Numbered from the stretch's first letter, positions 1-64,000 are shown. The stretch is 64,000 bases of DNA from Dehalococcoidia bacterium (GCA_964291495.2 OZ219871.1:192001-256000), one strand, 5' to 3'. The notes: a model not told the origin generated them from the letters alone. Numbers and translations: made by a program.

Positions 1-318
1 CGCTCGAGGCTCGGCTACGTCTGGCGCATGGGGCTGCTCATCGCGGTCGGGACGCCGAAGGCGTTCCTCGGCGCGATGATCACCTTCAGCGAGTCGCTGC
101 TCTACGACTTCTACGACAACGTGGAGCCGATCATCGCCATCGAGCCGATCCGCGACCAGGAGATCGGCGGGCTGATCATGTGGGTGCCCGGCCAGATGAT
201 GTTCCTGATCGCCGCCGGCATCGTGTTCGCCGTCTGGGCGCACAAGGCGGAGCAGCGACAGCAGGCCGAGGAGGCCGAGCGGCTGGCCGCCGCGCAGGCG
301 GGCGCGACCTCGTCCTGA
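1..318 (+). CDS. ctaG: Cytochrome c oxidase assembly factor, caa3-type CtaG (5' truncated by window edge)
   Basis: Frame open from base 1; DQEIGGLIMWVPG motif typical of the CtaG C-terminus; adjacent to the cta operon. Confidence 0.85.
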   Translation, partial: RSRLGYVWRMGLLIAVGTPKAFLGAMITFSESLLYDFYDNVEPIIAIEPIRDQEIGGLIMWVPGQMMFLIAAGIVFAVWAHKAEQRQQAEEAERLAAAQAGATSS

Positions 319-344
319 CCTCGAGAGCACCGAGGCTCAACGAG

Positions 345-371
345 AACGGCCCCGCGGTCGGCGGGGCCGTT
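345..371. terminator. Bidirectional hairpin terminator between convergent ctaG and ctaF
   Basis: AACGGCCCCGC-GGTCG-GCGGGGCCGTT, perfect 11-bp stem. Confidence 0.75.
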
Positions 372-396
372 GGTTTGCGTGCGCGGGCGTTTCGCG

Positions 397-732
397 TCAG
401 ACGCCGTTGAGCAGGTCCGTGATGTCGGTCCAGAAGAGCGCGAGCAGGGCGATCATCACCCCAGCCGCGAGGACGAACGATCCGACGAACACGCGCGTCA
501 GCAACTGCGGCTCGAAGTAGAGGTGCATGAAGAAGGCGACGACCGCGACGAACTTGACCGCGGACAGCACGATCAGGATCGGGATCAGCAGGTCGCCCAG
601 GTCCACCCAGAGCGACGCGCCCAACTCGACGATGGTGATGACCGTGAGCGCCAGGCCGAGGCCGATGTACTGCCTCGGGGTGAGGCCGTGCTGCTCCCCG
701 GCGTGTGGTGCGTGGGATCCGCCGTGGCTCAT
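397..732 (-). CDS. ctaF: Cytochrome c oxidase subunit IV
   Basis: Three TM helices, KFVAVVAFFMHL motif, last gene of the cox operon. Confidence 0.9.
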   Translation of the reverse strand: MSHGGSHAPHAGEQHGLTPRQYIGLGLALTVITIVELGASLWVDLGDLLIPILIVLSAVKFVAVVAFFMHLYFEPQLLTRVFVGSFVLAAGVMIALLALFWTDITDLLNGV

Positions 733-769
733 CGCGTGCTCCGCTCCTCCCTGATCGGGTCCGCCGCGA

Positions 770-1489
<720 letters not shown>

Positions 1490-1502
1490 GTGTCGTCCTC
1501 GC

Positions 1503-3302
1503 CTACTCCGTGGGTTCCAGGACCCAGCCCCAGATCGCGTAGATGATCACCGGCACGCCCAGCGCCGTCACCGCGAGGTGCGAGAGCGGGCCGATGCCGA
1601 GCATCAGCACGCCGAGCGCCAGGACCAGCGGGTAGTAGGACGGCGGCGGCATGTGGATGTGCTCGTCCGGGTCGGCCTCGGGCTGGCTCAGGCCGTGGTC
1701 GCGGTCGTACCACAGCGGGTCGCGGGCGCGGACCTCGGGGATCGCGTCGAAGTCGTGCTCCGGCGGCGGCGAGCTCGTGGCCCACTCGAGGGTGGATCCA
1801 TCCCAGGGGTTGTCGTCGGCGGTCTTCGGCTGGCGCATGGTGCGCGCGACGTTGATGACGAAGATCAGCACCCCAAGCGCCAGGATGAAGGCGCCGACCG
1901 AGGCGAACATGTTCCAGAACTCCCAGCCGAGGCCCTCGTCGTAGGTGTAGATGCGCCGCGGCATCCCCGAGACGCCGAGGAAGTGCATCGGGAAGAAGGT
2001 CATGTTCAGGCCGATGAACATCAGCCAGAAGTTCCACTTCCCGAGTGTCTCGGAGAGGAAGCGCCCGGTCATCTTCGGCCACCAGTAGTAGAGCCCGGAG
2101 AAGAGGCCGACGATCGCGCCGCCGACGAGCACGTAGTGGAGGTGCGCGACGATGAAATAGGTGTCCTGCTGCTGCTGGTCGACCGGCGGCGAGGCGTGCA
2201 TCACGCCGGAGATACCGCCGATGGTGAACAGCGCGATGAAGGAGACGGAGAAGTACATGGCCGTCGTGAAGCGGATGCTGCCGCCCCACATCGTGCTCAG
2301 CCAGTTGAAGATCTTGATGCCCGTCGGCACCCCGATGATCATCGTGCTGGTTGCAAAGACCACGCGCGGGACGGCGCCGAGGCCGGTCGTGAACATGTGG
2401 TGGCTCCACACGGCCCAGCCGAGGAAGCCGATGGCGACGCCGGCGAAGACCATTGCCGCGTAGCCGAAGAGCGGCTTGCGGGAGAAGGTGGGGAGCACCT
2501 CGGAGACGATGCCCATCGCCGGGAGGATCAGGATGTAGACCTCCGGGTGCCCGAAGATCCAGAACAGGTGCTGCCAGAGGATCGGGTCCCCGCCGCCACT
2601 CGGCAGGAAGAAGCTCGTCGTGTACTGGCGGTCGAAGAGCAACTGGACCAGCGCGACGGTCAGCACCGGCAGCGCGAGGATCAGCAGGAAGGCCACGATC
2701 AGGGTCATCCAGACGAAGATCGGCATCCGCATCATCGTCAGGCCCGGCGCTCGCATGTTGATGATCGTGACGGCGAAGTTCAGCGCCGCCGCCAGCGAGG
2801 ACAGACCAAGGATCAGCAGGCCGATCACGTAGTAGTCCATGCCGCTGCCGGAGTACGTGCCCCCGCTGATCGGCGCGTAGGCGAACCAGCCGGTGTCCGG
2901 GGCGCCGCCGAGGAAGAAGCTGCTGGTCAGCACCAGCCCGCCGCCGAGGAAGATCCAGTAGGAAAGCGCGTTCAGCCGCGGGAACGCGACATCGCGCGCG
3001 CCGATCATCAACGGAATCATGAAGTTGAAGAACGCCGCCCCGAGCGGCATCACCGCGAGGAAGATCATCGTCAGCGCGTGCATCGTGAAAAGCTGGTTGT
3101 AGAGCTCCGGATCGATGACGCCGCCGTTCGGCACGGCGAGCTGAGCGCGGATCAGCAGCGCTTCGATCCCGCCGATGATGAAGAAGATGAAGGCGGACAC
3201 TCCGTAGAGGATGCCGATGCGCTTGTGGTCGACGGTCGTCAGCCAGGACCAGACCACGCCCTCGGCAGTCGGTGCGGCCATCGTGCCGGCAACGGTTGCC
3301 AT
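1503..3302 (-). CDS. ctaD: Cytochrome c oxidase subunit I (A1 type)
   Basis: TTVDHKRIG, WIFGHPEVY, VWSHH and AHLHYV motifs. Confidence 0.98.
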   Translation of the reverse strand: MATVAGTMAAPTAEGVVWSWLTTVDHKRIGILYGVSAFIFFIIGGIEALLIRAQLAVPNGGVIDPELYNQLFTMHALTMIFLAVMPLGAAFFNFMIPLMIGARDVAFPRLNALSYWIFLGGGLVLTSSFFLGGAPDTGWFAYAPISGGTYSGSGMDYYVIGLLILGLSSLAAALNFAVTIINMRAPGLTMMRMPIFVWMTLIVAFLLILALPVLTVALVQLLFDRQYTTSFFLPSGGGDPILWQHLFWIFGHPEVYILILPAMGIVSEVLPTFSRKPLFGYAAMVFAGVAIGFLGWAVWSHHMFTTGLGAVPRVVFATSTMIIGVPTGIKIFNWLSTMWGGSIRFTTAMYFSVSFIALFTIGGISGVMHASPPVDQQQQDTYFIVAHLHYVLVGGAIVGLFSGLYYWWPKMTGRFLSETLGKWNFWLMFIGLNMTFFPMHFLGVSGMPRRIYTYDEGLGWEFWNMFASVGAFILALGVLIFVINVARTMRQPKTADDNPWDGSTLEWATSSPPPEHDFDAIPEVRARDPLWYDRDHGLSQPEADPDEHIHMPPPSYYPLVLALGVLMLGIGPLSHLAVTALGVPVIIYAIWGWVLEPTE

Positions 3303-3341
3303 CGTCGTGCTCCTCCCCAGGCTCCGCGCGCCCGCCGCTAC

Positions 3342-4445
3342 CTACTGTAGCCCAAGCAGGTAGACGGCGATCGCCTCGATCTGCTCGCGTGTCAGGACCG
3401 TCTCGAAGGCGGGCATGAACCGCGCCGTGTCGTCGTTGTAGTCCGCGCCGGGCTTCTCCCGATCGGGGTTGCTGATCCAGGCCACCAGGTTCTCGAAGTT
3501 CGTGTCGAGGATGCCCGCGGCGATCGTGCTGCGCGACCCGACGTGGGTCAGGTTCGGGCCGATCTTGCCCACCGCGCCGGGGGCGCCGGCCACGGTGTGG
3601 CATCCGGTGCAGCCGAGGATTCCGCCACCACCGCCGGGGAGGGTCCAGACCGGGGTCAGGAACAGCTCCTGTCCCAGCTGCGCCAGCTCGTCCGCAGGCT
3701 CCACGCCGTTCGCCTGCTCGTTGGCCACCCAGGCGTCGAAGCCCTCGGGCGTGTCGACGAAGACGCGGAAGCGCATGTTGGCGTGCGCGGTGCCGCAGAA
3801 CTCGGCGCACTGGCCGAGGTAGGCCTCGGCGCGGGCGGCGTCCTCGTGAGGCGTGAACCAGAGGTCGTTCGCGTGGCCGGGCACCATGTCCACCTTGCCA
3901 GCCAGCTGCGGTACCCAGAAGGAGTGAATCACGTCGTTGGAGAGGAGGTTGAAGGTAACGGCGCGGCCAGCCGGGATGTGCAGCTCGTTCGCCGTGACGA
4001 GGTCGTCGTACTCGCCGTCATTGTCGAGGTCGTACTGGAACTCGAACCACCACTGGTGGCCAATGGCGTTGACCCGCAGCGCGTCGTCGGGTGCCGGCTT
4101 GCTGCTGTCCGCGATGACCTGCCAGGTGGGCACCGCCATGATCACGACGAGCACGACGGGGATCAGCGTCCACACGATCTCGAGGCGCGTGTTGCCGTGG
4201 ATCTGCTTCGCGACGCGGCCCGGCCGCTCGCGGTACCAGAAGGCAAGGCCGACGGTGAGCGCGAGGATGCCGATGAAGACGGCCATGCCCAGCCAGAACG
4301 TCAGCAGATAGACGAACTGGATGTCGTCGGCGAAGTTCGACTTGGGATCGACGGTCGTCTGGGGGTCGCTGCACGCCGCCAGCGCGAGGGCGAAGGCGAG
4401 CAGGGCAACCGGGGCGAGGCGCCGGAGGCTGCGGGAACTGCGCAC
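3342..4445 (-). CDS. ctaC: Cytochrome c oxidase subunit II with fused cytochrome c (caa3), lipoprotein
   Basis: GTG start after GGAGGGAG RBS; lipobox LAAC; CuA ligands DVIHSFW and CAEFCGTAHANM; heme c motif CTGCH. Confidence 0.95.
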   Translation of the reverse strand: MRSSRSLRRLAPVALLAFALALAACSDPQTTVDPKSNFADDIQFVYLLTFWLGMAVFIGILALTVGLAFWYRERPGRVAKQIHGNTRLEIVWTLIPVVLVVIMAVPTWQVIADSSKPAPDDALRVNAIGHQWWFEFQYDLDNDGEYDDLVTANELHIPAGRAVTFNLLSNDVIHSFWVPQLAGKVDMVPGHANDLWFTPHEDAARAEAYLGQCAEFCGTAHANMRFRVFVDTPEGFDAWVANEQANGVEPADELAQLGQELFLTPVWTLPGGGGGILGCTGCHTVAGAPGAVGKIGPNLTHVGSRSTIAAGILDTNFENLVAWISNPDREKPGADYNDDTARFMPAFETVLTREQIEAIAVYLLGLQ

Positions 4446-4680
4446 CGGGGCTCCCTCCGTCAATCGCGCGCGCTCAGCGAGCACAATGCGCGCGATCCCC
4501 CAACGCGAGGCTATGGCTATCATTGGGCCGTGTCGGGGTCAAGCGCGAAGCGGGTCGGCAAGCGTCCCGGCGCAGCCCTCGCGGGGCCCTCCGTCGACGC
4601 TCAGGAGCCGTTTCGGACGGCGCCGGCGAGCCGATCTCGCCCGCTGAAATGCCGCGCCGAAGCGCCCCGGCGAAGCAGGT

Positions 4681-5274
4681 GTGACGATGATCATCGCGGC
4701 CGCGCGGACCTTCGCACGCTCGCTGCACGGCCGGCTGCTCGTGGTCGGCGTCGGCTCCGCCGCGCTCGCGCTGATCGCGGTGCTGGCGATCGCCTCGCTG
4801 CGCGATGTCGGGCAGGACCCGCTCGGCGCGGTCGATCCCGGCATCGAGCGGGCGGCCGAGTTCAGCCTCCCCGCGCTCGGCGGCGGCGAGGTCGCGATCG
4901 CTGACTACGCCGACGGGCCGATCTTTCTCTACTTCTGGGCCTCCTGGTGCGCCCCGTGCGAGCGCGAGGCGCCCCTGATCGAGCAACTCTGGAGCGAGTA
5001 CGAGGCTCGCGGCTACGCCTTTCTTGGGATCAATATCCTCGACAGCGAGCGCGAGGCGCGGCGCTTTGTCGAGCGCCACGGCCTGACGTTCCCCTCGCTG
5101 GTGGACGCCGACGGCGAGGTCTACCTGGAGTTCGGCGTGAACGGCGTGCCGGAGGCGTACTTCCTCTCGCCGGGCCTGCAGGTGCGGCACAAGTTCCTGG
5201 GGGAACTGCGCGAAAGCGAGTTCCGCGAGATGCTGGAAGCGATCATGACGGCCGGCGGCGGTTCCGAGTCATGA
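4681..5274 (+). CDS. Membrane-anchored TlpA/ResA/CcmG thiol-disulfide reductase
   Basis: N-terminal TM; FWASWCAPC; GVPE cis-Pro motif; first gene of the ccm operon. Confidence 0.9.
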   Translation: MTMIIAAARTFARSLHGRLLVVGVGSAALALIAVLAIASLRDVGQDPLGAVDPGIERAAEFSLPALGGGEVAIADYADGPIFLYFWASWCAPCEREAPLIEQLWSEYEARGYAFLGINILDSEREARRFVERHGLTFPSLVDADGEVYLEFGVNGVPEAYFLSPGLQVRHKFLGELRESEFREMLEAIMTAGGGSES

Positions 5275-5317
5275 CCCGGGAGCGACCGACGGCCGAGGGC
5301 GCAGTGAAGCGAGTGCG

Positions 5318-5761
5318 ATGAGCGGTCTCCGCAACCTCGTCAGCCGCGGCCCCCTCGCCAGCCAGCGAGGGCGCCTGATCGCGATCCTCGTGATCGCGAC
5401 CGCCGCGATCACGGCGATGGCGGTGCAGGCCTTCGACGGCGCCTACTACGCCACGCCCGAGGAGTTCGCCCAGGAGCTCGACGCCGAGGGCCGCCGCTGG
5501 CGCGTCGGCGGCCGCGTCGTCGACGGCACGATCGTCGAGCAGAACGGCCGCCCCGTGAGCTGGCTGATCGAGGGCGAAGAGGGCGAGACGATGCGCATCG
5601 AGTACGACGGCGCGGTGCCGGGGCTGTTCGGCCCTCGCGCCTTCGTGGTCGTCGAGGGCGTCGCCGCCGGCGAGGGGCTGCTGCAGGCGACGAGCGTGAT
5701 CATCCGCCACGAGCCGGAGTTCGTGACCGACGCCGAAGACGCCTCGATCGCGGCGCCCTGA
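5318..5761 (+). CDS. ccmE: Heme chaperone CcmE
   Basis: TM, YYATPEE, RVGGRVVDGTI, YDGAVPGLF, VVVEG; heme-binding site reads RHEPEF. Confidence 0.85.
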   Translation: MSGLRNLVSRGPLASQRGRLIAILVIATAAITAMAVQAFDGAYYATPEEFAQELDAEGRRWRVGGRVVDGTIVEQNGRPVSWLIEGEEGETMRIEYDGAVPGLFGPRAFVVVEGVAAGEGLLQATSVIIRHEPEFVTDAEDASIAAP

Positions 5762-5785
5762 CGAGGCGAGCGCGAGGCCGCCCGC

Positions 5786-7798
5786 ATGAACCTCACCGCC
5801 ACCATCGGAGCCGCCGCCGTGCTGACCGCGCTCGCGGCGGCGCTGTTCGCCGTCGGCGCGGCGCTGGCGGCCCTGCGCGGTCGGCCCGAGCTGCTGCTCG
5901 CAGCGCGGCGGGCGCTGCCGGTCGCCGCCGGCTTCACGACGCTCGCGCTCGCCACGCTCGCCTACGCGCTGCTCAACGACGACTTCTCGCTCTCGCACGT
6001 CGCCCAGGTCTCCTCGAGCGAGATGCTGCCGCACATGAAGTGGGCCGCGCTCTACAGCGGGCAGCCGGGCTCGCTGCTGTTCTGGACCTGGCTGCTCTCG
6101 CTGTTCCTCGCCGCATTCGCGCTGATCACCGTGCCGCGCATCCCCTGGGGCTCGGCGGCGGCCGTGGCGATCAGCGGCGGTATCCTCGCCGCCTTCCTGC
6201 TCCCCGTCGCCTTCCTCGCCTCGCCCTTCGAAGTCAGCCCCGTCACGCCCGAGGACGGCGTCGGCCTCAACCCCCTGCTCGTCGACCGCTCGATGCTGGT
6301 CCACCCGCCATTCATGCTCGCCGGGCTGGTCAGCACCTCGGTCCCGTTCGCCCTCGGGGCGGCGGCGCTGCTGTCCGGGCGGATCGACGGGCGCTGGCTG
6401 CGCAGCGTGCGGCACTGGGCGCTGCTCTCCTGGCTGCTGCTCAGCATCGGCAACCTGCTCGGGGCGTTCTGGGCCTACACCACGCTCGGCTGGGGCGGCT
6501 ACTGGGGCTGGGACCCGGTCGAGAACTCGGCGCTCCTTCCGCTGCTCCCGATGACCGCGTTCGTGCACTCGATGATGGTCCAGGAGCGGCGCGGGATGCT
6601 GAAGCTGTGGAACCTCGCGCTGGTCCTCGCGGCCTTCGCGCTCGCCGTCTTCGGAACCTTCAACGTGCGCAGCGGGCTGGTCGCCTCCGTGCACTCGTTC
6701 GCCGTCTCCGACGTGGGACCGTACTTCCTCGCGCTGCTCGGGCTGACCCTGCTCGGCTCGGTCGTGCTGCTGGCGCTGCGCAGCGGGCGGCTGCAGGCCG
6801 AGCACGACTTCGAGTCGCTGGCCTCGCGGGAGAGCTCGCTGATCGTGAACAACTACCTGTTCACGGTGATCGCGCTGATCGTGCTCGGCGGGACGCTCTT
6901 CCCCGTCTTCTCCGAGTTGCTGCAGGACGCGCGCATCACCGTCTCCGCGCCGTTCTACAACGACGTCGTCGGCCCGCTGCTCGTCGTGCTGCTGGTGCTG
7001 ATGGCGATCGGCACGGTGCTGCCCTGGCGCCGCGCCTCGCGCGTCACGCTGCTGCGCCGCTTCCGAGGGCCGGTGGCTGTGGCGCTGCTGAGCCTCGCGC
7101 TGCTTGTCACGCTCGGGGTGCGCGACCGCTACGCCCTCGCCGGACTGATCGCAGCCGCGGTGCTGCTCTACGTCACGCTGCGCGAGTTCGCGCTCGGGGC
7201 GCGCGCGCTGCGGGCGGCGAGCGGGCGGCACTGGCCCGCCGCCGTGCTCGCGCTGTTCGAGCGCGACCGGCGTCGCTACGGAGGCTACCTGGTGCACCTC
7301 GGGCTGGCCGTGATGGCGATCGCCGCCGTCTCCTCCAGCGTCTACCAGGAGCAGACACGCGCGCTGGTCGCGCCCGGCGAGTCGTTCGAGATCGGGCGCT
7401 ACAGCCTCGAGTACATCGGCCTGCGCGAGCGCACGGACCTGGCGAACGGCATCGAGTCCGAGGTGGTGTCGCTGCTGCGCGTGCAGGACGGCGGCGAGTT
7501 CGTTGCCGTGCTCGAGCCGGGGCGGCGCTTCTTCCCCAACTTCCCCGGCCAGCCGCTCACGAAGGTGGACATCGAGACGGGCCTGCGCGAGGACCTCTAC
7601 GTCTTCCTCCAGGGCTGGGACTCCGAGGGCGTCGCGGAAATCAGCGCCTTTGTGAACCCGCTGATGATCTGGCTGTGGATCGGGGCCGGCGTCTACGTCG
7701 CGGGCGGCCTCGTGGTCTTCGCACCCGTGCAGGCGCCCGCGACGCAGCGGCGCGAGCTGCCCGCCTCCGGCGCGGCTGGACCGGTTTCGGAGGCCTGA
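5786..7798 (+). CDS. ccmF: Cytochrome c heme lyase CcmF
   Basis: HPP, WGGYWGWDPVEN and SVHSFA motifs. Confidence 0.97.
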   Translation: MNLTATIGAAAVLTALAAALFAVGAALAALRGRPELLLAARRALPVAAGFTTLALATLAYALLNDDFSLSHVAQVSSSEMLPHMKWAALYSGQPGSLLFWTWLLSLFLAAFALITVPRIPWGSAAAVAISGGILAAFLLPVAFLASPFEVSPVTPEDGVGLNPLLVDRSMLVHPPFMLAGLVSTSVPFALGAAALLSGRIDGRWLRSVRHWALLSWLLLSIGNLLGAFWAYTTLGWGGYWGWDPVENSALLPLLPMTAFVHSMMVQERRGMLKLWNLALVLAAFALAVFGTFNVRSGLVASVHSFAVSDVGPYFLALLGLTLLGSVVLLALRSGRLQAEHDFESLASRESSLIVNNYLFTVIALIVLGGTLFPVFSELLQDARITVSAPFYNDVVGPLLVVLLVLMAIGTVLPWRRASRVTLLRRFRGPVAVALLSLALLVTLGVRDRYALAGLIAAAVLLYVTLREFALGARALRAASGRHWPAAVLALFERDRRRYGGYLVHLGLAVMAIAAVSSSVYQEQTRALVAPGESFEIGRYSLEYIGLRERTDLANGIESEVVSLLRVQDGGEFVAVLEPGRRFFPNFPGQPLTKVDIETGLREDLYVFLQGWDSEGVAEISAFVNPLMIWLWIGAGVYVAGGLVVFAPVQAPATQRRELPASGAAGPVSEA

Positions 7799-7799
7799 G

Positions 7800-8321
7800 A
7801 TGAGCCCGGCAGTGCGGCGGCGGATCGGGATCGGCGCGGCGGCGGTCGCCGCCGTAGCCATCGTCGCGCTGGCGGCGCTGCTGGCGCTCGCCCCGCCCGG
7901 CGGGGAGGCGAGCGCGCCGGACCCCGAGGCGCAGGCGCTGCAACTCGAACGCCAGCTGCTCTGCCCGAAGTGCACGAACCTGCGCCTCGACCAGTGCGAG
8001 CTGCAGGTCTGCCACGACATGCGCCGCGAGATCCGCGACCAACTCGCAGCGGGGGCGAACAACGACGACGTGCTGCTCTTCTTCTCCAGCCGCTTCGGCG
8101 ACCGCGTGCTGGCCGATCTGCCGCGCTCCGGCTTCAACCTCGTGCTCTTCGGCTGGGTCGGCGGCTCGATCGTGCTCGTCGCCCTCGGAGGCGGCGTGAC
8201 GCTGTGGCGGCTGCGGCGCAGCGCCCGGCCGCTCGCCGCCGCCGGAGCGCCCTCCGAGGTCGACGAGCGCTGGCTCGACGAGCAGCTCGACGCGGGCGGC
8301 GAGGGAGAGGTCGGCGCCTGA
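7800..8321 (+). CDS. ccmH: Cytochrome c biogenesis protein CcmH
   Basis: LLCPKC motif followed by MRREIRDQL and FGDRVL; flanking TMs. Confidence 0.9.
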   Translation: MSPAVRRRIGIGAAAVAAVAIVALAALLALAPPGGEASAPDPEAQALQLERQLLCPKCTNLRLDQCELQVCHDMRREIRDQLAAGANNDDVLLFFSSRFGDRVLADLPRSGFNLVLFGWVGGSIVLVALGGGVTLWRLRRSARPLAAAGAPSEVDERWLDEQLDAGGEGEVGA

Positions 8322-8608
8322 TGGAGTGGCTGGTCCTGCTGCTGTTCGCCGCGCTGGCAGCGCTGCTGATCGGCCTGCCGCTGCGCCGAGCGCCCGCCGG
8401 GCCGGCCCCCGAGGCGCCCTCGCTGGAGGCGCTGCGCGAGGAGCACGCCCGGCTGCTCGCGGAGCTGCGCGAGCTGGACGACGACGCGGCGAGCGGCCGC
8501 ATCGCCGGCGCTGAGCGGCTCTCGGGGCGGCGCGCGCTCGGGCCCCGCCTGCGCGAGCTGACCGAGATGCTGCGCGCGGAGGGCGACGACGTGCGCGGAC
8601 GGGCGTGA
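8321..8608 (+). CDS. Small CcmI-N-terminus-like membrane protein
   Basis: TGATG coupling to ccmH; N-terminal TM, then LRELDDDAASGRI resembling the CcmI cytoplasmic loop. Confidence 0.65.
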   Translation: MEWLVLLLFAALAALLIGLPLRRAPAGPAPEAPSLEALREEHARLLAELRELDDDAASGRIAGAERLSGRRALGPRLRELTEMLRAEGDDVRGRA

Positions 8609-9624
8609 TCCGCGCCATCCCGCTGCTGCTCGCGCTCGCCCTCGGCGGCGCGCTGGCGGGCGCTGCAGCGCCCGCCACGGGGCAGACACCCGACGGCGAG
8701 ATCCGCGGCCGCATCGTGCAGGCCAGCGCGGACGCCCCCGCTCCCGAGGGCATCCCCGTGGAGCTGATCATCCTCGGCGGCGCGAGCGGGCTGGAGACGG
8801 TGAGGACGGTGAGTGGCGAGGGCGGGGCGTTCCTGTTCGAGGCGCCCGCCGATCCGCAACGCACCTACGTCGTGCGCGTCGAGCATCAGGGCGTGCAGTA
8901 CCTCTCGCCGCCGCTGCTGCTCTCCCGCGAGCTGCCCTCGATTGACACCGAGATCACGATCTACGAGGCGACACGGGAGCGCCCCGGCCTGCGCATCGAG
9001 TCGACCCTCGTGACGTTGCTCGCACTCGACCGCGCCGCCGCGCAGCTGACGATCGAGCGCACCGACGAGGTGCTGAACCCCGGTGACCGCATCTACCTGG
9101 GCGACGAGGAGGGCGTGACGCTGCGGCTGCCGCTGCCGGACAACGTTGCGGGGGCGTCCGGCGCGGGCACGGACAGCGGCTTCGTCCTCGAAGGCGGCGT
9201 CCTCGCCGCGACGATCACGCTGCGGCCCGGCGTCACCTCGGTCGTCACGCGCTACGTGGTCGGCTACGATCGCGCCGAGGACGCCTACACCCTGCGTGTC
9301 ACCGCGCCGCTCCCGACAGCGCGCATGGAGATCGAAGTGCCCGCCCGTTTCGTCCAGGACCTCGACCCGCTCGGTGAGAGCGATCGCGCGGACGCGCGCG
9401 AGGTCGCCGGCGAGCGCGTCGAGGTGATCGCACGCGCGGCGGCGCGGCCGGGCGAGAGCGTCAGCGTACGCCTCGAGGGGCTGGCCGGGCGCAACGCCGC
9501 GAACCCGCTGACCGGCCGGGGCGGCGCGCTGATCGGCGTGCTGCTCGCGCTCGTGGTGAGCGGCGGCGGGGCGCTGCTGCTGCGCGCCGGCCTGCGACGC
9601 GCGGGCGTTGGAGCGGACGGGTGA
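8605..9624 (+). CDS. Secreted beta-rich protein with C-terminal TM anchor, unknown function, within the ccm operon
   Basis: Signal peptide, carboxypeptidase-regulatory-like N domain, C-terminal TM; overlapping start/stop on both sides. Confidence 0.7.
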   Translation: MIRAIPLLLALALGGALAGAAAPATGQTPDGEIRGRIVQASADAPAPEGIPVELIILGGASGLETVRTVSGEGGAFLFEAPADPQRTYVVRVEHQGVQYLSPPLLLSRELPSIDTEITIYEATRERPGLRIESTLVTLLALDRAAAQLTIERTDEVLNPGDRIYLGDEEGVTLRLPLPDNVAGASGAGTDSGFVLEGGVLAATITLRPGVTSVVTRYVVGYDRAEDAYTLRVTAPLPTARMEIEVPARFVQDLDPLGESDRADAREVAGERVEVIARAAARPGESVSVRLEGLAGRNAANPLTGRGGALIGVLLALVVSGGGALLLRAGLRRAGVGADG

Positions 9625-10295
9625 TCGAGGCGCGCGGGCTGACGAAGCGCTTCGGGAGCGCATTCGCCGTCGACCACGTCTCGTTCGAGGTCGCCGAGGG
9701 CGCGAAGGTCGCGCTACTCGGGGCCAACGGCGCGGGCAAGACGACGCTGCTCGCGCTGCTCTCCACGCTGCTCTCGCCAAGCGAGGGCGAGGCCACCGTG
9801 GCCGGGCACGACCTCGCCTCGGGTGGCTCGGCGCTGCGCGCCTCGATCGGGGTGCTGACGCACCGGCCGATGCTCTACGAGGAGCTGACGCCGGAGGAGA
9901 ACCTGCGCTTCTTCGCGCGCCTCTACTCCGTCGCCGACGCCGACGAGCGCATCGAGGAGCTGCTGCGCGCGGTGGGGCTGTGGCTGCGCCGCGACGAGCC
10001 CACGGCCGTGCTCTCGCGCGGCTACCACCAGCGGCTCGCGATCGCCCGCGCGCTGCTGCACCGCCCGCCCGTGCTGCTGCTCGACGAGCCGGAGACCGGC
10101 CTCGACCGCGAGGCGCTCGATGTGCTGGACCGGCTGGTGCTGCACGCGCCGGGTCTGACGGTGCTCGCCGCCACGCACCTGCGCGATCGCGTCGCCTCCT
10201 GGGCTGACGGCGTGCTGGAGCTGGAGCGCGGGCGGCTGCTCGATGGCGGCGAGGTCACGGAGGCGTCGGGCCTCGCGGCGGGAGCGGCGCGATGA
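9621..10295 (+). CDS. ccmA: Heme ABC exporter ATPase CcmA
   Basis: Walker A GANGAGKT, LSRG signature, LLLDEP; precedes ccmB. Confidence 0.93.
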   Translation: MIEARGLTKRFGSAFAVDHVSFEVAEGAKVALLGANGAGKTTLLALLSTLLSPSEGEATVAGHDLASGGSALRASIGVLTHRPMLYEELTPEENLRFFARLYSVADADERIEELLRAVGLWLRRDEPTAVLSRGYHQRLAIARALLHRPPVLLLDEPETGLDREALDVLDRLVLHAPGLTVLAATHLRDRVASWADGVLELERGRLLDGGEVTEASGLAAGAAR

Positions 10296-10948
10296 ACGCG
10301 ACCACGGCCGTGCTGCTCAAGGATCTGCGGCTGCTCTGGCGGCAGCGATCGGGCTGGCTCTCCGCAGCGACCTTCGCCGCGATCAGCGTCCTCACCTACT
10401 CGTTCGCGCTCGACCTCGCGACCGGCGAGGTGAAGCCGCTGCTGCCGGGCGTGCTCTGGGTGACGTTCCTCTTCGCCGGGATCATCGCCAGCGGGCGCTC
10501 GTTCGCGGCCGAGGCGGAGCAGGGCACCCTCGACGCGCTGCTCGTCGCCCCGGCGCCGCGATCGGCGATCTACGGCGCGAAGCTGATCAGCAACCTGATC
10601 GCGCTGCTGCTGATCGAGGTGGCCGTACTGGTGATGGCGACTATCCTCTTCAACACCGCCCTGCTCAGCGTGGAGCTGATTGCGATCATGGTGCTCGGCA
10701 CGCTCGGCTACGTCAGCCTGACCACGCTGCTCTCGACCCTCGGGAGCCGCGTGCGCTCGCGCGAGGTGCTGATCCCCGTGCTCGCGCTGCCGCTGCTTAC
10801 GCCGCTGCTGATCGCCGCCGTGCGCGCAACGGGCGGCGCGCTCGATCTGCCGACCGGCGGCGAGCCCTGGCTGCTGCTGCTCGCCGTCGCCACCGCCTGG
10901 TTGGCCCTCGGCAGCGTCCTGCTGTTCCCATTCGTGGCGGAGCAATGA
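10292..10948 (+). CDS. ccmB: Heme exporter permease CcmB
   Basis: Six TMs; FAAEAEQGTLDALL and VLALPLLTP motifs. Confidence 0.92.
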   Translation: MNATTAVLLKDLRLLWRQRSGWLSAATFAAISVLTYSFALDLATGEVKPLLPGVLWVTFLFAGIIASGRSFAAEAEQGTLDALLVAPAPRSAIYGAKLISNLIALLLIEVAVLVMATILFNTALLSVELIAIMVLGTLGYVSLTTLLSTLGSRVRSREVLIPVLALPLLTPLLIAAVRATGGALDLPTGGEPWLLLLAVATAWLALGSVLLFPFVAEQ

Positions 10949-11745
10949 GCACGCAGTCGCCACCCGCCGCCGCCGCATCGAGGGGCACGGCTGCCCGCTG
11001 GGCGCTGACCGCCCTGCGCCCCATAGTCGCCGTCTACGACGCGCGCTGGACGCTGCTGCCACCGCTCACGGGCGCGGCGATGCTCGCGATGCTCGTCGGC
11101 GCGGTGATCGTCGCGCCGCGCGAGGCGATCGAGGGCGAGGTGCAGCGCCTCTTCTACATCCACGTGCCCTCGGCGATTGCCGCCTACCTCTGCTTCTCGG
11201 TCGTCTTCGCCGCCTCGGTCGCGCTGCTCTGGACGCGCAACCTGCGCTTCGATGCGGTCGCGCGCGCGGCGGCGGGCGTGGGCGTGCTGTTCACGGCGCT
11301 GACGCTGGCCACCGGCGCGATCTGGGGCAAGCCGATCTGGGGCGTGTGGTGGGCCTGGGACGTGAGGCTCACGAGCACCCTCGTGCTGCTGCTGATCTAC
11401 GCCGGCTATCTGTTGGCTCGCAGCCTCTCCGAGCGCACCGACGTGCAAGCCGCCCGCTACGCCGCGGTCTTCGCGATCATCGGCTTCGTCGACATCCCGA
11501 TCATCAACCGCTCCGTGAACTGGTGGCGCACGCTGCACCCCGACCCGATCGTGACACGCATGCCGGGCGACCTGGGGCTGCCGAACTCGATGCTGGCCGT
11601 ATTGATGCTCGGCATGGTGGCGATCACGCTGCTCGCGCTGTGGCTGATGGCGCTGCGCTCCGAGGTCGAGCAGATCGGCGTGCGCAGCGACGACCTGCGA
11701 GGCGAGATCGACCGCCGCGAGGCGCAACGGAGCGGGGCTGCCTGA
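10945..11745 (+). CDS. ccmC: Heme exporter CcmC
   Basis: ATGA overlap with ccmB; YIHVP, WGKPIWGVWWAWDVRLT and WWRTLHP motifs. Confidence 0.95.
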   Translation: MSTQSPPAAAASRGTAARWALTALRPIVAVYDARWTLLPPLTGAAMLAMLVGAVIVAPREAIEGEVQRLFYIHVPSAIAAYLCFSVVFAASVALLWTRNLRFDAVARAAAGVGVLFTALTLATGAIWGKPIWGVWWAWDVRLTSTLVLLLIYAGYLLARSLSERTDVQAARYAAVFAIIGFVDIPIINRSVNWWRTLHPDPIVTRMPGDLGLPNSMLAVLMLGMVAITLLALWLMALRSEVEQIGVRSDDLRGEIDRREAQRSGAA

Positions 11746-11918
11746 TGGACTACCTGGAGTTCCTGTTCGCCGGCTTCGCGGTGTTCTGGGCCGGGCTCTT
11801 CGTTTACCTGCTCTGGTTGCAGGCGCGGCTGCGCACCGTGCAGCGCGAGCTCAAGCGCCTCGAGGAGCGCCTCGCCGAGAGCGAGCGCGAGGAGGCGGAG
11901 GAGGACGAGGCGCGGTGA
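11745..11918 (+). CDS. ccmD: CcmD-family small membrane protein
   Basis: MDYLEFLFAGFAVFWAGLFVYLLWL plus charged tail; TGATG coupling after ccmC. Confidence 0.8.
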   Translation: MDYLEFLFAGFAVFWAGLFVYLLWLQARLRTVQRELKRLEERLAESEREEAEEDEAR

Positions 11919-12865
11919 CGCGCTACCAGTGGCTGCTCGCCGTCACCGTCGGCGCGACGCTGGTGCTGATCGCGATCGGCGCGATCGTGCGCACCACCGG
12001 CTCCGGCCTCGGCTGCCCGGACTGGCCGCTCTGCCACGGCCAGCTCATCCCGCCCGCGGAGCGGACCGCGATCATCGAGTACACGCACCGCACGGCCGCG
12101 GCGATCGTCGGCGCGCTCATCGTCGCGACGGCCGTGGTCACGCTGCGCTACCACCGCTCGGACCGCGCGCTGCGCAACCTCGCGATCGCCTCACTCCCGC
12201 TGCTGGCGCTGCAGGCCTGGCTCGGCAAGGAGACGGTCGAGCGCGAGCTGCCGCCGGAGATCGTGACGCTGCACCTCAGCGGTGCGCTGCTGCTGCTGGC
12301 CGTGCTCGCGCTGATGGCGGCCTTTGCCTTCCTCGGGCCGCGCCGCCGCCGCATCGAGGAGCCACAGCGCGCCGTCTACCTGCGGGTCTCGATCTCGGCC
12401 GCGGTGATGATCGCCGTCGCGCTGATCGCCGGCTCCTACGTCGTCGGGGCCGACGCGACGGAGGCATGCACGGGCTGGCCGCACTGCCCGGAGGCGCCCG
12501 CCCCCTTCATCGACGGCTTGCGCGCGCAGCACATCCACTGGATGCACCGCCTGCTCGCGGCCGCCGCCTTCATCGCCGTGCTGCGCCTGATCTGGCACGC
12601 GCAGGACCTGCCGGAGGCGGACGGGGCGCTGCGCCACGCGGCGTGGGGCCTCGGCGCGCTCTACGGCTCGCAGATTCTGCTTGGCGCCGCGAACATCTGG
12701 ACCGACTTCTCGGCAGGCGTGCGCGCGGCACACCTCGCCGGCGGGGCGGCGACCTGGGGGTTGTGCGTGCTGATCGTGGCGGCCGCGCTGTACTACCCCG
12801 GCCGCAGCGCCGGCGCGCGCTCGCCCGCTACGCTGGCGAGCGGTCGAGACGCCGCCCGTGCGTAG
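11915..12865 (+). CDS. ctaA: Heme A synthase
   Basis: GLGCPDWPLC, EYTHR, CTGWPHC and HWMHR motifs. Confidence 0.93.
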   Translation: MTRYQWLLAVTVGATLVLIAIGAIVRTTGSGLGCPDWPLCHGQLIPPAERTAIIEYTHRTAAAIVGALIVATAVVTLRYHRSDRALRNLAIASLPLLALQAWLGKETVERELPPEIVTLHLSGALLLLAVLALMAAFAFLGPRRRRIEEPQRAVYLRVSISAAVMIAVALIAGSYVVGADATEACTGWPHCPEAPAPFIDGLRAQHIHWMHRLLAAAAFIAVLRLIWHAQDLPEADGALRHAAWGLGALYGSQILLGAANIWTDFSAGVRAAHLAGGAATWGLCVLIVAAALYYPGRSAGARSPATLASGRDAARA

Positions 12866-13784
12866 CGAGGCATCCGCACAACCCGCCGAGGCAGCCCGGC
12901 GCTCGATGCGGCAGACCGTGCGCGACACGGTGCGCGCCTACGTCGCCCTCGCCAAGCCGCGCATCATCTGGCTGCTGCTGGTCACGACCGTGCCCGCGAT
13001 GGTGCTGGCCGAGCGCGGCTGGCCCTCGACCTGGCTGATCGTCGCCACGCTGATCGGCGGCACGCTCGCCGCCGGAGGCGCCAACGCGATCAACCAGGTG
13101 GCCGACCGCGACATCGACGAGTTGATGCGCCGCACCAGCGCCCGCCCGCTGCCGAGGGGCAACGTGACGCCCTCGCGTGCGCTCGCCTTCGGGCTCGCGC
13201 TCGGGGCGGTCTCGGCGATCTGGCTGAGCCTGACGGTGAACCTGCTCGCGGCCGGACTCGCGATCGGGGCGCTCGGCTTCTACGTGCTCGTCTACAGCTA
13301 CTACCTGAAGCGCAGCACCACGCAGAACATCGTGCTCGGCGGAGCGGCCGGCGCGGCCCCGCCGGTCATCGGCTGGGCGGCCGTGACGGGTCAGGTCGGG
13401 ATCGAGCCGCTGTTCCTGTTCCTGATCGTCTTCTACTGGACGCCCCCGCACTTCTGGGCGCTCGCCCTCGTCTTCTCGGACGACTACGAGCGGGCGGGCG
13501 TGCCGATGCTGCCCGTCGTGCGCGGCGAGGCGGAGACGAAGCGCCAGATCGTCCTCTACACGCTGATGCTGGTCGGCCTCACGCTCGCCTTCACCCTTGT
13601 CGGCGGCCTCTCGCTGATCTACTTCCTGACCGCCGTCGGCGGGGGCGCGGCCTTCCTCTACCTCGCCGTGCGGCTCGCGCGCAGCGAGGGCATCGCGGAC
13701 GCGATGCCGCTCTTCCACTACTCGATCGCCTACCTGGTGCTGCTCTTCGCCTCGGTCGCGGTCGACGAGCTGGTGCTCGGCTAG
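12858..13784 (+). CDS. ctaB: Protoheme IX farnesyltransferase (heme O synthase)
   Basis: LAKPRI, DRDIDELMRRTSARPLP and WTPPHFWALA motifs. Confidence 0.96.
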   Translation: MRSEASAQPAEAARRSMRQTVRDTVRAYVALAKPRIIWLLLVTTVPAMVLAERGWPSTWLIVATLIGGTLAAGGANAINQVADRDIDELMRRTSARPLPRGNVTPSRALAFGLALGAVSAIWLSLTVNLLAAGLAIGALGFYVLVYSYYLKRSTTQNIVLGGAAGAAPPVIGWAAVTGQVGIEPLFLFLIVFYWTPPHFWALALVFSDDYERAGVPMLPVVRGEAETKRQIVLYTLMLVGLTLAFTLVGGLSLIYFLTAVGGGAAFLYLAVRLARSEGIADAMPLFHYSIAYLVLLFASVAVDELVLG

Positions 13785-14494
13785 TCCGTCCGTCCCTCGG
13801 CGCGCTCGACCTCATCGACCCAGGCGGGGTGGTGCTCGCGGGCCCAGTCGCGGCGCACGCGCCCGAGCACCATGCCGCGCAGGGACTCGCGCGTGGCGGG
13901 GTGCAGCAGCGCGAGGTAGAGGTGCGCGAGCAGCGGCGGGATCGCCAGTAGCCCGAGCGCCGTGTGCCACGGGAAGACGCTCTCGACGAAGCCGACATCG
14001 AATACCGACTTCGTCATGTAGTTCACGCCGAGCACCGCCCCACTGGCCGCCAGCCCGAGGCTGAGCGTAAGCGAGGCGAGCGCGTTGAGCTTCTGCCCGG
14101 CGTTGAACTTGCCGACGCGCGGCGGCGTCGAGGGCGCTCGCAGCGCTCGCAGCGCGAGGTGCTGGAGCCACAGGTAGTCGTCGAGGCCGGCGCGAGTCAG
14201 CGCGCGCAGGTCGCCCCGCAGCGCGTGCCCGGCGGGCGTGGGCGCGAGCAACGGGCCAAGCACGGCCGCGAGGCCGGCTACGAAGGCCCAGCCGAGCACG
14301 ACGTGCAGCCAGGCGAAGACCCGCACATCGGCGACCTGCAGCGCCTTCGCCTCCGGCCAGAAGTTGGTGACGCCGCTCAGCAGCAGCAGCACGTAGAGCA
14401 CGCCGAGCGTCCAGTGGATGCGCCGCGAGGGCGACTCGAAGCGCTCGATGAAGCGCCCGTCATCGTCGCCGGGCGCGCTCAGGCCTCGATCCAT
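13781..14494 (-). CDS. Di-heme cytochrome b, FdnI-like membrane subunit
   Basis: RIHW, GKFNAGQK, AHLYLA and WAREHHPAW motifs. Confidence 0.85.
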   Translation of the reverse strand: MDRGLSAPGDDDGRFIERFESPSRRIHWTLGVLYVLLLLSGVTNFWPEAKALQVADVRVFAWLHVVLGWAFVAGLAAVLGPLLAPTPAGHALRGDLRALTRAGLDDYLWLQHLALRALRAPSTPPRVGKFNAGQKLNALASLTLSLGLAASGAVLGVNYMTKSVFDVGFVESVFPWHTALGLLAIPPLLAHLYLALLHPATRESLRGMVLGRVRRDWAREHHPAWVDEVERAEGRTD

Positions 14495-15147
14495 GCGTCG
14501 ACGCGCCAGCCGCGCTCCTCCCAGTAGCCGATGTCGCGGCGGTCGCGGAACTCGATGCGGGTGAGCCACTTCGGGCCCTTGTAGCCGTACATGCGCGGCA
14601 TGATCAGCCGCGCGGGCGGGCCGTGGTCGGCTGGCAGCTCCGCCCCGTTCATGCGGTAGGCCACCAGCACGTCCGGCAGCAGCGCCTGCTCCAGCGTCAG
14701 CGAGTCGCGGTAGATCTCGCCGAGCGAGTGGAAGGTGACAAAGCCCGCCTCCGGCCCGGGCCGCACGAGGTCAACGATCGTCTGCAGCGAGACGCCGTCC
14801 CACTGCACGTCATCGACGCCCCAGCCCTCGACGCAGTGGAAGTCGCTGACCTGCCGCACGGCGGGCAGCGCCAGCAGCTCGCCGTAGCTGAGCGTGAGGG
14901 GCTGCTCGACGAGGCCGTCGATGGTGAGCCGGTAGGCGGTGGCGTCGAACTGCGGCCGGGGCTGCTCAACGGTGTTGATGCGCCAGCCGCCGGTCAGCGA
15001 GCCCAGCGCCTTCACCGCGGCCCAGCCCGCCACGGCGCCGCCGGCGAGCAGCGCGAGGAAGCGCCCTCGGGAGAGCACGCGGCCGGCGAGGGCGGCCGCG
15101 CCTTGATCGCCGGTCCGGCGCGTTGTTCCGGAGGTTCGCTCACTCAT
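14479..15147 (-). CDS. Molybdopterin-dependent oxidoreductase (sulfite oxidase/MsrP-like family)
   Basis: DFHCVEGW, HGPPARL, YGYKGPKW and GYWEERG motifs; Tat-like SRGRFL leader. Confidence 0.9.
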   Translation of the reverse strand: MSERTSGTTRRTGDQGAAALAGRVLSRGRFLALLAGGAVAGWAAVKALGSLTGGWRINTVEQPRPQFDATAYRLTIDGLVEQPLTLSYGELLALPAVRQVSDFHCVEGWGVDDVQWDGVSLQTIVDLVRPGPEAGFVTFHSLGEIYRDSLTLEQALLPDVLVAYRMNGAELPADHGPPARLIMPRMYGYKGPKWLTRIEFRDRRDIGYWEERGWRVDAWIEA

Positions 15148-15214
15148 CAGCCGTGGCCTGCCCGTCCGCCGTCACAACCAGCGTATCAGCGCGGGGCCAC
15201 CCGGCGGGCGGCGG

Positions 15215-16285
15215 CTACCCGCCGCGGATGCGCTCGAGCAGCAGTTCCTCGAGCGAGAAGTCGAGTTCCTCGGCGAGTGTCTTGTCGAGGCCCTCGTTCA
15301 TGAACCACTCGAAGGTGTGCTCGACGGCGGAGCGGAAGTTGTACTCCGGCTCCCAGTCGATCTCCTTCATCAGGCGGTCGATCGAGAAGATGACGTTCTG
15401 GTTCCAGGGGTGGATGTTGGGCGCGGAGCGCTGCACCAGCTGCGAGACGCGCGTCAGCCAGGCCCCGCCTCCGGCGCCGCGCCGGTCGACGAGCGGCCCG
15501 CCGCCGAGCGGGAGCTTGTCCGCCCAGAGGTCGTCCATGAGCGAGGCGGGGACGGAGATCTTCTCCGGCGTCACGCCGACCACGTCCGCGATCGTGTCGA
15601 TGTAGCCCTCGTCGGTGAAGTAGTCCTTGCCCGTGAGGTTGTAGCGCTTCCCGAAGGTGTTGGGGTTGAGCATCATCATGCGCAACGCCTTCGCCTCGTC
15701 GTCGACGTGGCCGATCTGGCCGAGCGTGGTGCCATCCCCGGGCACCAGCGCGGGCCGCCCCTGCAGCAGGCGCACGAACATCCGCTGCTCGCGGTCCTTG
15801 ATCATGTTGTGCGGCCCGAACACCGAGGCGAACGGAACCATCGAGGCGGGGAAGCCGTGATCCCAGTAGGCGCGGGTGAGGTACTGCTCGCAGATGATCT
15901 TGTTGCGCCCGTACTCGATCTGGTTCTCCGAGAGGTCCACCGGGTGGGTCTCGCGGATCGGGAGGATCTTCGCGTGGGCGTAGATCGCGGTGGAGCTGGC
16001 GAAGATGTAGTGCCCGGTCCGGCCATGGAAGATCTCGTCCATGCTGCGCACATCGTCGAGGGTGTAGGCGCTCATGTCCTGGATGCAGTCGAACTCCTCG
16101 CCGGCGAAGACCTCGCGCATCCCGTCGTGGTCGGTGCGATCGCCGTGGAGGCGGCGCACGCCGGGCGGCAGCACGGCCTGCGTGATGCCGCGATTGAAGG
16201 TCGTGACCTCGTGTCCGTGTTTCACGAGCTCCTGGACGAGGTGGAGCCCGTTGAATCGCGTGCCGCCCATCACCAGAACTCTCAC
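15215..16285 (-). CDS. NAD-dependent epimerase/dehydratase (extended SDR)
   Basis: GTG after GGAGG; GGTRFNG Rossmann motif; YGRNK catalytic motif. Confidence 0.88.
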   Translation of the reverse strand: MRVLVMGGTRFNGLHLVQELVKHGHEVTTFNRGITQAVLPPGVRRLHGDRTDHDGMREVFAGEEFDCIQDMSAYTLDDVRSMDEIFHGRTGHYIFASSTAIYAHAKILPIRETHPVDLSENQIEYGRNKIICEQYLTRAYWDHGFPASMVPFASVFGPHNMIKDREQRMFVRLLQGRPALVPGDGTTLGQIGHVDDEAKALRMMMLNPNTFGKRYNLTGKDYFTDEGYIDTIADVVGVTPEKISVPASLMDDLWADKLPLGGGPLVDRRGAGGGAWLTRVSQLVQRSAPNIHPWNQNVIFSIDRLMKEIDWEPEYNFRSAVEHTFEWFMNEGLDKTLAEELDFSLEELLLERIRGG

Positions 16286-16356
16286 AAGGAACCTCCGCAT
16301 CACGCGCATCATCGGCGCGCGCGCATTCTACGCTGCCGGAAGGCACGTGAAGGCTG

Positions 16357-16617
16357 CTAGTCCAGTGGTGCAATCCTGCCGAGCGGCTCCTGGCGCTGGG
16401 CTCGTTCCCAGGCGTCCCTCAGCTCCTCCTGCCTCAGCGAGGCCCACTCGACGACGAGCCCTTGCGCGCGGGGAGGGAGGCGGCCATGCAGCACGGCGAG
16501 CGTCTCGATGCCCACCAGCGCCTCATCTCCTCCGTACCGTGCGTGGAAGTGCGGCGGCCCGTGATCAGCGAAGTACATTCGGATAGTGATGCCGTAGAAG
16601 CGGCAGAGTTCAGGCAT
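16357..16617 (-). CDS. DUF4160 protein (HicA-like fold, putative toxin)
   Basis: MPELCRFYGITIRMYFADHGPPHFHARY...ELRDAW...IAPL signature. Confidence 0.9.
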   Translation of the reverse strand: MPELCRFYGITIRMYFADHGPPHFHARYGGDEALVGIETLAVLHGRLPPRAQGLVVEWASLRQEELRDAWERAQRQEPLGRIAPLD

Positions 16618-16894
16618 GTTCCGCCGGAAGCATGGCCCCCGGCATCACCTCCGCGACAGGCTTTCCCGTGAGCCTCATGTAGAGGGCGTCCGGGCAAAGT
16701 TCGATGTCCTGCCCCCAGGCAATAGCCCGGTGAGAGGTGATGCAGACGCTCTCAAAGCAGGAACGGTCGTTCCAAGCCGTGAACACTCCGCGGCCAGCGA
16801 GGTCTGAGAGGTCGACTTCCCCGGCCGCGCCGTCCGAGTACCGGAGCCAGACCCGGTACCCCTCCCGCGGCTCTACCTCAGCTGGCTGGATCAT
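16610..16894 (-). CDS. DUF2442 protein (putative antitoxin)
   Basis: YRVWLRYSDG...VDL...IAW...ELCPDALY signature; overlaps DUF4160 by 8 nt. Confidence 0.88.
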   Translation of the reverse strand: MIQPAEVEPREGYRVWLRYSDGAAGEVDLSDLAGRGVFTAWNDRSCFESVCITSHRAIAWGQDIELCPDALYMRLTGKPVAEVMPGAMLPAEHA

Positions 16895-16924
16895 CGCTGC
16901 CCTCCCGGAGGGGTCGGCCGCCTG

Positions 16925-17758
16925 CTAGCCCTCCACCTCGAGGACGCGCAGGCGCAGCTGGCCCGCGGGGGCCTCGACCAGCACCTCGTCGCCGGGGCCC
17001 TGGTTGATGACGGCGAGGCCTACGGGGGACTCGACCGAGATCTTGCCGCTGGCGGGGTTGACCTCGCTGGGGCTGACGAGCTGGAAGGTCTGCTCGCGGT
17101 CGAGGTTGAGATTCAGCACCTTCACGGTGGAGCCGACGTTGGCGCGGCCTCGCTTCGTCTCCGGATCGATGATCACGGCATGGCGCAGCTGGTCCTCGAT
17201 CACGCGGATGCGCGCCTCGAGGTGCGCCTGCGCGTCGCGCGCGGCGTCGAGCGGGGCGTTCTCGCGAAAGTCCTTGTCCGCCATCGCCGCGCGCAGCGAC
17301 TCGGCGATCTCGGGACGGCGCGCCTTCAGCTCCTCGAGCTCCTGCTCGAGCGATTCGAGGCCCTCGATTGTGACGTAGTAGGCGCCGCCCAGCTCGGCGG
17401 CCGCGCCTGCGCCGCCGCGCGCCCCGCCGCCGCCCTCGCGCAGCCGCAGGGCGGGGACGAGGTTCTCCTCCGTGAAGGCGAGCCGCGAGGCGTAGGCGAG
17501 GAGGGCGCGCAGCGGCTCCAGCAGCGTGCTCATCTCGTCGTCGAGCTCCGCCGGATCGTCGTCGGTCGCGAACGCCTCGGGAAAGCGCTCGCGCAGGTAC
17601 TCGCCGATCTGGTCGGCCGTGAGATCGCCCATCAGGTGGTCGGCGCCGAGCCACTCGACGAAGCGATCGATCTCGGCGCGCTCCTCGCGCGCCTTCTCGG
17701 CCTCGAGCGCGTTGAGGAAGTGTGCGCCAGCATCGCCCACGCTGATAGCCTCGGCCAT
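16925..17758 (-). CDS. greA: GreA/GreB elongation factor with ~105-aa N-terminal helical extension
   Basis: C-terminal DKDFRENAPLDAAR and ISVESPVGLAV motifs. Confidence 0.85.
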   Translation of the reverse strand: MAEAISVGDAGAHFLNALEAEKAREERAEIDRFVEWLGADHLMGDLTADQIGEYLRERFPEAFATDDDPAELDDEMSTLLEPLRALLAYASRLAFTEENLVPALRLREGGGGARGGAGAAAELGGAYYVTIEGLESLEQELEELKARRPEIAESLRAAMADKDFRENAPLDAARDAQAHLEARIRVIEDQLRHAVIIDPETKRGRANVGSTVKVLNLNLDREQTFQLVSPSEVNPASGKISVESPVGLAVINQGPGDEVLVEAPAGQLRLRVLEVEG

Positions 17759-17873
17759 GGCCGGCTCCTCCTACTCGTTCGGTGTGAGGGCGCTCCGGGC
17801 GACCCGCCGTTCCGGATACACGGTCGTGCCCGGCCCAAGCAGTGTAGAAGATCGGCGAGCGCGCATGTCAACA

Positions 17874-18611
17874 ATGGAACACCTCGAGCCGCTCCGCTCG
17901 GAGCTGTCCCGCCTCGGCCTCGAACCGGGCGCCGAGACCCTGGCGCGCTTCGGGCGCTACCTCGCGCTGATCGAGGAGTGGCGCGTGCGTGCGGGCGTGA
18001 CCGCGATCCGCGACGCCCCCACCATCCAGCGGCGGCTGCTCGGCGAATCGCTCGCGCTGCTCGTGGCCCTGCGCGAGGCCGGCATCATCGAGGCGGGCGA
18101 GAGCCGTGCAGTCGTCGACATCGGGAGCGGCGCGGGGATCCCGGGCATCCCGATGGGGCTCGCCGATCCCGCGCTGGCGCTGACGCTGATCGAGTCGCAC
18201 GGACGGCGTTGCGAGTTCCTCGAGACCGTCGTCGCCGAGCTGGCGCTCGACGGGGTCGCCGTGCGGCGGATGCGCGCCGAGGAGGCAGGCCGCGACGCCG
18301 AATTGCGCGAGGGCTTCGACCTGGCCGTCGCGCGCGCCGTCGCGCCGCTGCCGGTGCTGGTCGAGTACGCGCTGCCGCTGCTGCGGCCGGGCGGCATCCT
18401 CGCGGCCCCGAAGGGCAGCCGCGCACGCGACGAGCTACGGGAAGCGGAGGCGGCGATCGAGGCGCTCGGCGGCCACGTCCTCGAGCCGCTCCCGCTCTCG
18501 CTGCCGGAGGACGCCGTGCCGCAGCTGGTGGTCCTGGTGCAGCGCGACGGCCCGCTGTCCGAGCGCTATCCGCGGCGCCCGGGCATCCCGAGCAAGCGCC
18601 CGCTGGGCTGA
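17874..18611 (+). CDS. rsmG: 16S rRNA m7G527 methyltransferase
   Basis: VDIGSGAGIPGIP, RAEE, ARAVA and YPRRPGIP motifs; alternative start at 17865. Confidence 0.93.
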   Translation: MEHLEPLRSELSRLGLEPGAETLARFGRYLALIEEWRVRAGVTAIRDAPTIQRRLLGESLALLVALREAGIIEAGESRAVVDIGSGAGIPGIPMGLADPALALTLIESHGRRCEFLETVVAELALDGVAVRRMRAEEAGRDAELREGFDLAVARAVAPLPVLVEYALPLLRPGGILAAPKGSRARDELREAEAAIEALGGHVLEPLPLSLPEDAVPQLVVLVQRDGPLSERYPRRPGIPSKRPLG

Positions 18612-18621
18612 CGGCCTGCGC

Positions 18622-19140
18622 TCAGGCCGAGAGCTCGCCAAGCACTGACTCGTAGACCTCGCGCGTGGCCGCGTCGAAGCAGACGAACGTCACTGTCTCC
18701 GGCAACTCGTTGCCAGCGAGGAAGGCGCGCGTCTCGGCGATGGCGATGCGCGTGGCGTGCTCCAGCGGGAAGCCGTAGGCGCCGGTGCTAATCGCCGGAA
18801 AGGCGACGCTGGCCGCCTCATGGTCGCGGGCGAGTTCGAGGCTGTTGCGGTAGGCGTCGGCGAGCAGGTCGGGCTCGCCCTGCCGGCCGCCGGACCAGAT
18901 CGGCCCGACGGTGTGGATCACGTAGGTGGCGGGCAGGTTGTAGCCGTAGGTGATGCGCGCCTCGCCGGTGGGGCAGCCGCCGATCTCGCGGCAGGCCTCG
19001 AGCAGTTCCGGACCGGCGGCGCGGTGGATCGCGCCGTCCACGCCACCCCCGCCGAGCAGCGAGCTATTCGCCGCGTTGACGATGGCGTCGACCTGTTGCT
19101 GCGTGATGTCGCCCTGCTCGACGCGGATGCGCTCGTGCAT
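18622..19140 (-). CDS. Macro domain O-acetyl-ADP-ribose deacetylase (YmdB-like)
   Basis: GDIT...[20 protein letters not shown] and [12 protein letters not shown] motifs. Confidence 0.95.
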
Positions 19141-19238
19141 CGTTGGCCCTCGCCTCCCGCGTGGTTCTCGAGGGCATTCTAGGGGCGGGGGATCTGCCTC
19201 GCGCGCCTGTCGCGGGTTCGCGCTAGACTTGGTGCGGC

Positions 19239-19314
19239 GGGCCTGTAGCTCAGCTGGGAGAGCGCCACACTGGCAGTGTGGAGGTCAGGGGTTCGAGCCC
19301 CCTCAGGTCCACCA
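19239..19314 (+). tRNA. tRNA-Ala (GGC)
   Basis: 76-nt cloverleaf GGGCCTG...CAGGTCC-ACCA with G3:U70 Ala identity pair, anticodon loop CTGGCAG, GGTTCGAG T-loop, encoded CCA. Confidence 0.97.
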
Positions 19315-19364
19315 GTACCCAGCAAACAAGGCGTGGCATCGTGTGTCCGAAGGGTGGGCGCCGA

Positions 19365-19526
19365 GTGAGTCAGCCTACGTACCTCGGTGTAGGCATCGCC
19401 GTCGGAGCCGGAGCGGGTGTAGGCATAGGAGCGCTGATCGGCAACATCGGCGTCGGCGTGGCAATCGGAGTTGCCGTGGGGGTCGCGCTCGGCGCCGCCT
19501 GGGACCGTCGTCATCACGACGGCTAA
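19365..19526 (+). CDS. 53-aa glycine-zipper membrane peptide
   Basis: GTG start; GVGIAVGAGAGVGIGALIGNIGVGVAIGVAVGVALG GxxxG repeats. Confidence 0.6.
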   Translation: MSQPTYLGVGIAVGAGAGVGIGALIGNIGVGVAIGVAVGVALGAAWDRRHHDG

Positions 19527-19665
19527 CGGCCGCACCCTGTGGTCCACGGCGCTCTCACCGCGTCGACAGCACCTCGAAGGTGGTACGCCGCCGACCGCCT
19601 CTCGCGACCGACACCCAGCAGCAGCCGAATGATGCGAAGAGGCTGTCGCCGACGGAAACCCGCGC

Positions 19666-20382
19666 TCACATGCCCAGAGCGCTGTAGTCGCCATCCAGGA
19701 TCAGGCGGGCGGAGACGTACAGCCCCAGCATCGGGATCAGCACCCAGATGGCGTTCGGACTGAAGATGTACACGTAGAACTCTCGAGTCGTGATCCGGGT
19801 TTGCTTCCGTCCCACGAGGAAACTCACCACGTAGAGCGAGGACGCGTACACCCACTGCCAGAAGAGCATCATCCCGAGAATGCCGGCGGCGACGGCCGGC
19901 AGAAGCCCGCCGGTATAGGTCACATAGAGGATCAACGTCGGTGCAGGTGTGAAGAACCCGTTCGCGATGTCGATGTTGAACCCGTACGTATTGCGATCTG
20001 CATAGGCCGAATCAAACATCGAGTACGTCGCCCAGACGTCCGCCCAGACCGTCGGAGAGAGGATCCGGTTGAGCGGCACGCTGGTCGTGAGGAACTCCAC
20101 GGCGGGGGTCTTGCCGGTGTCGTCCCACCGTCTGCGCCAGGATTCCGCACGCTCCTCGATGTAGTCCCTTCGGAAGAACAGGCACATCTCCCAGTAGCAG
20201 ACCACGAGGTTGATCGAGAAGAACAGGGTGAGCAGGCCCTGGAAGACGTCGAGGTCACCGTGGAGGAGGTAGCGCACGCCAACGCCAGGCAACGCCAGGA
20301 GTCCGACCGCCACGACGGCGATCACACCGGCCGGCGCCCCCCACCGGCGCGTTCGCCCGCCACCGACATCCGACTCTGCCAC
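19666..20382 (-). CDS. Multi-TM protein, EBP/EXPERA-like
   Basis: WATYSMFDSAY resembles EBP WKEYAKGDSRY; C-terminal NAIWVLIP motif. Confidence 0.55.
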   Translation of the reverse strand: MAESDVGGGRTRRWGAPAGVIAVVAVGLLALPGVGVRYLLHGDLDVFQGLLTLFFSINLVVCYWEMCLFFRRDYIEERAESWRRRWDDTGKTPAVEFLTTSVPLNRILSPTVWADVWATYSMFDSAYADRNTYGFNIDIANGFFTPAPTLILYVTYTGGLLPAVAAGILGMMLFWQWVYASSLYVVSFLVGRKQTRITTREFYVYIFSPNAIWVLIPMLGLYVSARLILDGDYSALGM

Positions 20383-20533
20383 CAGGGCTGTATCTTACGG
20401 GCGGTTGGCCGACTACAGACTGAACAGCACCTCGAAGGCGGTACCGTCTACCTTCAAGTTGGCCCACCAGCCTCGAGGTTCGCACTCTGCCCGACCAATG
20501 CGGCCGCGGCACCCGCGGATCGGAGTGAATGCT

Positions 20534-20992
20534 ATGGCCGGCAAGACATCGAGGGGATCCGCGAAGGCCTCGGAGTGGGTCGCTCCCGAGAACCCGAGGC
20601 TCCTCTCGGGCGGCAACCCGCAGATCCCGAAGGGGGACGGCGACGCCCCCGTACAGGCCTACATCGCGGCCATGCCTGAGTGGAAGCGCGAGGTCGGATG
20701 TCGCCTCGACGGCCTCATCGAGCGCACCGTGCCGGATGTGCGGAAGGCCGTGAGATGGAACTCGCCCTGGTACGGCGTCGAGGGCCAGGGCTGGTTCGTG
20801 AGCTACCACGTCTTCACCCGCTACGTGAAGGTGACTTTCCTGCAGGGCGCGTCGCTGAGTCCCGTCCCACCCGGCTCCGGCAAGGACCCGGACTCGCGCT
20901 GGATCGACATCCACGAGGGCGAACTCGACGAGGAGCAGCTGGCCGAGTGGGTCCGGCAGGCTGCCGCGATCCCCGGCTGGGACGGCTTCTGA
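20534..20992 (+). CDS. DUF1801 (YdhG-like) protein
   Basis: LLSGGNPQIPKGDGDAPVQAYIAAMP and KAVRWNSPWYG motifs. Confidence 0.85.
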   Translation: MAGKTSRGSAKASEWVAPENPRLLSGGNPQIPKGDGDAPVQAYIAAMPEWKREVGCRLDGLIERTVPDVRKAVRWNSPWYGVEGQGWFVSYHVFTRYVKVTFLQGASLSPVPPGSGKDPDSRWIDIHEGELDEEQLAEWVRQAAAIPGWDGF

Positions 20993-21016
20993 GGGCCTTT
21001 GCGCTGGAGTCACTCC

Positions 21017-21733
21017 ATGAATCGGCCACGGGCACTCTTCCTCGATCTCGACGAAACAATAGTCGATCGCCTTGATCCCGAGGTGATCATCCGGACGTGC
21101 GCGGAGATCGCCACGCTGCACCCGGATCTGGACGCAACTCGCCTTGCCGCGGCCAACCGCGAGGTGTGGGACGACTACTGGCCCCACGTCGAGGAGGAGT
21201 GGACTCTCGGGGCGCTCGACGGCGCCTCGGTGAGTCTCGAGGCGTGGCGTCGCGCACTGCGGAAGTGCGGATGCGCCGACGAGTCGGTCGCCGAACGCAC
21301 AGCCCGGATCTTCCGGCAGCAGGCCGGCGCGGCCTATCGCCTGTTCGATGACGTCCATGACCTCGTGGCAGCAGCGCAGAGGGCCCGTATCCCGCTCGCG
21401 CTCATCACGAATGGAGCTGCCGACACCCAGCGCGACAAGCTGACGGCCCTCGACATCGGTCGTTGGTTCGAGACAATCGTCATCTCCGGGGAGGTTGGGC
21501 TGGCCAAGCCCGATCCGCGCATCTTCGAGGTCGCTCTGGAATCACTCGCCGTAGAGCGGGACGCTGTGTGGCACGTCGGCGACGGTCTGGCAACCGACAT
21601 CGCGGGCGCGAGGGCTACCGGGCTCACCGCAGTGTGGCTCAACAGAGGCGGTCTCGCGCGGACGGAAGACGATCCTGAGCCCGAGATCGAGATCCGTTCA
21701 CTGTCGGAAGTGACGCTCGCGCTGTCGCTATAG
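21017..21733 (+). CDS. HAD-family hydrolase
   Basis: DLDET, ITNG, KPDPRIF and VGDGLATDIAGA motifs. Confidence 0.9.
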   Translation: MNRPRALFLDLDETIVDRLDPEVIIRTCAEIATLHPDLDATRLAAANREVWDDYWPHVEEEWTLGALDGASVSLEAWRRALRKCGCADESVAERTARIFRQQAGAAYRLFDDVHDLVAAAQRARIPLALITNGAADTQRDKLTALDIGRWFETIVISGEVGLAKPDPRIFEVALESLAVERDAVWHVGDGLATDIAGARATGLTAVWLNRGGLARTEDDPEPEIEIRSLSEVTLALSL

Positions 21734-21766
21734 ACTCGCGCGCGCGGAGGCCTGCCCGGGAGGCGC

Positions 21767-23044
21767 ATGAGATCGATCATTCCCGCCGGGATGGTGTACG
21801 CGGTGTCGCCGACCACCGCGGTGATCATGGGCGACTCGCTCATGTACATCGTGCTGCCCGTGGCGGCAGTCGAGTTCGGGGTGGCCGGGCAGCTCGGCCT
21901 GAGCGCGTCCTTCTGGATCGGGCTTGCGCTCAGCATCAACCGCTTCATTCGCCTCGTCAGCAACGCGTTCGCCCCCTCCGTCTTCCAGCGCTTCGGGGTG
22001 CGTTGGCCCTTCGTCGCTTCGATTGCCGTCGGTTCCCTGACGACGCTCGCGTACGGGCTGGGGAGCAGCCTCGCGCTGCTGCTGCTGGCCCGCGCCGCGT
22101 GGGGAGTCTCGTACTCCCACATGCGGCTCGCCGCTCAGCTGACGGCGTTCGGCGTCGGTACCTCCGCGATGCGAGGCAGGCTGATGGGGTTCTTCAACTC
22201 CGGGCAACGGCTCGGCAGCCTGATCGCGGTCACCGCGGGCGCGCTGCTGTTCCAACTCACCTCGAGGGAGGTGACGTTCGCGGCCCTCGCTGGCGTCGGG
22301 CTGCTCGGCATGATCATCGCCACCCGGGTGCCGAACCTCCGGCCCGAGCGCGCCCGACCCTCCCGTGGGGGGCTGCGAGAGCGGCTCAGCCCCTGGAACC
22401 TCGCCGTGTCGCGGCTGCCGGGCTACGGGCGCAAGCTCCGGCTCCGCCTGCTCTCGATCAGCCTGCTGCGGTTCGCCACGGCGTTCGCGGCGAACGGTCT
22501 GGCGATCGCGACCGTGGCTCCCTACCTCGCCGGGTTCGCCGACGAGGACGAGCGAGTGCTTGGTGGATCACTCGCCGTGGTCACACTCGCGGGACTGCTG
22601 GTCGGCTTCCGGTGGCTGTCCGACCTCGGCCTCGGCGTGCCGCTGGGGCACCTCTCGGACCGCGTCGGCAGGCGGGTGTCCATCACCAGTGGGTTGGCGG
22701 TGATGGTTGCGTCGCTGGTCCTGGTGGCTGGGCTTGACTCCGTGATCGCGACGGTCGTCGCGATGCCGCTGCTGTTCATCGCCGGCGTGGGTGTGAACGC
22801 GGCATTGGATGCCGCCATCGGCGAGACATCGCCCGCCGCAACGCGCGCCGCCGTGCTGGGCAGGTACTCGACCTGGCTGGACCTCGGGGCGGCGTTGGGC
22901 CCGTTCGCGGGATTCCTGATTGCCGACCTGATCGGCTTCCAGGGAGGGTTCCTCGTTGCGGCCGGGCTGCTGGCGGGCACCTGGGCGCTGTACGCGGCAG
23001 CCACGAGGAGGCCGCTGCGGCGCCGAGCCGCCGCCGGCTGGTGA
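21767..23044 (+). CDS. MFS transporter
   Basis: About 12 TMs; GHLSDRVGRR motif A. Confidence 0.9.
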   Translation: MRSIIPAGMVYAVSPTTAVIMGDSLMYIVLPVAAVEFGVAGQLGLSASFWIGLALSINRFIRLVSNAFAPSVFQRFGVRWPFVASIAVGSLTTLAYGLGSSLALLLLARAAWGVSYSHMRLAAQLTAFGVGTSAMRGRLMGFFNSGQRLGSLIAVTAGALLFQLTSREVTFAALAGVGLLGMIIATRVPNLRPERARPSRGGLRERLSPWNLAVSRLPGYGRKLRLRLLSISLLRFATAFAANGLAIATVAPYLAGFADEDERVLGGSLAVVTLAGLLVGFRWLSDLGLGVPLGHLSDRVGRRVSITSGLAVMVASLVLVAGLDSVIATVVAMPLLFIAGVGVNAALDAAIGETSPAATRAAVLGRYSTWLDLGAALGPFAGFLIADLIGFQGGFLVAAGLLAGTWALYAAATRRPLRRRAAAGW

Positions 23045-23068
23045 CCGGCACGGGCCCGCGAGGCTCGA

Positions 23069-24244
23069 CTACCAGCGGCTGGACTCCTCGGCGTGCGCGT
23101 GGTCGGGCAATGAGTAAGTGATGCCGCCCTCGTCGTACCCCGAGGCATCCAGCAGGGATGTGAACCTGCTGAAGCTGCTCTCCTGCACGCGTCGCGGAAA
23201 GAGCCTGAACAGGACGCGGTGGTAGCGCTCCTGCAGCCGGAACCAGGCCAGCACGCCGAACGTCGTGCTGGAGGGGTAGTGGAGCTGGTCCGCGAGTTCC
23301 TTACCGATCAGGGCGCGCGAGATCGTGAACACGTACTTCGAGAGTCGCTGGCGCTCGCTCGGCTCGTCGATGCCGATGATTAGCGGGGCGGAGTTGACGA
23401 GCGAGCTCGCCATCGCGATCGCCTCGATGTTCGGTTCCGGCTCGCAGACCGTGCCGATCTCGAAGAGCCTGAGAGCCTCCTCCTCGTCGCGGAAGAGGAT
23501 CGTCTCCGGGATGCCCATCAGGTGACCGGAGTAGCGCCAGACCTGCATGAAGCTCGCGCGCTCTTCTTCGTCAAAAACGGCGCCAAGGCTCCGCAAGTGC
23601 TTCAGCAGTCTCGCCGAGAACGCGGTGATCGCGTAGCCGACGTGTGCCGCACTGATCGGCCTGCCCCACGCCTCGTGGTCCCAGTCCTCGGCGGTGTCGA
23701 GCAGGCGCCTGACGCGCGAGTGCACGAGGCGGATCCGGACGGACAGCTTCCAGCCGTCGCCGCCGCGATCCATCCCGCCGGGCAGGAAGATCTCGATCAT
23801 GTGGCGGTTGTTCTGGCGCAGCCGCCGCACGCCCTGGTCGCGCAGCCGCCCGGTCACGAAGAACGACTTGCTGATGTTGGTGGAGAACCCCTCGACGAGC
23901 GTGCCGCCCACCATCGCGCCCAGGATCAGCCTCGAGTTCCTGTGGAACATGCGGATGCCGGGAGTAAAGGCGGACTGGTCGACCCAGTCCGGGGGGACCG
24001 CGATCTCCTCGAAGAAGTCGCGCACCACCGGCGGCAGCTCGCGAAGGTCGCGCGGATCCTCGGCGTCCATCGCCGCCTGGAGGATCCGCCTCGACTCCTC
24101 CGGTCCGAGGTCCGCGAGCGCGTCGGTCAGTTGATCGGCAGCAGGATCGCCGACCGTCGTGTGGGCGAGGTAGCGCGACGCGATCTCCGGATCAATGGCG
24201 CCGGCCTTCGCGTACCCTGCCTCGTAGTCCGACGGCACATTCAT
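23069..24244 (-). CDS. MpaB/Lcp-family (DUF2236) heme oxygenase-like protein
   Basis: GDPAAD, PPDWVD, IRLVHSRVR, WGRPIS and WRYSGHLMGI motifs. Confidence 0.85.
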   Translation of the reverse strand: MNVPSDYEAGYAKAGAIDPEIASRYLAHTTVGDPAADQLTDALADLGPEESRRILQAAMDAEDPRDLRELPPVVRDFFEEIAVPPDWVDQSAFTPGIRMFHRNSRLILGAMVGGTLVEGFSTNISKSFFVTGRLRDQGVRRLRQNNRHMIEIFLPGGMDRGGDGWKLSVRIRLVHSRVRRLLDTAEDWDHEAWGRPISAAHVGYAITAFSARLLKHLRSLGAVFDEEERASFMQVWRYSGHLMGIPETILFRDEEEALRLFEIGTVCEPEPNIEAIAMASSLVNSAPLIIGIDEPSERQRLSKYVFTISRALIGKELADQLHYPSSTTFGVLAWFRLQERYHRVLFRLFPRRVQESSFSRFTSLLDASGYDEGGITYSLPDHAHAEESSRW

Positions 24245-24438
24245 GCGGGCCTCTGGGCCTCCATCGCGCTTCTATGGTACGGCGCGCCGGGTCGCTGAGC
24301 CTAGCACCAACAGTTCCGTGGAGTGGAACGGTACCCGGGATCGTGATGTCGCCGATTGGCGCCAGCCGCGAGCGACCAGCTCGCCGGCGACCGCTACAAT
24401 CGCGCCGGTCCAACTCCGCAGCGCGAGAGGAGCGAACG

Positions 24439-25521
24439 ATGAAGGCCGCGATCATGCACGGCGTGCACCAGCCGCTGACCATCGAGCAGGTCGAGATCGA
24501 CGAACCGGGGGACCGCGAGATCCTCGTCCGCACCTCGGCCTCCGGCGTCTGCCACTCCGACCTGCACTACATCGAGGATCTCATGCCGATGCGGACGCCG
24601 GCGATCCTCGGGCACGAGGCCGCCGGCGTCGTCGAGGCCGTCGGCTCGAAGGTCACCTACGTGCAGCCGGGCGATCACGTGATCGCCTGCGGCTCCGCCT
24701 TCTGCGGCGAGTGCGAGGAGTGCCTGACCGGCCACCCCAACCGCTGCATCGACAAGCCCTTCCGCACGCTCGACGACCCGCCGCGGATCACGCTCAACGG
24801 CGAGCGCGTCCACAACTCCGTCTCCAACATCGCCAGCTTCGCCGAGTGGATGCTGCTCAGCGAGCGCGGCGTCGTGAAGGTGCGCGACGACATGCCGCTC
24901 GACGTCGCTTCGCTCGTCGGTTGCGGCGTGATCACGGGCGTCGGCGCGGTGCTCAACGCCGCGCAGGTGAAGCCCGGCTCGAGCGTCGCCGTCTTCGGCG
25001 TCGGCGGCGTGGGGCTCTCCGCCGTGCAGGGCGCCTACATCTCCGGCGCGCGCCAGATCATCGCTGTCGACCTGCTGGAGTCGAAGCTGGGCACGGCCCG
25101 CGAGTTTGGCGCGACCCACGGCGTGAACGCCTCCGAGGAGGACCCCGTCGCCGCCGTGCGGCGGCTCAGCGGCGGCGGCGTCGACTACTCCTTCGAGGCG
25201 ATCGGCAACGCCACCGTCGCGCTGCAGTGCGTGCAGTCGCTCGGCCTGGGCGGGCTGGCGACGATCATCGGCGTGGTCCCGGCCAATGAGACGATCGCGC
25301 TCGGCGGGCGGATGCTCGGCGGCGAGAAGTCGATCCGCGCCACCACGATGGGCTCGAACAAGTTCCGCGTCGACATGCCGAAGCTGATCGAGCTCTACAT
25401 ACAGGGCCGCCTCAAGCTCGACGAGATGATCACGCGCCGCGGGGAGCTCGAGGAGGTCAACGACATGTTCGAGGCGATGAACCAGGGCGAGGTCGCCCGC
25501 CAGGTGATCGTCTTCGAGTAG
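24439..25521 (+). CDS. Zn-dependent alcohol dehydrogenase
   Basis: GVCHSDLH, GHEAAG, CGECEEC...C and GVGGVG motifs; RBS GAGGAG. Confidence 0.95.
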   Translation: MKAAIMHGVHQPLTIEQVEIDEPGDREILVRTSASGVCHSDLHYIEDLMPMRTPAILGHEAAGVVEAVGSKVTYVQPGDHVIACGSAFCGECEECLTGHPNRCIDKPFRTLDDPPRITLNGERVHNSVSNIASFAEWMLLSERGVVKVRDDMPLDVASLVGCGVITGVGAVLNAAQVKPGSSVAVFGVGGVGLSAVQGAYISGARQIIAVDLLESKLGTAREFGATHGVNASEEDPVAAVRRLSGGGVDYSFEAIGNATVALQCVQSLGLGGLATIIGVVPANETIALGGRMLGGEKSIRATTMGSNKFRVDMPKLIELYIQGRLKLDEMITRRGELEEVNDMFEAMNQGEVARQVIVFE

Positions 25522-25554
25522 CCACCGCACACTCGGAGCGCCTCGAAGCTGCCG

Positions 25555-26940
25555 ATGACGCGCCGCGCGCTCGGCGCAGCCCTGATCGCGACGGCCCTCG
25601 CGGCGCTGCTCGTTGCCTGCGAGGACGAGAGCGGCGGCACGCCCTCGGTCGTCTCGACTCCGCCGCCGGTCGCGACCGCCGCGCCGTCACCCGCGGCTAC
25701 CGCAACGCCGACGGCCGCCCTCGCGGTGACGGCAACGCCGCCCGCCGCCACGCCCTCGCCGGCCGCTTCGCCATCCCCGATGGCGTCGCCGTCTCCAACC
25801 TCCACGCCCACTCCCGCGACCGTGCCCGCGGCGCCCGAACCAGCAGCCGTCAGCCTCGTTCCCGCGTTCGGCGGGCGGGAGTTCGAGCGGCCCGTGGAGC
25901 TCGGGGCGTACCCGGCCGGGCCGGACCCGGCGGGGAGCGTCTTCGTCGCCGAGCAGGACGGGCGCGTCTACGTCCTCCACGCGAGCGGCGAGGCGCTGCT
26001 GGTGGACCTGAGCCCGCAGGTCAGCCGCGCCAGCAACGAGGAAGGCCTGCTCAGCGTCGCCGTCGATCCGCAGTTCGCCTCGAACCGCTGGCTGTGGCTC
26101 TACTACTCGGTCGACCGCTCGGCGAACCCCGGCCCGCGCCGCACGCGACTCTCGCGCTTCACGGTCGACGCGACCGACGCGCTCGCCGTGGACGCGGACT
26201 CCGAGCTCGTGGTCCTCGAGCTGGAGCAGCCGTTCCCGAACCACAACGGGGGCGCGATCCGCTTCGGGCCGGACGGGATGCTCTACCTCGGCCTCGGCGA
26301 CGGCGGCTCGGCGGGTGACCCGCGCGCGAACGGGCAGAACCTCGGCACGCTGCTCGGCAGCATCGTCCGCATCGACGTGCGCGAGGCATCCGAGGCCGAG
26401 CCGTACCGTGTCCCGCCCGACAACCCGTTCGTCGGGACGCCGGGCGCGCGCGCCGAGATCTGGGCCTACGGTCTGCGCAACCCCTGGCGCATGGCCTTCG
26501 ACGGCGCCGGTCGCCTCTGGGCGGCCGACGTCGGCCAGAACGCGCTCGAGGAGATCGACGTGATCGAGCGCGGCGGCAACTACGGCTGGGACCGCCTCGA
26601 GGGCACCCGCTGCTTCGAGCCGCGCAGCGGCTGCGACCGCGAGGGCACGACGCCGCCGATCGCCGAGTACGGGCGCAGCCTCGGCTGCTCCGTCACCGGC
26701 GGGGTGGTCTACGAGGGCGACGACATGCCGGCGCTGGCGGGCAGCTACCTCTTCGCCGACTTCTGCAGCGGGCGCCTCTGGGCGCTCGATCCCGAGGGCG
26801 GCAGCGTCGCCGAGGTCGCGCGCAGCGAGCGGCAGGTCGCCTCCATCGGGACGGATGCGCGGGGCGAGGTGTACCTGCTGACGTTCCGCGGGGCGATCCT
26901 GCGGATCGCGCCACAGAGCGGAACGGGGAACGGCCGCTAG
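25555..26940 (+). CDS. PQQ-dependent sugar dehydrogenase (GSDH) lipoprotein
   Basis: Lipobox LVAC, P/T-rich linker, NHNGG, GDGG and YGLRNPWR motifs. Confidence 0.9.
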   Translation: MTRRALGAALIATALAALLVACEDESGGTPSVVSTPPPVATAAPSPAATATPTAALAVTATPPAATPSPAASPSPMASPSPTSTPTPATVPAAPEPAAVSLVPAFGGREFERPVELGAYPAGPDPAGSVFVAEQDGRVYVLHASGEALLVDLSPQVSRASNEEGLLSVAVDPQFASNRWLWLYYSVDRSANPGPRRTRLSRFTVDATDALAVDADSELVVLELEQPFPNHNGGAIRFGPDGMLYLGLGDGGSAGDPRANGQNLGTLLGSIVRIDVREASEAEPYRVPPDNPFVGTPGARAEIWAYGLRNPWRMAFDGAGRLWAADVGQNALEEIDVIERGGNYGWDRLEGTRCFEPRSGCDREGTTPPIAEYGRSLGCSVTGGVVYEGDDMPALAGSYLFADFCSGRLWALDPEGGSVAEVARSERQVASIGTDARGEVYLLTFRGAILRIAPQSGTGNGR

Positions 26941-26965
26941 CGAGGCGCCCGGCTACACTCGCGCC

Positions 26966-27142
26966 ATGGCCGTTCCAATCCTCGCGGCGCTGTTCGCCTG
27001 CTACGTGCTGGTCACGCTCTGGCAGTTCCGCCGCGCCCTCGGGGCCTCCGAGCCGGAGGCGCGCCTGCGCGAGTCACGGCGCGCGCTGATCCTCGTCTCG
27101 CTCGGCGTGCCGCTGCTGGCGGCGCTGATCCTCGCGGCGTGA
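26966..27142 (+). CDS. 58-aa two-TM small protein (absent from the ORF track)
   Basis: MAVPILAALFACYVLVTLWQFRR...ALILVSLGVPLLAALILAA*; -10 box TACACT 6 nt upstream of ATG; GC-rich third positions. Confidence 0.7.
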   Translation: MAVPILAALFACYVLVTLWQFRRALGASEPEARLRESRRALILVSLGVPLLAALILAA

Positions 27143-27155
27143 CGAGGTCGCGCGG

Positions 27156-27183
27156 TTGACGGTGCATCCCTCGCTCGTACGAT
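27156..27183 (+). promoter_or_regulatory. Sigma70-like promoter of leuS (probably leaderless)
   Basis: TTGACG-16 nt-TACGAT, 6 nt before the GTG start. Confidence 0.6.
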
Positions 27184-27189
27184 GAACGG

Positions 27190-29670
27190 GTGACGAGCAC
27201 CACCGAGCAGCAGCCGCAGACCGAGCGCTACGAGCCGGGCGCGATCGAGCAGCGCTGGCGACAGCGCTGGGAGGACAGCGGCCTCTACCGCACCGAGGAC
27301 CACGTCGAGGGGCGCGACAACTGGTACGCGCTCACAATGCTGCCCTACACCTCCGGCGACCTCCACGTCGGCCACTGGTTCGCGATGGCGCCCTCGGACG
27401 CCCTCGCCCGCTTCCGCCGCATGCGCGGCTACAACGTGCTCTTCCCGATCGGCTTCGACGCCTTCGGCCTGCCCGCGGAGAACGCCGCCATCGCCGGTGG
27501 CGCGCACCCCAAGGACTGGACCGACGGCAACATCGTCCACATGCGCGAGCAGCTCAAGCGCATGGGCACGATGTTCGACTGGACACGCGAGGTCGACACC
27601 AGCTCGCCGGACTACTACCGCTGGACGCAGTGGTGGTTCCTCCAGCTCTATCGCCAGGGGCTGGCCTACCGCGCCGACGCCCCCGTCAACTGGTGCCCGT
27701 CCTGCAACACCGTGCTCGCCAACGAGCAGGTCGTCGACGGCGCCTGCGAGCGCTGCCACAGCGAGGTCGAGCAGCGTGCGATGGAACAGTGGTTCTTCCG
27801 CATCACCAACTACGCCGAGGAGCTGCTGGCCAACGAGGACCTCGAATGGCCTGATTACGTCAAGTTGATGCAGCGTAACTGGATCGGCCGCTCCGAGGGC
27901 TCCGAGGCGTCCTTCGCCCTCGAGACGCCCGCGCCGGACGGCACGGACGAGATCCGCGTCTTCACCACCCGCCCCGACACGCTGCACGGCGTGACGTTCA
28001 TGGTGCTGGCGCCGGAGCATCCTCTCGTCCGGCAGATCACCACCGACGATCAGCGCGACGAGGTCGACGCCTACGTGCGCGCGGCGGGGCTCGCCTCCGA
28101 GCTCGAGCGGCAGGCGACGGACCGCGAGAAGACCGGCGTCTTCACCGGCGCCTGGTGCGTCAACCACCTCACGGGCGACCGCGTCCCGATCTGGATCGCC
28201 GACTACGCCCTCGCGACGTACGGCACGGGCGCGGTGATGGCCGTGCCCGCGCACGACCAGCGCGACTTCGAGTTCGCGGAGAAGTTCGGGCTGCCCATCC
28301 AGGTGGTGATCGCGCCGCCGGAGTGGGACGGCGGGCCGCTCGCCGAGGCGTTCGTCGAGGCGGGCACGATGGTCAACTCCGGCAGCTTCGACGGGCTGCC
28401 GTCGGAGGAGGGCAAGGCCGCGGTCACCGCGCACCTGGAGGCGCAGGGCTGGGGCGGACCGAAGATCCAGTACCGCCTGCGCGACTGGCTGATCTCGCGC
28501 CAGCGCTACTGGGGCGCGCCGATCCCGATGGTCTACTGCGCGGGCCAGTGCGGCATCGTCCCCGTGCCCGAGGACCAGCTTCCGGTCGAGCTGCCCTACG
28601 ACGTCGAGTTCCTCCCGACCGGTCAGTCGCCGCTCGCGCTCTCCCAGGACTTCGTGCGTACCACCTGCCCGGAGTGCGAGGGGCCGGCGCGGCGTGAGAC
28701 GGACACGATGGACACCTTCATGTGTTCCTCGTGGTACTACATGCGCTACGCCGACGCCGTGAACGACGACGCGGCAATCGCGCCCGATCCCGCCACCGCC
28801 TGGCTCCCGGTGGACCAGTACACGGGCGGCGCCGAGCACGCCACGATGCACCTGCTCTACGCGCGCTTCTTCTACAAGGCGGCGCGCGACGCCGGCACCG
28901 TGCCCGGCGACGAGCCGTTCACGCGCTACTTTGCGCAGGGCCAGATCCTCGGGCCGGACGGGCGGCGCATGTCCAAGTCGCGCGGCAACGTCGTCCCGCC
29001 CGACGACCAGGTCGACCAGTGGGGCGCCGACACCTTTCGCGCCTACCTGATGTTCCTCGGGCCCTGGGACCAGGGCGGCCCCTACGACGTCGAGGGCATC
29101 GTCGGCGTCGCCCGCTGGCTGCGGCGGGTCTGGGGCCTCGCCGCCGATGCGCCCGCGTACGGCGGCGCGGCAGGCGGCGCCTCCAGCGAGGCGCTGCGCG
29201 AGGCGCACCGCACGCTCGAGCGCGTCACCGAGGACTACGACGGCTTCCACCTCAACACCGCCGTCGCCGCGCTGATGGAGCTGACCAACACGCTCGTCCG
29301 CGCGCGCGAGGCCGGGCCCGTCGACGAGGCCGACTGGAACGAGTCGCTGCGGCTGCTGCTGCTGATGCTCGCTCCGGTCTGCCCGCACATCGCCGAGGAG
29401 CTCTGGGAGCGCATCGGGCAGTCCTACTCGGTGCACGAGCAGGATTGGCCTGCGGTCGATGCGGCGCTCAGCGCCCTCGAGACGGTGGAGCTGCCCGTGC
29501 AGATCAACGGCCGCCTGCGCGACCGCATCGACGTCTCGCCGACGGCCACGGAGGCAGAGGTGCGGGCGCAGGCCGAGGCGCGGCCGCGAGTCGCCGAGCT
29601 GCTCGACGGCCGCGAACCGGCGCGAGTCATCTACGTGCCCGGCCGGATGCTCAACCTCGTAGTCCGGTAG
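27190..29670 (+). CDS. leuS: Leucine--tRNA ligase
   Basis: LHVGH (HIGH), GFDAFGLPAEN, FTTRPDT editing domain, RMSKS. Confidence 0.98.
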   Translation: MTSTTEQQPQTERYEPGAIEQRWRQRWEDSGLYRTEDHVEGRDNWYALTMLPYTSGDLHVGHWFAMAPSDALARFRRMRGYNVLFPIGFDAFGLPAENAAIAGGAHPKDWTDGNIVHMREQLKRMGTMFDWTREVDTSSPDYYRWTQWWFLQLYRQGLAYRADAPVNWCPSCNTVLANEQVVDGACERCHSEVEQRAMEQWFFRITNYAEELLANEDLEWPDYVKLMQRNWIGRSEGSEASFALETPAPDGTDEIRVFTTRPDTLHGVTFMVLAPEHPLVRQITTDDQRDEVDAYVRAAGLASELERQATDREKTGVFTGAWCVNHLTGDRVPIWIADYALATYGTGAVMAVPAHDQRDFEFAEKFGLPIQVVIAPPEWDGGPLAEAFVEAGTMVNSGSFDGLPSEEGKAAVTAHLEAQGWGGPKIQYRLRDWLISRQRYWGAPIPMVYCAGQCGIVPVPEDQLPVELPYDVEFLPTGQSPLALSQDFVRTTCPECEGPARRETDTMDTFMCSSWYYMRYADAVNDDAAIAPDPATAWLPVDQYTGGAEHATMHLLYARFFYKAARDAGTVPGDEPFTRYFAQGQILGPDGRRMSKSRGNVVPPDDQVDQWGADTFRAYLMFLGPWDQGGPYDVEGIVGVARWLRRVWGLAADAPAYGGAAGGASSEALREAHRTLERVTEDYDGFHLNTAVAALMELTNTLVRAREAGPVDEADWNESLRLLLLMLAPVCPHIAEELWERIGQSYSVHEQDWPAVDAALSALETVELPVQINGRLRDRIDVSPTATEAEVRAQAEARPRVAELLDGREPARVIYVPGRMLNLVVR

Positions 29671-29675
29671 ACGCC

Positions 29676-30467
29676 GTGGCTGCTCAGCACCGGCCGCCTT
29701 CACAGCGGCTGCCCACCCCGGCGCAGCCAGCCCCGCCGCTGCCCGGCCTGCGGCTGGCGAGCGCGCTGTTGCTCGCGTGCGCGGCGCTGCTCGCCGCCTG
29801 TCGCCCGCAGGGCGACGAGGATCCGGAGCCGCAACCCGCCGCGGGCGCCTCGATGGAGGCGATCCGCACGGAAGACGGCCTCAGCCTCGACGCGCGGCTC
29901 TTCGAGGCGGACCCGGAGCGGGTGGTGATCCTGCTCCACATGTTCCCGGCCGATCAGACGGCGTGGTACCCCTTCGCGCGCCGGCTGCAGCAGCGCGGGA
30001 TTAGCGCGCTGACCCTGGACTTCCGCGGCTACGGCGCGTCCGAGGGCGAACAGGATCCCGGCCAGATCGACCGCGACGTGCGCGCCGCAATCGCCTTCGC
30101 GCGCGAGCGTGGCTTCGACGGAGTCGTGCTCGCCGGAGCCTCGATGGGCGGTACCGCGGCGATCGTCGTGGCGGCGGAGGAGTCCGTCGATGGCGTCGCG
30201 GTGCTCTCGGCGCCGTCGCGAATGCGCGGCCTCGACGCAAAGAGCACGATCGCCGGGGTGACCTGCCCCCTGACGCTGATCGCGGCGGAGGGCGACCTGG
30301 CCGCGATGAACGCGCTCGAAAGCTTCGAGGACCGCGCCGGGCTGGACGCCGGCGCGAGCCTCGTCGTTCCCGGCGTCGCGCACGGCACCGACCTGCTCGG
30401 CTCGCCGCACGGCGACGCCGTGCGCGCCCGGCTATTCGAATTCCTCGAGGAGGTGTGGGAGGGCTAG
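29676..30467 (+). CDS. Alpha/beta hydrolase lipoprotein
   Basis: LAAC lipobox, DFRGYG, GASMGG, AHGT; start uncertain. Confidence 0.8.
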   Translation: MAAQHRPPSQRLPTPAQPAPPLPGLRLASALLLACAALLAACRPQGDEDPEPQPAAGASMEAIRTEDGLSLDARLFEADPERVVILLHMFPADQTAWYPFARRLQQRGISALTLDFRGYGASEGEQDPGQIDRDVRAAIAFARERGFDGVVLAGASMGGTAAIVVAAEESVDGVAVLSAPSRMRGLDAKSTIAGVTCPLTLIAAEGDLAAMNALESFEDRAGLDAGASLVVPGVAHGTDLLGSPHGDAVRARLFEFLEEVWEG

Positions 30468-30479
30468 ACCCTCCCGCGC

Positions 30480-31307
30480 TCAGAAGTCCAGGCGGGGCTG
30501 CTCCGGCCCGTCCTCGGACTGCTCGTCGCGGAGCTCCGGCGGGAGCTCGGCGGCAGCGCCCGGCTGGTCGTCCAGGGGCGGCATCGCGAAGTCGTCGATC
30601 ACGGCCTGCTCGGCCTCGGGCGGCTCGCCATCGGCCGCCGCCTCGGCGTCTGGCTCCATCAGCGCGCCGAGGGCCGAGCGCGAGCGCTGCGGGCCCGGCT
30701 CGTGCATCCTGGTGTGGCCGTTGCCATTGCCGTTACCGCCGCCCGGCGCGACCGGCGACCCGGCGCGCGCCGGCGTGGCCGGAGGGCCGGGCGCGGCCGC
30801 GGGCGCCTCGAGTTGATCGAGGCCGGAGCGCACGGACTGCCGGAAGGCTTCGAGCTGCTGCTCGAGCCGGGCAAGCAGCTCCTGGGCGTAGCGATCCGCG
30901 GCGGCCATCTGCTGCTCACTGAAGCGGCGGGACTCGCTGATGCGGCCCGCGATCTCCGCGTTCACCTCGGCGAGGCGCTCCTCGGCGCGCAGTTCGGCCT
31001 CCTGCGCGATCTCCTCCGCGCGCACGTGCGCGGCGCGGACGATCTCGTGCTGCGTGGTGAGCTTGGTGACGTGCTCCTCCGCGCGCGCCACCAGCAGCTG
31101 CGCCTCCTCCTCGGCGTCGCGAAGCAGCGCCTCGCGCTCCTCGATCACCTTCTGCGCCTCGTGGACCTCGTTGGGGACGGACGTCCGGATCTGGTCCACG
31201 AGGTCGAGCAGCCGCTGGCGATCGACGATCGCGCGGCCGCCGATCGGCATCCGCTGGGCGTTGGCCACGAGTTCCTCGATCTGGTCGACGTGATGCAACA
31301 GATCCAT
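30480..31307 (-). CDS. Coiled-coil DivIVA-like conserved protein downstream of coaD
   Basis: Coiled-coil N-half (IEELV...MPI...VPNEVHEAQ); common rsmD-coaD-X synteny. Confidence 0.7.
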   Translation of the reverse strand: MDLLHHVDQIEELVANAQRMPIGGRAIVDRQRLLDLVDQIRTSVPNEVHEAQKVIEEREALLRDAEEEAQLLVARAEEHVTKLTTQHEIVRAAHVRAEEIAQEAELRAEERLAEVNAEIAGRISESRRFSEQQMAAADRYAQELLARLEQQLEAFRQSVRSGLDQLEAPAAAPGPPATPARAGSPVAPGGGNGNGNGHTRMHEPGPQRSRSALGALMEPDAEAAADGEPPEAEQAVIDDFAMPPLDDQPGAAAELPPELRDEQSEDGPEQPRLDF

Positions 31308-31382
31308 CGGTTCGCCTCCCCGTCAGTCGCTGTGGCCGCGGCTCCGGCAGCGCCGGACCGCGGCCACCACCCAATCACCCCG

Positions 31383-31859
31383 CTACTCTTCGCCAAACTT
31401 CTCCCGCAGCGCCGCCGCCACGCCGGGCGGCACCAGGTCGCTCACGTCGAGGCCGAAGCTCGCCAGCTCGCGCACTCGCGAGGCGCTCAGTACCAGGTAC
31501 TCGATCGAGGTCATCAGGAACGCCGAATCCACGTCCGGCGCCAGCTTGCGGTTCATGATCGCCATGTCGAACTCGTAGAGATAATCCTCGATCGAGCGCA
31601 GGCCCTTGACGAGGACCGTCGCGCCCTCGGCTCGGGCGCAGTCGACGGTGAGGCCGTAGTTCGCGATCACCCGCGCGTTCGGGATGTCCGCGACCGCATC
31701 GCTGAAGAGCACAACCCGATCGTCCGTGCTGAACAGGGCGGAGCGGCTGTGCGTGACGGCGACGACGAGCTCCTCGTAGAGACTCGCTGCGCGACGCACG
31801 ATGTCCACATGGCCGAGGGTGACGGGGTCGAAGGTGCCCGGATACATCGCCGTCGTCAC
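31383..31859 (-). CDS. coaD: Phosphopantetheine adenylyltransferase
   Basis: YPGTFDPVTLGHVDI and KGLRSIEDYLYE motifs. Confidence 0.96.
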   Translation of the reverse strand: MTTAMYPGTFDPVTLGHVDIVRRAASLYEELVVAVTHSRSALFSTDDRVVLFSDAVADIPNARVIANYGLTVDCARAEGATVLVKGLRSIEDYLYEFDMAIMNRKLAPDVDSAFLMTSIEYLVLSASRVRELASFGLDVSDLVPPGVAAALREKFGEE

Positions 31860-32440
31860 GGTCGCCGCCCTTCCGCTGCCGCCTTGCGCGGGGCGAGGCA
31901 GCGATACGCCGCAATCGCGCCGTCTCCCTGGCGCCGGCGGCGCCAGACCGCGCAGCCGCCGAGCATGGCCGGCGCCTGGCTGCGCGCCGCGTGTTCGACC
32001 GCGATCAGTGCACCGGGCGCGATTGCGCCCTCGATCGCCCGCTCGATCGCGCGCCACGCCTCACCGTCGCCGTAGGGCGGGTCGGCGAGGACGAGCGTGA
32101 AGCGTTCGTCCTCGTGCGGCCGCCAGCGGCCGACACGGCCGCTCACCACCTGGCCGCGATCGCTCATGCCGGCGCGCTCCAGATTCTCGCGCAACACGCG
32201 GCAGACGCGGCGGCTGGACTCGACGAAGACGCAGCGACCGGCCCCGCGCGAGAGCGCCTCGATGCCCAGCGCGCCGCTCCCGGCGTAGAGGTCGAGCACC
32301 GCGCTGAGGTCGGCGTCGGCCGCCTCGAGCATGCCGAACAGCGACTCGCGGAGGCGCGCGGAGGTCGGCCGCGTGGCGCTGCCGCTCGGCGTCTGCAACC
32401 GCACTCCGCGTGCGCTCCCGGCGATGACTCGCAGCGGCAT
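31856..32440 (-). CDS. rsmD: 16S rRNA m2G966 methyltransferase
   Basis: LRVIAG, TRPT, LDLYAGSGALGIEALSRGA and DPPY motifs. Confidence 0.95.
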   Translation of the reverse strand: MPLRVIAGSARGVRLQTPSGSATRPTSARLRESLFGMLEAADADLSAVLDLYAGSGALGIEALSRGAGRCVFVESSRRVCRVLRENLERAGMSDRGQVVSGRVGRWRPHEDERFTLVLADPPYGDGEAWRAIERAIEGAIAPGALIAVEHAARSQAPAMLGGCAVWRRRRQGDGAIAAYRCLAPRKAAAEGRRP

Positions 32441-32452
32441 CGGCGTTCCCTG

Positions 32453-34525
32453 CTAGATGTTCCCGGCCGGGCCCGGCGGTCCCTCAGGCGGTTGCGTCGG
32501 CTCCGGCGTCGGGGTGGGTTCCGGAGTGGGTTCCGGCGTGGGTTCGGGTGTCGGCTCCGGGGTTGGCTCGGGCGTCGGTTCCGGAGTGGGCTCCGGGGTC
32601 GGCTCGGGTGTGGGTTCCGGAGTGGGTTCCGGAGTGGGTTCGGGTGTCGCCTCGGGCGTCGGCTCCGGCGTCGCCTCGGGCGTGGCGCTCGAATCCTCGG
32701 CGCCGGACGAGGTGCTGGTGGCAGGCGTCTCGATCGCGGCCGCCGTGGGCGTGCTCGCTCCGCCGCCGCTGGGCCCGTCGGCCTCGTTGCTCGTGCCCGG
32801 CGGGACGACCGGGGCCTGCGAGGCGACATGCATCACCATCCGCCTGCCGATGAAGATGGTGCCGTCCGAGACAACGAGGGTGATGTCGAAGGCGCCCTCG
32901 CGCTCCGGCGCGTGCCAGACGATCACGCCCGGGCTCCCGCTCTCCTCGACGACGCCGTCCGATGCGCTCCACTCAGGGTCGAGGTACGGCCCGTACGGCA
33001 GCTCGAGGTCGACAGCGGAGCCCTCGGCGAAGCTGCTGACGAGCTCTCCGAGGTCGGGCAGTTCGTCGCTCGGCGCCGCGCCAGCCACGGCGATGCCGCC
33101 GAGGCCGAAGCGCTCCGCGAGATCGAGGCGGAAGGCGGCCGAGAACCGGTTCTCCAGCCAGACGCTGCGGGGACCGCTGCGGCCCGCGTAGACGAAGCTC
33201 ACGGCCCTCGCGCCGTCGTCCCAGAAGAGGCCGCTGTTGCCGGCCTCGCGGTCGATGTTGATGGCCGCGACGGCGACGGTGTCCCCGGGCCCGATCGCGT
33301 CGGCGGCTGCATCGCCGAGCGCGCTCGCCAGCGCCAGCCCGTCCTGCAGCGTGAGCGGGCGGAGGCCGTCCGCTGAGCGCTCCCAGGAGCGCCGGTCGAT
33401 GATCAGCGAGACGCTCGAGAGGTCGAGCCCGTCGTCCTGCTGCCAGGCGAGCGCCTCCTCCAGCACCTCGTAGTAGATCGAGGCGTCGCGCGGAGCGCGT
33501 ACCCAAAGGCCGTCGCTGCTCGCCGCGAGCGCGGACCAGTCGTATGCGCCGAAGTTCGAGCCATCCCCCGCGGGGACCGCGACCACGAGGCCCAGGCCGC
33601 GCACCCGCGCGCCCTCGGCGAGCGCGGCGATGAAGTCGCTGAACGGCGCCCGCAGGGCGGGATCGAGCTCGCCGTAGTCGATCAGCAGCCCGCTCGCGCC
33701 CTGGTCCTGCGCCGCGATCAGCAGCTCGTCGACGTGCGCGGTGGCGAGCTCGGGCAGCGCCAGCAGCCGGTCCACCGTCTCCGCGACGACGCTGCTCCCC
33801 ACCGTCACGCCGAGGTAGACGCGCGCCTCGCCGGCTTCGGCGAGCGCCGCGTCGAGCGCACCGCCCTGGACGTCTAGCGCCGGCTCCCCGGCCGCGTCCT
33901 CGCCCGGCTCGGCGGCGATCACGGCGACGATCGCCGGTGCGGGCAACGCGCCCAGGTCGGGGGCCTCGCCGGCCTCCACGATCAGCGCGATCGTGCGCTC
34001 GATCGTGGTCTCGGCGAGGACAGCGATGTTCCTCGGCACGACCTGGACCTCGCCCTGCGCCGCGGCGCCGTCTTCGACCACGCTGACGGCCGCGAGATAG
34101 CGCCATTCGCCGCCGACGTAAGTGTAGAAGCCGAGTTGCTCGCCCGCGCGAACCGGCTCGCTCAGCAGCACCGTCAGCTCGGCCGGACCGGCGATCGCGC
34201 CGTCGCCCGCGAGGTCATAGAGCTTGCTGCGCGCGCTCAAACCGCCCGGCAGGTCGGGCAGCTCGCCGCGCGCGGCGGCGCCGACGTCGGCGGGCTCGTC
34301 CCCGCCGCGATCGATGATCGAGAAGGGCGACCAGACGAGGACGGCGATCAGTGCGGCGAGGACGGCAACGACACCGATGATGCGCAGGAGTCCGCCGCGG
34401 CCGCCGCCCTCGTCGTCATCGCCGTAGTCCTCGTCGAACTCCTCGAAGGGCGAATCGAAGTCGCCCTCGTCGAGGGGCGCGAACGATTCGGGGTCATGCC
34501 GGATTGGGGGGTCAGACTTGTCCAT
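32453..34525 (-). CDS. Membrane-anchored extracellular protein with degenerate GH18-like barrel, PKD-like domain and (EPTP)n tail
   Basis: N-terminal TM; GLLIDYGE, GAYDWSAL, VWLENRFS and FGLGGIAV resemble GH18 segments. Confidence 0.6.
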   Translation of the reverse strand: MDKSDPPIRHDPESFAPLDEGDFDSPFEEFDEDYGDDDEGGGRGGLLRIIGVVAVLAALIAVLVWSPFSIIDRGGDEPADVGAAARGELPDLPGGLSARSKLYDLAGDGAIAGPAELTVLLSEPVRAGEQLGFYTYVGGEWRYLAAVSVVEDGAAAQGEVQVVPRNIAVLAETTIERTIALIVEAGEAPDLGALPAPAIVAVIAAEPGEDAAGEPALDVQGGALDAALAEAGEARVYLGVTVGSSVVAETVDRLLALPELATAHVDELLIAAQDQGASGLLIDYGELDPALRAPFSDFIAALAEGARVRGLGLVVAVPAGDGSNFGAYDWSALAASSDGLWVRAPRDASIYYEVLEEALAWQQDDGLDLSSVSLIIDRRSWERSADGLRPLTLQDGLALASALGDAAADAIGPGDTVAVAAINIDREAGNSGLFWDDGARAVSFVYAGRSGPRSVWLENRFSAAFRLDLAERFGLGGIAVAGAAPSDELPDLGELVSSFAEGSAVDLELPYGPYLDPEWSASDGVVEESGSPGVIVWHAPEREGAFDITLVVSDGTIFIGRRMVMHVASQAPVVPPGTSNEADGPSGGGASTPTAAAIETPATSTSSGAEDSSATPEATPEPTPEATPEPTPEPTPEPTPEPTPEPTPEPTPEPTPEPTPEPTPEPTPEPTPTPEPTQPPEGPPGPAGNI
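32495..32686 (-). repeat. Imperfect 12-bp coding tandem repeat encoding (EPTP/EATP)n
   Basis: Repeated GTGGGTTCCGGA / GTCGGCTCCGGG units on the + strand. Confidence 0.9.
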
Positions 34526-34528
34526 GGA

Positions 34529-35668
34529 TCACTCCAGCCTGGGCAGCACGGCGATCGAACGCTGCTGGCCGCCGCGCACCACGGTGAGATCGGCTACCTC
34601 ACCGGGCTGCAACGGCTTCAGCAGATTCACAAAGGGGTTGTCGAGGTCGATCGCCACGCCGTTGACGGCGGTCACGATGTCCCCGACACGCACACCCGCC
34701 TGCTCGGCAGCGCTCCTCGCCTCGACCTCGATCACCAGCGCGCCGAGTGAGAGCGGGACGCCCTGTGAAGCCGAGAACTCGGGCGTGAGCTCGATGTGGT
34801 GGCGGAACGGCCGCTCGATGCCGAGGCGCGGCCGCACGTGCGAACCGAACAGCACGATGTCGTTGACGATCGGGCGCAGGCTGTTCGAGGACTGCGCGAA
34901 GGAGATGCCCTGGATCGGGCTCCCGGTGCCGGTGCCGCGCACCACTGTCGTGAGCAGCCCGATCACCTCGCCGTCGGCGTTGATCAGCGCCCCGCCGGAA
35001 TCGCCCGAGTTCACGGCGGCGTCGGTCTGCACGAGGTCCTCGAGGATCACGGCGTTGCGCGGCCACTGACGCCCTGTCGCGGAGACGACGCCGACGCTGA
35101 CCGAGTTCCCGATCGCGAACCCGGCGGCGGAGAGCGCCGCCACGGGCTCGCCCGGCACCAGTTGCGAGGAGTCGCCCCAGGCCGCGCTGCGCAGGCCCTC
35201 GGGCGGGACCTGGAGCACGGCGAGGTCGCTATAGGGCGAGTCGTGCGAGCGAACCACGGCGGGTCGCTGCTCGCCGGTGGTCAGGAGCACGTTGATCTCG
35301 GCGGCGCCGTCGATCACGTGGAAGTTGGTGACGATGTGGCCGCGATCGTCGATGACGATGCCGGAGCCGACGTTGCGCGTCTGTACGACGTCGCCCGCTT
35401 CGTTGCGGCGCGGAACCTCGTCCGCAATCACCGTGACGATGGTGGGCAGGACGCGTTCGATCGCTTGCTGGAGCCGCTCGGCGCTGCCGATCGCTACAGC
35501 GGTCGCCTCGGGGGTCGCGGCGGTGGCGACGGGGGTGGGCGTGACCACCTCCTCGGTCGCCTCGCGCCCGCCGGGCGCGACGACGACGACGAGGCCGCCC
35601 GCGAGGCCGCCGGCCAGTCCTGCCGCGAGGGCGAGGAAGAGTAGCGAGAGTGATCGGTGTTGTTCCAC
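34529..35668 (-). CDS. HtrA/DegP-family serine protease with PDZ domain
   Basis: TNFHV, SDLAV, QTDAAVNSGDSGG; C-terminal PDZ. Confidence 0.93.
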   Translation of the reverse strand: MEQHRSLSLLFLALAAGLAGGLAGGLVVVVAPGGREATEEVVTPTPVATAATPEATAVAIGSAERLQQAIERVLPTIVTVIADEVPRRNEAGDVVQTRNVGSGIVIDDRGHIVTNFHVIDGAAEINVLLTTGEQRPAVVRSHDSPYSDLAVLQVPPEGLRSAAWGDSSQLVPGEPVAALSAAGFAIGNSVSVGVVSATGRQWPRNAVILEDLVQTDAAVNSGDSGGALINADGEVIGLLTTVVRGTGTGSPIQGISFAQSSNSLRPIVNDIVLFGSHVRPRLGIERPFRHHIELTPEFSASQGVPLSLGALVIEVEARSAAEQAGVRVGDIVTAVNGVAIDLDNPFVNLLKPLQPGEVADLTVVRGGQQRSIAVLPRLE

Positions 35669-35798
35669 GTGCGCCGGCGTGATCGTCTTGACCCCTGCCG
35701 AGGCCTGACCTCGGCGCCCCGCACCGGATTATGGTACCACCGACATGCTGGATTGTGTAAGCCCATGATCGATAGGCGGGGCGAGGCGTAGCGCGCCC

Positions 35799-36473
35799 CT
35801 ACGCCCCCGCCGGCGGCAGTCGCGCTCCGAGTGCGGCGAGATCCAACTCGCGCAGCGAGGCGACCACGAGGTGGGCGGCGGGTTGCGGCGGCGCGGCCGT
35901 CGAGGCCTGCCGCGACTGCACGACGAACATGCCGGCGGACGCTGCCGACCGCACGCCGGCGGGTGAGTCCTCGATCGCCACGCAGGCGGCGGGCGCGACG
36001 CCGAGGCGCTCCGCGGCGAGCAGGAAGATGTCGGGCTCGGGCTTGGCGCGCTCGATGTCGTCACCGCTGACGGCGATGTCGAAGGCGTCCGCCAGGCCGC
36101 AGCCCTCGAGGGTGGCGTGCACCCACTCGGCGATCGATTGCGAGGCGAGGCCGACGGCCCAGCCCGCCGCGCGCGCGGCGGCAATCAACTCGCTCGCGCC
36201 GTCGAGCGGCTCGATGTCGCCACTCCGCAGCTCGGCGGTGACGAGCGCGGCGTAGCGCCCTATCAGTTCCTCGACCGAGTCTTCGAGGCCGTAGTGCGCG
36301 CGCACCCACTCCATGAACGGCGCGATCGCAAGGCCGGTGAAACGCGCGTAGTCGTCCTCGCTGAGCGGCCGAGGGGCAACCAACCGTCGCGCGGCGCGGT
36401 GGTGGACGGGCTCGGAGTCGACGAGGACGCCGTCGAGGTCGAAGACGAGCGCGCGCGCCGCGGTCGCGCTCAC
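35799..36473 (-). CDS. HAD-family phosphatase
   Basis: FDLDGVLVDSE, KPEPDIF and IEDSPAG motifs. Confidence 0.9.
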   Translation of the reverse strand: MSATAARALVFDLDGVLVDSEPVHHRAARRLVAPRPLSEDDYARFTGLAIAPFMEWVRAHYGLEDSVEELIGRYAALVTAELRSGDIEPLDGASELIAAARAAGWAVGLASQSIAEWVHATLEGCGLADAFDIAVSGDDIERAKPEPDIFLLAAERLGVAPAACVAIEDSPAGVRSAASAGMFVVQSRQASTAAPPQPAAHLVVASLRELDLAALGARLPPAGA

Positions 36474-36952
36474 GCCGATCCGGCGCCGTCGCCGGGCTGC
36501 GAGGCGGGCCCCGCGCCCTCGAGCAGCTGCTTGAGCCGCCACACGGCGTCGCGCAGCGCCTGGCGGCGGTGCTGGCGCTGCACGAGCAGGTCGAGCAGCC
36601 AGCCGGCGAACCCGCCCGCCGGCGTGTAGATCGCCTCGACGAGGAGGTGGACGTCGTCCGCACCCTCGGCGGTGAGCACCCAGCTCAGCGTGTCGAAGGC
36701 GCTGCGGTCGCCATCGGCGGCGCGGAAGAGCAGCAGGCGATGCGGTTCGCGCTCGGCGGCCTCGAGCCGGACGCGCTCCGACCGCAGCGGCAGCGTGAGC
36801 ACGCCCTCGAGGCGGGCGGGAGGGCCGGACGGCGCCTCGACGTCGCGGAAGCTGCGGGGCAGCCACTCTCCGTAGAGCTCGGTCGCCTCGAGGCGTTCGA
36901 ACGTCTCGCTGGCGCTGGCGTGGATGTGCACGTCCTCGCGGATGCGTCCCAC
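36470..36952 (-). CDS. SRPBCC/START-like protein
   Basis: IREDVHIHAS...TFE and C-terminal LKQLLE pattern. Confidence 0.7.
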   Translation of the reverse strand: MGRIREDVHIHASASETFERLEATELYGEWLPRSFRDVEAPSGPPARLEGVLTLPLRSERVRLEAAEREPHRLLLFRAADGDRSAFDTLSWVLTAEGADDVHLLVEAIYTPAGGFAGWLLDLLVQRQHRRQALRDAVWRLKQLLEGAGPASQPGDGAGSA

Positions 36953-36958
36953 GCGCCG

Positions 36959-38437
36959 CTAGCCGCCCGACTCGCGCATCGCCGGGAAGAGCACGACCTC
37001 GCGGATCGAGTGCTCGCCCGTCACGAGCATGACCAGCCGCTCGATGCCGACGCCGAGGCCGCCCGCAGGCGGCATGCCCTGCTCCAGCGCGCGCACGAAG
37101 TCCTCGTCGGCGACTTCCGCCTCCTCGTCGCCGCCGGCGGCCTTCCGCGCCTGCTCGCGCAACAGCTCGCGCTGCTCCACGGGGTCGTTCTGCTCGGAGT
37201 AGGCGTTGGCGCGCTCGATGCCGAGTGCGAACAGCTCGAAGCGCTCGGCCACGGTGGGGTCGTCGCGCTTGCGCTTGGCCAGCGGCGAGAGCTCCGCCGG
37301 GTAGTCGAAGACAAAGGTCGGGCGCACCAGGCGGGACTCGACGAACGCCGCCATCAGCGCGTCCAGCGCCGTCCCCCACGAGGCGTCCGGATCCACCTCG
37401 ACCCCGCGGTCGAGGGCGAGCGTGCGAACCTGCTTGGCCTCCGGGTGCGCGCGGTAGTCGATGCCGGTGTGCTCGAGCAGCGCCTCGCGGTAGGTGGTGC
37501 GAGCCCACGGCTCGCCGAGGTCGATCGTCTCCTCGCCGTGCCGCACCTCGAGCCCGCCGGTGACCTCGCTCACCACCGAGCGGAACAGCGCCTCGACCAT
37601 GTTCGCGACGTCCTCGTAGTCGGCGTAGGCCTCGTAGGACTCGAGCAGCGTGAACTCGGGGTTGTGGCGGTGCGAGATGCCCTCGTTGCGGAAGACGCGG
37701 CCGATCTCGAAGACCTTGTCGAAGCCGCCGATCACCAGCCGCTTGAGGTGCAGCTCGAGCGAGATGCGCAGCGCGAGGTCGCGGTCGAGGGCGCCGTGAT
37801 GCGTGTAGAACGGCCGCGCCGCCGCGCCGCCCGCCTCCTCCTGCAGGACCGGCGTCTCCACCTCCATGAAGCCGCGCCGCTGGAAGAAGCGGCGCACCGC
37901 CGCGAGCACCTCCGAGCGCGCGCGCGCGATCTCGCGTGATCGCTCGTTCGCCATCAGGTCGAGGTGACGCTGGCGGTAGCGCGTCTCCACGTCTACGAGG
38001 CCGGCCCACTTCTCGGGCGGCGGCCGCAGCGCCTTGGTCAGCACGCGCCAGCGCGTGACGGCAACCGTGACCTCGCCGTGGCGCGTGCGGAAGAGCCGTC
38101 CGCTTGCCTCGACAAAGTCGCCGAGGTCGACCAGCGCCAGGAGCCCGAACTCGTCGCCGAGCACGTTGCGCCGCAGGTGCAGCTGGATGCCGCCCGAGCC
38201 GTCGCGCACGTCGACGAAGGCGGCGCGGCCCATGTCGCGGATCGCCGTGATGCGCCCGGCGACGGTGACCGCGCGGCGGGACTCCTCGAGGCCCTCCCGC
38301 TCACTACGCGCGAAGAGCGCGACGGCCTTCGCGGCCTCGTGGGTACGGGAGGTGCGGGCGGGGTAGGCGTCGCCGAGCGCGATCAGTTGCTCGCGCTTCT
38401 GCCGGCGCAGCTCGATCAGTTCCTGTTCGGACGGCAT
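36959..38437 (-). CDS. lysS: Lysine--tRNA ligase (class II)
   Basis: GGAAARPF, FRNEG...HNPEFT and GMPPAGGLGVGIERL motifs. Confidence 0.98.
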   Translation of the reverse strand: MPSEQELIELRRQKREQLIALGDAYPARTSRTHEAAKAVALFARSEREGLEESRRAVTVAGRITAIRDMGRAAFVDVRDGSGGIQLHLRRNVLGDEFGLLALVDLGDFVEASGRLFRTRHGEVTVAVTRWRVLTKALRPPPEKWAGLVDVETRYRQRHLDLMANERSREIARARSEVLAAVRRFFQRRGFMEVETPVLQEEAGGAAARPFYTHHGALDRDLALRISLELHLKRLVIGGFDKVFEIGRVFRNEGISHRHNPEFTLLESYEAYADYEDVANMVEALFRSVVSEVTGGLEVRHGEETIDLGEPWARTTYREALLEHTGIDYRAHPEAKQVRTLALDRGVEVDPDASWGTALDALMAAFVESRLVRPTFVFDYPAELSPLAKRKRDDPTVAERFELFALGIERANAYSEQNDPVEQRELLREQARKAAGGDEEAEVADEDFVRALEQGMPPAGGLGVGIERLVMLVTGEHSIREVVLFPAMRESGG

Positions 38438-38502
38438 CGGTCACCTGCCCGGGCAGCGGCGGCGGCAGCACGCCTGCCGTCGCGACAACGCCCGCGCGCC
38501 GG

Positions 38503-38976
38503 TCAGGACACCTCGACGATGGTCATCATCGTGTTCCCGCCGGGGGCGCTGACCTTCACTCTGTCATTCTGCTTCCTGCCGAGCAACGCCTGCCCGACGG
38601 GCGACTCGTGACTGATGCGGCCCGCGCCCGGGTTCGCCTCGGCGGGCCCGACGAGCTGGAAGGTCTGCTGCACGCCGCCCTTGAGCTCCACCGTGACGTT
38701 CGAGCCGATGCGCACATCCATCGAGTGATGCGCGGCGTCCTCGTCGATCACCTCGGCGCCTTCGAGCAGCAGCTCGATCTCGCGGATCCGGCCTTCGAGG
38801 AACGCCTGCTGGTTCTTGGCGTCCTCGTACTGCCCGTCGATCTGGGCGATGCCCAGCTCCTGGGCCTCGTGAATCGCCTCGGCGACCTCGACGCGGCGGC
38901 TGGTGCGGAGCTCGTGCAACTCGTCCTCGAGCCGCTTGAGGCCTTCCTGCGTGAGCAGTACCCGATCCTCGCTCAT
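38503..38976 (-). CDS. greA: GreA-family factor with non-canonical coiled-coil tip
   Basis: LTQEGLKRLEDEL and ISHESPVGQALLG; upstream of lysS; RBS GGAGGT. Confidence 0.85.
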   Translation of the reverse strand: MSEDRVLLTQEGLKRLEDELHELRTSRRVEVAEAIHEAQELGIAQIDGQYEDAKNQQAFLEGRIREIELLLEGAEVIDEDAAHHSMDVRIGSNVTVELKGGVQQTFQLVGPAEANPGAGRISHESPVGQALLGRKQNDRVKVSAPGGNTMMTIVEVS

Positions 38977-39215
38977 TTCCCACCTCCGAGGATGCGAATC
39001 CGCCGGCCGTCGGGCCGGTGGTCGCGGACACCCCTGAGAGACACGAATGCGGACTCGCCATCGGCAAGCCCGCAACCCAGACGACACCTCGTATCTATCG
39101 TTACGTCTATTTTATCCGGCAGCCCTGCGCGTGACAATGTTCGGGGCGGGCGGGACGCCGGGCCCGGCTGCCCGCTTCGTTGCCCTCGGCACGGGGGGCG
39201 CGTAGGCTCGCACTC

Positions 39216-39731
39216 GTGGAGCGCCACTTCACGGTTTCCGGCTTCCTCTCGCACGACGGGCGAACCGCGCTCCACTGGCACCGCCTCGGGCTGTGGCTGC
39301 CGCCCGGCGGGCACATCCAGCCCAACGAAGACCCGATCCAGGCGGTGTTGCGCGAGATCGAGGAGGAAACCGGCGTCGAGGCGCTCATCGTCCCCACCAG
39401 CACCCCCTACCCGCACGAGGACCCACGGCAGTTGCCGCCTCCGGTGACGATCGGCGTCTACGAGATCGACGAGCCCGGCAACCCCCACCAGCACATCGAC
39501 TTCGTCTACTTCGCGCGCCCGCGCTCGGCCCACGCCTCGGGCGCCCCGGCCCTGCCGGGCAGCCCCGACTCAGGCGAGGGCTGGCGCTGGGTGAGCCGCG
39601 AGGAGCTGCGCGAGCCGGGCGTGGTGCTCGCCGGCCCAGGCGGGTCGGCGGAAGTGCCCGAGGACGTGCGCCGCCTCGCCCTCGACGCGATCGATGCCGC
39701 CGACGCCGCGCGCACGGACCGGCAGGGCTGA
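39216..39731 (+). CDS. NUDIX hydrolase
   Basis: GGHIQPNEDPIQAVLREIEEETG Nudix box; HQHID. Confidence 0.9.
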   Translation: MERHFTVSGFLSHDGRTALHWHRLGLWLPPGGHIQPNEDPIQAVLREIEEETGVEALIVPTSTPYPHEDPRQLPPPVTIGVYEIDEPGNPHQHIDFVYFARPRSAHASGAPALPGSPDSGEGWRWVSREELREPGVVLAGPGGSAEVPEDVRRLALDAIDAADAARTDRQG

Positions 39732-39735
39732 ACGC

Positions 39736-41064
39736 ATGCTGCCAATCCGCCTGATCCGCGAGCAGACCGACGAGGTGCGCCGCGCCTGCGCGCTGCGCGG
39801 CGTGGAGGCGCCGATCGACGAGATCCTCGAGTTCGATCGCGCGCGCCGTACGCTGCTCACCGAAGTCGAGGGCATGCGCGCCGAGCGCAACCAGGCCGGG
39901 CGCGCGATCGGCGCGACCCGCGACCCCGAGGAGCGCCAGCGGCTGATCGACGCGCAGCGCGAGGTCGCCTCGCGCCTCGACGACCTCGACGCGGCCGTGC
40001 GCGAGCGCGACGAGGAGCTGCAGCGCCTGCTGCTGGAGCTGCCGAACCTGCTCCACGCCTCGGTGCCCGAGGGCGGCGAGGAGGCGGGGCAGGTGCTCTT
40101 CGAGGGCGTCGGCGACGGCGAGCCGGTGCACACCTCTACGCCTGTGCCCGTCTCCGCTGCGCCCGCGCCCGCGAGCGAGGAGGGCCGGCGGCCACACTGG
40201 GAGATCGGCGAAGCGCGCGGGCTGATCGACTTCGAGCGCGGGACGAAGATCTCGGGGTCGCGCTTCTACGTACTGCGCGGGGCGGCGGCGCGACTGCAAC
40301 GCGCGCTCATCAGCTGGATGCTGGACCTGCATCGCGAGCGCGGCTGGGACGAGGTCTACGTGCCGTTCGTCGTCCGCGAGGAGATGCTGGTCGGCTCCGG
40401 GCAGCTGCCAAAGTTCGGCGACAACCTCTACCGAGACCACGAAGACGACGTCTGGCTGATCCCGACCGCCGAGGTGCCCGTCACCAACCTCTACCGCGAC
40501 GAGATCCTGCCGCTGGACGCGCTGCCCATCCACCACGTCGCCTACTCGCCGTGCTTCCGCCGCGAGCGCATGAGCGCCGGCCGCGACGTGCGAGGCATCA
40601 AGCGCGGCCACCAGTTCGACAAGGTCGAGCTGGTCAAGTTCTGCGAACCCGAGCGCTCGTGGGACGAGCTGGAAGCCCTGCTCGACGAGGCGCTCGAGGT
40701 CGTGCGCGCGCTCGGCTTCCGCTACCGGGTCGTGCGGCTCGCCGCGGGGGACGTGGGCGCCGCCTCGGCGATGACCTACGACGTCGAGGTCTGGGCGCCC
40801 GGCGCGGAGGAGTGGCTGGAGGTCTCCTCCTGCTCGAACTTCCTCGACTACCAGGCGCGCCGCGCCAGCCTCCGCTACCGCGACGCCGAGGGCCGCGTGC
40901 GCCACATGCACACACTCAACGGCTCCGGGCTCGCGCTGCCTCGCACCCTCGCCGCGCTGTTCGAGCAGTACGAGCGCCCCGACGGCATCGAGGTGCCCGA
41001 GGTGCTGCGCCCCTACCTCGGCGGCGCGGCCCTGATCGAGGACGAGCCTCAGCCCGGCTCCTGA
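39736..41064 (+). CDS. serS: Serine--tRNA ligase
   Basis: LIPTAEVP, FRRE, HQFDKVE, EVSSCSN and TLNGSGLA motifs. Confidence 0.98.
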   Translation: MLPIRLIREQTDEVRRACALRGVEAPIDEILEFDRARRTLLTEVEGMRAERNQAGRAIGATRDPEERQRLIDAQREVASRLDDLDAAVRERDEELQRLLLELPNLLHASVPEGGEEAGQVLFEGVGDGEPVHTSTPVPVSAAPAPASEEGRRPHWEIGEARGLIDFERGTKISGSRFYVLRGAAARLQRALISWMLDLHRERGWDEVYVPFVVREEMLVGSGQLPKFGDNLYRDHEDDVWLIPTAEVPVTNLYRDEILPLDALPIHHVAYSPCFRRERMSAGRDVRGIKRGHQFDKVELVKFCEPERSWDELEALLDEALEVVRALGFRYRVVRLAAGDVGAASAMTYDVEVWAPGAEEWLEVSSCSNFLDYQARRASLRYRDAEGRVRHMHTLNGSGLALPRTLAALFEQYERPDGIEVPEVLRPYLGGAALIEDEPQPGS

Positions 41065-41092
41065 GCCGCTCCCCACACCGACCACCCCGCAT

Positions 41093-41161
41093 CGAACGTC
41101 TGTGCTTGACAGCGGCGCACGCATGTTCCATCATGCAGGACGAGTGGCGGACATGCGTTCT
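41093..41161 (+). promoter_or_regulatory. Sigma70 promoter overlapped by three LexA-like boxes
   Basis: TTGACA(41106)-17 nt-CATCAT(41129); CGAAC-gtct-GTGCT, CGCAC-gcat-GTTCC, CGGAC-atgc-GTTCT. Confidence 0.65.
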
Positions 41162-41179
41162 ACGTGCGGGAGGTGAGGA

Positions 41180-41350
41180 ATGCTGTTCGCAACGCTGCTT
41201 GGAGTGCTGCTCGGGGCCGCCACGGTGCTGCTGCTGGAGCAGTGGCTGCGCGCGGAGCTGGCGCCGGTGCGCCCTGCCGTGGAGTCCCGCCTCGCGCGTC
41301 CGAGGCGCGCGACGACCTCGATCGCGCTGCGCCGCCTGCCGCCGCGCTAG
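41180..41350 (+). CDS. 56-aa single-TM peptide (absent from the ORF track)
   Basis: RBS GGGAGGTGAGG; MLFATLLGVLLGAATVLLLEQWLRAELAPVRPAVESRLARPRRATTSIALRRLPPR*. Confidence 0.65.
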   Translation: MLFATLLGVLLGAATVLLLEQWLRAELAPVRPAVESRLARPRRATTSIALRRLPPR

Positions 41351-41359
41351 ACTGCGCGC

Positions 41360-41902
41360 GTGACGCAGCCCGACGGACCCACACCCTCCTCGCCGCCCGC
41401 GCTCGTGCGCCTGCTCTTCGACGCGTTCGATGAGTTCGAGCGGGTTGCCGAGGCGCTCGCAGACCTCGATCCCGACGGCGCACCCCCTGCCGGCGCCGAC
41501 CGGCTCAACACCGGCGGCTGGATCGTCTCCCACGTCGCGAAGCAGCAGGACCTCTACTGGAACGGCGCACTGCAAGACCTCGACCCCGACCCCTGGCTCG
41601 ACGAGCAGCGCGTCGGCTTCGGAGACGCACCCTCCGCCCCCGACCTGCTCGCCGCGATCAAGGCGTTCCGGCGCGTCCGCTCGCGCGCGATCCCCTGGCT
41701 GCGCCGCCTCGATGCATCGCGCCTCGATGAGGTCGTGAGCCGATCGCGCGGCCCGCGGCGCGACCAGCGCGTGAGCGACCTGCTCACGAGGAGCATCGCG
41801 CATCTCTTCGCGCACGCTGGGGAACTGAGCGCGATCGCCTCGCTGGCGGGTGCTCCGGACCTCGGCGTGCCGGGGCGGATGACGCACTCGACCCGGAGCT
41901 GA
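41360..41902 (+). CDS. DinB/YfiT-superfamily protein
   Basis: NTGGWIVSHVA...AHLFAHAGEL His triad. Confidence 0.8.
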   Translation: MTQPDGPTPSSPPALVRLLFDAFDEFERVAEALADLDPDGAPPAGADRLNTGGWIVSHVAKQQDLYWNGALQDLDPDPWLDEQRVGFGDAPSAPDLLAAIKAFRRVRSRAIPWLRRLDASRLDEVVSRSRGPRRDQRVSDLLTRSIAHLFAHAGELSAIASLAGAPDLGVPGRMTHSTRS

Positions 41903-41935
41903 CAGCAGGGAGCAGCAGCGCGGCTGTTCGCGCTG

Positions 41936-43609
41936 CTACGCGTGGAGCATCCGAGCCGCGGTCTCGCGGGCCTCGTCCAGCGTCGCGACGAAGCTGTCGG
42001 CCGGGACGCGGTCCAGGACATTGAGCGCCTGGAGCGAGGATGCCGGCGAGCCGCTCAGGCCCATCACGATGCACTCGGTGTCCTCCGCGATGGCGATGTC
42101 GATCATCTGCTCGACCACCAGCGCGGCGCTGTCATCGATGTAGTCGGTCTCGGTGAAGTCCAGGATCACGACCTCGTGGTCGCGGATGTCGACGCCGATC
42201 GTGCTGATCAGGCTGCTCGAGGAGGCGACGGTGAAGGTGCCGCGCAACGCCACCATGCCGACGCGCGCGGAGAACGCGTCCGCTGCATCCTCCTCGTCCG
42301 CCTCGTCGGCGGTGGCGAGGAAGCTCTGGTCGAGCAGCGGCACCGAAACGACACTGTCCAGCTGCAGGCGTTCGAGCCGCCGGGCGCTTGCCATCCCGGC
42401 GGCGATCAGGCCGATCGCCACCGCCGTCACGAGGTCCAGGAACACCGTCAGCGCGAAGGTGATCAGCATCACCACCAGGTGCTCCCGCTGCACGCGGTGC
42501 AGCCGGGTGACGAACCGCCAATCGATGATGTCCCAGCCGACCTTCATCAGGATCCCCGCCAGCGCCGCGTGGGGAATCGATTCGACGTAGGTGCCGAGGC
42601 CCAGCACCAGCGCCAGCAGGATGCCGGCGCGCAACGCGCCGGAGATCTGCGTCCGCCCTCCGGCGCGGATGTTCACCACCGTGCCCATCGTGGCTCCGGC
42701 GCCGGGCAGCGCACCGATCAGCCCGGCCACCGTGTTGCCGATGCCCTGCCCGACCAGCTCCCGGTTGGGGTTGTGCTGCGTCCGCGTCATCGAATCGGCC
42801 ACCAGCGAGGTGAGCAGGCTGTCGATGGAGCCCAGCAGCGCGAGGACCAGCGCGGGCTCCACGGAGCGGACCAGGACGTCGGGGGCGAGATCGGGGGCCT
42901 TCAACTCCGGCAGGCCGGTCGGGACCTCACCGATGACCGGCGTGTCGCCCAGCCAGAGGAGGCTCACCGCCGTCCCGGCGATCAGCGCCGCCAGGGTTGG
43001 TGGCAGGTACCTTCTGAGCTGGGCCGGCCAGCCCACGCCCACGGCCAATGTGACGACCGCGATCACGAGCGCGCTGCCGTTGAGATCGCCGATCGCGTCG
43101 GGCCAGGCGCGGATGGCCTCCATCGGTCCGCCCTCCACGACGGGCGCGCCGAGGAAGGGCAGGGTCTGGAGCAGGATGATGATCGCGCCGATGCCGGTCA
43201 TGAACCCGGAGATGACGGAATACGGCGTGTAGGCGACGAAGCGGCCGATGCGCGCCACGCCCAGCGCGATCTGGATCAGGCCGGCCATGATCACGATCGT
43301 GAACGCCTCGGCGAAGGTCTCGGCGTGGGTGGTGACGATCACCGCCATGGCGACGGCCATCGGGCCGGTGGGCCCCGAGATCTGCGAGCGCGTCCCGCCA
43401 AACACCGCCGCGAAGAATCCGACGGCGATCGCTCCGTAGATGCCGGCGATGGCTCCGAGGCCGGATGTCTCGCCGAAGGCCAGCCCTACGGGGAGCCCCA
43501 CCACCGCCGCGGTGATGCCGCCGAAGAAGTCGCCGCGGAAGAGCTGCGGGCTATAGGTGAACCTCAAGGGGAATACTCTCGATTCTGGTCGGCGCTCGCG
43601 CCCGAACAT
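41936..43609 (-). CDS. SulP/SLC26 anion (bicarbonate/sulfate) transporter with STAS domain
   Basis: GDFFGGITAAVVGLP, QISGPTGP, ELVGQG and DSA STAS motifs. Confidence 0.95.
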   Translation of the reverse strand: MFGRERRPESRVFPLRFTYSPQLFRGDFFGGITAAVVGLPVGLAFGETSGLGAIAGIYGAIAVGFFAAVFGGTRSQISGPTGPMAVAMAVIVTTHAETFAEAFTIVIMAGLIQIALGVARIGRFVAYTPYSVISGFMTGIGAIIILLQTLPFLGAPVVEGGPMEAIRAWPDAIGDLNGSALVIAVVTLAVGVGWPAQLRRYLPPTLAALIAGTAVSLLWLGDTPVIGEVPTGLPELKAPDLAPDVLVRSVEPALVLALLGSIDSLLTSLVADSMTRTQHNPNRELVGQGIGNTVAGLIGALPGAGATMGTVVNIRAGGRTQISGALRAGILLALVLGLGTYVESIPHAALAGILMKVGWDIIDWRFVTRLHRVQREHLVVMLITFALTVFLDLVTAVAIGLIAAGMASARRLERLQLDSVVSVPLLDQSFLATADEADEEDAADAFSARVGMVALRGTFTVASSSSLISTIGVDIRDHEVVILDFTETDYIDDSAALVVEQMIDIAIAEDTECIVMGLSGSPASSLQALNVLDRVPADSFVATLDEARETAARMLHA

Positions 43610-43674
43610 ACCTAACGCAACGAGGTCTCACCACTCGGAGACCGTTGCGAGACTCCCACAAGCCCGATCCGGCT

Positions 43675-43802
43675 CCCTCTCCCTGGGGAGAGGACGGGGG
43701 TGAGGGGGAGGACTCCCGCGCGCCTGCCAGAGCCCCGATGGTGCAACGCAATTCCAGAGGGTGGGCCCTCCCTCACCCTCACCCTCTCCCTCGGGGAGAG
43801 GG
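43675..43802. repeat. REP-like inverted pair of CCCTCTCCC..GGGAGAGG palindromic units
   Basis: CCCTCTCCCTGGGGAGAGGACGGGGGTGAGGG and inverted CCCTCACCCTCACCCTCTCCCTCGGGGAGAGGG. Confidence 0.75.
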
Positions 43803-43920
43803 GACCGGAAGGGATGCGCTCGCTGCCCTGAGGAGAGGGCTCTTAAGGTCGCACTCGGGGCACGCGGGTACGCCCACGGCTGCCGTCGACCGATCGGGAC
43901 AGTGGGTTAGCGGAGAGGCG

Positions 43921-45156
43921 CTAGAGCTCGCGGACGAGCATGCCGCCCGGCTGCCGCCTCCAGGTGCGGATGCGGGCGTGCTCGATGCCGGCGGCCACCG
44001 CGTAGTCGCGGGCCCGCGCGGCGAAGCCGGAGGGGACGTAGATGTAGAGCGGCGCGTCGTCGTTCTCGAGTTGCGCCCAGACCAGCTCGGCCTGCCGCCG
44101 CGTCACCGTCTCCTTCGTCTCCACCTGCGCGACCATGATCGGGCGGTTGCGCGGATGCTCGACGACGACGATGTCCGGGAAGACCTGCGAGCGCGAGGCG
44201 CCGCCCGCTGTGAACTCCAGCGCGAGCTGCGGCTCCGGCACGTTGACGTAGGTGCGGTAGTCCGGATGCGCCTCGTCCGGGAACGGGAAGCGGTCGTTCG
44301 CGAGCTGGCTGATCGTCGTCTCCAGCTCGTGGCGGCGCGACTCCTCGCTGCGTCGCCACGGCGCGCCGGCTTCGCGCCAGCCCGCCAGCACCCGCTCGCG
44401 CTTCGCGTCGAAGCCGCGCAGCTCGCGGGCCTGCTGAACGACGAAGATCAGCAGGAACAGCAGCGCCGGGAGGACGAGGACCACGCCCAGCTCTGGCGGC
44501 CCCTGCAGGTTCCGGAAGATGCCAAGCCTCGGGATGATGTCGATGACTCCACCGATGATCGGGGTGCCGCCGTTGACCGGATCGCCCGGCGCCAACCAGA
44601 CGCCGACGAGCATGACGAGCATCCCGGCAAGCGCGACCACGCCGATCGGCGAGGGCTGGCCGTACTGCGAGACGGCAGGCCCTTCGTGGCGCCCGTGGTC
44701 CTCGACGGCCTCGATCTGTGTGCTGGCCGTGACGAGGGCGGGAGCGGCCTCGGCGGGCGCCTCCGCAGGCTCCTCGGCAGACTCAGCGGCGGGCGCTTCC
44801 GCGGCTGCCTCCTCCGCAGGTGCGGCCTCGGCCTCCGCGGGCTCCTCGGCCGCCGGTGCGGCGGGCGCAGCCGGTGCGGCGCCTCCGCCCACCATCGAGC
44901 GCGCGGCCGCGCGGTCTTCGAACCAGAGGGTGTTGATCTCGAGGAAGTGCGCCTGGTCCTCGGGCAGGTCGGCCTCGGCGAAGATCGCGCTCACCGGACA
45001 GGCGGGCTCGCAGGCGCCGCAGTCGATGCAGACCTCGGGCTCGATGTAGAGCATCCGGTCTTCGCCGGCCTCGAAGTGGATGCAGTCGACCGGGCAGACC
45101 TCGACGCAGGACTGGTCCTGCACATCGACGCAGGGCTGGGTGATGACGAAGGTCAC
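43921..45156 (-). CDS. 7Fe ferredoxin fused to Ala/Glu/Pro linker, two TMs and a PD-(D/E)xK-like domain
   Basis: TFVITQPCVDVQDQSCVEVCPVDC...CIDCGACEPACP; C-terminal FPDIVVV...AQVETK; RBS GGGAGGGGAGG. Confidence 0.75.
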   Translation of the reverse strand: MTFVITQPCVDVQDQSCVEVCPVDCIHFEAGEDRMLYIEPEVCIDCGACEPACPVSAIFAEADLPEDQAHFLEINTLWFEDRAAARSMVGGGAAPAAPAAPAAEEPAEAEAAPAEEAAAEAPAAESAEEPAEAPAEAAPALVTASTQIEAVEDHGRHEGPAVSQYGQPSPIGVVALAGMLVMLVGVWLAPGDPVNGGTPIIGGVIDIIPRLGIFRNLQGPPELGVVLVLPALLFLLIFVVQQARELRGFDAKRERVLAGWREAGAPWRRSEESRRHELETTISQLANDRFPFPDEAHPDYRTYVNVPEPQLALEFTAGGASRSQVFPDIVVVEHPRNRPIMVAQVETKETVTRRQAELVWAQLENDDAPLYIYVPSGFAARARDYAVAAGIEHARIRTWRRQPGGMLVREL

Positions 45157-45291
45157 CCGCGCGGCCTCCCCTCCCACGCTCGCCCGAGGGCGGGCGTCAG
45201 GCGCGTCACCTTGTCGGGCATCCTATCGGCGCTCCGTGTGAGCGTCTACGCCATTCCGGAAGCCGCTGCCGGTTGCGCCCGTGCCCCCTCG

Positions 45292-46773
45292 CTACGCGTC
45301 GCTGAGGTACGTCGCCGCGGAGCGGCCGGCGGCACGGCCGAAGACGGCGCCGGACATCAGGCCTGATCCGGCCGGGTAGTTGTAGTGGAAGAGGCCGCCG
45401 ACCATCTCGCCGCAGGCGTAGAGGCCGGGAATCGGCGCCCAGTCCGTGCTGATCACCTCGGACTCCGTGTTGATGCGCACGCCGCCGAAGGTGAAGGTGA
45501 TGCCGCCGGTGATCGGGTAGGCGCGATACGGCGGCGAGTCCAGCCGCTGCGCCCAGTTGGTCTTCTCCGGCTCCAGGCCGTCCGTCTTCAGCCCGTCGCG
45601 CACACCCGGGTCGAACGTGCCTCCGCCGACGACGGCGGAGTTGAACGCCTCGAGCGTGCGATTCGCCGTCTCCTGGTCCAGCGGCAGCTGCGCGACCAGC
45701 TCTTCCAGCGTGTCGGCGACGATCGGATCGCTCGTGCGATAGCGCGGCTCGAGGGCCTCGAACACCTTGGAGTCGAAGATCTGGTAGCCGATGCCGCCCG
45801 GCTGGCGCAGCACCGCGCCGCCGGTCTTCGCGTAGGTCAGCAGGTGGAAGTCCTCGCCCTCGTCGATGAAGCGATCACCCTCGGTGTTGAGGATGACGCC
45901 GAAGGGGTAGGAGAGGCGGTTGGTCTGATCGGTGAGCCGGCGGTCGCCGTACAGCGGCGCGTCCGCGGAGATCGGCGTGCCGTGGCTGCCGGACCACTGC
46001 CCATAGGGCAGCGCGCCGACCTCGAGGGCCATGCGCAGGCCGTCGCCGTAGTTGTAGCGCGTGCCGCGCACGCGCGCCGTGTCCCAGGGCCGCCCGAGGT
46101 AGCGCGCGCGCCACTCGGGGTTGGCCTCGAAGCCGCCGCAGCCGAGGATCACCGTGCCCGCCTCGATCTCGTGCAGGCCGTCGGCGTCGTTCACCACCAG
46201 GCCGCTGATCGCGCCGCTGTCGTCGAGTGTCAGCGAGCGTGCGCCCGTGCCGTAGCGCAGCTCGATGCCGCGGTCGCGGGCCACCTCGAACCACATCCGC
46301 GACAGCCCGATGCCGATGCCGACGGCGCGGATCACCGCGCCCTGCGGCCAGCGCACCGCGCCCTCGTACTTGACGGCGGAAAGGTCGGTCGCGGGGCCCA
46401 TCACGATGCCCTGCTCGACCATCCAGCGGACCGTCTCGTAGGAGCGGCTGATCAGCGCCTCGGACAGCTCCGGGTCCGAGGAGCCCTCGGTCACGCGGTC
46501 GAGGTCGGCGCGGAACTGGGCGGCGCCGTAGGGCTTGATGTTCTGCGTGAAGCCCGGCACCTGCTCCTCGATGTTGGGGACGATCGGGAGCAGGTCCTCG
46601 GGGCTCTCGAAGGCGAAGCGGAAGAGGCCGCCGCTGTAGTGGGTGTTGCCGCCGCGCAGCTCCTCCGGAGCCTTCTCCAGCATCAGCACCCGCTCGGCGC
46701 CGTGCTCGTGGGCGGAGACGGCGGCTGCGTGGGCGGCGTTGCCCGCGCCGACGACGACGACGTCGTACTGCAT
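45292..46773 (-). CDS. FAD-dependent tricarballylate dehydrogenase TcuA-like
   Basis: VVGAGNAA, RGGNT, GCGGFEAN, GITFTFGG and NYPAGSGLMSGAVFGR motifs. Confidence 0.88.
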   Translation of the reverse strand: MQYDVVVVGAGNAAHAAAVSAHEHGAERVLMLEKAPEELRGGNTHYSGGLFRFAFESPEDLLPIVPNIEEQVPGFTQNIKPYGAAQFRADLDRVTEGSSDPELSEALISRSYETVRWMVEQGIVMGPATDLSAVKYEGAVRWPQGAVIRAVGIGIGLSRMWFEVARDRGIELRYGTGARSLTLDDSGAISGLVVNDADGLHEIEAGTVILGCGGFEANPEWRARYLGRPWDTARVRGTRYNYGDGLRMALEVGALPYGQWSGSHGTPISADAPLYGDRRLTDQTNRLSYPFGVILNTEGDRFIDEGEDFHLLTYAKTGGAVLRQPGGIGYQIFDSKVFEALEPRYRTSDPIVADTLEELVAQLPLDQETANRTLEAFNSAVVGGGTFDPGVRDGLKTDGLEPEKTNWAQRLDSPPYRAYPITGGITFTFGGVRINTESEVISTDWAPIPGLYACGEMVGGLFHYNYPAGSGLMSGAVFGRAAGRSAATYLSDA

Positions 46774-46865
46774 GGTCGGTTCCTCGCTTCCAGGCTGTTC
46801 TTGCCTCGCTGCGCCGGGCCGATGGTACGGGCTCGCGCGGTACGGGGTAGCGCGTCCTGCCACGC

Positions 46866-48056
46866 TCAGTGGATCACGTTGTCGTGGACCAGTTCCTTGA
46901 TCTCCTCGCGACTGAGGCCGAGCAGCTCGCCGTAGACGTACGGCTCGCCGCTGCCTTGCAGCCTCGCCGCGTGGCGCACCGTCGCCGGGGTGTCGGAGAG
47001 GCTCCACGGCGAGGTCATCACCCACTTCTTCCCGAGGATGGCGTGCTCCACCTCCACCCAGCGGCCCTGGGCCGCCAGGTGCTCGTCCTCGAGCAACTGC
47101 TTGCCGTTGAGCACCGGCGCGGCGGCCACGCCCGCGGCCTGCAGCCGCGCCGCGAGGTCGCCCGGGGGCTGCGCGCTCGTCCACTCGCCGATCAGCGCGT
47201 CCAGCTCCTGCTCGTGCTCCAGCCGCTCCAGCACGCCGGCGAAGCGCGGATCCTCGGCCAGCTCGGGGCGGCCCATCTCCTCGCAAAGCGCCTGCCACTC
47301 GCCGTCCGTGCCGATGGCGATGCTCACCCACTCGTAGTCGCCGGCGCAGCGGTAGACGGCGTGCGGAGCCATCGTCGGCTCGCGGTTGCCCTGCGGCTCG
47401 GCGCTCCGTCCGTTCAGCGCCGCATCGAGCACGAGGTCGCCGACCAGCGAGGTCAGCGACTCGTTTGCGGAGAGGTCGAGGTACTGACCCTCGCCCGTGC
47501 GCTCGCGGTGGATCAGCGCATAAAGCACGGCGAAGACGAGCCAGTGCGCGCTGATCAGGTCAGGCCAGTTGACGTACTCGCCGGGCGGCCCTCCGGCATA
47601 GCCCGAGGTGAGCCCGACGCCGCTGCGCGAGACGAAGTTGGGCGCGTAGCCGACCTCGTCCTCGTCCGGCCCGCCCTTGCCGGAGGCGCTGAGCGAGATC
47701 GCGATGATGTCCGGCCGCAGCTCGCGCAGCGCCTCGTAGCCGAGGCCGAGCCGCGCGACGGAGCCAGGCCGCTGGTTCTCGACAACGATGTCGCACTGCG
47801 CGGCCAGCCGCCGCCCGAGGTCGAGGCCGCGCGGATCGCGCAGGTTGAGCCGCACGCATTCCTTGTTGAGGTAGAGCACGTTGATCGCCGGATCGTCGTC
47901 GGTGGCGCGGATGCGCGGGATCATCGCGCTGGTCACGCGGATCACCTCGGCGCCGAGGAAGCCGAGCATCTGCGTCGCCGCCGGCCCGGCGACGCCCGTC
48001 GTCAGGTCCAGGACGCGCTTGCCCGCGAGCGGGCCGGGCGCGGACTCGTCCGCCAT
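46866..48056 (-). CDS. CaiB/BaiF class III CoA-transferase
   Basis: PLAGKRVLDL, GAEVI, VENQRPG, WPD (catalytic Asp), ERTGEGQ. Confidence 0.92.
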   Translation of the reverse strand: MADESAPGPLAGKRVLDLTTGVAGPAATQMLGFLGAEVIRVTSAMIPRIRATDDDPAINVLYLNKECVRLNLRDPRGLDLGRRLAAQCDIVVENQRPGSVARLGLGYEALRELRPDIIAISLSASGKGGPDEDEVGYAPNFVSRSGVGLTSGYAGGPPGEYVNWPDLISAHWLVFAVLYALIHRERTGEGQYLDLSANESLTSLVGDLVLDAALNGRSAEPQGNREPTMAPHAVYRCAGDYEWVSIAIGTDGEWQALCEEMGRPELAEDPRFAGVLERLEHEQELDALIGEWTSAQPPGDLAARLQAAGVAAAPVLNGKQLLEDEHLAAQGRWVEVEHAILGKKWVMTSPWSLSDTPATVRHAARLQGSGEPYVYGELLGLSREEIKELVHDNVIH

Positions 48057-48062
48057 CAGGCC

Positions 48063-48995
48063 CTACTCCCCGCCATCGCCTGCATCGGACGCATCCGAGT
48101 CGCCGCCGCCGAGCTCGACGCCCGCCCGCTCCTCCTGGAGCCGGAAGAAGATGTTGGAGTCGTAGTCGCCCCAGCCACGCCCGAGGGCGGCGAGCATCTC
48201 CTGCTCGGAGAGCGCGGCGTGCGCCATCGGCACGCCCAGCTCGCGCGCGAGCTCGGTCGCAAGCCCGAGGTCCTTGCGCGAGAGCCGCAGTGCGAAGCTC
48301 GGCGGATCCCAGCGCTGCGCGAACACCGTGTCGACGAGGCGATGGTCGAGGAAGTGCCCCTGTCCGAACGCCCCGTCCTGCAGCACACGCCGCATCACGT
48401 GCGGATCAACGCCTGCCTTTGCCGCTAGCGTCATGCCCTCGGCGATCGCCATCCGCGAGGAGACCGAGGTCATGTTGTGCACCAGCTTGGCGACCATGCC
48501 GCTGCCGATGCCGCCGATGTAGCTGACCTTGTCGCCAATGGAGTCGAGCACGGGCTTCAGCTCCTCGTAGCGGTCGGCGTCGCCGCCGACCATCACGGCG
48601 AGCGTGCCCGCCGCCGCGCCGGTGATGCCGCCGCTCACGGGCGCGTCCAGCACCTCGATCCCGCGCTCGGCGAAGCGCGCGTGGATCTCCCGGATCAGCG
48701 TCGGCCGGTTGGAGGAGAGGTCGATGTAGACGCTGCCCTCGGCGGCGCTCTCGAGGATGCCGCCGGGGCCGAGTGCGACCGCCTCGACCTCGGGCGGGCC
48801 GGGCAGCGAGGTGAAGACGAGATCGCTCGCCTCGGCGACGGCCTGCACGCTGTCGGCCCAGCTCGCGCCCGCAGCGAGGTGCGGATCGGCCAGCTCGCGG
48901 CGCAGGTCGTTGACGGTCAGATCCTGGCCGGCCCCGATCAGGTTCATGGCCATCGGGCCGCCCATGTTGCCGAGCCCGATGAAGCCGATCCGCAT
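48063..48995 (-). CDS. 3-hydroxyisobutyrate dehydrogenase-family oxidoreductase
   Basis: [25 protein letters not shown] and KDL motifs. Confidence 0.92.
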
Positions 48996-49167
48996 GGCCG
49001 TGCCCTCCGCTCACCGCGCGTCCGGCCGGCGTTTCGCTGGCCGCTGCGGCGTCGCCCGGCGGATACTAGCAGCGGCCACGGGCAGGCGCTGCCGCTGTCC
49101 GGCACAGCGTGTAGGCTTGCGCGGCCTGCAACCCGCTTCCGCGACGCCCTCGGGGAGGATCCGCGAC

Positions 49168-50418
49168 GTGACCGCCCGACCGCTCGACGACGTGCTCGTG
49201 GTGGAGTGGTGCTCGCTCGTCTGCGGCCCGTTCTGCGGCAAATGGCTCGCCGAGGCCGGGGCCGACGTGATCAAGATCGAGGCGCCCGGCGGGGGCGACG
49301 AGGCGCGCCGCCGCGGCCCCTTCCCCAACGACGAGCCCGACCCGGAGCGCAGCGGCCTCTACCTGCTACTCAACACCAACAAGCGCAGCGTCACGCTCGA
49401 CCCCGGGACTGCGGACGGCCTCGCGATCCTGCGCGACCTGATCGCGCGCGCCGACGTCTTCCTGCACGACCGCCCGCCCACGCTCGCCGACGAGCTGGGC
49501 CTCGACTACGAGACGCTGTCGGCTCAACACGAGCGGCTGGTCGTGACGGCGATCACCCCCTACGGCTCCACCGGCCCGAGGCGCGACGAGCACGCCTACC
49601 CGCTCAACGTCGTGCACGCCAGCGGGACCACCTACCACCAGCTCGCGGGCCAGATCGCGCTGCGCGACTTCCCGGACGAAGGTCCGGTCAAGCCCGGCTC
49701 CTTCATCGCCGAGTGCGACGCGGGGCTGAACGCCGCAACCGCCACCCTCGCGGCGCTGCTCGCGCGGATGAGCACGGGTCGCGGGCAGTTCGTCGACGTC
49801 TCCAGGCAGTGGGCGCTGATGAGCACGCAGCGGCCCGAGGTGCACCGCTACGCCTCGGACGGCACGCTCGTGACGCGCGAGCTGGACACCGAGTGGTTCC
49901 CCGGCGTCTACCAGTGCAAGGACGGCTGGATCGTGATCGGCGCCGTCTGGGGCGCGCGCAACTGGGGCGCCCTCGTCGAGATGATGGGCGGTGACCCCTG
50001 GTTCGCCTCGGAGCAATGGTTCACCGAGGCGCTCTGGAACCTCCCCCAGCTCGGTATCCCCAAGCCCGACCACGCCGACGAGGTGCGCGACACGATCGCC
50101 GAGTGGTGCATGGAACGGACCCGCGAGCAGATCCAGCAGGTCGGGCAGGCGCACGGCCTCACGATCACCGGCCACGCCACCATGGAGGAGGTGCTCGCCA
50201 GCGAGCAGATGCGCGTGCGCGGCTTCCTCCGCGAGGTCGAACACCCCGAGACCGGCCCGCTGACCGACACCGCCTTCCCGTTCCGCACCTCGACGATCGA
50301 GTCGCGGCGGCCGGGCCCCGCGCCGCTCCTCGGCGAGCACAACCGCGAGATCTACTGCGACCTGCTCGGCCTCGAGCCGGAGCAGCTCCCGATCCTCCGC
50401 CACGCGGGCGCGATCTAG
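49168..50418 (+). CDS. CaiB/BaiF class III CoA-transferase (Asp->Glu variant)
   Basis: GADVIKIE, NTNKRSVTLD, TGRGQFVD and APLLGEHN motifs. Confidence 0.9.
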   Translation: MTARPLDDVLVVEWCSLVCGPFCGKWLAEAGADVIKIEAPGGGDEARRRGPFPNDEPDPERSGLYLLLNTNKRSVTLDPGTADGLAILRDLIARADVFLHDRPPTLADELGLDYETLSAQHERLVVTAITPYGSTGPRRDEHAYPLNVVHASGTTYHQLAGQIALRDFPDEGPVKPGSFIAECDAGLNAATATLAALLARMSTGRGQFVDVSRQWALMSTQRPEVHRYASDGTLVTRELDTEWFPGVYQCKDGWIVIGAVWGARNWGALVEMMGGDPWFASEQWFTEALWNLPQLGIPKPDHADEVRDTIAEWCMERTREQIQQVGQAHGLTITGHATMEEVLASEQMRVRGFLREVEHPETGPLTDTAFPFRTSTIESRRPGPAPLLGEHNREIYCDLLGLEPEQLPILRHAGAI

Positions 50419-50432
50419 GCGCTCCTGCAGCG

Positions 50433-50861
50433 ATGGCTACTTCGATCCGGCTCAGGGAGTGTCGCAACGAGGATGTCGACGCCGTGCTCGCGCTCTGGCG
50501 TCGCGCGGAGACTGTTCCACGCCCGACCGACCGTCCGGACGCACTACGGCAGCGGATTCAGCACGACGACGGACTCTTCCTTGTCGCCGTCGACGGCGAT
50601 CGCGTCGTCGGATCGTTGATCGGAAGCTGGGATGGCTGGCGCGCCGGGCACGCGCGACTGGCAGTGGACCCCGAGTACCGCCGCCATGGGATTGCGACCA
50701 GGCTCGTCGCGGAGGTCGAGCGCCGCCAAGTCGTCTTGGGCGCAGAGCGATCCACGATCCGCGTCTTCCACAACGAACCCGGCGCCGTGGCATTCTGGAC
50801 TTCGCTTGGCTACGTCGCTGACTCCGACGAATCGATCTACGTGAAGGGACTCGAACGATGA
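50433..50861 (+). CDS. GNAT acetyltransferase
   Basis: WDGWR, LAVDPEYRRHGIA and AVAFWTSLGY motifs. Confidence 0.88.
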   Translation: MATSIRLRECRNEDVDAVLALWRRAETVPRPTDRPDALRQRIQHDDGLFLVAVDGDRVVGSLIGSWDGWRAGHARLAVDPEYRRHGIATRLVAEVERRQVVLGAERSTIRVFHNEPGAVAFWTSLGYVADSDESIYVKGLER

Positions 50862-51964
50862 CGCGCGACCCGATGCAGACCCGGCTCTGCGACGAGTACG
50901 GCTGCGAGATCCCCCTCGTCGGCTTCGCCCACACCCGCGACGTGGTCGCCGCGGTGACGAACGCCGGTGGCATCGGCATGTACGGCGTGAACGCGCTGAC
51001 GCCCGAGGAGATCCGCAACGACATCCGCTGGATCCGCGAGCGCGTGGGCGACAAGCCGTTCGGCATCGACTTCCTGCTCTCCGCCTCGTACGTCGAGGGC
51101 ACGCCGGAGGAGCTGATGCCGCGCATCCCGCAGGAGCACTGGGACTTCGTCGACGGCGTGATGGCCGAGCACGGCATCCCGGAGCCGAAGACGCCCGGCC
51201 CCTGGGGCGTCAAGCGCGTCGACCTGCTGCGCAAGGCGCGCGCCAAGTTCGACGTGCTGATCGAGGAGCAGATCCCGATCTTTGCCTCCGGCATGGGGAG
51301 CCCCGCCTTCGCGCTGGAGCTGCTGCACGACGCCGGCATCAAGGTCTGGGGCCTGATCGGCCTCGCTCGCCAGGCGGCGCGGGAGCTGGAGCAGGGCCTC
51401 GACCTGATCGTGGCGCAGGGCCAGGACTCCGCCGGGCATACCGGGCGGATGGGCACCTTCTCGCTCGTCCCCGAGGTGGTCGAGCTGGCGCAGGCCTACG
51501 ACAAGCCGGTGCTCGCCGCGGGCGGCGTCACGCACGGCCGCCACATGGCCGCCGCACTCGCCCTCGGGGCGGACGGCGTCTGGACCGGCACGATCTGGCA
51601 GGCCACGCACGAGTCCGACACCTCGATGAAGAAGAAGCAGCGCCTCGTCGAGGGGCGCGGGCAGGACGCCTGGATCTCGACCGCCTACGACGGCAAGCGC
51701 GTGCGCGCGATGCGCTCGAAGTTCCAGGAGATGTGGGAGCGCGAGGACTCCCCCGAGATCCTGCCGATGCCGCTGCAGGGCATGCTCGTCGGCAAGATCG
51801 AGACGGCGATCGAGGACCACCAGCTCGACGACTGGCTGCATGTCACGGCTGGCCAGGGCCTGACCTTCATCGAGGAAGTCAAGCCCGCCCGCCAGGTCGT
51901 CTTCGACCTTGCCGACCAGGCGCGCGACGCCCTCGAGCGGCTCGGCGCCTACGGCGAGGAGTAG
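50858..51964 (+). CDS. Nitronate monooxygenase/FabK-family flavoprotein
   Basis: AAVTNAGGIG, VAQG..AGHTG, LAAGG and ALGADGVWTGT motifs. Confidence 0.9.
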   Translation: MTRDPMQTRLCDEYGCEIPLVGFAHTRDVVAAVTNAGGIGMYGVNALTPEEIRNDIRWIRERVGDKPFGIDFLLSASYVEGTPEELMPRIPQEHWDFVDGVMAEHGIPEPKTPGPWGVKRVDLLRKARAKFDVLIEEQIPIFASGMGSPAFALELLHDAGIKVWGLIGLARQAARELEQGLDLIVAQGQDSAGHTGRMGTFSLVPEVVELAQAYDKPVLAAGGVTHGRHMAAALALGADGVWTGTIWQATHESDTSMKKKQRLVEGRGQDAWISTAYDGKRVRAMRSKFQEMWEREDSPEILPMPLQGMLVGKIETAIEDHQLDDWLHVTAGQGLTFIEEVKPARQVVFDLADQARDALERLGAYGEE

Positions 51965-51979
51965 CGCGCGGCGATCGCG
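51940..51979 (+). repeat. 40-bp direct repeat, left copy (includes NMO stop codon)
   Basis: GCTCGGCGCCTACGGCGAGGAGTAGCGCGCGGCGATCGCG; 39/40 identical to 53924..53963. Confidence 0.95.
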
Positions 51980-53896
51980 CTAGCGGCGCGGCGGGCCGAC
52001 GGCGGAGCCGCCCCAGCAGACGATCTCGCCGTCTTCGGTGAGAGCGCAGGCACGCCCCCGCTCGCCGCGTACCGCCTTGTAGCGACCCGGAGGGGCCGCG
52101 AGCACTTCGGCCTCCCACCAGGGACCCCAACACGCGATGTCGCCGGCCTCGGTGATGCCGCAGGCGTGGTACCAGCCGAGACCCAGCTCCGTGAATCGCG
52201 TCGCGGGGGCTTCCGCGTACGCCGGTAACGAACCCCAGCAAACTGCCACACCGTCAGTGGCCAGGGCGCAGGTACCGGTCAGGCCCGCGCTGATCGATCG
52301 GTAGCGGCCCGACGCCGCGGCTGTCTGTCCGGAGTTGCTGCGGCCCCAACAAACGGCCGCCCCCTGCTCAGTCAGGGCGCAACTGTGGTCCCCTCCGGCG
52401 GCGACTGCCGAATAGTGACCGGCCGGGGCGTCAGACTCGCCCTCGTCGTTTTCGCCCCAGCAGGTCAGCTCCCCGCCAGTGGTCAGGGCGCAGACATGGC
52501 CCCCACCAACGCTCACGGCCTGGAACCGGCCGGGCGGAACGTCCCAGGCACGGAAGACATCGCCCCAGCAGACGATTCCTCCGTCCCCGTTCAGGGCGCA
52601 GGCCTGTCCACCGCCAACATCGATAGCCGTATACGGGCCCATTGTCGGCGCCCCGGCTCCGAGCGGCGTCTTGCCCCAGCAGGTGATCGTCCCCTCGGCG
52701 GTCAGCGCGCAGGCGTCGCGGTCACCGACGTCGAGCGCCACGTAGCGGCCGACGGGCGCATCCCAGGCGGTGTGGCCCCAGCAGATCAGACCCCCGCCCT
52801 CAGCCAGCGCACAGCTGTGAGCTGAGCCGACGGTCACGTCGATGTATCGGCCGGAAACGGGACGGGTGTTGCCGGACCTGTCGCGGCCCCAGCAGACGGC
52901 TTCCCCTTCGACGGTGAGGGCGCAGCTGTGCTGCGACCCTGCGCTCACCGCCATGAACGGCGCATACGACCGCCACGGCGCAGCGCCGCCCCATTGAGCG
53001 CCCCAGCAGGCGAGGTCGCCGTTCTCGTCGAGGACGCAGGCGTGGTTGCTGCCCCCCTCCACGGCAACGTAGCTCCCTCCACGTTCGAGGTGTTGGCCGC
53101 GGTTGCGAGACCAGCAAGCCAGACCTCGCTCGTGGGTGATCCCGCAGACCTCGTGACTGGCCACGCTCAGCGCGACATAGCTCCCCGGCAGCGAGTACGG
53201 CGTCCCGTCGGAGGTAGCTACGATGCATGTGATCGTGCCGCCGCTACTGAGCGCGCACCTGCCATACCCACCGGCGCTCACAGCGATGTAGCCGTCATCG
53301 GGCGCGGCGGGCAACGTGTGGGACTCCACGCCGGCGCCGCCCCAGCACACCGCCTCACCTTCGACGGTCAGGGCGCAGTTCGTATCGGCGCCGCTGCTGA
53401 GCGCCGTGTAGCGGCCCGAGGGGACATCGATCTGGCCGTAGTAGTTCTGACCCCAGCAGACGATCTCACCGTCCACGGTCAGCGCGCAGATGTGTGAATA
53501 GCCGGCGCTCGCCGCTACGTAGCGGCCGGGCGCGACACCGTTCGCGGCGTCAGCGGGGAGCGCGCCGGGGCGCCACGTCTCCGTATGAATCGCGTTGTAG
53601 CCGTTGACCGTGAAGGTCACTGTCGCCCCGCCGACGGCCTTGCCCGCGCAGCTACGCCAGCGCAGCTGCAAGAGCCACTCGTAGTTGGCGTTCGCGGTGG
53701 TCGTGGCGCAGATCGTGCCGTCGATCAGCGCGCTGATCTCGTCGCCCGGATTGGCGCGCCCGTAGTACGTGGCCGGAAAGAGCTCGCTCGCCTCGGCGGG
53801 CTGTGCCGTCACGATGATCCCAAGCAATACCGCCGCCAGCGCGACGCTGCCGACTGCCGCACGAGTCGATCGGCTGGCCGGGATCGCCCGCCTCAT
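51980..53896 (-). CDS. Secreted RCC1/BLIP-II-repeat protein (14 repeats)
   Basis: Signal peptide AxA; 14 copies of the pattern Y.A.SAG..H.CAL...G...CWG. Confidence 0.9.
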   Translation of the reverse strand: MRRAIPASRSTRAAVGSVALAAVLLGIIVTAQPAEASELFPATYYGRANPGDEISALIDGTICATTTANANYEWLLQLRWRSCAGKAVGGATVTFTVNGYNAIHTETWRPGALPADAANGVAPGRYVAASAGYSHICALTVDGEIVCWGQNYYGQIDVPSGRYTALSSGADTNCALTVEGEAVCWGGAGVESHTLPAAPDDGYIAVSAGGYGRCALSSGGTITCIVATSDGTPYSLPGSYVALSVASHEVCGITHERGLACWSRNRGQHLERGGSYVAVEGGSNHACVLDENGDLACWGAQWGGAAPWRSYAPFMAVSAGSQHSCALTVEGEAVCWGRDRSGNTRPVSGRYIDVTVGSAHSCALAEGGGLICWGHTAWDAPVGRYVALDVGDRDACALTAEGTITCWGKTPLGAGAPTMGPYTAIDVGGGQACALNGDGGIVCWGDVFRAWDVPPGRFQAVSVGGGHVCALTTGGELTCWGENDEGESDAPAGHYSAVAAGGDHSCALTEQGAAVCWGRSNSGQTAAASGRYRSISAGLTGTCALATDGVAVCWGSLPAYAEAPATRFTELGLGWYHACGITEAGDIACWGPWWEAEVLAAPPGRYKAVRGERGRACALTEDGEIVCWGGSAVGPPRR

Positions 53897-53923
53897 ACGG
53901 CCAGTGTACGCAGCCGAGCATCC

Positions 53924-53963
53924 GCTCGGCGCCTACGGCGAGGAGTAGCGCGCAGCGATCGCG
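53924..53963 (+). repeat. 40-bp direct repeat, right copy
   Basis: GCTCGGCGCCTACGGCGAGGAGTAGCGCGCAGCGATCGCG. Confidence 0.95.
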
Positions 53964-53985
53964 GGCAACGTAGCGAGCAACGAGA

Positions 53986-54007
53986 GAGCCGCCCTCGCGG
54001 GCGGCTC
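53986..54007. terminator. Hairpin terminator
   Basis: GAGCCGCCC-TCGC-GGGCGGCTC. Confidence 0.65.
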
Positions 54008-54035
54008 CGTCGTGTCTGCGGCCGAGGGAACGGCG

Positions 54036-54806
54036 TTAGCGGCCCTTCCACTCCGGCTGGCGCTTCTCGGCGAAGGCGCGCGGACCCTCGGAGATGTCCT
54101 CGCTGGTCTCGACGCGGTGCAGCAGGTGCTTGGCCATGATCATCGCCTCGTCGTGCGGCAGCACGTGGGTGCGGTAGAGGATCTCCTTGAGGCAGCGCAC
54201 GGAGAGCGGCGCGTTCTCGGTCAGGATGTTGGCCCAGCGGTAGGCCTCGTCCAGCACGTCCTCCTTCGGGACGATCGAGTTGATGAAGCCCATCTCCTTG
54301 GCGCGCTCCGGCGTGATGTACTCGCCCATCAGCACCACCTCGAGGGCGTTGCCGAGGCCGATGATGCGCGGCAGGTCCGCCACCCAGTGCGGCATCAGCC
54401 CGCGCTTCACCTCGCGAATGCCGAGGATGGCGTCGTCCGCGCAGATCCGGAAGTCGGAGCGCTGCGCCATCATCCAGCCGCCGGCCAGGCAGTAGCCGTG
54501 GATCGCGGCGATCACCGGCTTCCAGACGTTCTCCGGGTTGCTGTTGCCGGTGACGCGCACCTTGCGCCAGTCGATGCCCTGGGCGTTCATCTCCGCGCGC
54601 TCCTTGAGGTCCATCCCCGCGGAGAAGGCGCGGCTGTCCGGGTGCGCACTGAGGATCGCGACCCAGATGTCGTCGTCCTCCTCGACCTCACGCCAGGCGT
54701 CGGCGAGCGCCTGGTTGAGCTCGAAGTTGAGCGCGTTCATGACCTCGGGACGGTTCATCTCGAGGTGTGCGATGTGGTTCTCGACCTTGAAGTTCAGGAC
54801 CGACAC
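54036..54806 (-). CDS. Enoyl-CoA hydratase/isomerase
   Basis: MNRPEVMNAL, FSAGMDL, KPVIAAIHG, REVKRG and FAEKR motifs. Confidence 0.93.
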   Translation of the reverse strand: MSVLNFKVENHIAHLEMNRPEVMNALNFELNQALADAWREVEEDDDIWVAILSAHPDSRAFSAGMDLKERAEMNAQGIDWRKVRVTGNSNPENVWKPVIAAIHGYCLAGGWMMAQRSDFRICADDAILGIREVKRGLMPHWVADLPRIIGLGNALEVVLMGEYITPERAKEMGFINSIVPKEDVLDEAYRWANILTENAPLSVRCLKEILYRTHVLPHDEAMIMAKHLLHRVETSEDISEGPRAFAEKRQPEWKGR

Positions 54807-55011
54807 GGTTACCCCCTGGTTGCTGCGTTCACATCCTTTGCTGAGCGCGGGTGAAGGTACGTCAACCCCCCGCCGAATGTCCACGCGCGCCGCCTGGACG
54901 CAGTCGGCGCCGCATCGCGTGCCGCCGCTTCCCGGCGCGCCCGATCTCCTCGAACCCCGCCGCGCGAGCGCGCGGGCGGGTGCCCATAACGGCGCGCCCC
55001 GGGCGCGTTCC

Positions 55012-55049
55012 CCCTCACCCCCCGCCCTCCCCCGCCGGGGGGGAGGGGG
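55012..55049. repeat. REP-like unit related to the 43.7-kb element
   Basis: CCCTCACCC..CCCTCCCCC-GCC-GGGGGGGAGGGGG palindrome. Confidence 0.6.
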
Positions 55050-55172
55050 CCGGATCGGCCTCGGGAGGTGTGTCTCGCGAGGCGCGACCGGGCGCCGCGC
55101 GCTCCCCCGCCGCGAGTCTATCGAGGGCGGCGCGTATCATCCCCGGCGGACGATCGGGCGAGAGGAGCGGCC

Positions 55173-55964
55173 ATGGACCTGTCGACGTACGAGCACATCG
55201 AGTTCCGGCGCGAGGGCGACGTGCTGGTGATGACGCTAAACCGGCCGGAGCGCCTCAACGCGGTGCACCCGCCGCTGCGCATGGAGCTGATCCGCGCCTT
55301 CAACGAGCTGGACGACGACGAGTCGCGCGCCGTCGTGATCACCGGCGCGGGCCGCGCCTTCTGCGCGGGCGGCGACGTGCAGCGCATGGACGAGCAGGGC
55401 GGCAGCAGCACGCGCGCCAAGTTTGCCCAGGTGCGCACCGGCGAGATCGTGCGCGCGCAACTCGACCTCGAGAAGCCGTGCGTCGCCGCCGTGCGGGGCC
55501 CGGCGATCGGCCTCGGCGCGAGCATCGCGCTGATGTGCGACGTGGTCGTCGCCTCGGAGACCGCGCGCATCGGCGACCGGCACGTCAACGTCGGCCTCGT
55601 CGCCGGCGACGGCGGCGCGCTGATCTGGCCGCTGCTGGTCGGCCTGAACAAGGCCAAGGAGCTGCTGATGCTCGGCGACCTCGTCGAGGGCGAGGAGCTG
55701 GAGCGGCTCGGCATCGTCAACCACCTCGTGCCGGACGAGGAGCTGGAGGCGCGTTCGCTGGAGCTGGCGCAGCGCCTCGCGGCGATGCCGCCGTACGCGG
55801 TGAAGGCGACGAAGATCACGGTCAACACGCTGCTGCGCGACAAGCTCTCCGCGGTCCTCGACCTCGGACTGGCGTACGAGCACTACTCGGCGAAGATGGC
55901 CGACCACCGCGAGGCGACGCGCGCCTGGTCGGAGCGGCGCGACGGCGTCTTCACCGGCGAGTAG
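55173..55964 (+). CDS. Crotonase-family enzyme (His/Asp type)
   Basis: LNRPERLNA, FCAGGD and GDRHVNVGLVAGDGG motifs. Confidence 0.9.
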   Translation: MDLSTYEHIEFRREGDVLVMTLNRPERLNAVHPPLRMELIRAFNELDDDESRAVVITGAGRAFCAGGDVQRMDEQGGSSTRAKFAQVRTGEIVRAQLDLEKPCVAAVRGPAIGLGASIALMCDVVVASETARIGDRHVNVGLVAGDGGALIWPLLVGLNKAKELLMLGDLVEGEELERLGIVNHLVPDEELEARSLELAQRLAAMPPYAVKATKITVNTLLRDKLSAVLDLGLAYEHYSAKMADHREATRAWSERRDGVFTGE

Positions 55965-56006
55965 GCCACGAGGCAGCAGGGACGCACGAGGGACGGAGGG
56001 CGCACG

Positions 56007-56804
56007 ATGGCGGACTACGCGGGCTACGAGACGATCACGATCGAGCGGCAGGAGCGCGTGCTGCGGCTGACCATGAACCGCCCGGAGGCGCTCAACGCCT
56101 TCAACGCGCAGATGCACGAGGAGCTGTCCCGCCTCTTCGTCGAGATCGACATGGACCCCGACACGGACGTCGTGGTGCTGACCGGCGCCGGCCGCGCCTT
56201 CTCCGCCGGCGGCGACATGGGCTGGCTACAGGAGATGATCGACGACCCCTCGGTCTGGGACCGCACCAGCACCGAGGGCAAGCGCATCGTGCTCTCCATC
56301 CTCGAGGCGCGGCAGCCGGTGATCGCGCGCATCAACGGCGCGGCGGTCGGCCTGGGCGCGACGGTCGCGCTCGCCTGCGACGTCACGTTCGCCGCCGAGG
56401 GCGCGCTGATCGGCGACCCGCACGTCAGCGTCGGCCTCGTCGCCGGCGACGGCGGCAGCACGCTCTGGCCGGCCCTCGTCGGTTACGCGCGGGCGCGTGA
56501 GTTCCTCTACACCGGCGAGCTCATCGAGGCGACGCGGGCGGCGGAGCTGGGCCTCATCAACCACGCCGTGCCCGCCGAGGAGCTTGACGAGGTGGTCGAC
56601 GCCTTCGTCGCGCGCCTCGCGAACGGTCCGACGGTGGCGATCCAGGGGACGAAGGCCTCGATCAACCAGCCGCTGCGCGACACTGCCGTGACCAACCTCG
56701 GCCTCTCGCTTGCCCTCGAGGGCATCTCGAACGTGAGCGCCGACCACCAGGAAGGCATCACCGCCTTCAAGGAGCGCCGCGAGCCGAAGTTCACGGGACG
56801 CTGA
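56007..56804 (+). CDS. Crotonase-family enzyme (His/Asp type)
   Basis: MNRPEALNA, FSAGGD and GDPHVSVGLVAGDGG motifs. Confidence 0.9.
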   Translation: MADYAGYETITIERQERVLRLTMNRPEALNAFNAQMHEELSRLFVEIDMDPDTDVVVLTGAGRAFSAGGDMGWLQEMIDDPSVWDRTSTEGKRIVLSILEARQPVIARINGAAVGLGATVALACDVTFAAEGALIGDPHVSVGLVAGDGGSTLWPALVGYARAREFLYTGELIEATRAAELGLINHAVPAEELDEVVDAFVARLANGPTVAIQGTKASINQPLRDTAVTNLGLSLALEGISNVSADHQEGITAFKERREPKFTGR

Positions 56805-56816
56805 CGGCCGCGGGGG

Positions 56817-57707
56817 CTACCCCGAGCCGAAGGCCTCGCGGAAGTCGCGCAGCGCGTCGATGTGCTGCTGCACGGTCGTGAGGCCGCCCTCGAGGGTGTG
56901 CAGCGAGAAGTGCGTCGCGCCCGCCTCCTCGCAGCGCCGCGCATGCTCCGCCTGCTGCTCGGGAGTCCAGCGCGCGACGCGCGCGCGGGTCTCGATGCCG
57001 ATCTCCGCCGGGTCGCGTCCGGCGGCGCGGGCCGCCTCATGGACCCGCTCGATGGCGCCCGGCAGGTAGTCCGCGCGCGCCCAGCCGACGACCCAGCCGT
57101 CCGCGATGCGCCCGACGCGGTCCAGCACGGCGGGCGCATGGCCGCCGATCCAGACGGGGATCGAGCGCGCCGGGCGCGGGGCGATCGCGGACTCCGGCAC
57201 GGAATCGAACTCGCCCTCGAAGCTCAGCAGCGGCTCCGTCCAGAGCCGCCGCATCAGGGCGATCTGCTCCTCCGAGCGCCGCCCGCGCGCGCGGAACTCC
57301 TCGCCGAGCCCGAGCCCGCGGTACTCGACATCGGACCAGCCGGTGCCGATGCCGAGCATGAGGCGGCCGCCGGAGAGGATGTCGACCTCGGCGGCCTGTT
57401 TCGCGGCGAGCACGGTCTGGCGTTGCGGAAGCACGAGGATGCCGGTGAGGAAGCGAGGTCGGGTCGTGATCGCGGCCAGGTAGCCCATCAGCACCATCGG
57501 CTCGTGCCAGTCCGTGGTGCTGGTGTAGTAGCCGCGCCGCTCTGCTCGGCCCTGGCGGTCCGGCGCGTCGTCGGGGTCGGCGCTGAGGACGTGGTCGTAG
57601 ACCTCGATCAGGTCGTAGCCGAGGTCCTCGGCGGCCTGCGCCCAGTCGCGGATCGCGGCCGGGTCGGAGCCGATCTCGTTGGTGGGGAAGCAAGCGCCAA
57701 GTTCCAT
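56817..57707 (-). CDS. LLM-class oxidoreductase, probably F420-dependent
   Basis: AQAAEDLGYD...DHV, LPQRQTVLAAKQAAEVDILSGGR and IPVWIGG motifs. Confidence 0.88.
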   Translation of the reverse strand: MELGACFPTNEIGSDPAAIRDWAQAAEDLGYDLIEVYDHVLSADPDDAPDRQGRAERRGYYTSTTDWHEPMVLMGYLAAITTRPRFLTGILVLPQRQTVLAAKQAAEVDILSGGRLMLGIGTGWSDVEYRGLGLGEEFRARGRRSEEQIALMRRLWTEPLLSFEGEFDSVPESAIAPRPARSIPVWIGGHAPAVLDRVGRIADGWVVGWARADYLPGAIERVHEAARAAGRDPAEIGIETRARVARWTPEQQAEHARRCEEAGATHFSLHTLEGGLTTVQQHIDALRDFREAFGSG

Positions 57708-57957
57708 CGTCTCCTCCTTGCGGGTGCAGCGGCCGCGGTTCGTCTCAGAGGCTACGCCGCGAGGCAAGCACTGAGGGCCGAGCTCGCGTCTCGAGGCGCC
57801 TCGTCGGCAGGTCCTCAAGTTTGCCCGCAGACGCGCGCTCTGTTATCAACCTGTGGGCGCTCCTCGATCCACGGGGAGCGTCACGGGTCGCGCTGGCCGG
57901 GCGGGCAGAGCGCTGACACAGCGGCGGACCCCATACAGCAGACCAGAGGAGGTCTCG

Positions 57958-59232
57958 ATGAAGGTCAGTATGTTCCACCTGATGCCGTACTCGGCGATGC
58001 CGGAAGAGCCGCCGCACGGCCCCGATTGGAAGACCGCGGGCATCTGGGTGGACCTCCCGAACTCGGTCTACCAGCCCGAGATCGGCAACGAGCTCTACAA
58101 CGAGTACCTCGACGAGCTCGAGTACGCCGAGCAGGTCGGCCTGGACGGCGTTTGCGTCAACGAGCACCACGCCAACATGTACGGCACGATGCCCTCGCCG
58201 AGCATCATGCTGGCCGCGCTCGCGCGCCGCACCAGCAAGGCCAACCTGATCGTGCTGGGCACCTCGATCGCGCTCTACAACCCGCCCACCCGTGTCGCCG
58301 AGGAGATGTCGATGATCGACGTGATCTCCGGCGGGCGCGTGGTCTGCGGCTTCCCCGTGGGCACCTCGCAGGACACGAACTGGGTCTACGGCATGTCGCC
58401 CTCGACCTTCCGCGAGCGCTACTACGAGGCCGAGGACCTGATCAAGAAGGCGATGGAGACGCGCGAGCCGTTCCACTACAACGGCAAGTACACGAAGCTG
58501 CGCTACGTCTCCATCTGGCCGCGCCCCGCACAGGAGCCGCGGCCCCCGATCTGGGTTCCCGGCGGCGGCTCGATCGAGACCTGGGACTGGACCATCGAGA
58601 AGGACCACGTCTACGCGGCCCTCAGCTACGGCGGCTACAAGCGCGCCCAGCAGACCCTCAACGGCTACTGGAGCCGCGTTCGCGAGCACGGCGCCGACGA
58701 GACCCCGTACCGTGCCGCCTACATGCAGCTGACGCTGGTCTCCGACTCCTACGAGCAGGCCAAGAAGGAGTACCAGGAGGGCGTCGAGTTCTTCTACCAG
58801 AAGCTGCTCGGCTCCACCGGCCGCTACTTCCCCGAGGCGCCCGGCTACCGCACCGAGGCCTCGATCCGGGCGGGCTTCGAGCGCAGCCTCGCGCTCGCGC
58901 AGGAGTCTGCCCCGCAGGCCGGTCGCAAGGCGCCCCAGGGCGCCGGCCCGTCCTGGGACCAGCTGGTCGAGGAAGGCAACATCGTCGCCGGTAGCCCGGA
59001 CGAGGTCGCCGAGAAGCTCGTCGACATCTCGAAGAGCCTGCGCATCGGCCACCTGCTGCCGCTGCTCCAGATCGGCAACATGCGGCGCGAGACCACGATG
59101 AAGAACATCAAGATGTTCGGCGAAGAGGTTCTGCCGCAGATCCACGACGTCTGGGACGACGAGGGCTGGGAAGACCGCTGGTCGCCGCGCCCGCTCGCCC
59201 AGCGCGTCTCGCCGGCGCCGGTCGGCGGATAG
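57958..59232 (+). CDS. LLM-class flavin-dependent monooxygenase
   Basis: NEHH, RVAEEMSMIDVISGGR and WPRPAQEPRPPIW motifs. Confidence 0.92.
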   Translation: MKVSMFHLMPYSAMPEEPPHGPDWKTAGIWVDLPNSVYQPEIGNELYNEYLDELEYAEQVGLDGVCVNEHHANMYGTMPSPSIMLAALARRTSKANLIVLGTSIALYNPPTRVAEEMSMIDVISGGRVVCGFPVGTSQDTNWVYGMSPSTFRERYYEAEDLIKKAMETREPFHYNGKYTKLRYVSIWPRPAQEPRPPIWVPGGGSIETWDWTIEKDHVYAALSYGGYKRAQQTLNGYWSRVREHGADETPYRAAYMQLTLVSDSYEQAKKEYQEGVEFFYQKLLGSTGRYFPEAPGYRTEASIRAGFERSLALAQESAPQAGRKAPQGAGPSWDQLVEEGNIVAGSPDEVAEKLVDISKSLRIGHLLPLLQIGNMRRETTMKNIKMFGEEVLPQIHDVWDDEGWEDRWSPRPLAQRVSPAPVGG

Positions 59233-59250
59233 CCGAGACGAATCGCACAC

Positions 59251-59281
59251 AACCGCCCGCCGGAGGGACCGGCGGGCGGTT
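59251..59281 (+). terminator. Intergenic stem-loop (terminator or mRNA stabiliser)
   Basis: AACCGCCCGCCGG-AGGGA-CCGGCGGGCGGTT, 13-bp stem. Confidence 0.65.
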
Positions 59282-59298
59282 CAGCACGGAGGTACAGG

Positions 59299-60087
59299 TT
59301 GACGACAGCCACGACCCACACTGAGCGGACCGTCTCGGTCCGGGACGGCGCCTTCGAGATCGAAGTGCGCGAGGGCGGCGACGGCCCGCCCCTGCTCTAT
59401 CTGCACAACATGATGGCCGAGTACGGCTGGTTCCCGTTCATGGATCGGCTGGCCGAGAACTTCCGCGTCATCGCGCCGATCTTCCCGGGCTTCCGGGAGT
59501 CCAGCGGCCTGCAGCACATCGACGAGCCCGTCGACACCGTCGTCTACCACAACGACCTGCTCGACGCGCTCGGCCTCGACAGCGTCACGCTGATGGGCCA
59601 CGAGCTGGGCGGCATGTTCGCCGCCGAGCTGGCCGCCCTCAGCCCGCACCGCGTCGACAAGCTCGTGCTGATCGACGCGTACGGGCTGTGGATCGAGGAA
59701 GTCCCCTGCCCGGACTACTTCGCCACGCCGCGCCGCACCCTGCCGACCCTGATGTGGCACGACCACATGTCCGAGGTCGCACAGGAGTACAACCCGCCGA
59801 CGCGTGACCCGGAGATCTCGATCCAGCGCACGCGCGCCCAGACGTCCGGCAGCCGCTTCCTCTGGCAGTTCCCGGACCGCGGGCTGGAGAAGCGCATCCA
59901 CCGCATCCAGTCGCCGACGCTGGTCGTCTGGGGCGAGTCGGACGGGCAGATCCCGCCCGAGTACGGCCAGGCCTTCAACGCGCTGATCCCGGGCTCGCAG
60001 CTGGTGACCATCCCCGAGGCCGGCAACCTGCCCCAGATCGAGCAGGTCGACGCCTTCATGGACGCCGTCTCCAGCTTCCTCGCGTAG
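59299..60087 (+). CDS. Alpha/beta hydrolase-fold protein lacking catalytic Ser and His
   Basis: GDGPPLLYLH, PGF, MGHELGG, TLVVWGESD, AGNLPQIE. Confidence 0.85.
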   Translation: MTTATTHTERTVSVRDGAFEIEVREGGDGPPLLYLHNMMAEYGWFPFMDRLAENFRVIAPIFPGFRESSGLQHIDEPVDTVVYHNDLLDALGLDSVTLMGHELGGMFAAELAALSPHRVDKLVLIDAYGLWIEEVPCPDYFATPRRTLPTLMWHDHMSEVAQEYNPPTRDPEISIQRTRAQTSGSRFLWQFPDRGLEKRIHRIQSPTLVVWGESDGQIPPEYGQAFNALIPGSQLVTIPEAGNLPQIEQVDAFMDAVSSFLA

Positions 60088-60112
60088 CCCGACTCCACGG
60101 CGAAGCAACGCG

Positions 60113-60134
60113 GCGGCCCCCTCGTGGGGGCCGC
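60113..60134 (+). terminator. Hairpin after the hydrolase-fold gene
   Basis: GCGGCCCCC-TCGT-GGGGGCCGC. Confidence 0.6.
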
Positions 60135-60216
60135 TTCGCGTCCGCGTTCGCCGCCGCGCTACCATGCGCGAACGCCGCGAGCGGCGCGGCACGACCGCCG
60201 CTGATCGGAGGCCGGG

Positions 60217-61581
60217 TTGGGCTGGCGCAACGAGTACGAGGCGAGACTGCTGTCACCCGGCGAGGCCGCGCAGCTGGTGCAGCGCGGCGACACGCTCTAT
60301 ACGCCCATCGGCGGCGACGCCTACGCCGTGATGCCGGCGCTGATCGCCCGCATCTCCGAGCTGGACCGCCAGGTCCGGATCCGCGCCTGCGCGCCGTCCC
60401 CAGAGCAGCAGTGGTTCAAGGACGATTTCGCCGCCCTCGGCTTCGACGCCAACCTCGAGGTCTACGCCGGACCGGGCGGGCGCGCCGCGCTCGACGCGCT
60501 CCGCGCCGACTACTACCCGCAGCTCTTCTCGACCCAGTTCAGCCACTACGACGACCGCGGCTCGCACGAGCCGATCGACGTCTTCATGTCCAGCTGCGCC
60601 CCGCCCGACGAGGAGGGCTACATCCACTTCGGCGGGGTGCCCTGGCACAAGGGAGACTTCGTGCGCCGCGCGGGCGTCTCGATCCTCGAGGTCTGCCCAT
60701 GGCTGCCCAACGTGCGCACGACCGAGCGCCTGCACGTGACCGAGGTCAGCGCCTTCGTCCTCACGGAGACCGCCGAACGCCCGCCGCCGCCCGCCCGCGA
60801 CTACCCGCCGGAGGGCCCGACGATCGCCGGGTTCGTCAACGGCATCATCGAGGACGGCGACACGGTCCAGCTCGGCGCCGGCCGCACCTCGATCTTCCTC
60901 GGCGACCTCGGTGTCTTCGACGGCAAGCGCGACATCGGCTGGCACTCCGAGGTCACGCCGCACGCGGTGCTCGAGCTGATGATCGAGGGCACGGTCAACT
61001 CCAGCCGCAAGTCGCTCGAGCCCGGCCTGCACGTGACCACGAGCGTGGCCCCCTGGAACGACGAGGAGGCGCGCTGGCTGGAGCACGGGCCGCTGGAGAC
61101 GCGCGCGGTGAGCGAGGTCAACCAGATCCAGGTCGTGGCGCAGCAGCGGCGCATGACCTCGATCAACAACGCGCTCAGCGTGGACCTCACCGGCCAGATC
61201 TGCGCCGAGTCGCTCGGCACAACCGTCTACCACGGCACCGGCGGGCAGCCCGAGTTCCACATCGGCGCCTTCATCGCGCCCGAGGGCAAGGCGATCACCG
61301 TGCTGCCCTCGACGGCGCGCGGCGGCGCGGTGAGCCGCATCATCGCCCGGGTGACGGACGGCTCCTACGTCACGATCCCGCGCTCGTTCGCCGACCACGT
61401 GGTGACGGAGCACGGGGTCGCGCGGCTCGCGGGCAAGAGCCAGCGCCAGCGCGCCGAGGAGCTGATCGCCATCGCGCACCCGGACCACCGCGGCGAGCTG
61501 CGGGCCGCCGCGCTGCGGCAGTACTACCCCGCCGGGTGGGAGGCTCCGCCCGCTCCCGGGCGGCAGGAGGAGGGCGCCTGA
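60217..61581 (+). CDS. Acetyl-CoA hydrolase/4-hydroxybutyrate CoA-transferase family
   Basis: DGDTVQLG, WHSE, DLTGQ, GTGGQPEF and IAHPDHR motifs. Confidence 0.9.
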   Translation: MGWRNEYEARLLSPGEAAQLVQRGDTLYTPIGGDAYAVMPALIARISELDRQVRIRACAPSPEQQWFKDDFAALGFDANLEVYAGPGGRAALDALRADYYPQLFSTQFSHYDDRGSHEPIDVFMSSCAPPDEEGYIHFGGVPWHKGDFVRRAGVSILEVCPWLPNVRTTERLHVTEVSAFVLTETAERPPPPARDYPPEGPTIAGFVNGIIEDGDTVQLGAGRTSIFLGDLGVFDGKRDIGWHSEVTPHAVLELMIEGTVNSSRKSLEPGLHVTTSVAPWNDEEARWLEHGPLETRAVSEVNQIQVVAQQRRMTSINNALSVDLTGQICAESLGTTVYHGTGGQPEFHIGAFIAPEGKAITVLPSTARGGAVSRIIARVTDGSYVTIPRSFADHVVTEHGVARLAGKSQRQRAEELIAIAHPDHRGELRAAALRQYYPAGWEAPPAPGRQEEGA

Positions 61582-62840
61582 TGGCGGACGGGCCGCTCAG
61601 CGGGATTCGTTTGCTGGACCTGTCCATCATCTACGCAGGTCCCTACGCGGGCATGCATCTCTCCGACCTCGGGGCGGACGTCGTGAAGGTGGAGGCGCCG
61701 AACGGCGACCCGTTTCGCAGCACAGGGGCAGTCGTGCCGGGGCAAAGCAAGGTCTTCCAGTACCTGAACCGCGGCAAGCGCAGCTTGGTGATCGACCTCG
61801 CAAGCGTCGAGGGGCGCGCGTTGCTGCACCGCATCGTGCCGGGCTTCGACGTGGTGCTGCACAACTACCGACCGGGCGTGCCGGAGCGACTGGGCTTCGG
61901 CTACGAGACGCTGTCCGCCCTGCGGCCGGACCTGATCTACGCGGAGGTGAGCGGCTTCGGCTCAAGCGGACCGATGGCCGATCTGCCCGGCAGCAATATC
62001 GTCGCCGAGGCCCACGGCGGCGCGATGGTGATGAGCGAGAAGACCGACGAGGACGGGGCGCCGATGCGCACCGGCGTGACGATGGCCGACCTCTCGACCG
62101 GCACGGCGCTGGCGATGGGCATCTGCGCCGCGCTGCTGCACCGCGAGCGCACGGGCGAGGGCCAGGTCGTCTCCGCCTCGCTGCTGCGCTCCGTGCTCTC
62201 CCAGACCGGCATGTTCAACATGCGCGAGCCGGTCACGGACGCGGCCGTACGCGACCCGATGATGGCCGAGGTCGCCGAGCTGCGAGCGCGCGGCGCCCCC
62301 TACCGCGAGCTGCTGGCGGCGCGCATGCGCTATCACGACACGCTGGGCGGCCCCTTCCACGGCGGCTACCGCGTCAGGGACGGCGCGCTCGCCATCGGAG
62401 CGCTCACCCCCGCCACCCGCGCCGCCGCGCAGGACGTCCTCGGCATCGACGAGAGTCCCGAGGACGAGGAAGCGGGAGACCCGGCGGAGCAGCGCGTGCG
62501 CATGGCGGAGGTCCGCCGCAAGGTCGCGGCCGTGCTGCTCGGCGACACGCGCGACCGCTGGCTGCAGCGCTTCGCCGAGGCCGGCGTGCCGGCCGCACCC
62601 GTCCACTTCCCCGAGGATCTCGCCGACGATCCGCAAGGCGCGACGCACTTCGTCGAAGTCGAGCACGAGCAACTGGGCGCGCAGCGCCAGGCCGCGCCTA
62701 TCGTCGATCTCTCAAGCTCCCCGACGTCAATCGCCTCGGGATCACCGGCCCTCGGGCGGCACACGCAGGAGATCCTGCACGAGCGGGGGGTCGGGGCGGG
62801 GGAGATCGAGGAACTGCGGCGGAGCGGCGTGATCGCCTGA
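61581..62840 (+). CDS. CaiB/BaiF class III CoA-transferase
   Basis: GPLSGIRLLDL, NRGKRS, NYRPG, MAD (catalytic Asp), PALGRHT. Confidence 0.93.
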   Translation: MADGPLSGIRLLDLSIIYAGPYAGMHLSDLGADVVKVEAPNGDPFRSTGAVVPGQSKVFQYLNRGKRSLVIDLASVEGRALLHRIVPGFDVVLHNYRPGVPERLGFGYETLSALRPDLIYAEVSGFGSSGPMADLPGSNIVAEAHGGAMVMSEKTDEDGAPMRTGVTMADLSTGTALAMGICAALLHRERTGEGQVVSASLLRSVLSQTGMFNMREPVTDAAVRDPMMAEVAELRARGAPYRELLAARMRYHDTLGGPFHGGYRVRDGALAIGALTPATRAAAQDVLGIDESPEDEEAGDPAEQRVRMAEVRRKVAAVLLGDTRDRWLQRFAEAGVPAAPVHFPEDLADDPQGATHFVEVEHEQLGAQRQAAPIVDLSSSPTSIASGSPALGRHTQEILHERGVGAGEIEELRRSGVIA

Positions 62841-62981
62841 GATTACGTTCTTACTGCTGCCCGATCCGCCCGTCCCGACCGCCCCAGACTTGTTTGCGCT
62901 GTTTGACTGCCAGCCGTCGCGGTTTCTATCATCCACGATCGGGCAGGAAGTCCGAGTGACTCCCCGGAGCGAGGAGGTTCC

Positions 62982-64000
62982 ATGAAGAGACTCACATTGC
63001 TGATCCTGGCGCTGTTTGCACTGGGGCTCGCCGTCGCCTGTGACGACGACGACGAGGGCGACGGCGGTGCCGTAGCCGGTAACACGGTCGCGACAGTCCA
63101 GGACCGCGGGGAGTTGCTCTGCGGCGTGAAGCAGACCCAGCCGCTGTTCGGCTTCAAGGAGGCCGACGGCTCGGTCACCGGGTTCGACGTCGAGTTCTGC
63201 AAGGCGATCGCTGCCGCGACGCTCGGCGACGCCAACGCCGTTGAGTACGTGGACGCCTCGGACGCCTCGACGCGCTTCGAGTTGCTCGCCGACGAGCAAA
63301 TCGACGTTCTGATCCGCACGACGACGATCACCGCCTCGCGCGACCGCGAGCTGGGCGTCGACTTCGCGCAGACGACCTTCTACACCGGTCAGGGTTTCGC
63401 GGTGCACGCGGGCTCCGGCATCGCGTCCACTGAGGACATGGACGGCACGACCATCTGTGTGCAGTCCGGCACAACGACCGAACAAAACCTGGCGGACCAC
63501 TTCACCGACATCGGCAAGAGCTACACGCCGCTCGGCGGTGGCGACCAGGAGACGCAGGACGCGTTCGTGTCCGGGCGCTGTGACGTTTGGACGGCTGACC
63601 AGAGCAACCTCGCCTCGCGGATCGGGGTCCTGGACAACGCCTCGGACTTCGTAATCCTTGGTCAACTGATCTCGAAGGAGCCGCTGGCGCCTGGCGTCCG
63701 CGACTACGACAGCGAGTGGAAGGACGTGGTCAACTGGGTCGTGCACGGCCTGATCGCGGCCGAGGAACTCGGCATCACCCAGGCGAACGTGGCAGGCTTG
63801 GCTGCGAACCCGCCGAACACCACGATCGCGCGCCTGCTCGGCGTGCCGTTCGAAGGCGGTTCGGTCTCCACACTGGGCTTCGACTCGGTCGACGCGCAGT
63901 TCATCCAGCGGGCAATCGCTGCCGTCGGTAACTACGGCGAGATTTACGAGAACACGGTCGGCGACGCCGTACCGCGTCCATGCTCGCTGAACGCCCTCGC
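62982..64000 (+). CDS. Amino acid ABC transporter substrate-binding lipoprotein, AapJ/BztA-like (3' truncated)
   Basis: RBS GAGGAGG; MKRLTLL...AVAC lipobox; RGELLCGV, GFDVEFCKAIAAA, ISKEPL, AVGNYGEIYE; runs off the window. Confidence 0.92.
   Translation, partial: MKRLTLLILALFALGLAVACDDDDEGDGGAVAGNTVATVQDRGELLCGVKQTQPLFGFKEADGSVTGFDVEFCKAIAAATLGDANAVEYVDASDASTRFELLADEQIDVLIRTTTITASRDRELGVDFAQTTFYTGQGFAVHAGSGIASTEDMDGTTICVQSGTTTEQNLADHFTDIGKSYTPLGGGDQETQDAFVSGRCDVWTADQSNLASRIGVLDNASDFVILGQLISKEPLAPGVRDYDSEWKDVVNWVVHGLIAAEELGITQANVAGLAANPPNTTIARLLGVPFEGGSVSTLGFDSVDAQFIQRAIAAVGNYGEIYENTVGDAVPRPCSLNAL

Follow-up and report, generated by a model that had tools for sequence, protein, structure and literature searches.

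The 64-kb window (the whole stretch of Dehalococcoidia DNA analysed, 64,000 nucleotides) carries a single additional gene between a nitronate monooxygenase (NMO) gene and a convergent enoyl-CoA hydratase gene, and this gene is bracketed by a 40-nt direct repeat. The locus comprises, in order:

50858..51964, plus strand: nitronate monooxygenase (NMO) gene (Pfam PF03060 NMO, 1.3e-43; open reading frame and translation)
51940..51979, plus strand: left repeat copy, consisting of the NMO codons LGAYGEE, the stop codon and 15 nt of intergenic DNA
51980..53896, minus strand: cargo gene for a predicted secreted propeller protein of 638 aa (Pfam, AF2, Foldseek, phmmer)
53897..53923, minus strand: cargo upstream segment of 27 nt, with the -10-like hexamer TACACT at 53908-53903
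53924..53963, plus strand: right repeat copy, an orphan NMO 3′ tail with 15 nt of downstream DNA
53964..53985: native intergenic spacer (GGCAACG...), recognized in alignments
53986..54007: hairpin terminator with a 9-bp GC stem and a 4-nt loop (folding, conservation)
54036..54884, minus strand: enoyl-CoA hydratase gene, the conserved right neighbour (Pfam ECH_1, 1.5e-53)

The two repeat copies (51940-51979 and 53924-53963) are identical at 39 of 40 positions. Nucleotides 1-25 of the repeat correspond to the last eight codons of NMO, the first of which is represented by one base only, and the stop codon. Allowing up to three mismatches, the 40-mer occurs twice in the window, and two matches were obtained in none of 100 dinucleotide-preserving shuffles of the window (mean 0.00), so that the duplication of the NMO tail reported in the initial annotation is real. 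It brackets the only gene-sized segment of the window flanked by a direct repeat of more than 90% identity. The annotation had also proposed a search for further genes bracketed in this way. The window and 15 loci were screened for direct repeats (≥25 nt, ≥88% identity, spacing 0.3-8 kb), which revealed no further bracketed insert, only enoyl-CoA hydratase paralogues and internal repeats of RCC1 genes. Both copies of the 40-mer include the palindrome GCGATCGC, known as a highly iterated palindrome of cyanobacteria; it was rejected as a special signal, its 22 occurrences in the window being unremarkable against 13.6 ± 3.1 expected.

The 1,944 nt between the repeat copies hold a single open reading frame on the minus strand (51980-53896), whose stop codon (CTA on the plus strand, 51980-51982) abuts the left repeat and whose ATG is separated from the right repeat by 27 nt; the insert is thus exactly one gene, as had been described. 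Its product comprises a signal peptide, an Ig-like beta domain (aa 38-127, encoded by nt 53516-53785) and about 14 short propeller blades of the RCC1/BLIP-II type. RCC1_2 is the sole Pfam family in the insert (6.8e-66, nine stretches). The AF2 model is all-beta, with a pLDDT of 79.9 overall and about 90 in the repeat units, and its best Foldseek matches are BLIP-II (1e-17), the CRINKLY4 ectodomain, UVR8 and RCC1; phmmer against PDB likewise found BLIP-II (5.5e-15). An exhaustive HMMER search located relatives of the N-terminal domain in Big_13/Big_6 arrays, and a word-based search with residues 1-130 gave no match. A word search with the whole cargo protein retrieved only general RCC1-family proteins of 26-41% identity and did not return the orthologues from the same locus. 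The predicted product is an RCC1-like/BLIP-II-like beta-propeller protein with tandem RCC1_2 repeats and a short-bladed fold. A foreign origin was rejected on composition: the overall GC content of the insert equals that of its flanks and only GC3 is low (0.83 vs 0.94-0.98 in the neighbour genes), which is not decisive since this value lies in the lower tail of the window genes.

Within the 27-nt upstream segment the TACACT hexamer, already proposed as a -10 box, lies 6 nt from the cargo ATG on the minus strand, and both hexamer and spacing are conserved in the two relatives with the same type of upstream region (TACACT in L004, TACATT in L005). The sequence suggests that the cargo transcript may be leaderless. 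A consensus scan detected no full sigma-70 promoter upstream of the cargo gene; the -35 region would come from the right repeat copy. Past this copy the window continues like the empty sites of relatives described below, in which GGCAACG... directly follows the single NMO tail, and then reaches the terminator. The terminator stem is formed by 53986-53994 pairing with 53999-54007 (z -2.05 on the plus and -2.49 on the minus strand) and is kept in all loci reaching that point; its position 3′ of the right repeat agrees with the earlier description. The hairpin is bidirectional and, in the empty alleles, common to NMO and the enoyl-CoA hydratase gene. Between the NMO stop and the insert stop there is no comparable hairpin (z +1.25).

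No inverted repeats were found at the insert ends and no attC-like structure in or adjoining the insert, and the 22 ORFs scanned in the 29.7-61.6 kb interval of the window include neither integrase nor transposase; this bears out the absence of integrase, inverted repeats and attC noted at the outset. Among the 10 relatives sampled and the window, no integrase was encoded in or beside the insert at the six occupied loci or at one locus with a remnant; the IS5-family transposase gene of L005 lies outside the insert, past the terminator. Insertion of an IS or transposon was rejected, there being no terminal inverted repeats and no transposase in the insert. The target duplications of IS elements are usually shorter than 40 nt, and 40 nt is, as had been argued, far too long for one. 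An integron cassette was rejected as well (no attC-type inverted repeat at the ends, no integrase among the 22 ORFs), as was an integrase att site (no integrase gene and no constant core).

The comparison set comprised the window and 10 orthologous loci from Dehalococcoidia/Chloroflexi MAGs (11 genomes, derived from one scan of one collection). NMO of the window shares 93-98% amino acid identity with its orthologues in L001-L010, and the enoyl-CoA hydratase 90-95% with those of relatives. The gap between the two genes is polymorphic, containing an RCC1-like gene, a lipoprotein-like gene or nothing. A diverged RCC1-like gene occupies the slot in three of the 10 loci (L004, L005, L009) and an unrelated lipoprotein-like gene in two (L006, 863 aa; L007, longer), four are empty (L010, L008, L002, L003), and the state of L001 is not readable, its contig ending just after NMO. 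The L006 lipoprotein-like protein has no significant Pfam family; a PD40/WD40-like lead is weak, recognition being below the usual threshold. In the empty loci NMO and the hydratase gene are 114 nt (L010), 214 nt (L008) and 91 nt (L002) apart, with flanks 90-95% identical to the window, and the L003 contig ends within the terminator. The search for an empty allele in relatives, suggested as a check of the initial reading, thus yielded clean empty sites in L010, L008 and L003, relative to which the cargo gene is an insertion. The final 13 nt of the RCC1 gene are retained in L002, where the end points of the deletion are other than the repeats. The order NMO, insert, NMO tail, terminator and hydratase gene recurs in five independent assemblies, several of which are chromosomes or contigs of megabase size. 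The paralogous NMO loci L011-L013 (71% amino acid identity) were rejected as donors: no cargo homologue is present there, and in sequence the orphan tails correspond to the resident NMO and not to the L011-L013 paralogue. A search of the window and the 15 loci found the cargo genes, the 27-nt upstream segment and the long upstream region of L009/L006 nowhere outside this locus.

An NMO-derived right-hand copy is present in all six occupied loci, the window included, and its length varies. In L004 and L005 it consists of approximately 17-19 coding nucleotides with intergenic DNA. In L006, L007 and L009 it exceeds 150 nt: NMO nt 749-783 are fused to nt 1052-1107, followed by the intergenic region and the terminator, the internal deletion of the orphan NMO tail being common to these three loci. 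The two blocks of the L007 orphan tail match NMO at 29/30 and 60/61 positions. The left intergenic region of L006 and L007 is a full second copy, terminator included, extending to the position of the hydratase stop. On the left side, the boundary of the RCC1 alleles precedes the terminator, and that of L006 and L007 follows it. Directly before the cargo stop the sequence GATCGCG is found in 6/6 occupied loci, and likewise before the hydratase stop in L009. Because the extent of the right-hand copy varies from about 17 to more than 150 nt between genomes, the 40-mer is a remnant of a longer duplication and does not constitute the defined recombination site that it had been taken for. Of the capture of cassettes postulated earlier, the general part agrees with the alternative cargo in L006 and L007, and nothing in these sequences points to site-specific capture or to phase variation.

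The near-identity of the repeat is a property of this genome. The two window copies agree with each other at 39/40 positions and with the copies of any other genome at no more than 34/40; they share the window-specific motif GAGGAG, and each of them matches the single tail of the empty sites L010, L008 and L002 at 31-34/40 positions. In the other five occupied genomes the left and right copies are only 26-33/40 alike. The 40-mer would thus have been homogenised in this genome only, with gene conversion as the simplest route. For an old scar 39/40 is unexpectedly clean, which makes an extra assumption necessary, either gene conversion or a recent local re-duplication.

The insertion is common to species with flanks differing by 5-15% in nucleotides and, judged from these sequences, is old. 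In the flank tree, which was rooted between two clades both by midpoint and by the paralogue outgroup, each of the two clades includes loci of the RCC1 allele type. This root determines the polarity of empty versus occupied sites, with moderate support (89/82 and 85/84), and under it the clean empty sites appear to have arisen by precise secondary loss. The RCC1 gene has diverged far more than its neighbours (dS 0.62-0.82 vs 0.08-0.20 for NMO and 0.11-0.14 for the hydratase gene) and is a mosaic shaped by internal recombination. These features, namely diversification by mosaic recombination inside the gene, the apparent age of the insertion and the loss in L002 without use of the repeats, speak against the suggestion that the insert is a mobile, excisable unit.

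We consider it probable that the repeat is the eroded scar left by an old "insertion with long target duplication" that took place without a recombinase. In the ancestry of this Dehalococcoidia clade, a gene for a secreted protein would have entered the gap between NMO and the convergent enoyl-CoA hydratase gene, by illegitimate recombination, homology-facilitated recombination or template switching and not by a dedicated recombinase. The insertion would have duplicated at least the segment from about nt 749 of NMO to its stop codon, together with the intergenic region and the terminator, so that one copy kept NMO intact on the left and the other, on the right, became an orphan NMO tail that may now act as the upstream region of the cargo gene. 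We infer that insertion and duplication were simultaneous, although the present sequences would also be compatible with two steps. Deletions, differing between lineages, would subsequently have shortened both the orphan tail and the intergenic copy on the left. For the coexistence of short-tail and long-tail alleles deletion alone is insufficient, and recombination between alleles or more than one event is needed. In the window the duplication would have been trimmed to 25 + 15 nt and then homogenised to 39/40, most simply by gene conversion. The slot would since have been polymorphic for an RCC1/BLIP-II-like propeller, a lipoprotein-like protein or nothing, with the RCC1 gene reshuffled by recombination, and there would have been at least two losses of the cargo: a clean one, of the kind that recombination between the repeats should leave, and one through an unrelated deletion.

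Several features of the locus could also be accounted for if the duplication had come first, as a tandem copy of NMO (whole or its 3′ third) and of the intergenic region, with the cargo placed between the copies later and the right-hand NMO decayed. In L006, L007 and L009 the orphan copy extends upstream to NMO nt 749 or beyond and keeps the frame, and the left intergenic copy of L006/L007 is complete to the hydratase stop, as a tandem duplication would give. An intermediate with two NMO genes and no cargo, or with a longer second NMO, was seen in 0/10 loci, however, and two independent rare events at one spot would be required; it would also be left unexplained why the stop codons of two unrelated cargos directly adjoin the duplicated intergenic DNA. 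We regard this order of events as unlikely, although it ranks before the readings that follow.

Slightly less likely still is a relic of a site-specific integrative element, of which the repeats would be attL and attR and whose integrase would have been lost, mobilisation in trans being conceivable. Integrases that target the 3′ ends of genes restore the gene on integration, and the duplication here covers and restores such an end. For integration at gene 3′ ends, tRNA examples are discussed in a published survey (PMC2853133). Presence/absence polymorphism with some clean empty sites would also be expected of such an element. Against it stand the absence of an integrase from the six occupied loci, the remnant locus and the 22 ORFs (29.7-61.6 kb) and the lack of a constant core, repeat extents and boundaries differing from 17 to more than 150 nt and lying before or after the terminator, as well as the insert itself, a single gene with a host-like overall GC content.

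The initial annotation favoured an active, recombinase-independent exchange of cassettes that would switch a surface protein on and off or between alleles. Repeated looping-out of cassettes and their return to the NMO tail through homologous recombination would keep the repeats alike. The repeats of the window are nearly identical, unlike those of relatives, clean empty sites are nested in an otherwise occupied clade, two unrelated cargos use one slot with a promoter region common to L009 and L006/L007, and the cargo is far more diverged than its flanks, all of which could be expected of such a system. A 40-nt repeat, however, is a poor substrate for homologous recombination; L004 and L005 have repeats only 26-28/40 alike and yet have kept the gene, and the sole loss that left traces (L002) bypassed the repeats. 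The variation within the gene is mosaic, which indicates that exchange is not cassette-wise, and neither the cassette nor its upstream region recurs elsewhere in the window and the 15 loci. We therefore think active exchange improbable. Equally doubtful is a broader version in which the NMO tail and terminator form a recombinase-free cassette slot, the right copy providing the promoter and the left copy the end of transcription, gene conversion keeping the copies alike, and host homologous recombination allowing secreted beta-propeller genes (RCC1/BLIP-II-like or PD40-like) to be swapped, lost precisely and regained. If true, this slot would amount to a minimal integron lacking its integrase, and the cell surface of this uncultured Dehalococcoidia lineage would be diversified by it. 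Chance similarity or an assembly artefact is very improbable: contig ends close behind NMO in L001 and L003 indicate that the region can be hard to assemble, but none of the 100 shuffles reproduced the repeat and the same architecture is found in five independent assemblies.

The preferred reading, an aged insertion with a duplicated target, has precedents. Insertion with long target duplication was reportedly described by Nobusato et al. in 2000. In the paper by Furuta, Abe and Kobayashi (2010), gene insertions were found with target duplications of more than 30 bp and of variable length but with no mobility genes; the stop or start codon of a neighbour is often included in the repeats, an example being a 46-bp repeat overlapping 15 bp of a gene 3′ end, and the cargos are restriction-modification genes, which were the search criterion, breakage of DNA by the cargo being suspected by the authors to contribute (PMC2853133). 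Among known systems this is the closest to the present locus. The locus has an empty site in collinear relatives (L010, L008, L002), the empty site has a single-copy sequence to which both repeats correspond over more than 30 bp (40 nt), and the insert is below 20 kb and free of mobility genes (1,944 nt, one gene). Shared with the published cases are the overlap of the repeats with the 3′ end of a neighbouring gene and their case-dependent length. The differences are that the cargo here is a secreted Ig-like and propeller protein without DNA-cleaving activity, and not a restriction-modification system, that the event is old and decayed, that alternative cargos occur in the slot, and that the host, an uncultured Dehalococcoidia, is not among the published cases consulted (PMC2853133). 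Such a case with a cargo that is not a nuclease, from a distant and uncultured phylum, favours the view that insertions of this kind need nothing beyond the recombination or replication of the host. This locus would also illustrate how such a scar ages, being trimmed, deprived of its terminator, homogenised by conversion and used for precise loss.

The locus may presumably also be likened to integration hotspots or to replacement-type flexible genomic islets between core genes. It has in common with them the conserved flanks, the presence of non-homologous genes for surface or secreted proteins or of nothing, the lack of mobility genes and the stronger divergence of the cargo; it differs in that a target duplication marks the original insertion and in that the islet is a single gene. 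One intergenic gap between metabolic genes can, as this locus shows, become a long-lived slot for fast-diverging secreted proteins. Integron cassettes resemble the insert in being single-gene units of one orientation in a fixed slot, whereas here there is no attC palindrome, IntI or array, the gene has its own ribosome-binding site and the promoter lies beside the cassette. A further parallel is provided by Rhs, CDI and T6SS effector loci, for which displaced C-termini and orphan modules have been proposed to arise by homology-facilitated illegitimate recombination (PMC5361080). There, too, a conserved upstream gene anchors the new DNA, its former 3′ end persists downstream as an orphan and the modules differ by strain. 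NMO, on the other hand, is a metabolic enzyme with a tail that does not vary, the orphan is single and not part of an array, and the new DNA is a separate convergent gene and not a new C-terminus.

For annotation, the locus indicates that a short perfect repeat of a gene 3′ end is not necessarily an att site. A minor point of annotation concerns the right-hand neighbour: the listed GTG start of the enoyl-CoA hydratase gene may lie too far upstream.

The DNA from the end of the nitronate monooxygenase (NMO) gene of the window to the next gene, encoding an enoyl-CoA hydratase, includes the two copies of a 40-nt direct repeat, differing by one mismatch, and a single gene between them, referred to here as the cargo.

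Features of the NMO-hydratase locus (window positions)
50858-51964, NMO gene (Pfam NMO 1.3e-43), whose end forms the first 25 nt of the repeat
51940-51979, left copy of the repeat
51980-53896, minus strand, cargo ORF, the lone ORF within the 1,944 nt separating the copies
53924-53963, right copy of the repeat
53986-54007, the only strong hairpin, following the right copy
54036-54884, minus strand, enoyl-CoA hydratase gene, convergent with NMO

This pair is the sole near-perfect direct repeat bracketing a gene-sized segment in the whole 64 kb; at up to three mismatches the 40-mer occurs exactly twice in the window, and two matches were obtained in none of 100 dinucleotide-preserving shuffles. 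The cargo stop codon abuts the left copy, and its ATG, with the hexamer TACACT 6 nt upstream, lies 27 nt from the right copy. The initial annotation had described the repeat, the insert, the stop and ATG spacing, the -10-like hexamer and the hairpin correctly in every detail. Its claim of an insertion without a mobility gene also holds: the ORFs annotated from 29.7 to 61.6 kb, 22 in all, are housekeeping or metabolic and include no integrase or transposase. No inverted repeats flanking the insert were found in the window. The NMO and cargo stop codons lie inside a 7-bp palindrome, TAGCGCG ... CGCGCTA, around 51965-51979. A tRNA-Ala (GGC) gene at 19239-19314 (+) is the one RNA gene detected across the window, and has no element integrated next to it.

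The cargo product (638 aa) has a hydrophobic N-terminal helix of the signal-peptide type, a small beta domain (aa 38-127) and about 14 repeats of about 37 aa each (Pfam RCC1_2 6.8e-66). Its AlphaFold model is all-beta (mean pLDDT 79.9) and the closest solved structures are BLIP-II (a secreted beta-lactamase inhibitor protein), the CRINKLY4 ectodomain, UVR8 and RCC1; BLIP-II scores 5.5e-15 from sequence alone. An exhaustive search with the N-terminal domain gave 214 relatives at E <= 0.001, many in tandem arrays, which in two large proteins checked are Pfam Big_13/Big_6 Ig-like domains. Of 7,998 candidates scored, the cargo family itself accounted for 1,278 at E <= 0.001. On the basis of the signal-type helix, the RCC1_2 repeats, the model matches and the Big_13/Big_6 relatives, the cargo is therefore predicted to be a secreted or surface protein with Ig-like and propeller parts, belonging to a very large family.

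A single scan of the genome collection, with the NMO protein as query, gave 15 loci (L001-L015). Ten of them (L001-L010), from MAGs titled Dehalococcoidia or Chloroflexi, are orthologous (NMO 93-98% identical in amino acids, flanks with 85-95% nucleotide identity to the window); L011-L013 are paralogous (71%), and L014 and L015 distant (36% and 27%).

State of the NMO-hydratase gap in the orthologous loci
L004, L005, L009: RCC1-like gene, 65, 59 and 62% aa identity to the window protein
L006, L007: unrelated lipoprotein-like gene, 863 aa in L006, longer in L007
L010, L008, L002: empty, NMO-hydratase spacing 114, 214 and 91 nt
L003: empty, 165 nt without a gene, then contig end within the terminator
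L001: not readable, contig stops 77 nt past NMO

With the window included, the 11 genomes comprise four with an RCC1-like cargo, two with the other cargo, four with the empty allele that the initial annotation had suggested looking for in relatives (L010, L008, L002 and L003) and one unreadable. The lipoprotein-like cargo of L006 and L007 has a Thr/Pro-rich linker and a weak PD40/WD40 lead, and no Pfam family was found for it. The gap has taken up an IS too, since in L005 an IS5-family transposase gene (10228-11202, +; Pfam DDE_Tnp_1 2.6e-28, DUF772 1.1e-20) lies outside the RCC1 insert, between terminator and hydratase. Otherwise empty gaps hold a MITE-like element (L008:8126-8260, L003:8190-8265) about 130 nt long, with CGTCATTCCGGCGAAAGCCGGAATCC as its hairpin core; the element appears to be in opposite orientation in the two loci. 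The empty-site intergenic DNA of L010 (8130-8170) has a 19-nt tandem duplication, CGCCCCTCCCGGACACAAA / CGCCCTTCCCGGACACAGG. In the genomes of L003, L010 and L008 an additional NMO paralogue with 71% aa identity is encoded elsewhere (L011, L012 and L013, 7001-8089), with no cargo gene found beside it in any of the three.

An NMO-derived copy, of a length differing among loci, lies to the right of the cargo in every occupied locus. In the window this copy comprises 25 coding nt and 15 nt beyond; in L004 and L005 it has about 17-19 coding nt plus intergenic DNA and is already degenerate, left and right copies within each genome matching at only 26-28/40. In L006, L007 and L009, NMO nt 749-783 are joined to nt 1052-1107, followed by the entire intergenic region including the terminator (the blocks of L007 match at 29/30 and 60/61); the internal deletion is identical in all three, so this copy arose once. 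On the left side, L006 and L007 have a complete second intergenic copy including the hairpin and reaching the would-be hydratase stop position, exactly where the cargo stop codon lies; the RCC1 alleles lack the terminator-bearing middle of the left intergenic copy. The heptamer GATCGCG immediately precedes the cargo stop in all six occupied loci and also the hydratase stop in L009. Each of the two window copies can be aligned (31-34/40) with the one NMO tail present in the empty sites, and the sequence right of the right copy runs on as in these sites. Given the extents of the orphan copies and the second left intergenic copies, the original duplicated unit therefore covered, at a minimum, NMO from nt ~749 on and the intergenic region, and the window 40-mer is what is left of this longer duplication after deletions. 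With its extent varying by locus, the repeat lends no support to the defined capture site of the initial annotation. The left intergenic copy past the terminator (GTGTCTGCGGC.GAG) in L006 (8108-8190) is closer to the other clade (window, L002) than to its own right copy (10951-11031), and L007 repeats this pattern, which would reflect later divergence of the right copies or else entry of the left copy with donor DNA.

The window copies are mutual nearest relatives (39/40, versus at most 34/40 to any other genome) and both carry the window-specific GAGGAG as well as the GATCGCG end. Because the window shares homologous junctions with L004 and L005, we infer gene conversion in the window lineage and not a new insertion.

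The flank tree (7,760 columns) consists of two clades, L004, L005, L009, L006 and L007 versus L001, the window with L002, and L003 with L008 and L010. The root falls between them by midpoint rooting and also in an NMO tree rooted with the three paralogues (support 89/82 and 85/84). An RCC1 allele with one and the same right junction is found in L004 and L005 in the first clade and in the window in the second, which makes an occupied ancestor more economical than an empty one (two versus three events). If the ancestor was occupied, the clean empty state of L003, L008 and L010 is a secondary precise loss, an outcome that would be expected from recombination between the repeats. In L002, the sister of the window, the cargo was lost imprecisely and without use of the repeats, since TCAGCGGCGCGGT, the stop and final four codons of the RCC1 gene, is still joined to the terminator.

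Divergence of the cargo and flanking genes
RCC1-like cargo: dS 0.62-0.82, dN/dS 0.33-0.40
NMO: dS 0.08-0.20, dN/dS 0.07-0.20
Enoyl-CoA hydratase: dS 0.11-0.14, dN/dS 0.22-0.25

The difference in dS between cargo and flanks may be due in part to the extreme GC3 of the flanks (0.94-0.98 versus 0.77-0.83 in the cargo). The cargo is also mosaic: L004 and L005 are 91-97% identical in the first ~400 nt and 53-77% beyond, and L004 and L009 are 92-100% identical in the last ~700 nt and 55-78% at the start. The N-terminus and upstream region of the L009 RCC1-like gene are unlike those of the window, L004 and L005, and the upstream region is shared with L006 and L007, whose cargo is unrelated, up to 12-19 nt before the start codon. 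This gene (L009:8131-10050, -) has one in-frame stop codon at residue 255, and is either a pseudogene or affected by a sequencing error.

The window NMO would now be without a terminator of its own: it converges on the cargo with 15 nt separating the stop codons and no hairpin there (51965-51979), and read-through antisense transcription may occur. The orphan tail probably occupies the place of the putative -35 region of the cargo promoter. A consensus scan found no complete sigma-70 promoter for the cargo, and the conserved hexamer, placed 6 nt before the ATG, points to a leaderless transcript.

The repeat is a scar left by a duplication, decayed and homogenised in this genome, at a slot that is old and polymorphic; the phase-variable, self-contained mobile cassette considered in the initial annotation finds no support. 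The locus anatomy fits the "insertion with long target duplication" of the Kobayashi group, a term reportedly coined in a 2000 paper. Shared characters are a gene-sized insert, flanking repeats each matching a single copy in empty alleles, variable duplications well over 30 bp that overlap the neighbour's stop codon, and no mobility gene. Among the cases in the excerpted account are some in which 46-bp repeats overlap a gene's 3' end by 15 bp, and others with repeats reaching about 420 bp; the cargos there are restriction-modification genes, DNA breakage by the cargo is suspected as a contributor, and the mechanism is left open there (PMC2853133). In contrast to these restriction-modification genes, the cargo described here is not a nuclease, which makes this case informative. 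A related picture, judging from the excerpted text, is that of Rhs and T6SS loci, in which incoming modules displace old 3' ends, as proposed via homology-facilitated illegitimate recombination (PMC5361080). This kind of insertion has already been described in print and the locus is a further case of it; among the matching literature titles listed, none concerned Chloroflexi or propeller proteins.

A single recombinase-independent event is the most likely origin of the locus, perhaps a homology-anchored illegitimate joining or a replication template switch returning upstream of its exit point; in either form the cargo would come to lie beyond the intergenic region, followed by a second copy of the NMO tail and of that region. 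A separate tandem duplication may instead have come first, with the cargo inserted afterwards.

Elsewhere in the window, 32453-34525 (-) encodes a 690-aa protein with no Pfam family and a long terminal (PEPT)n linker from 12-nt tandem repeats (32480-32697). Being rich in Thr and Pro, this linker is reminiscent of the alternative cargo in L006 and L007, but tblastn showed no similarity. Three enoyl-CoA hydratase paralogues lie side by side (54036-54884, -; 55068-55964, +; 56007-56804, +), and a 146-nt stretch (55497-55642 versus 56337-56482) is 77% alike, with a 48-nt core at 96%.
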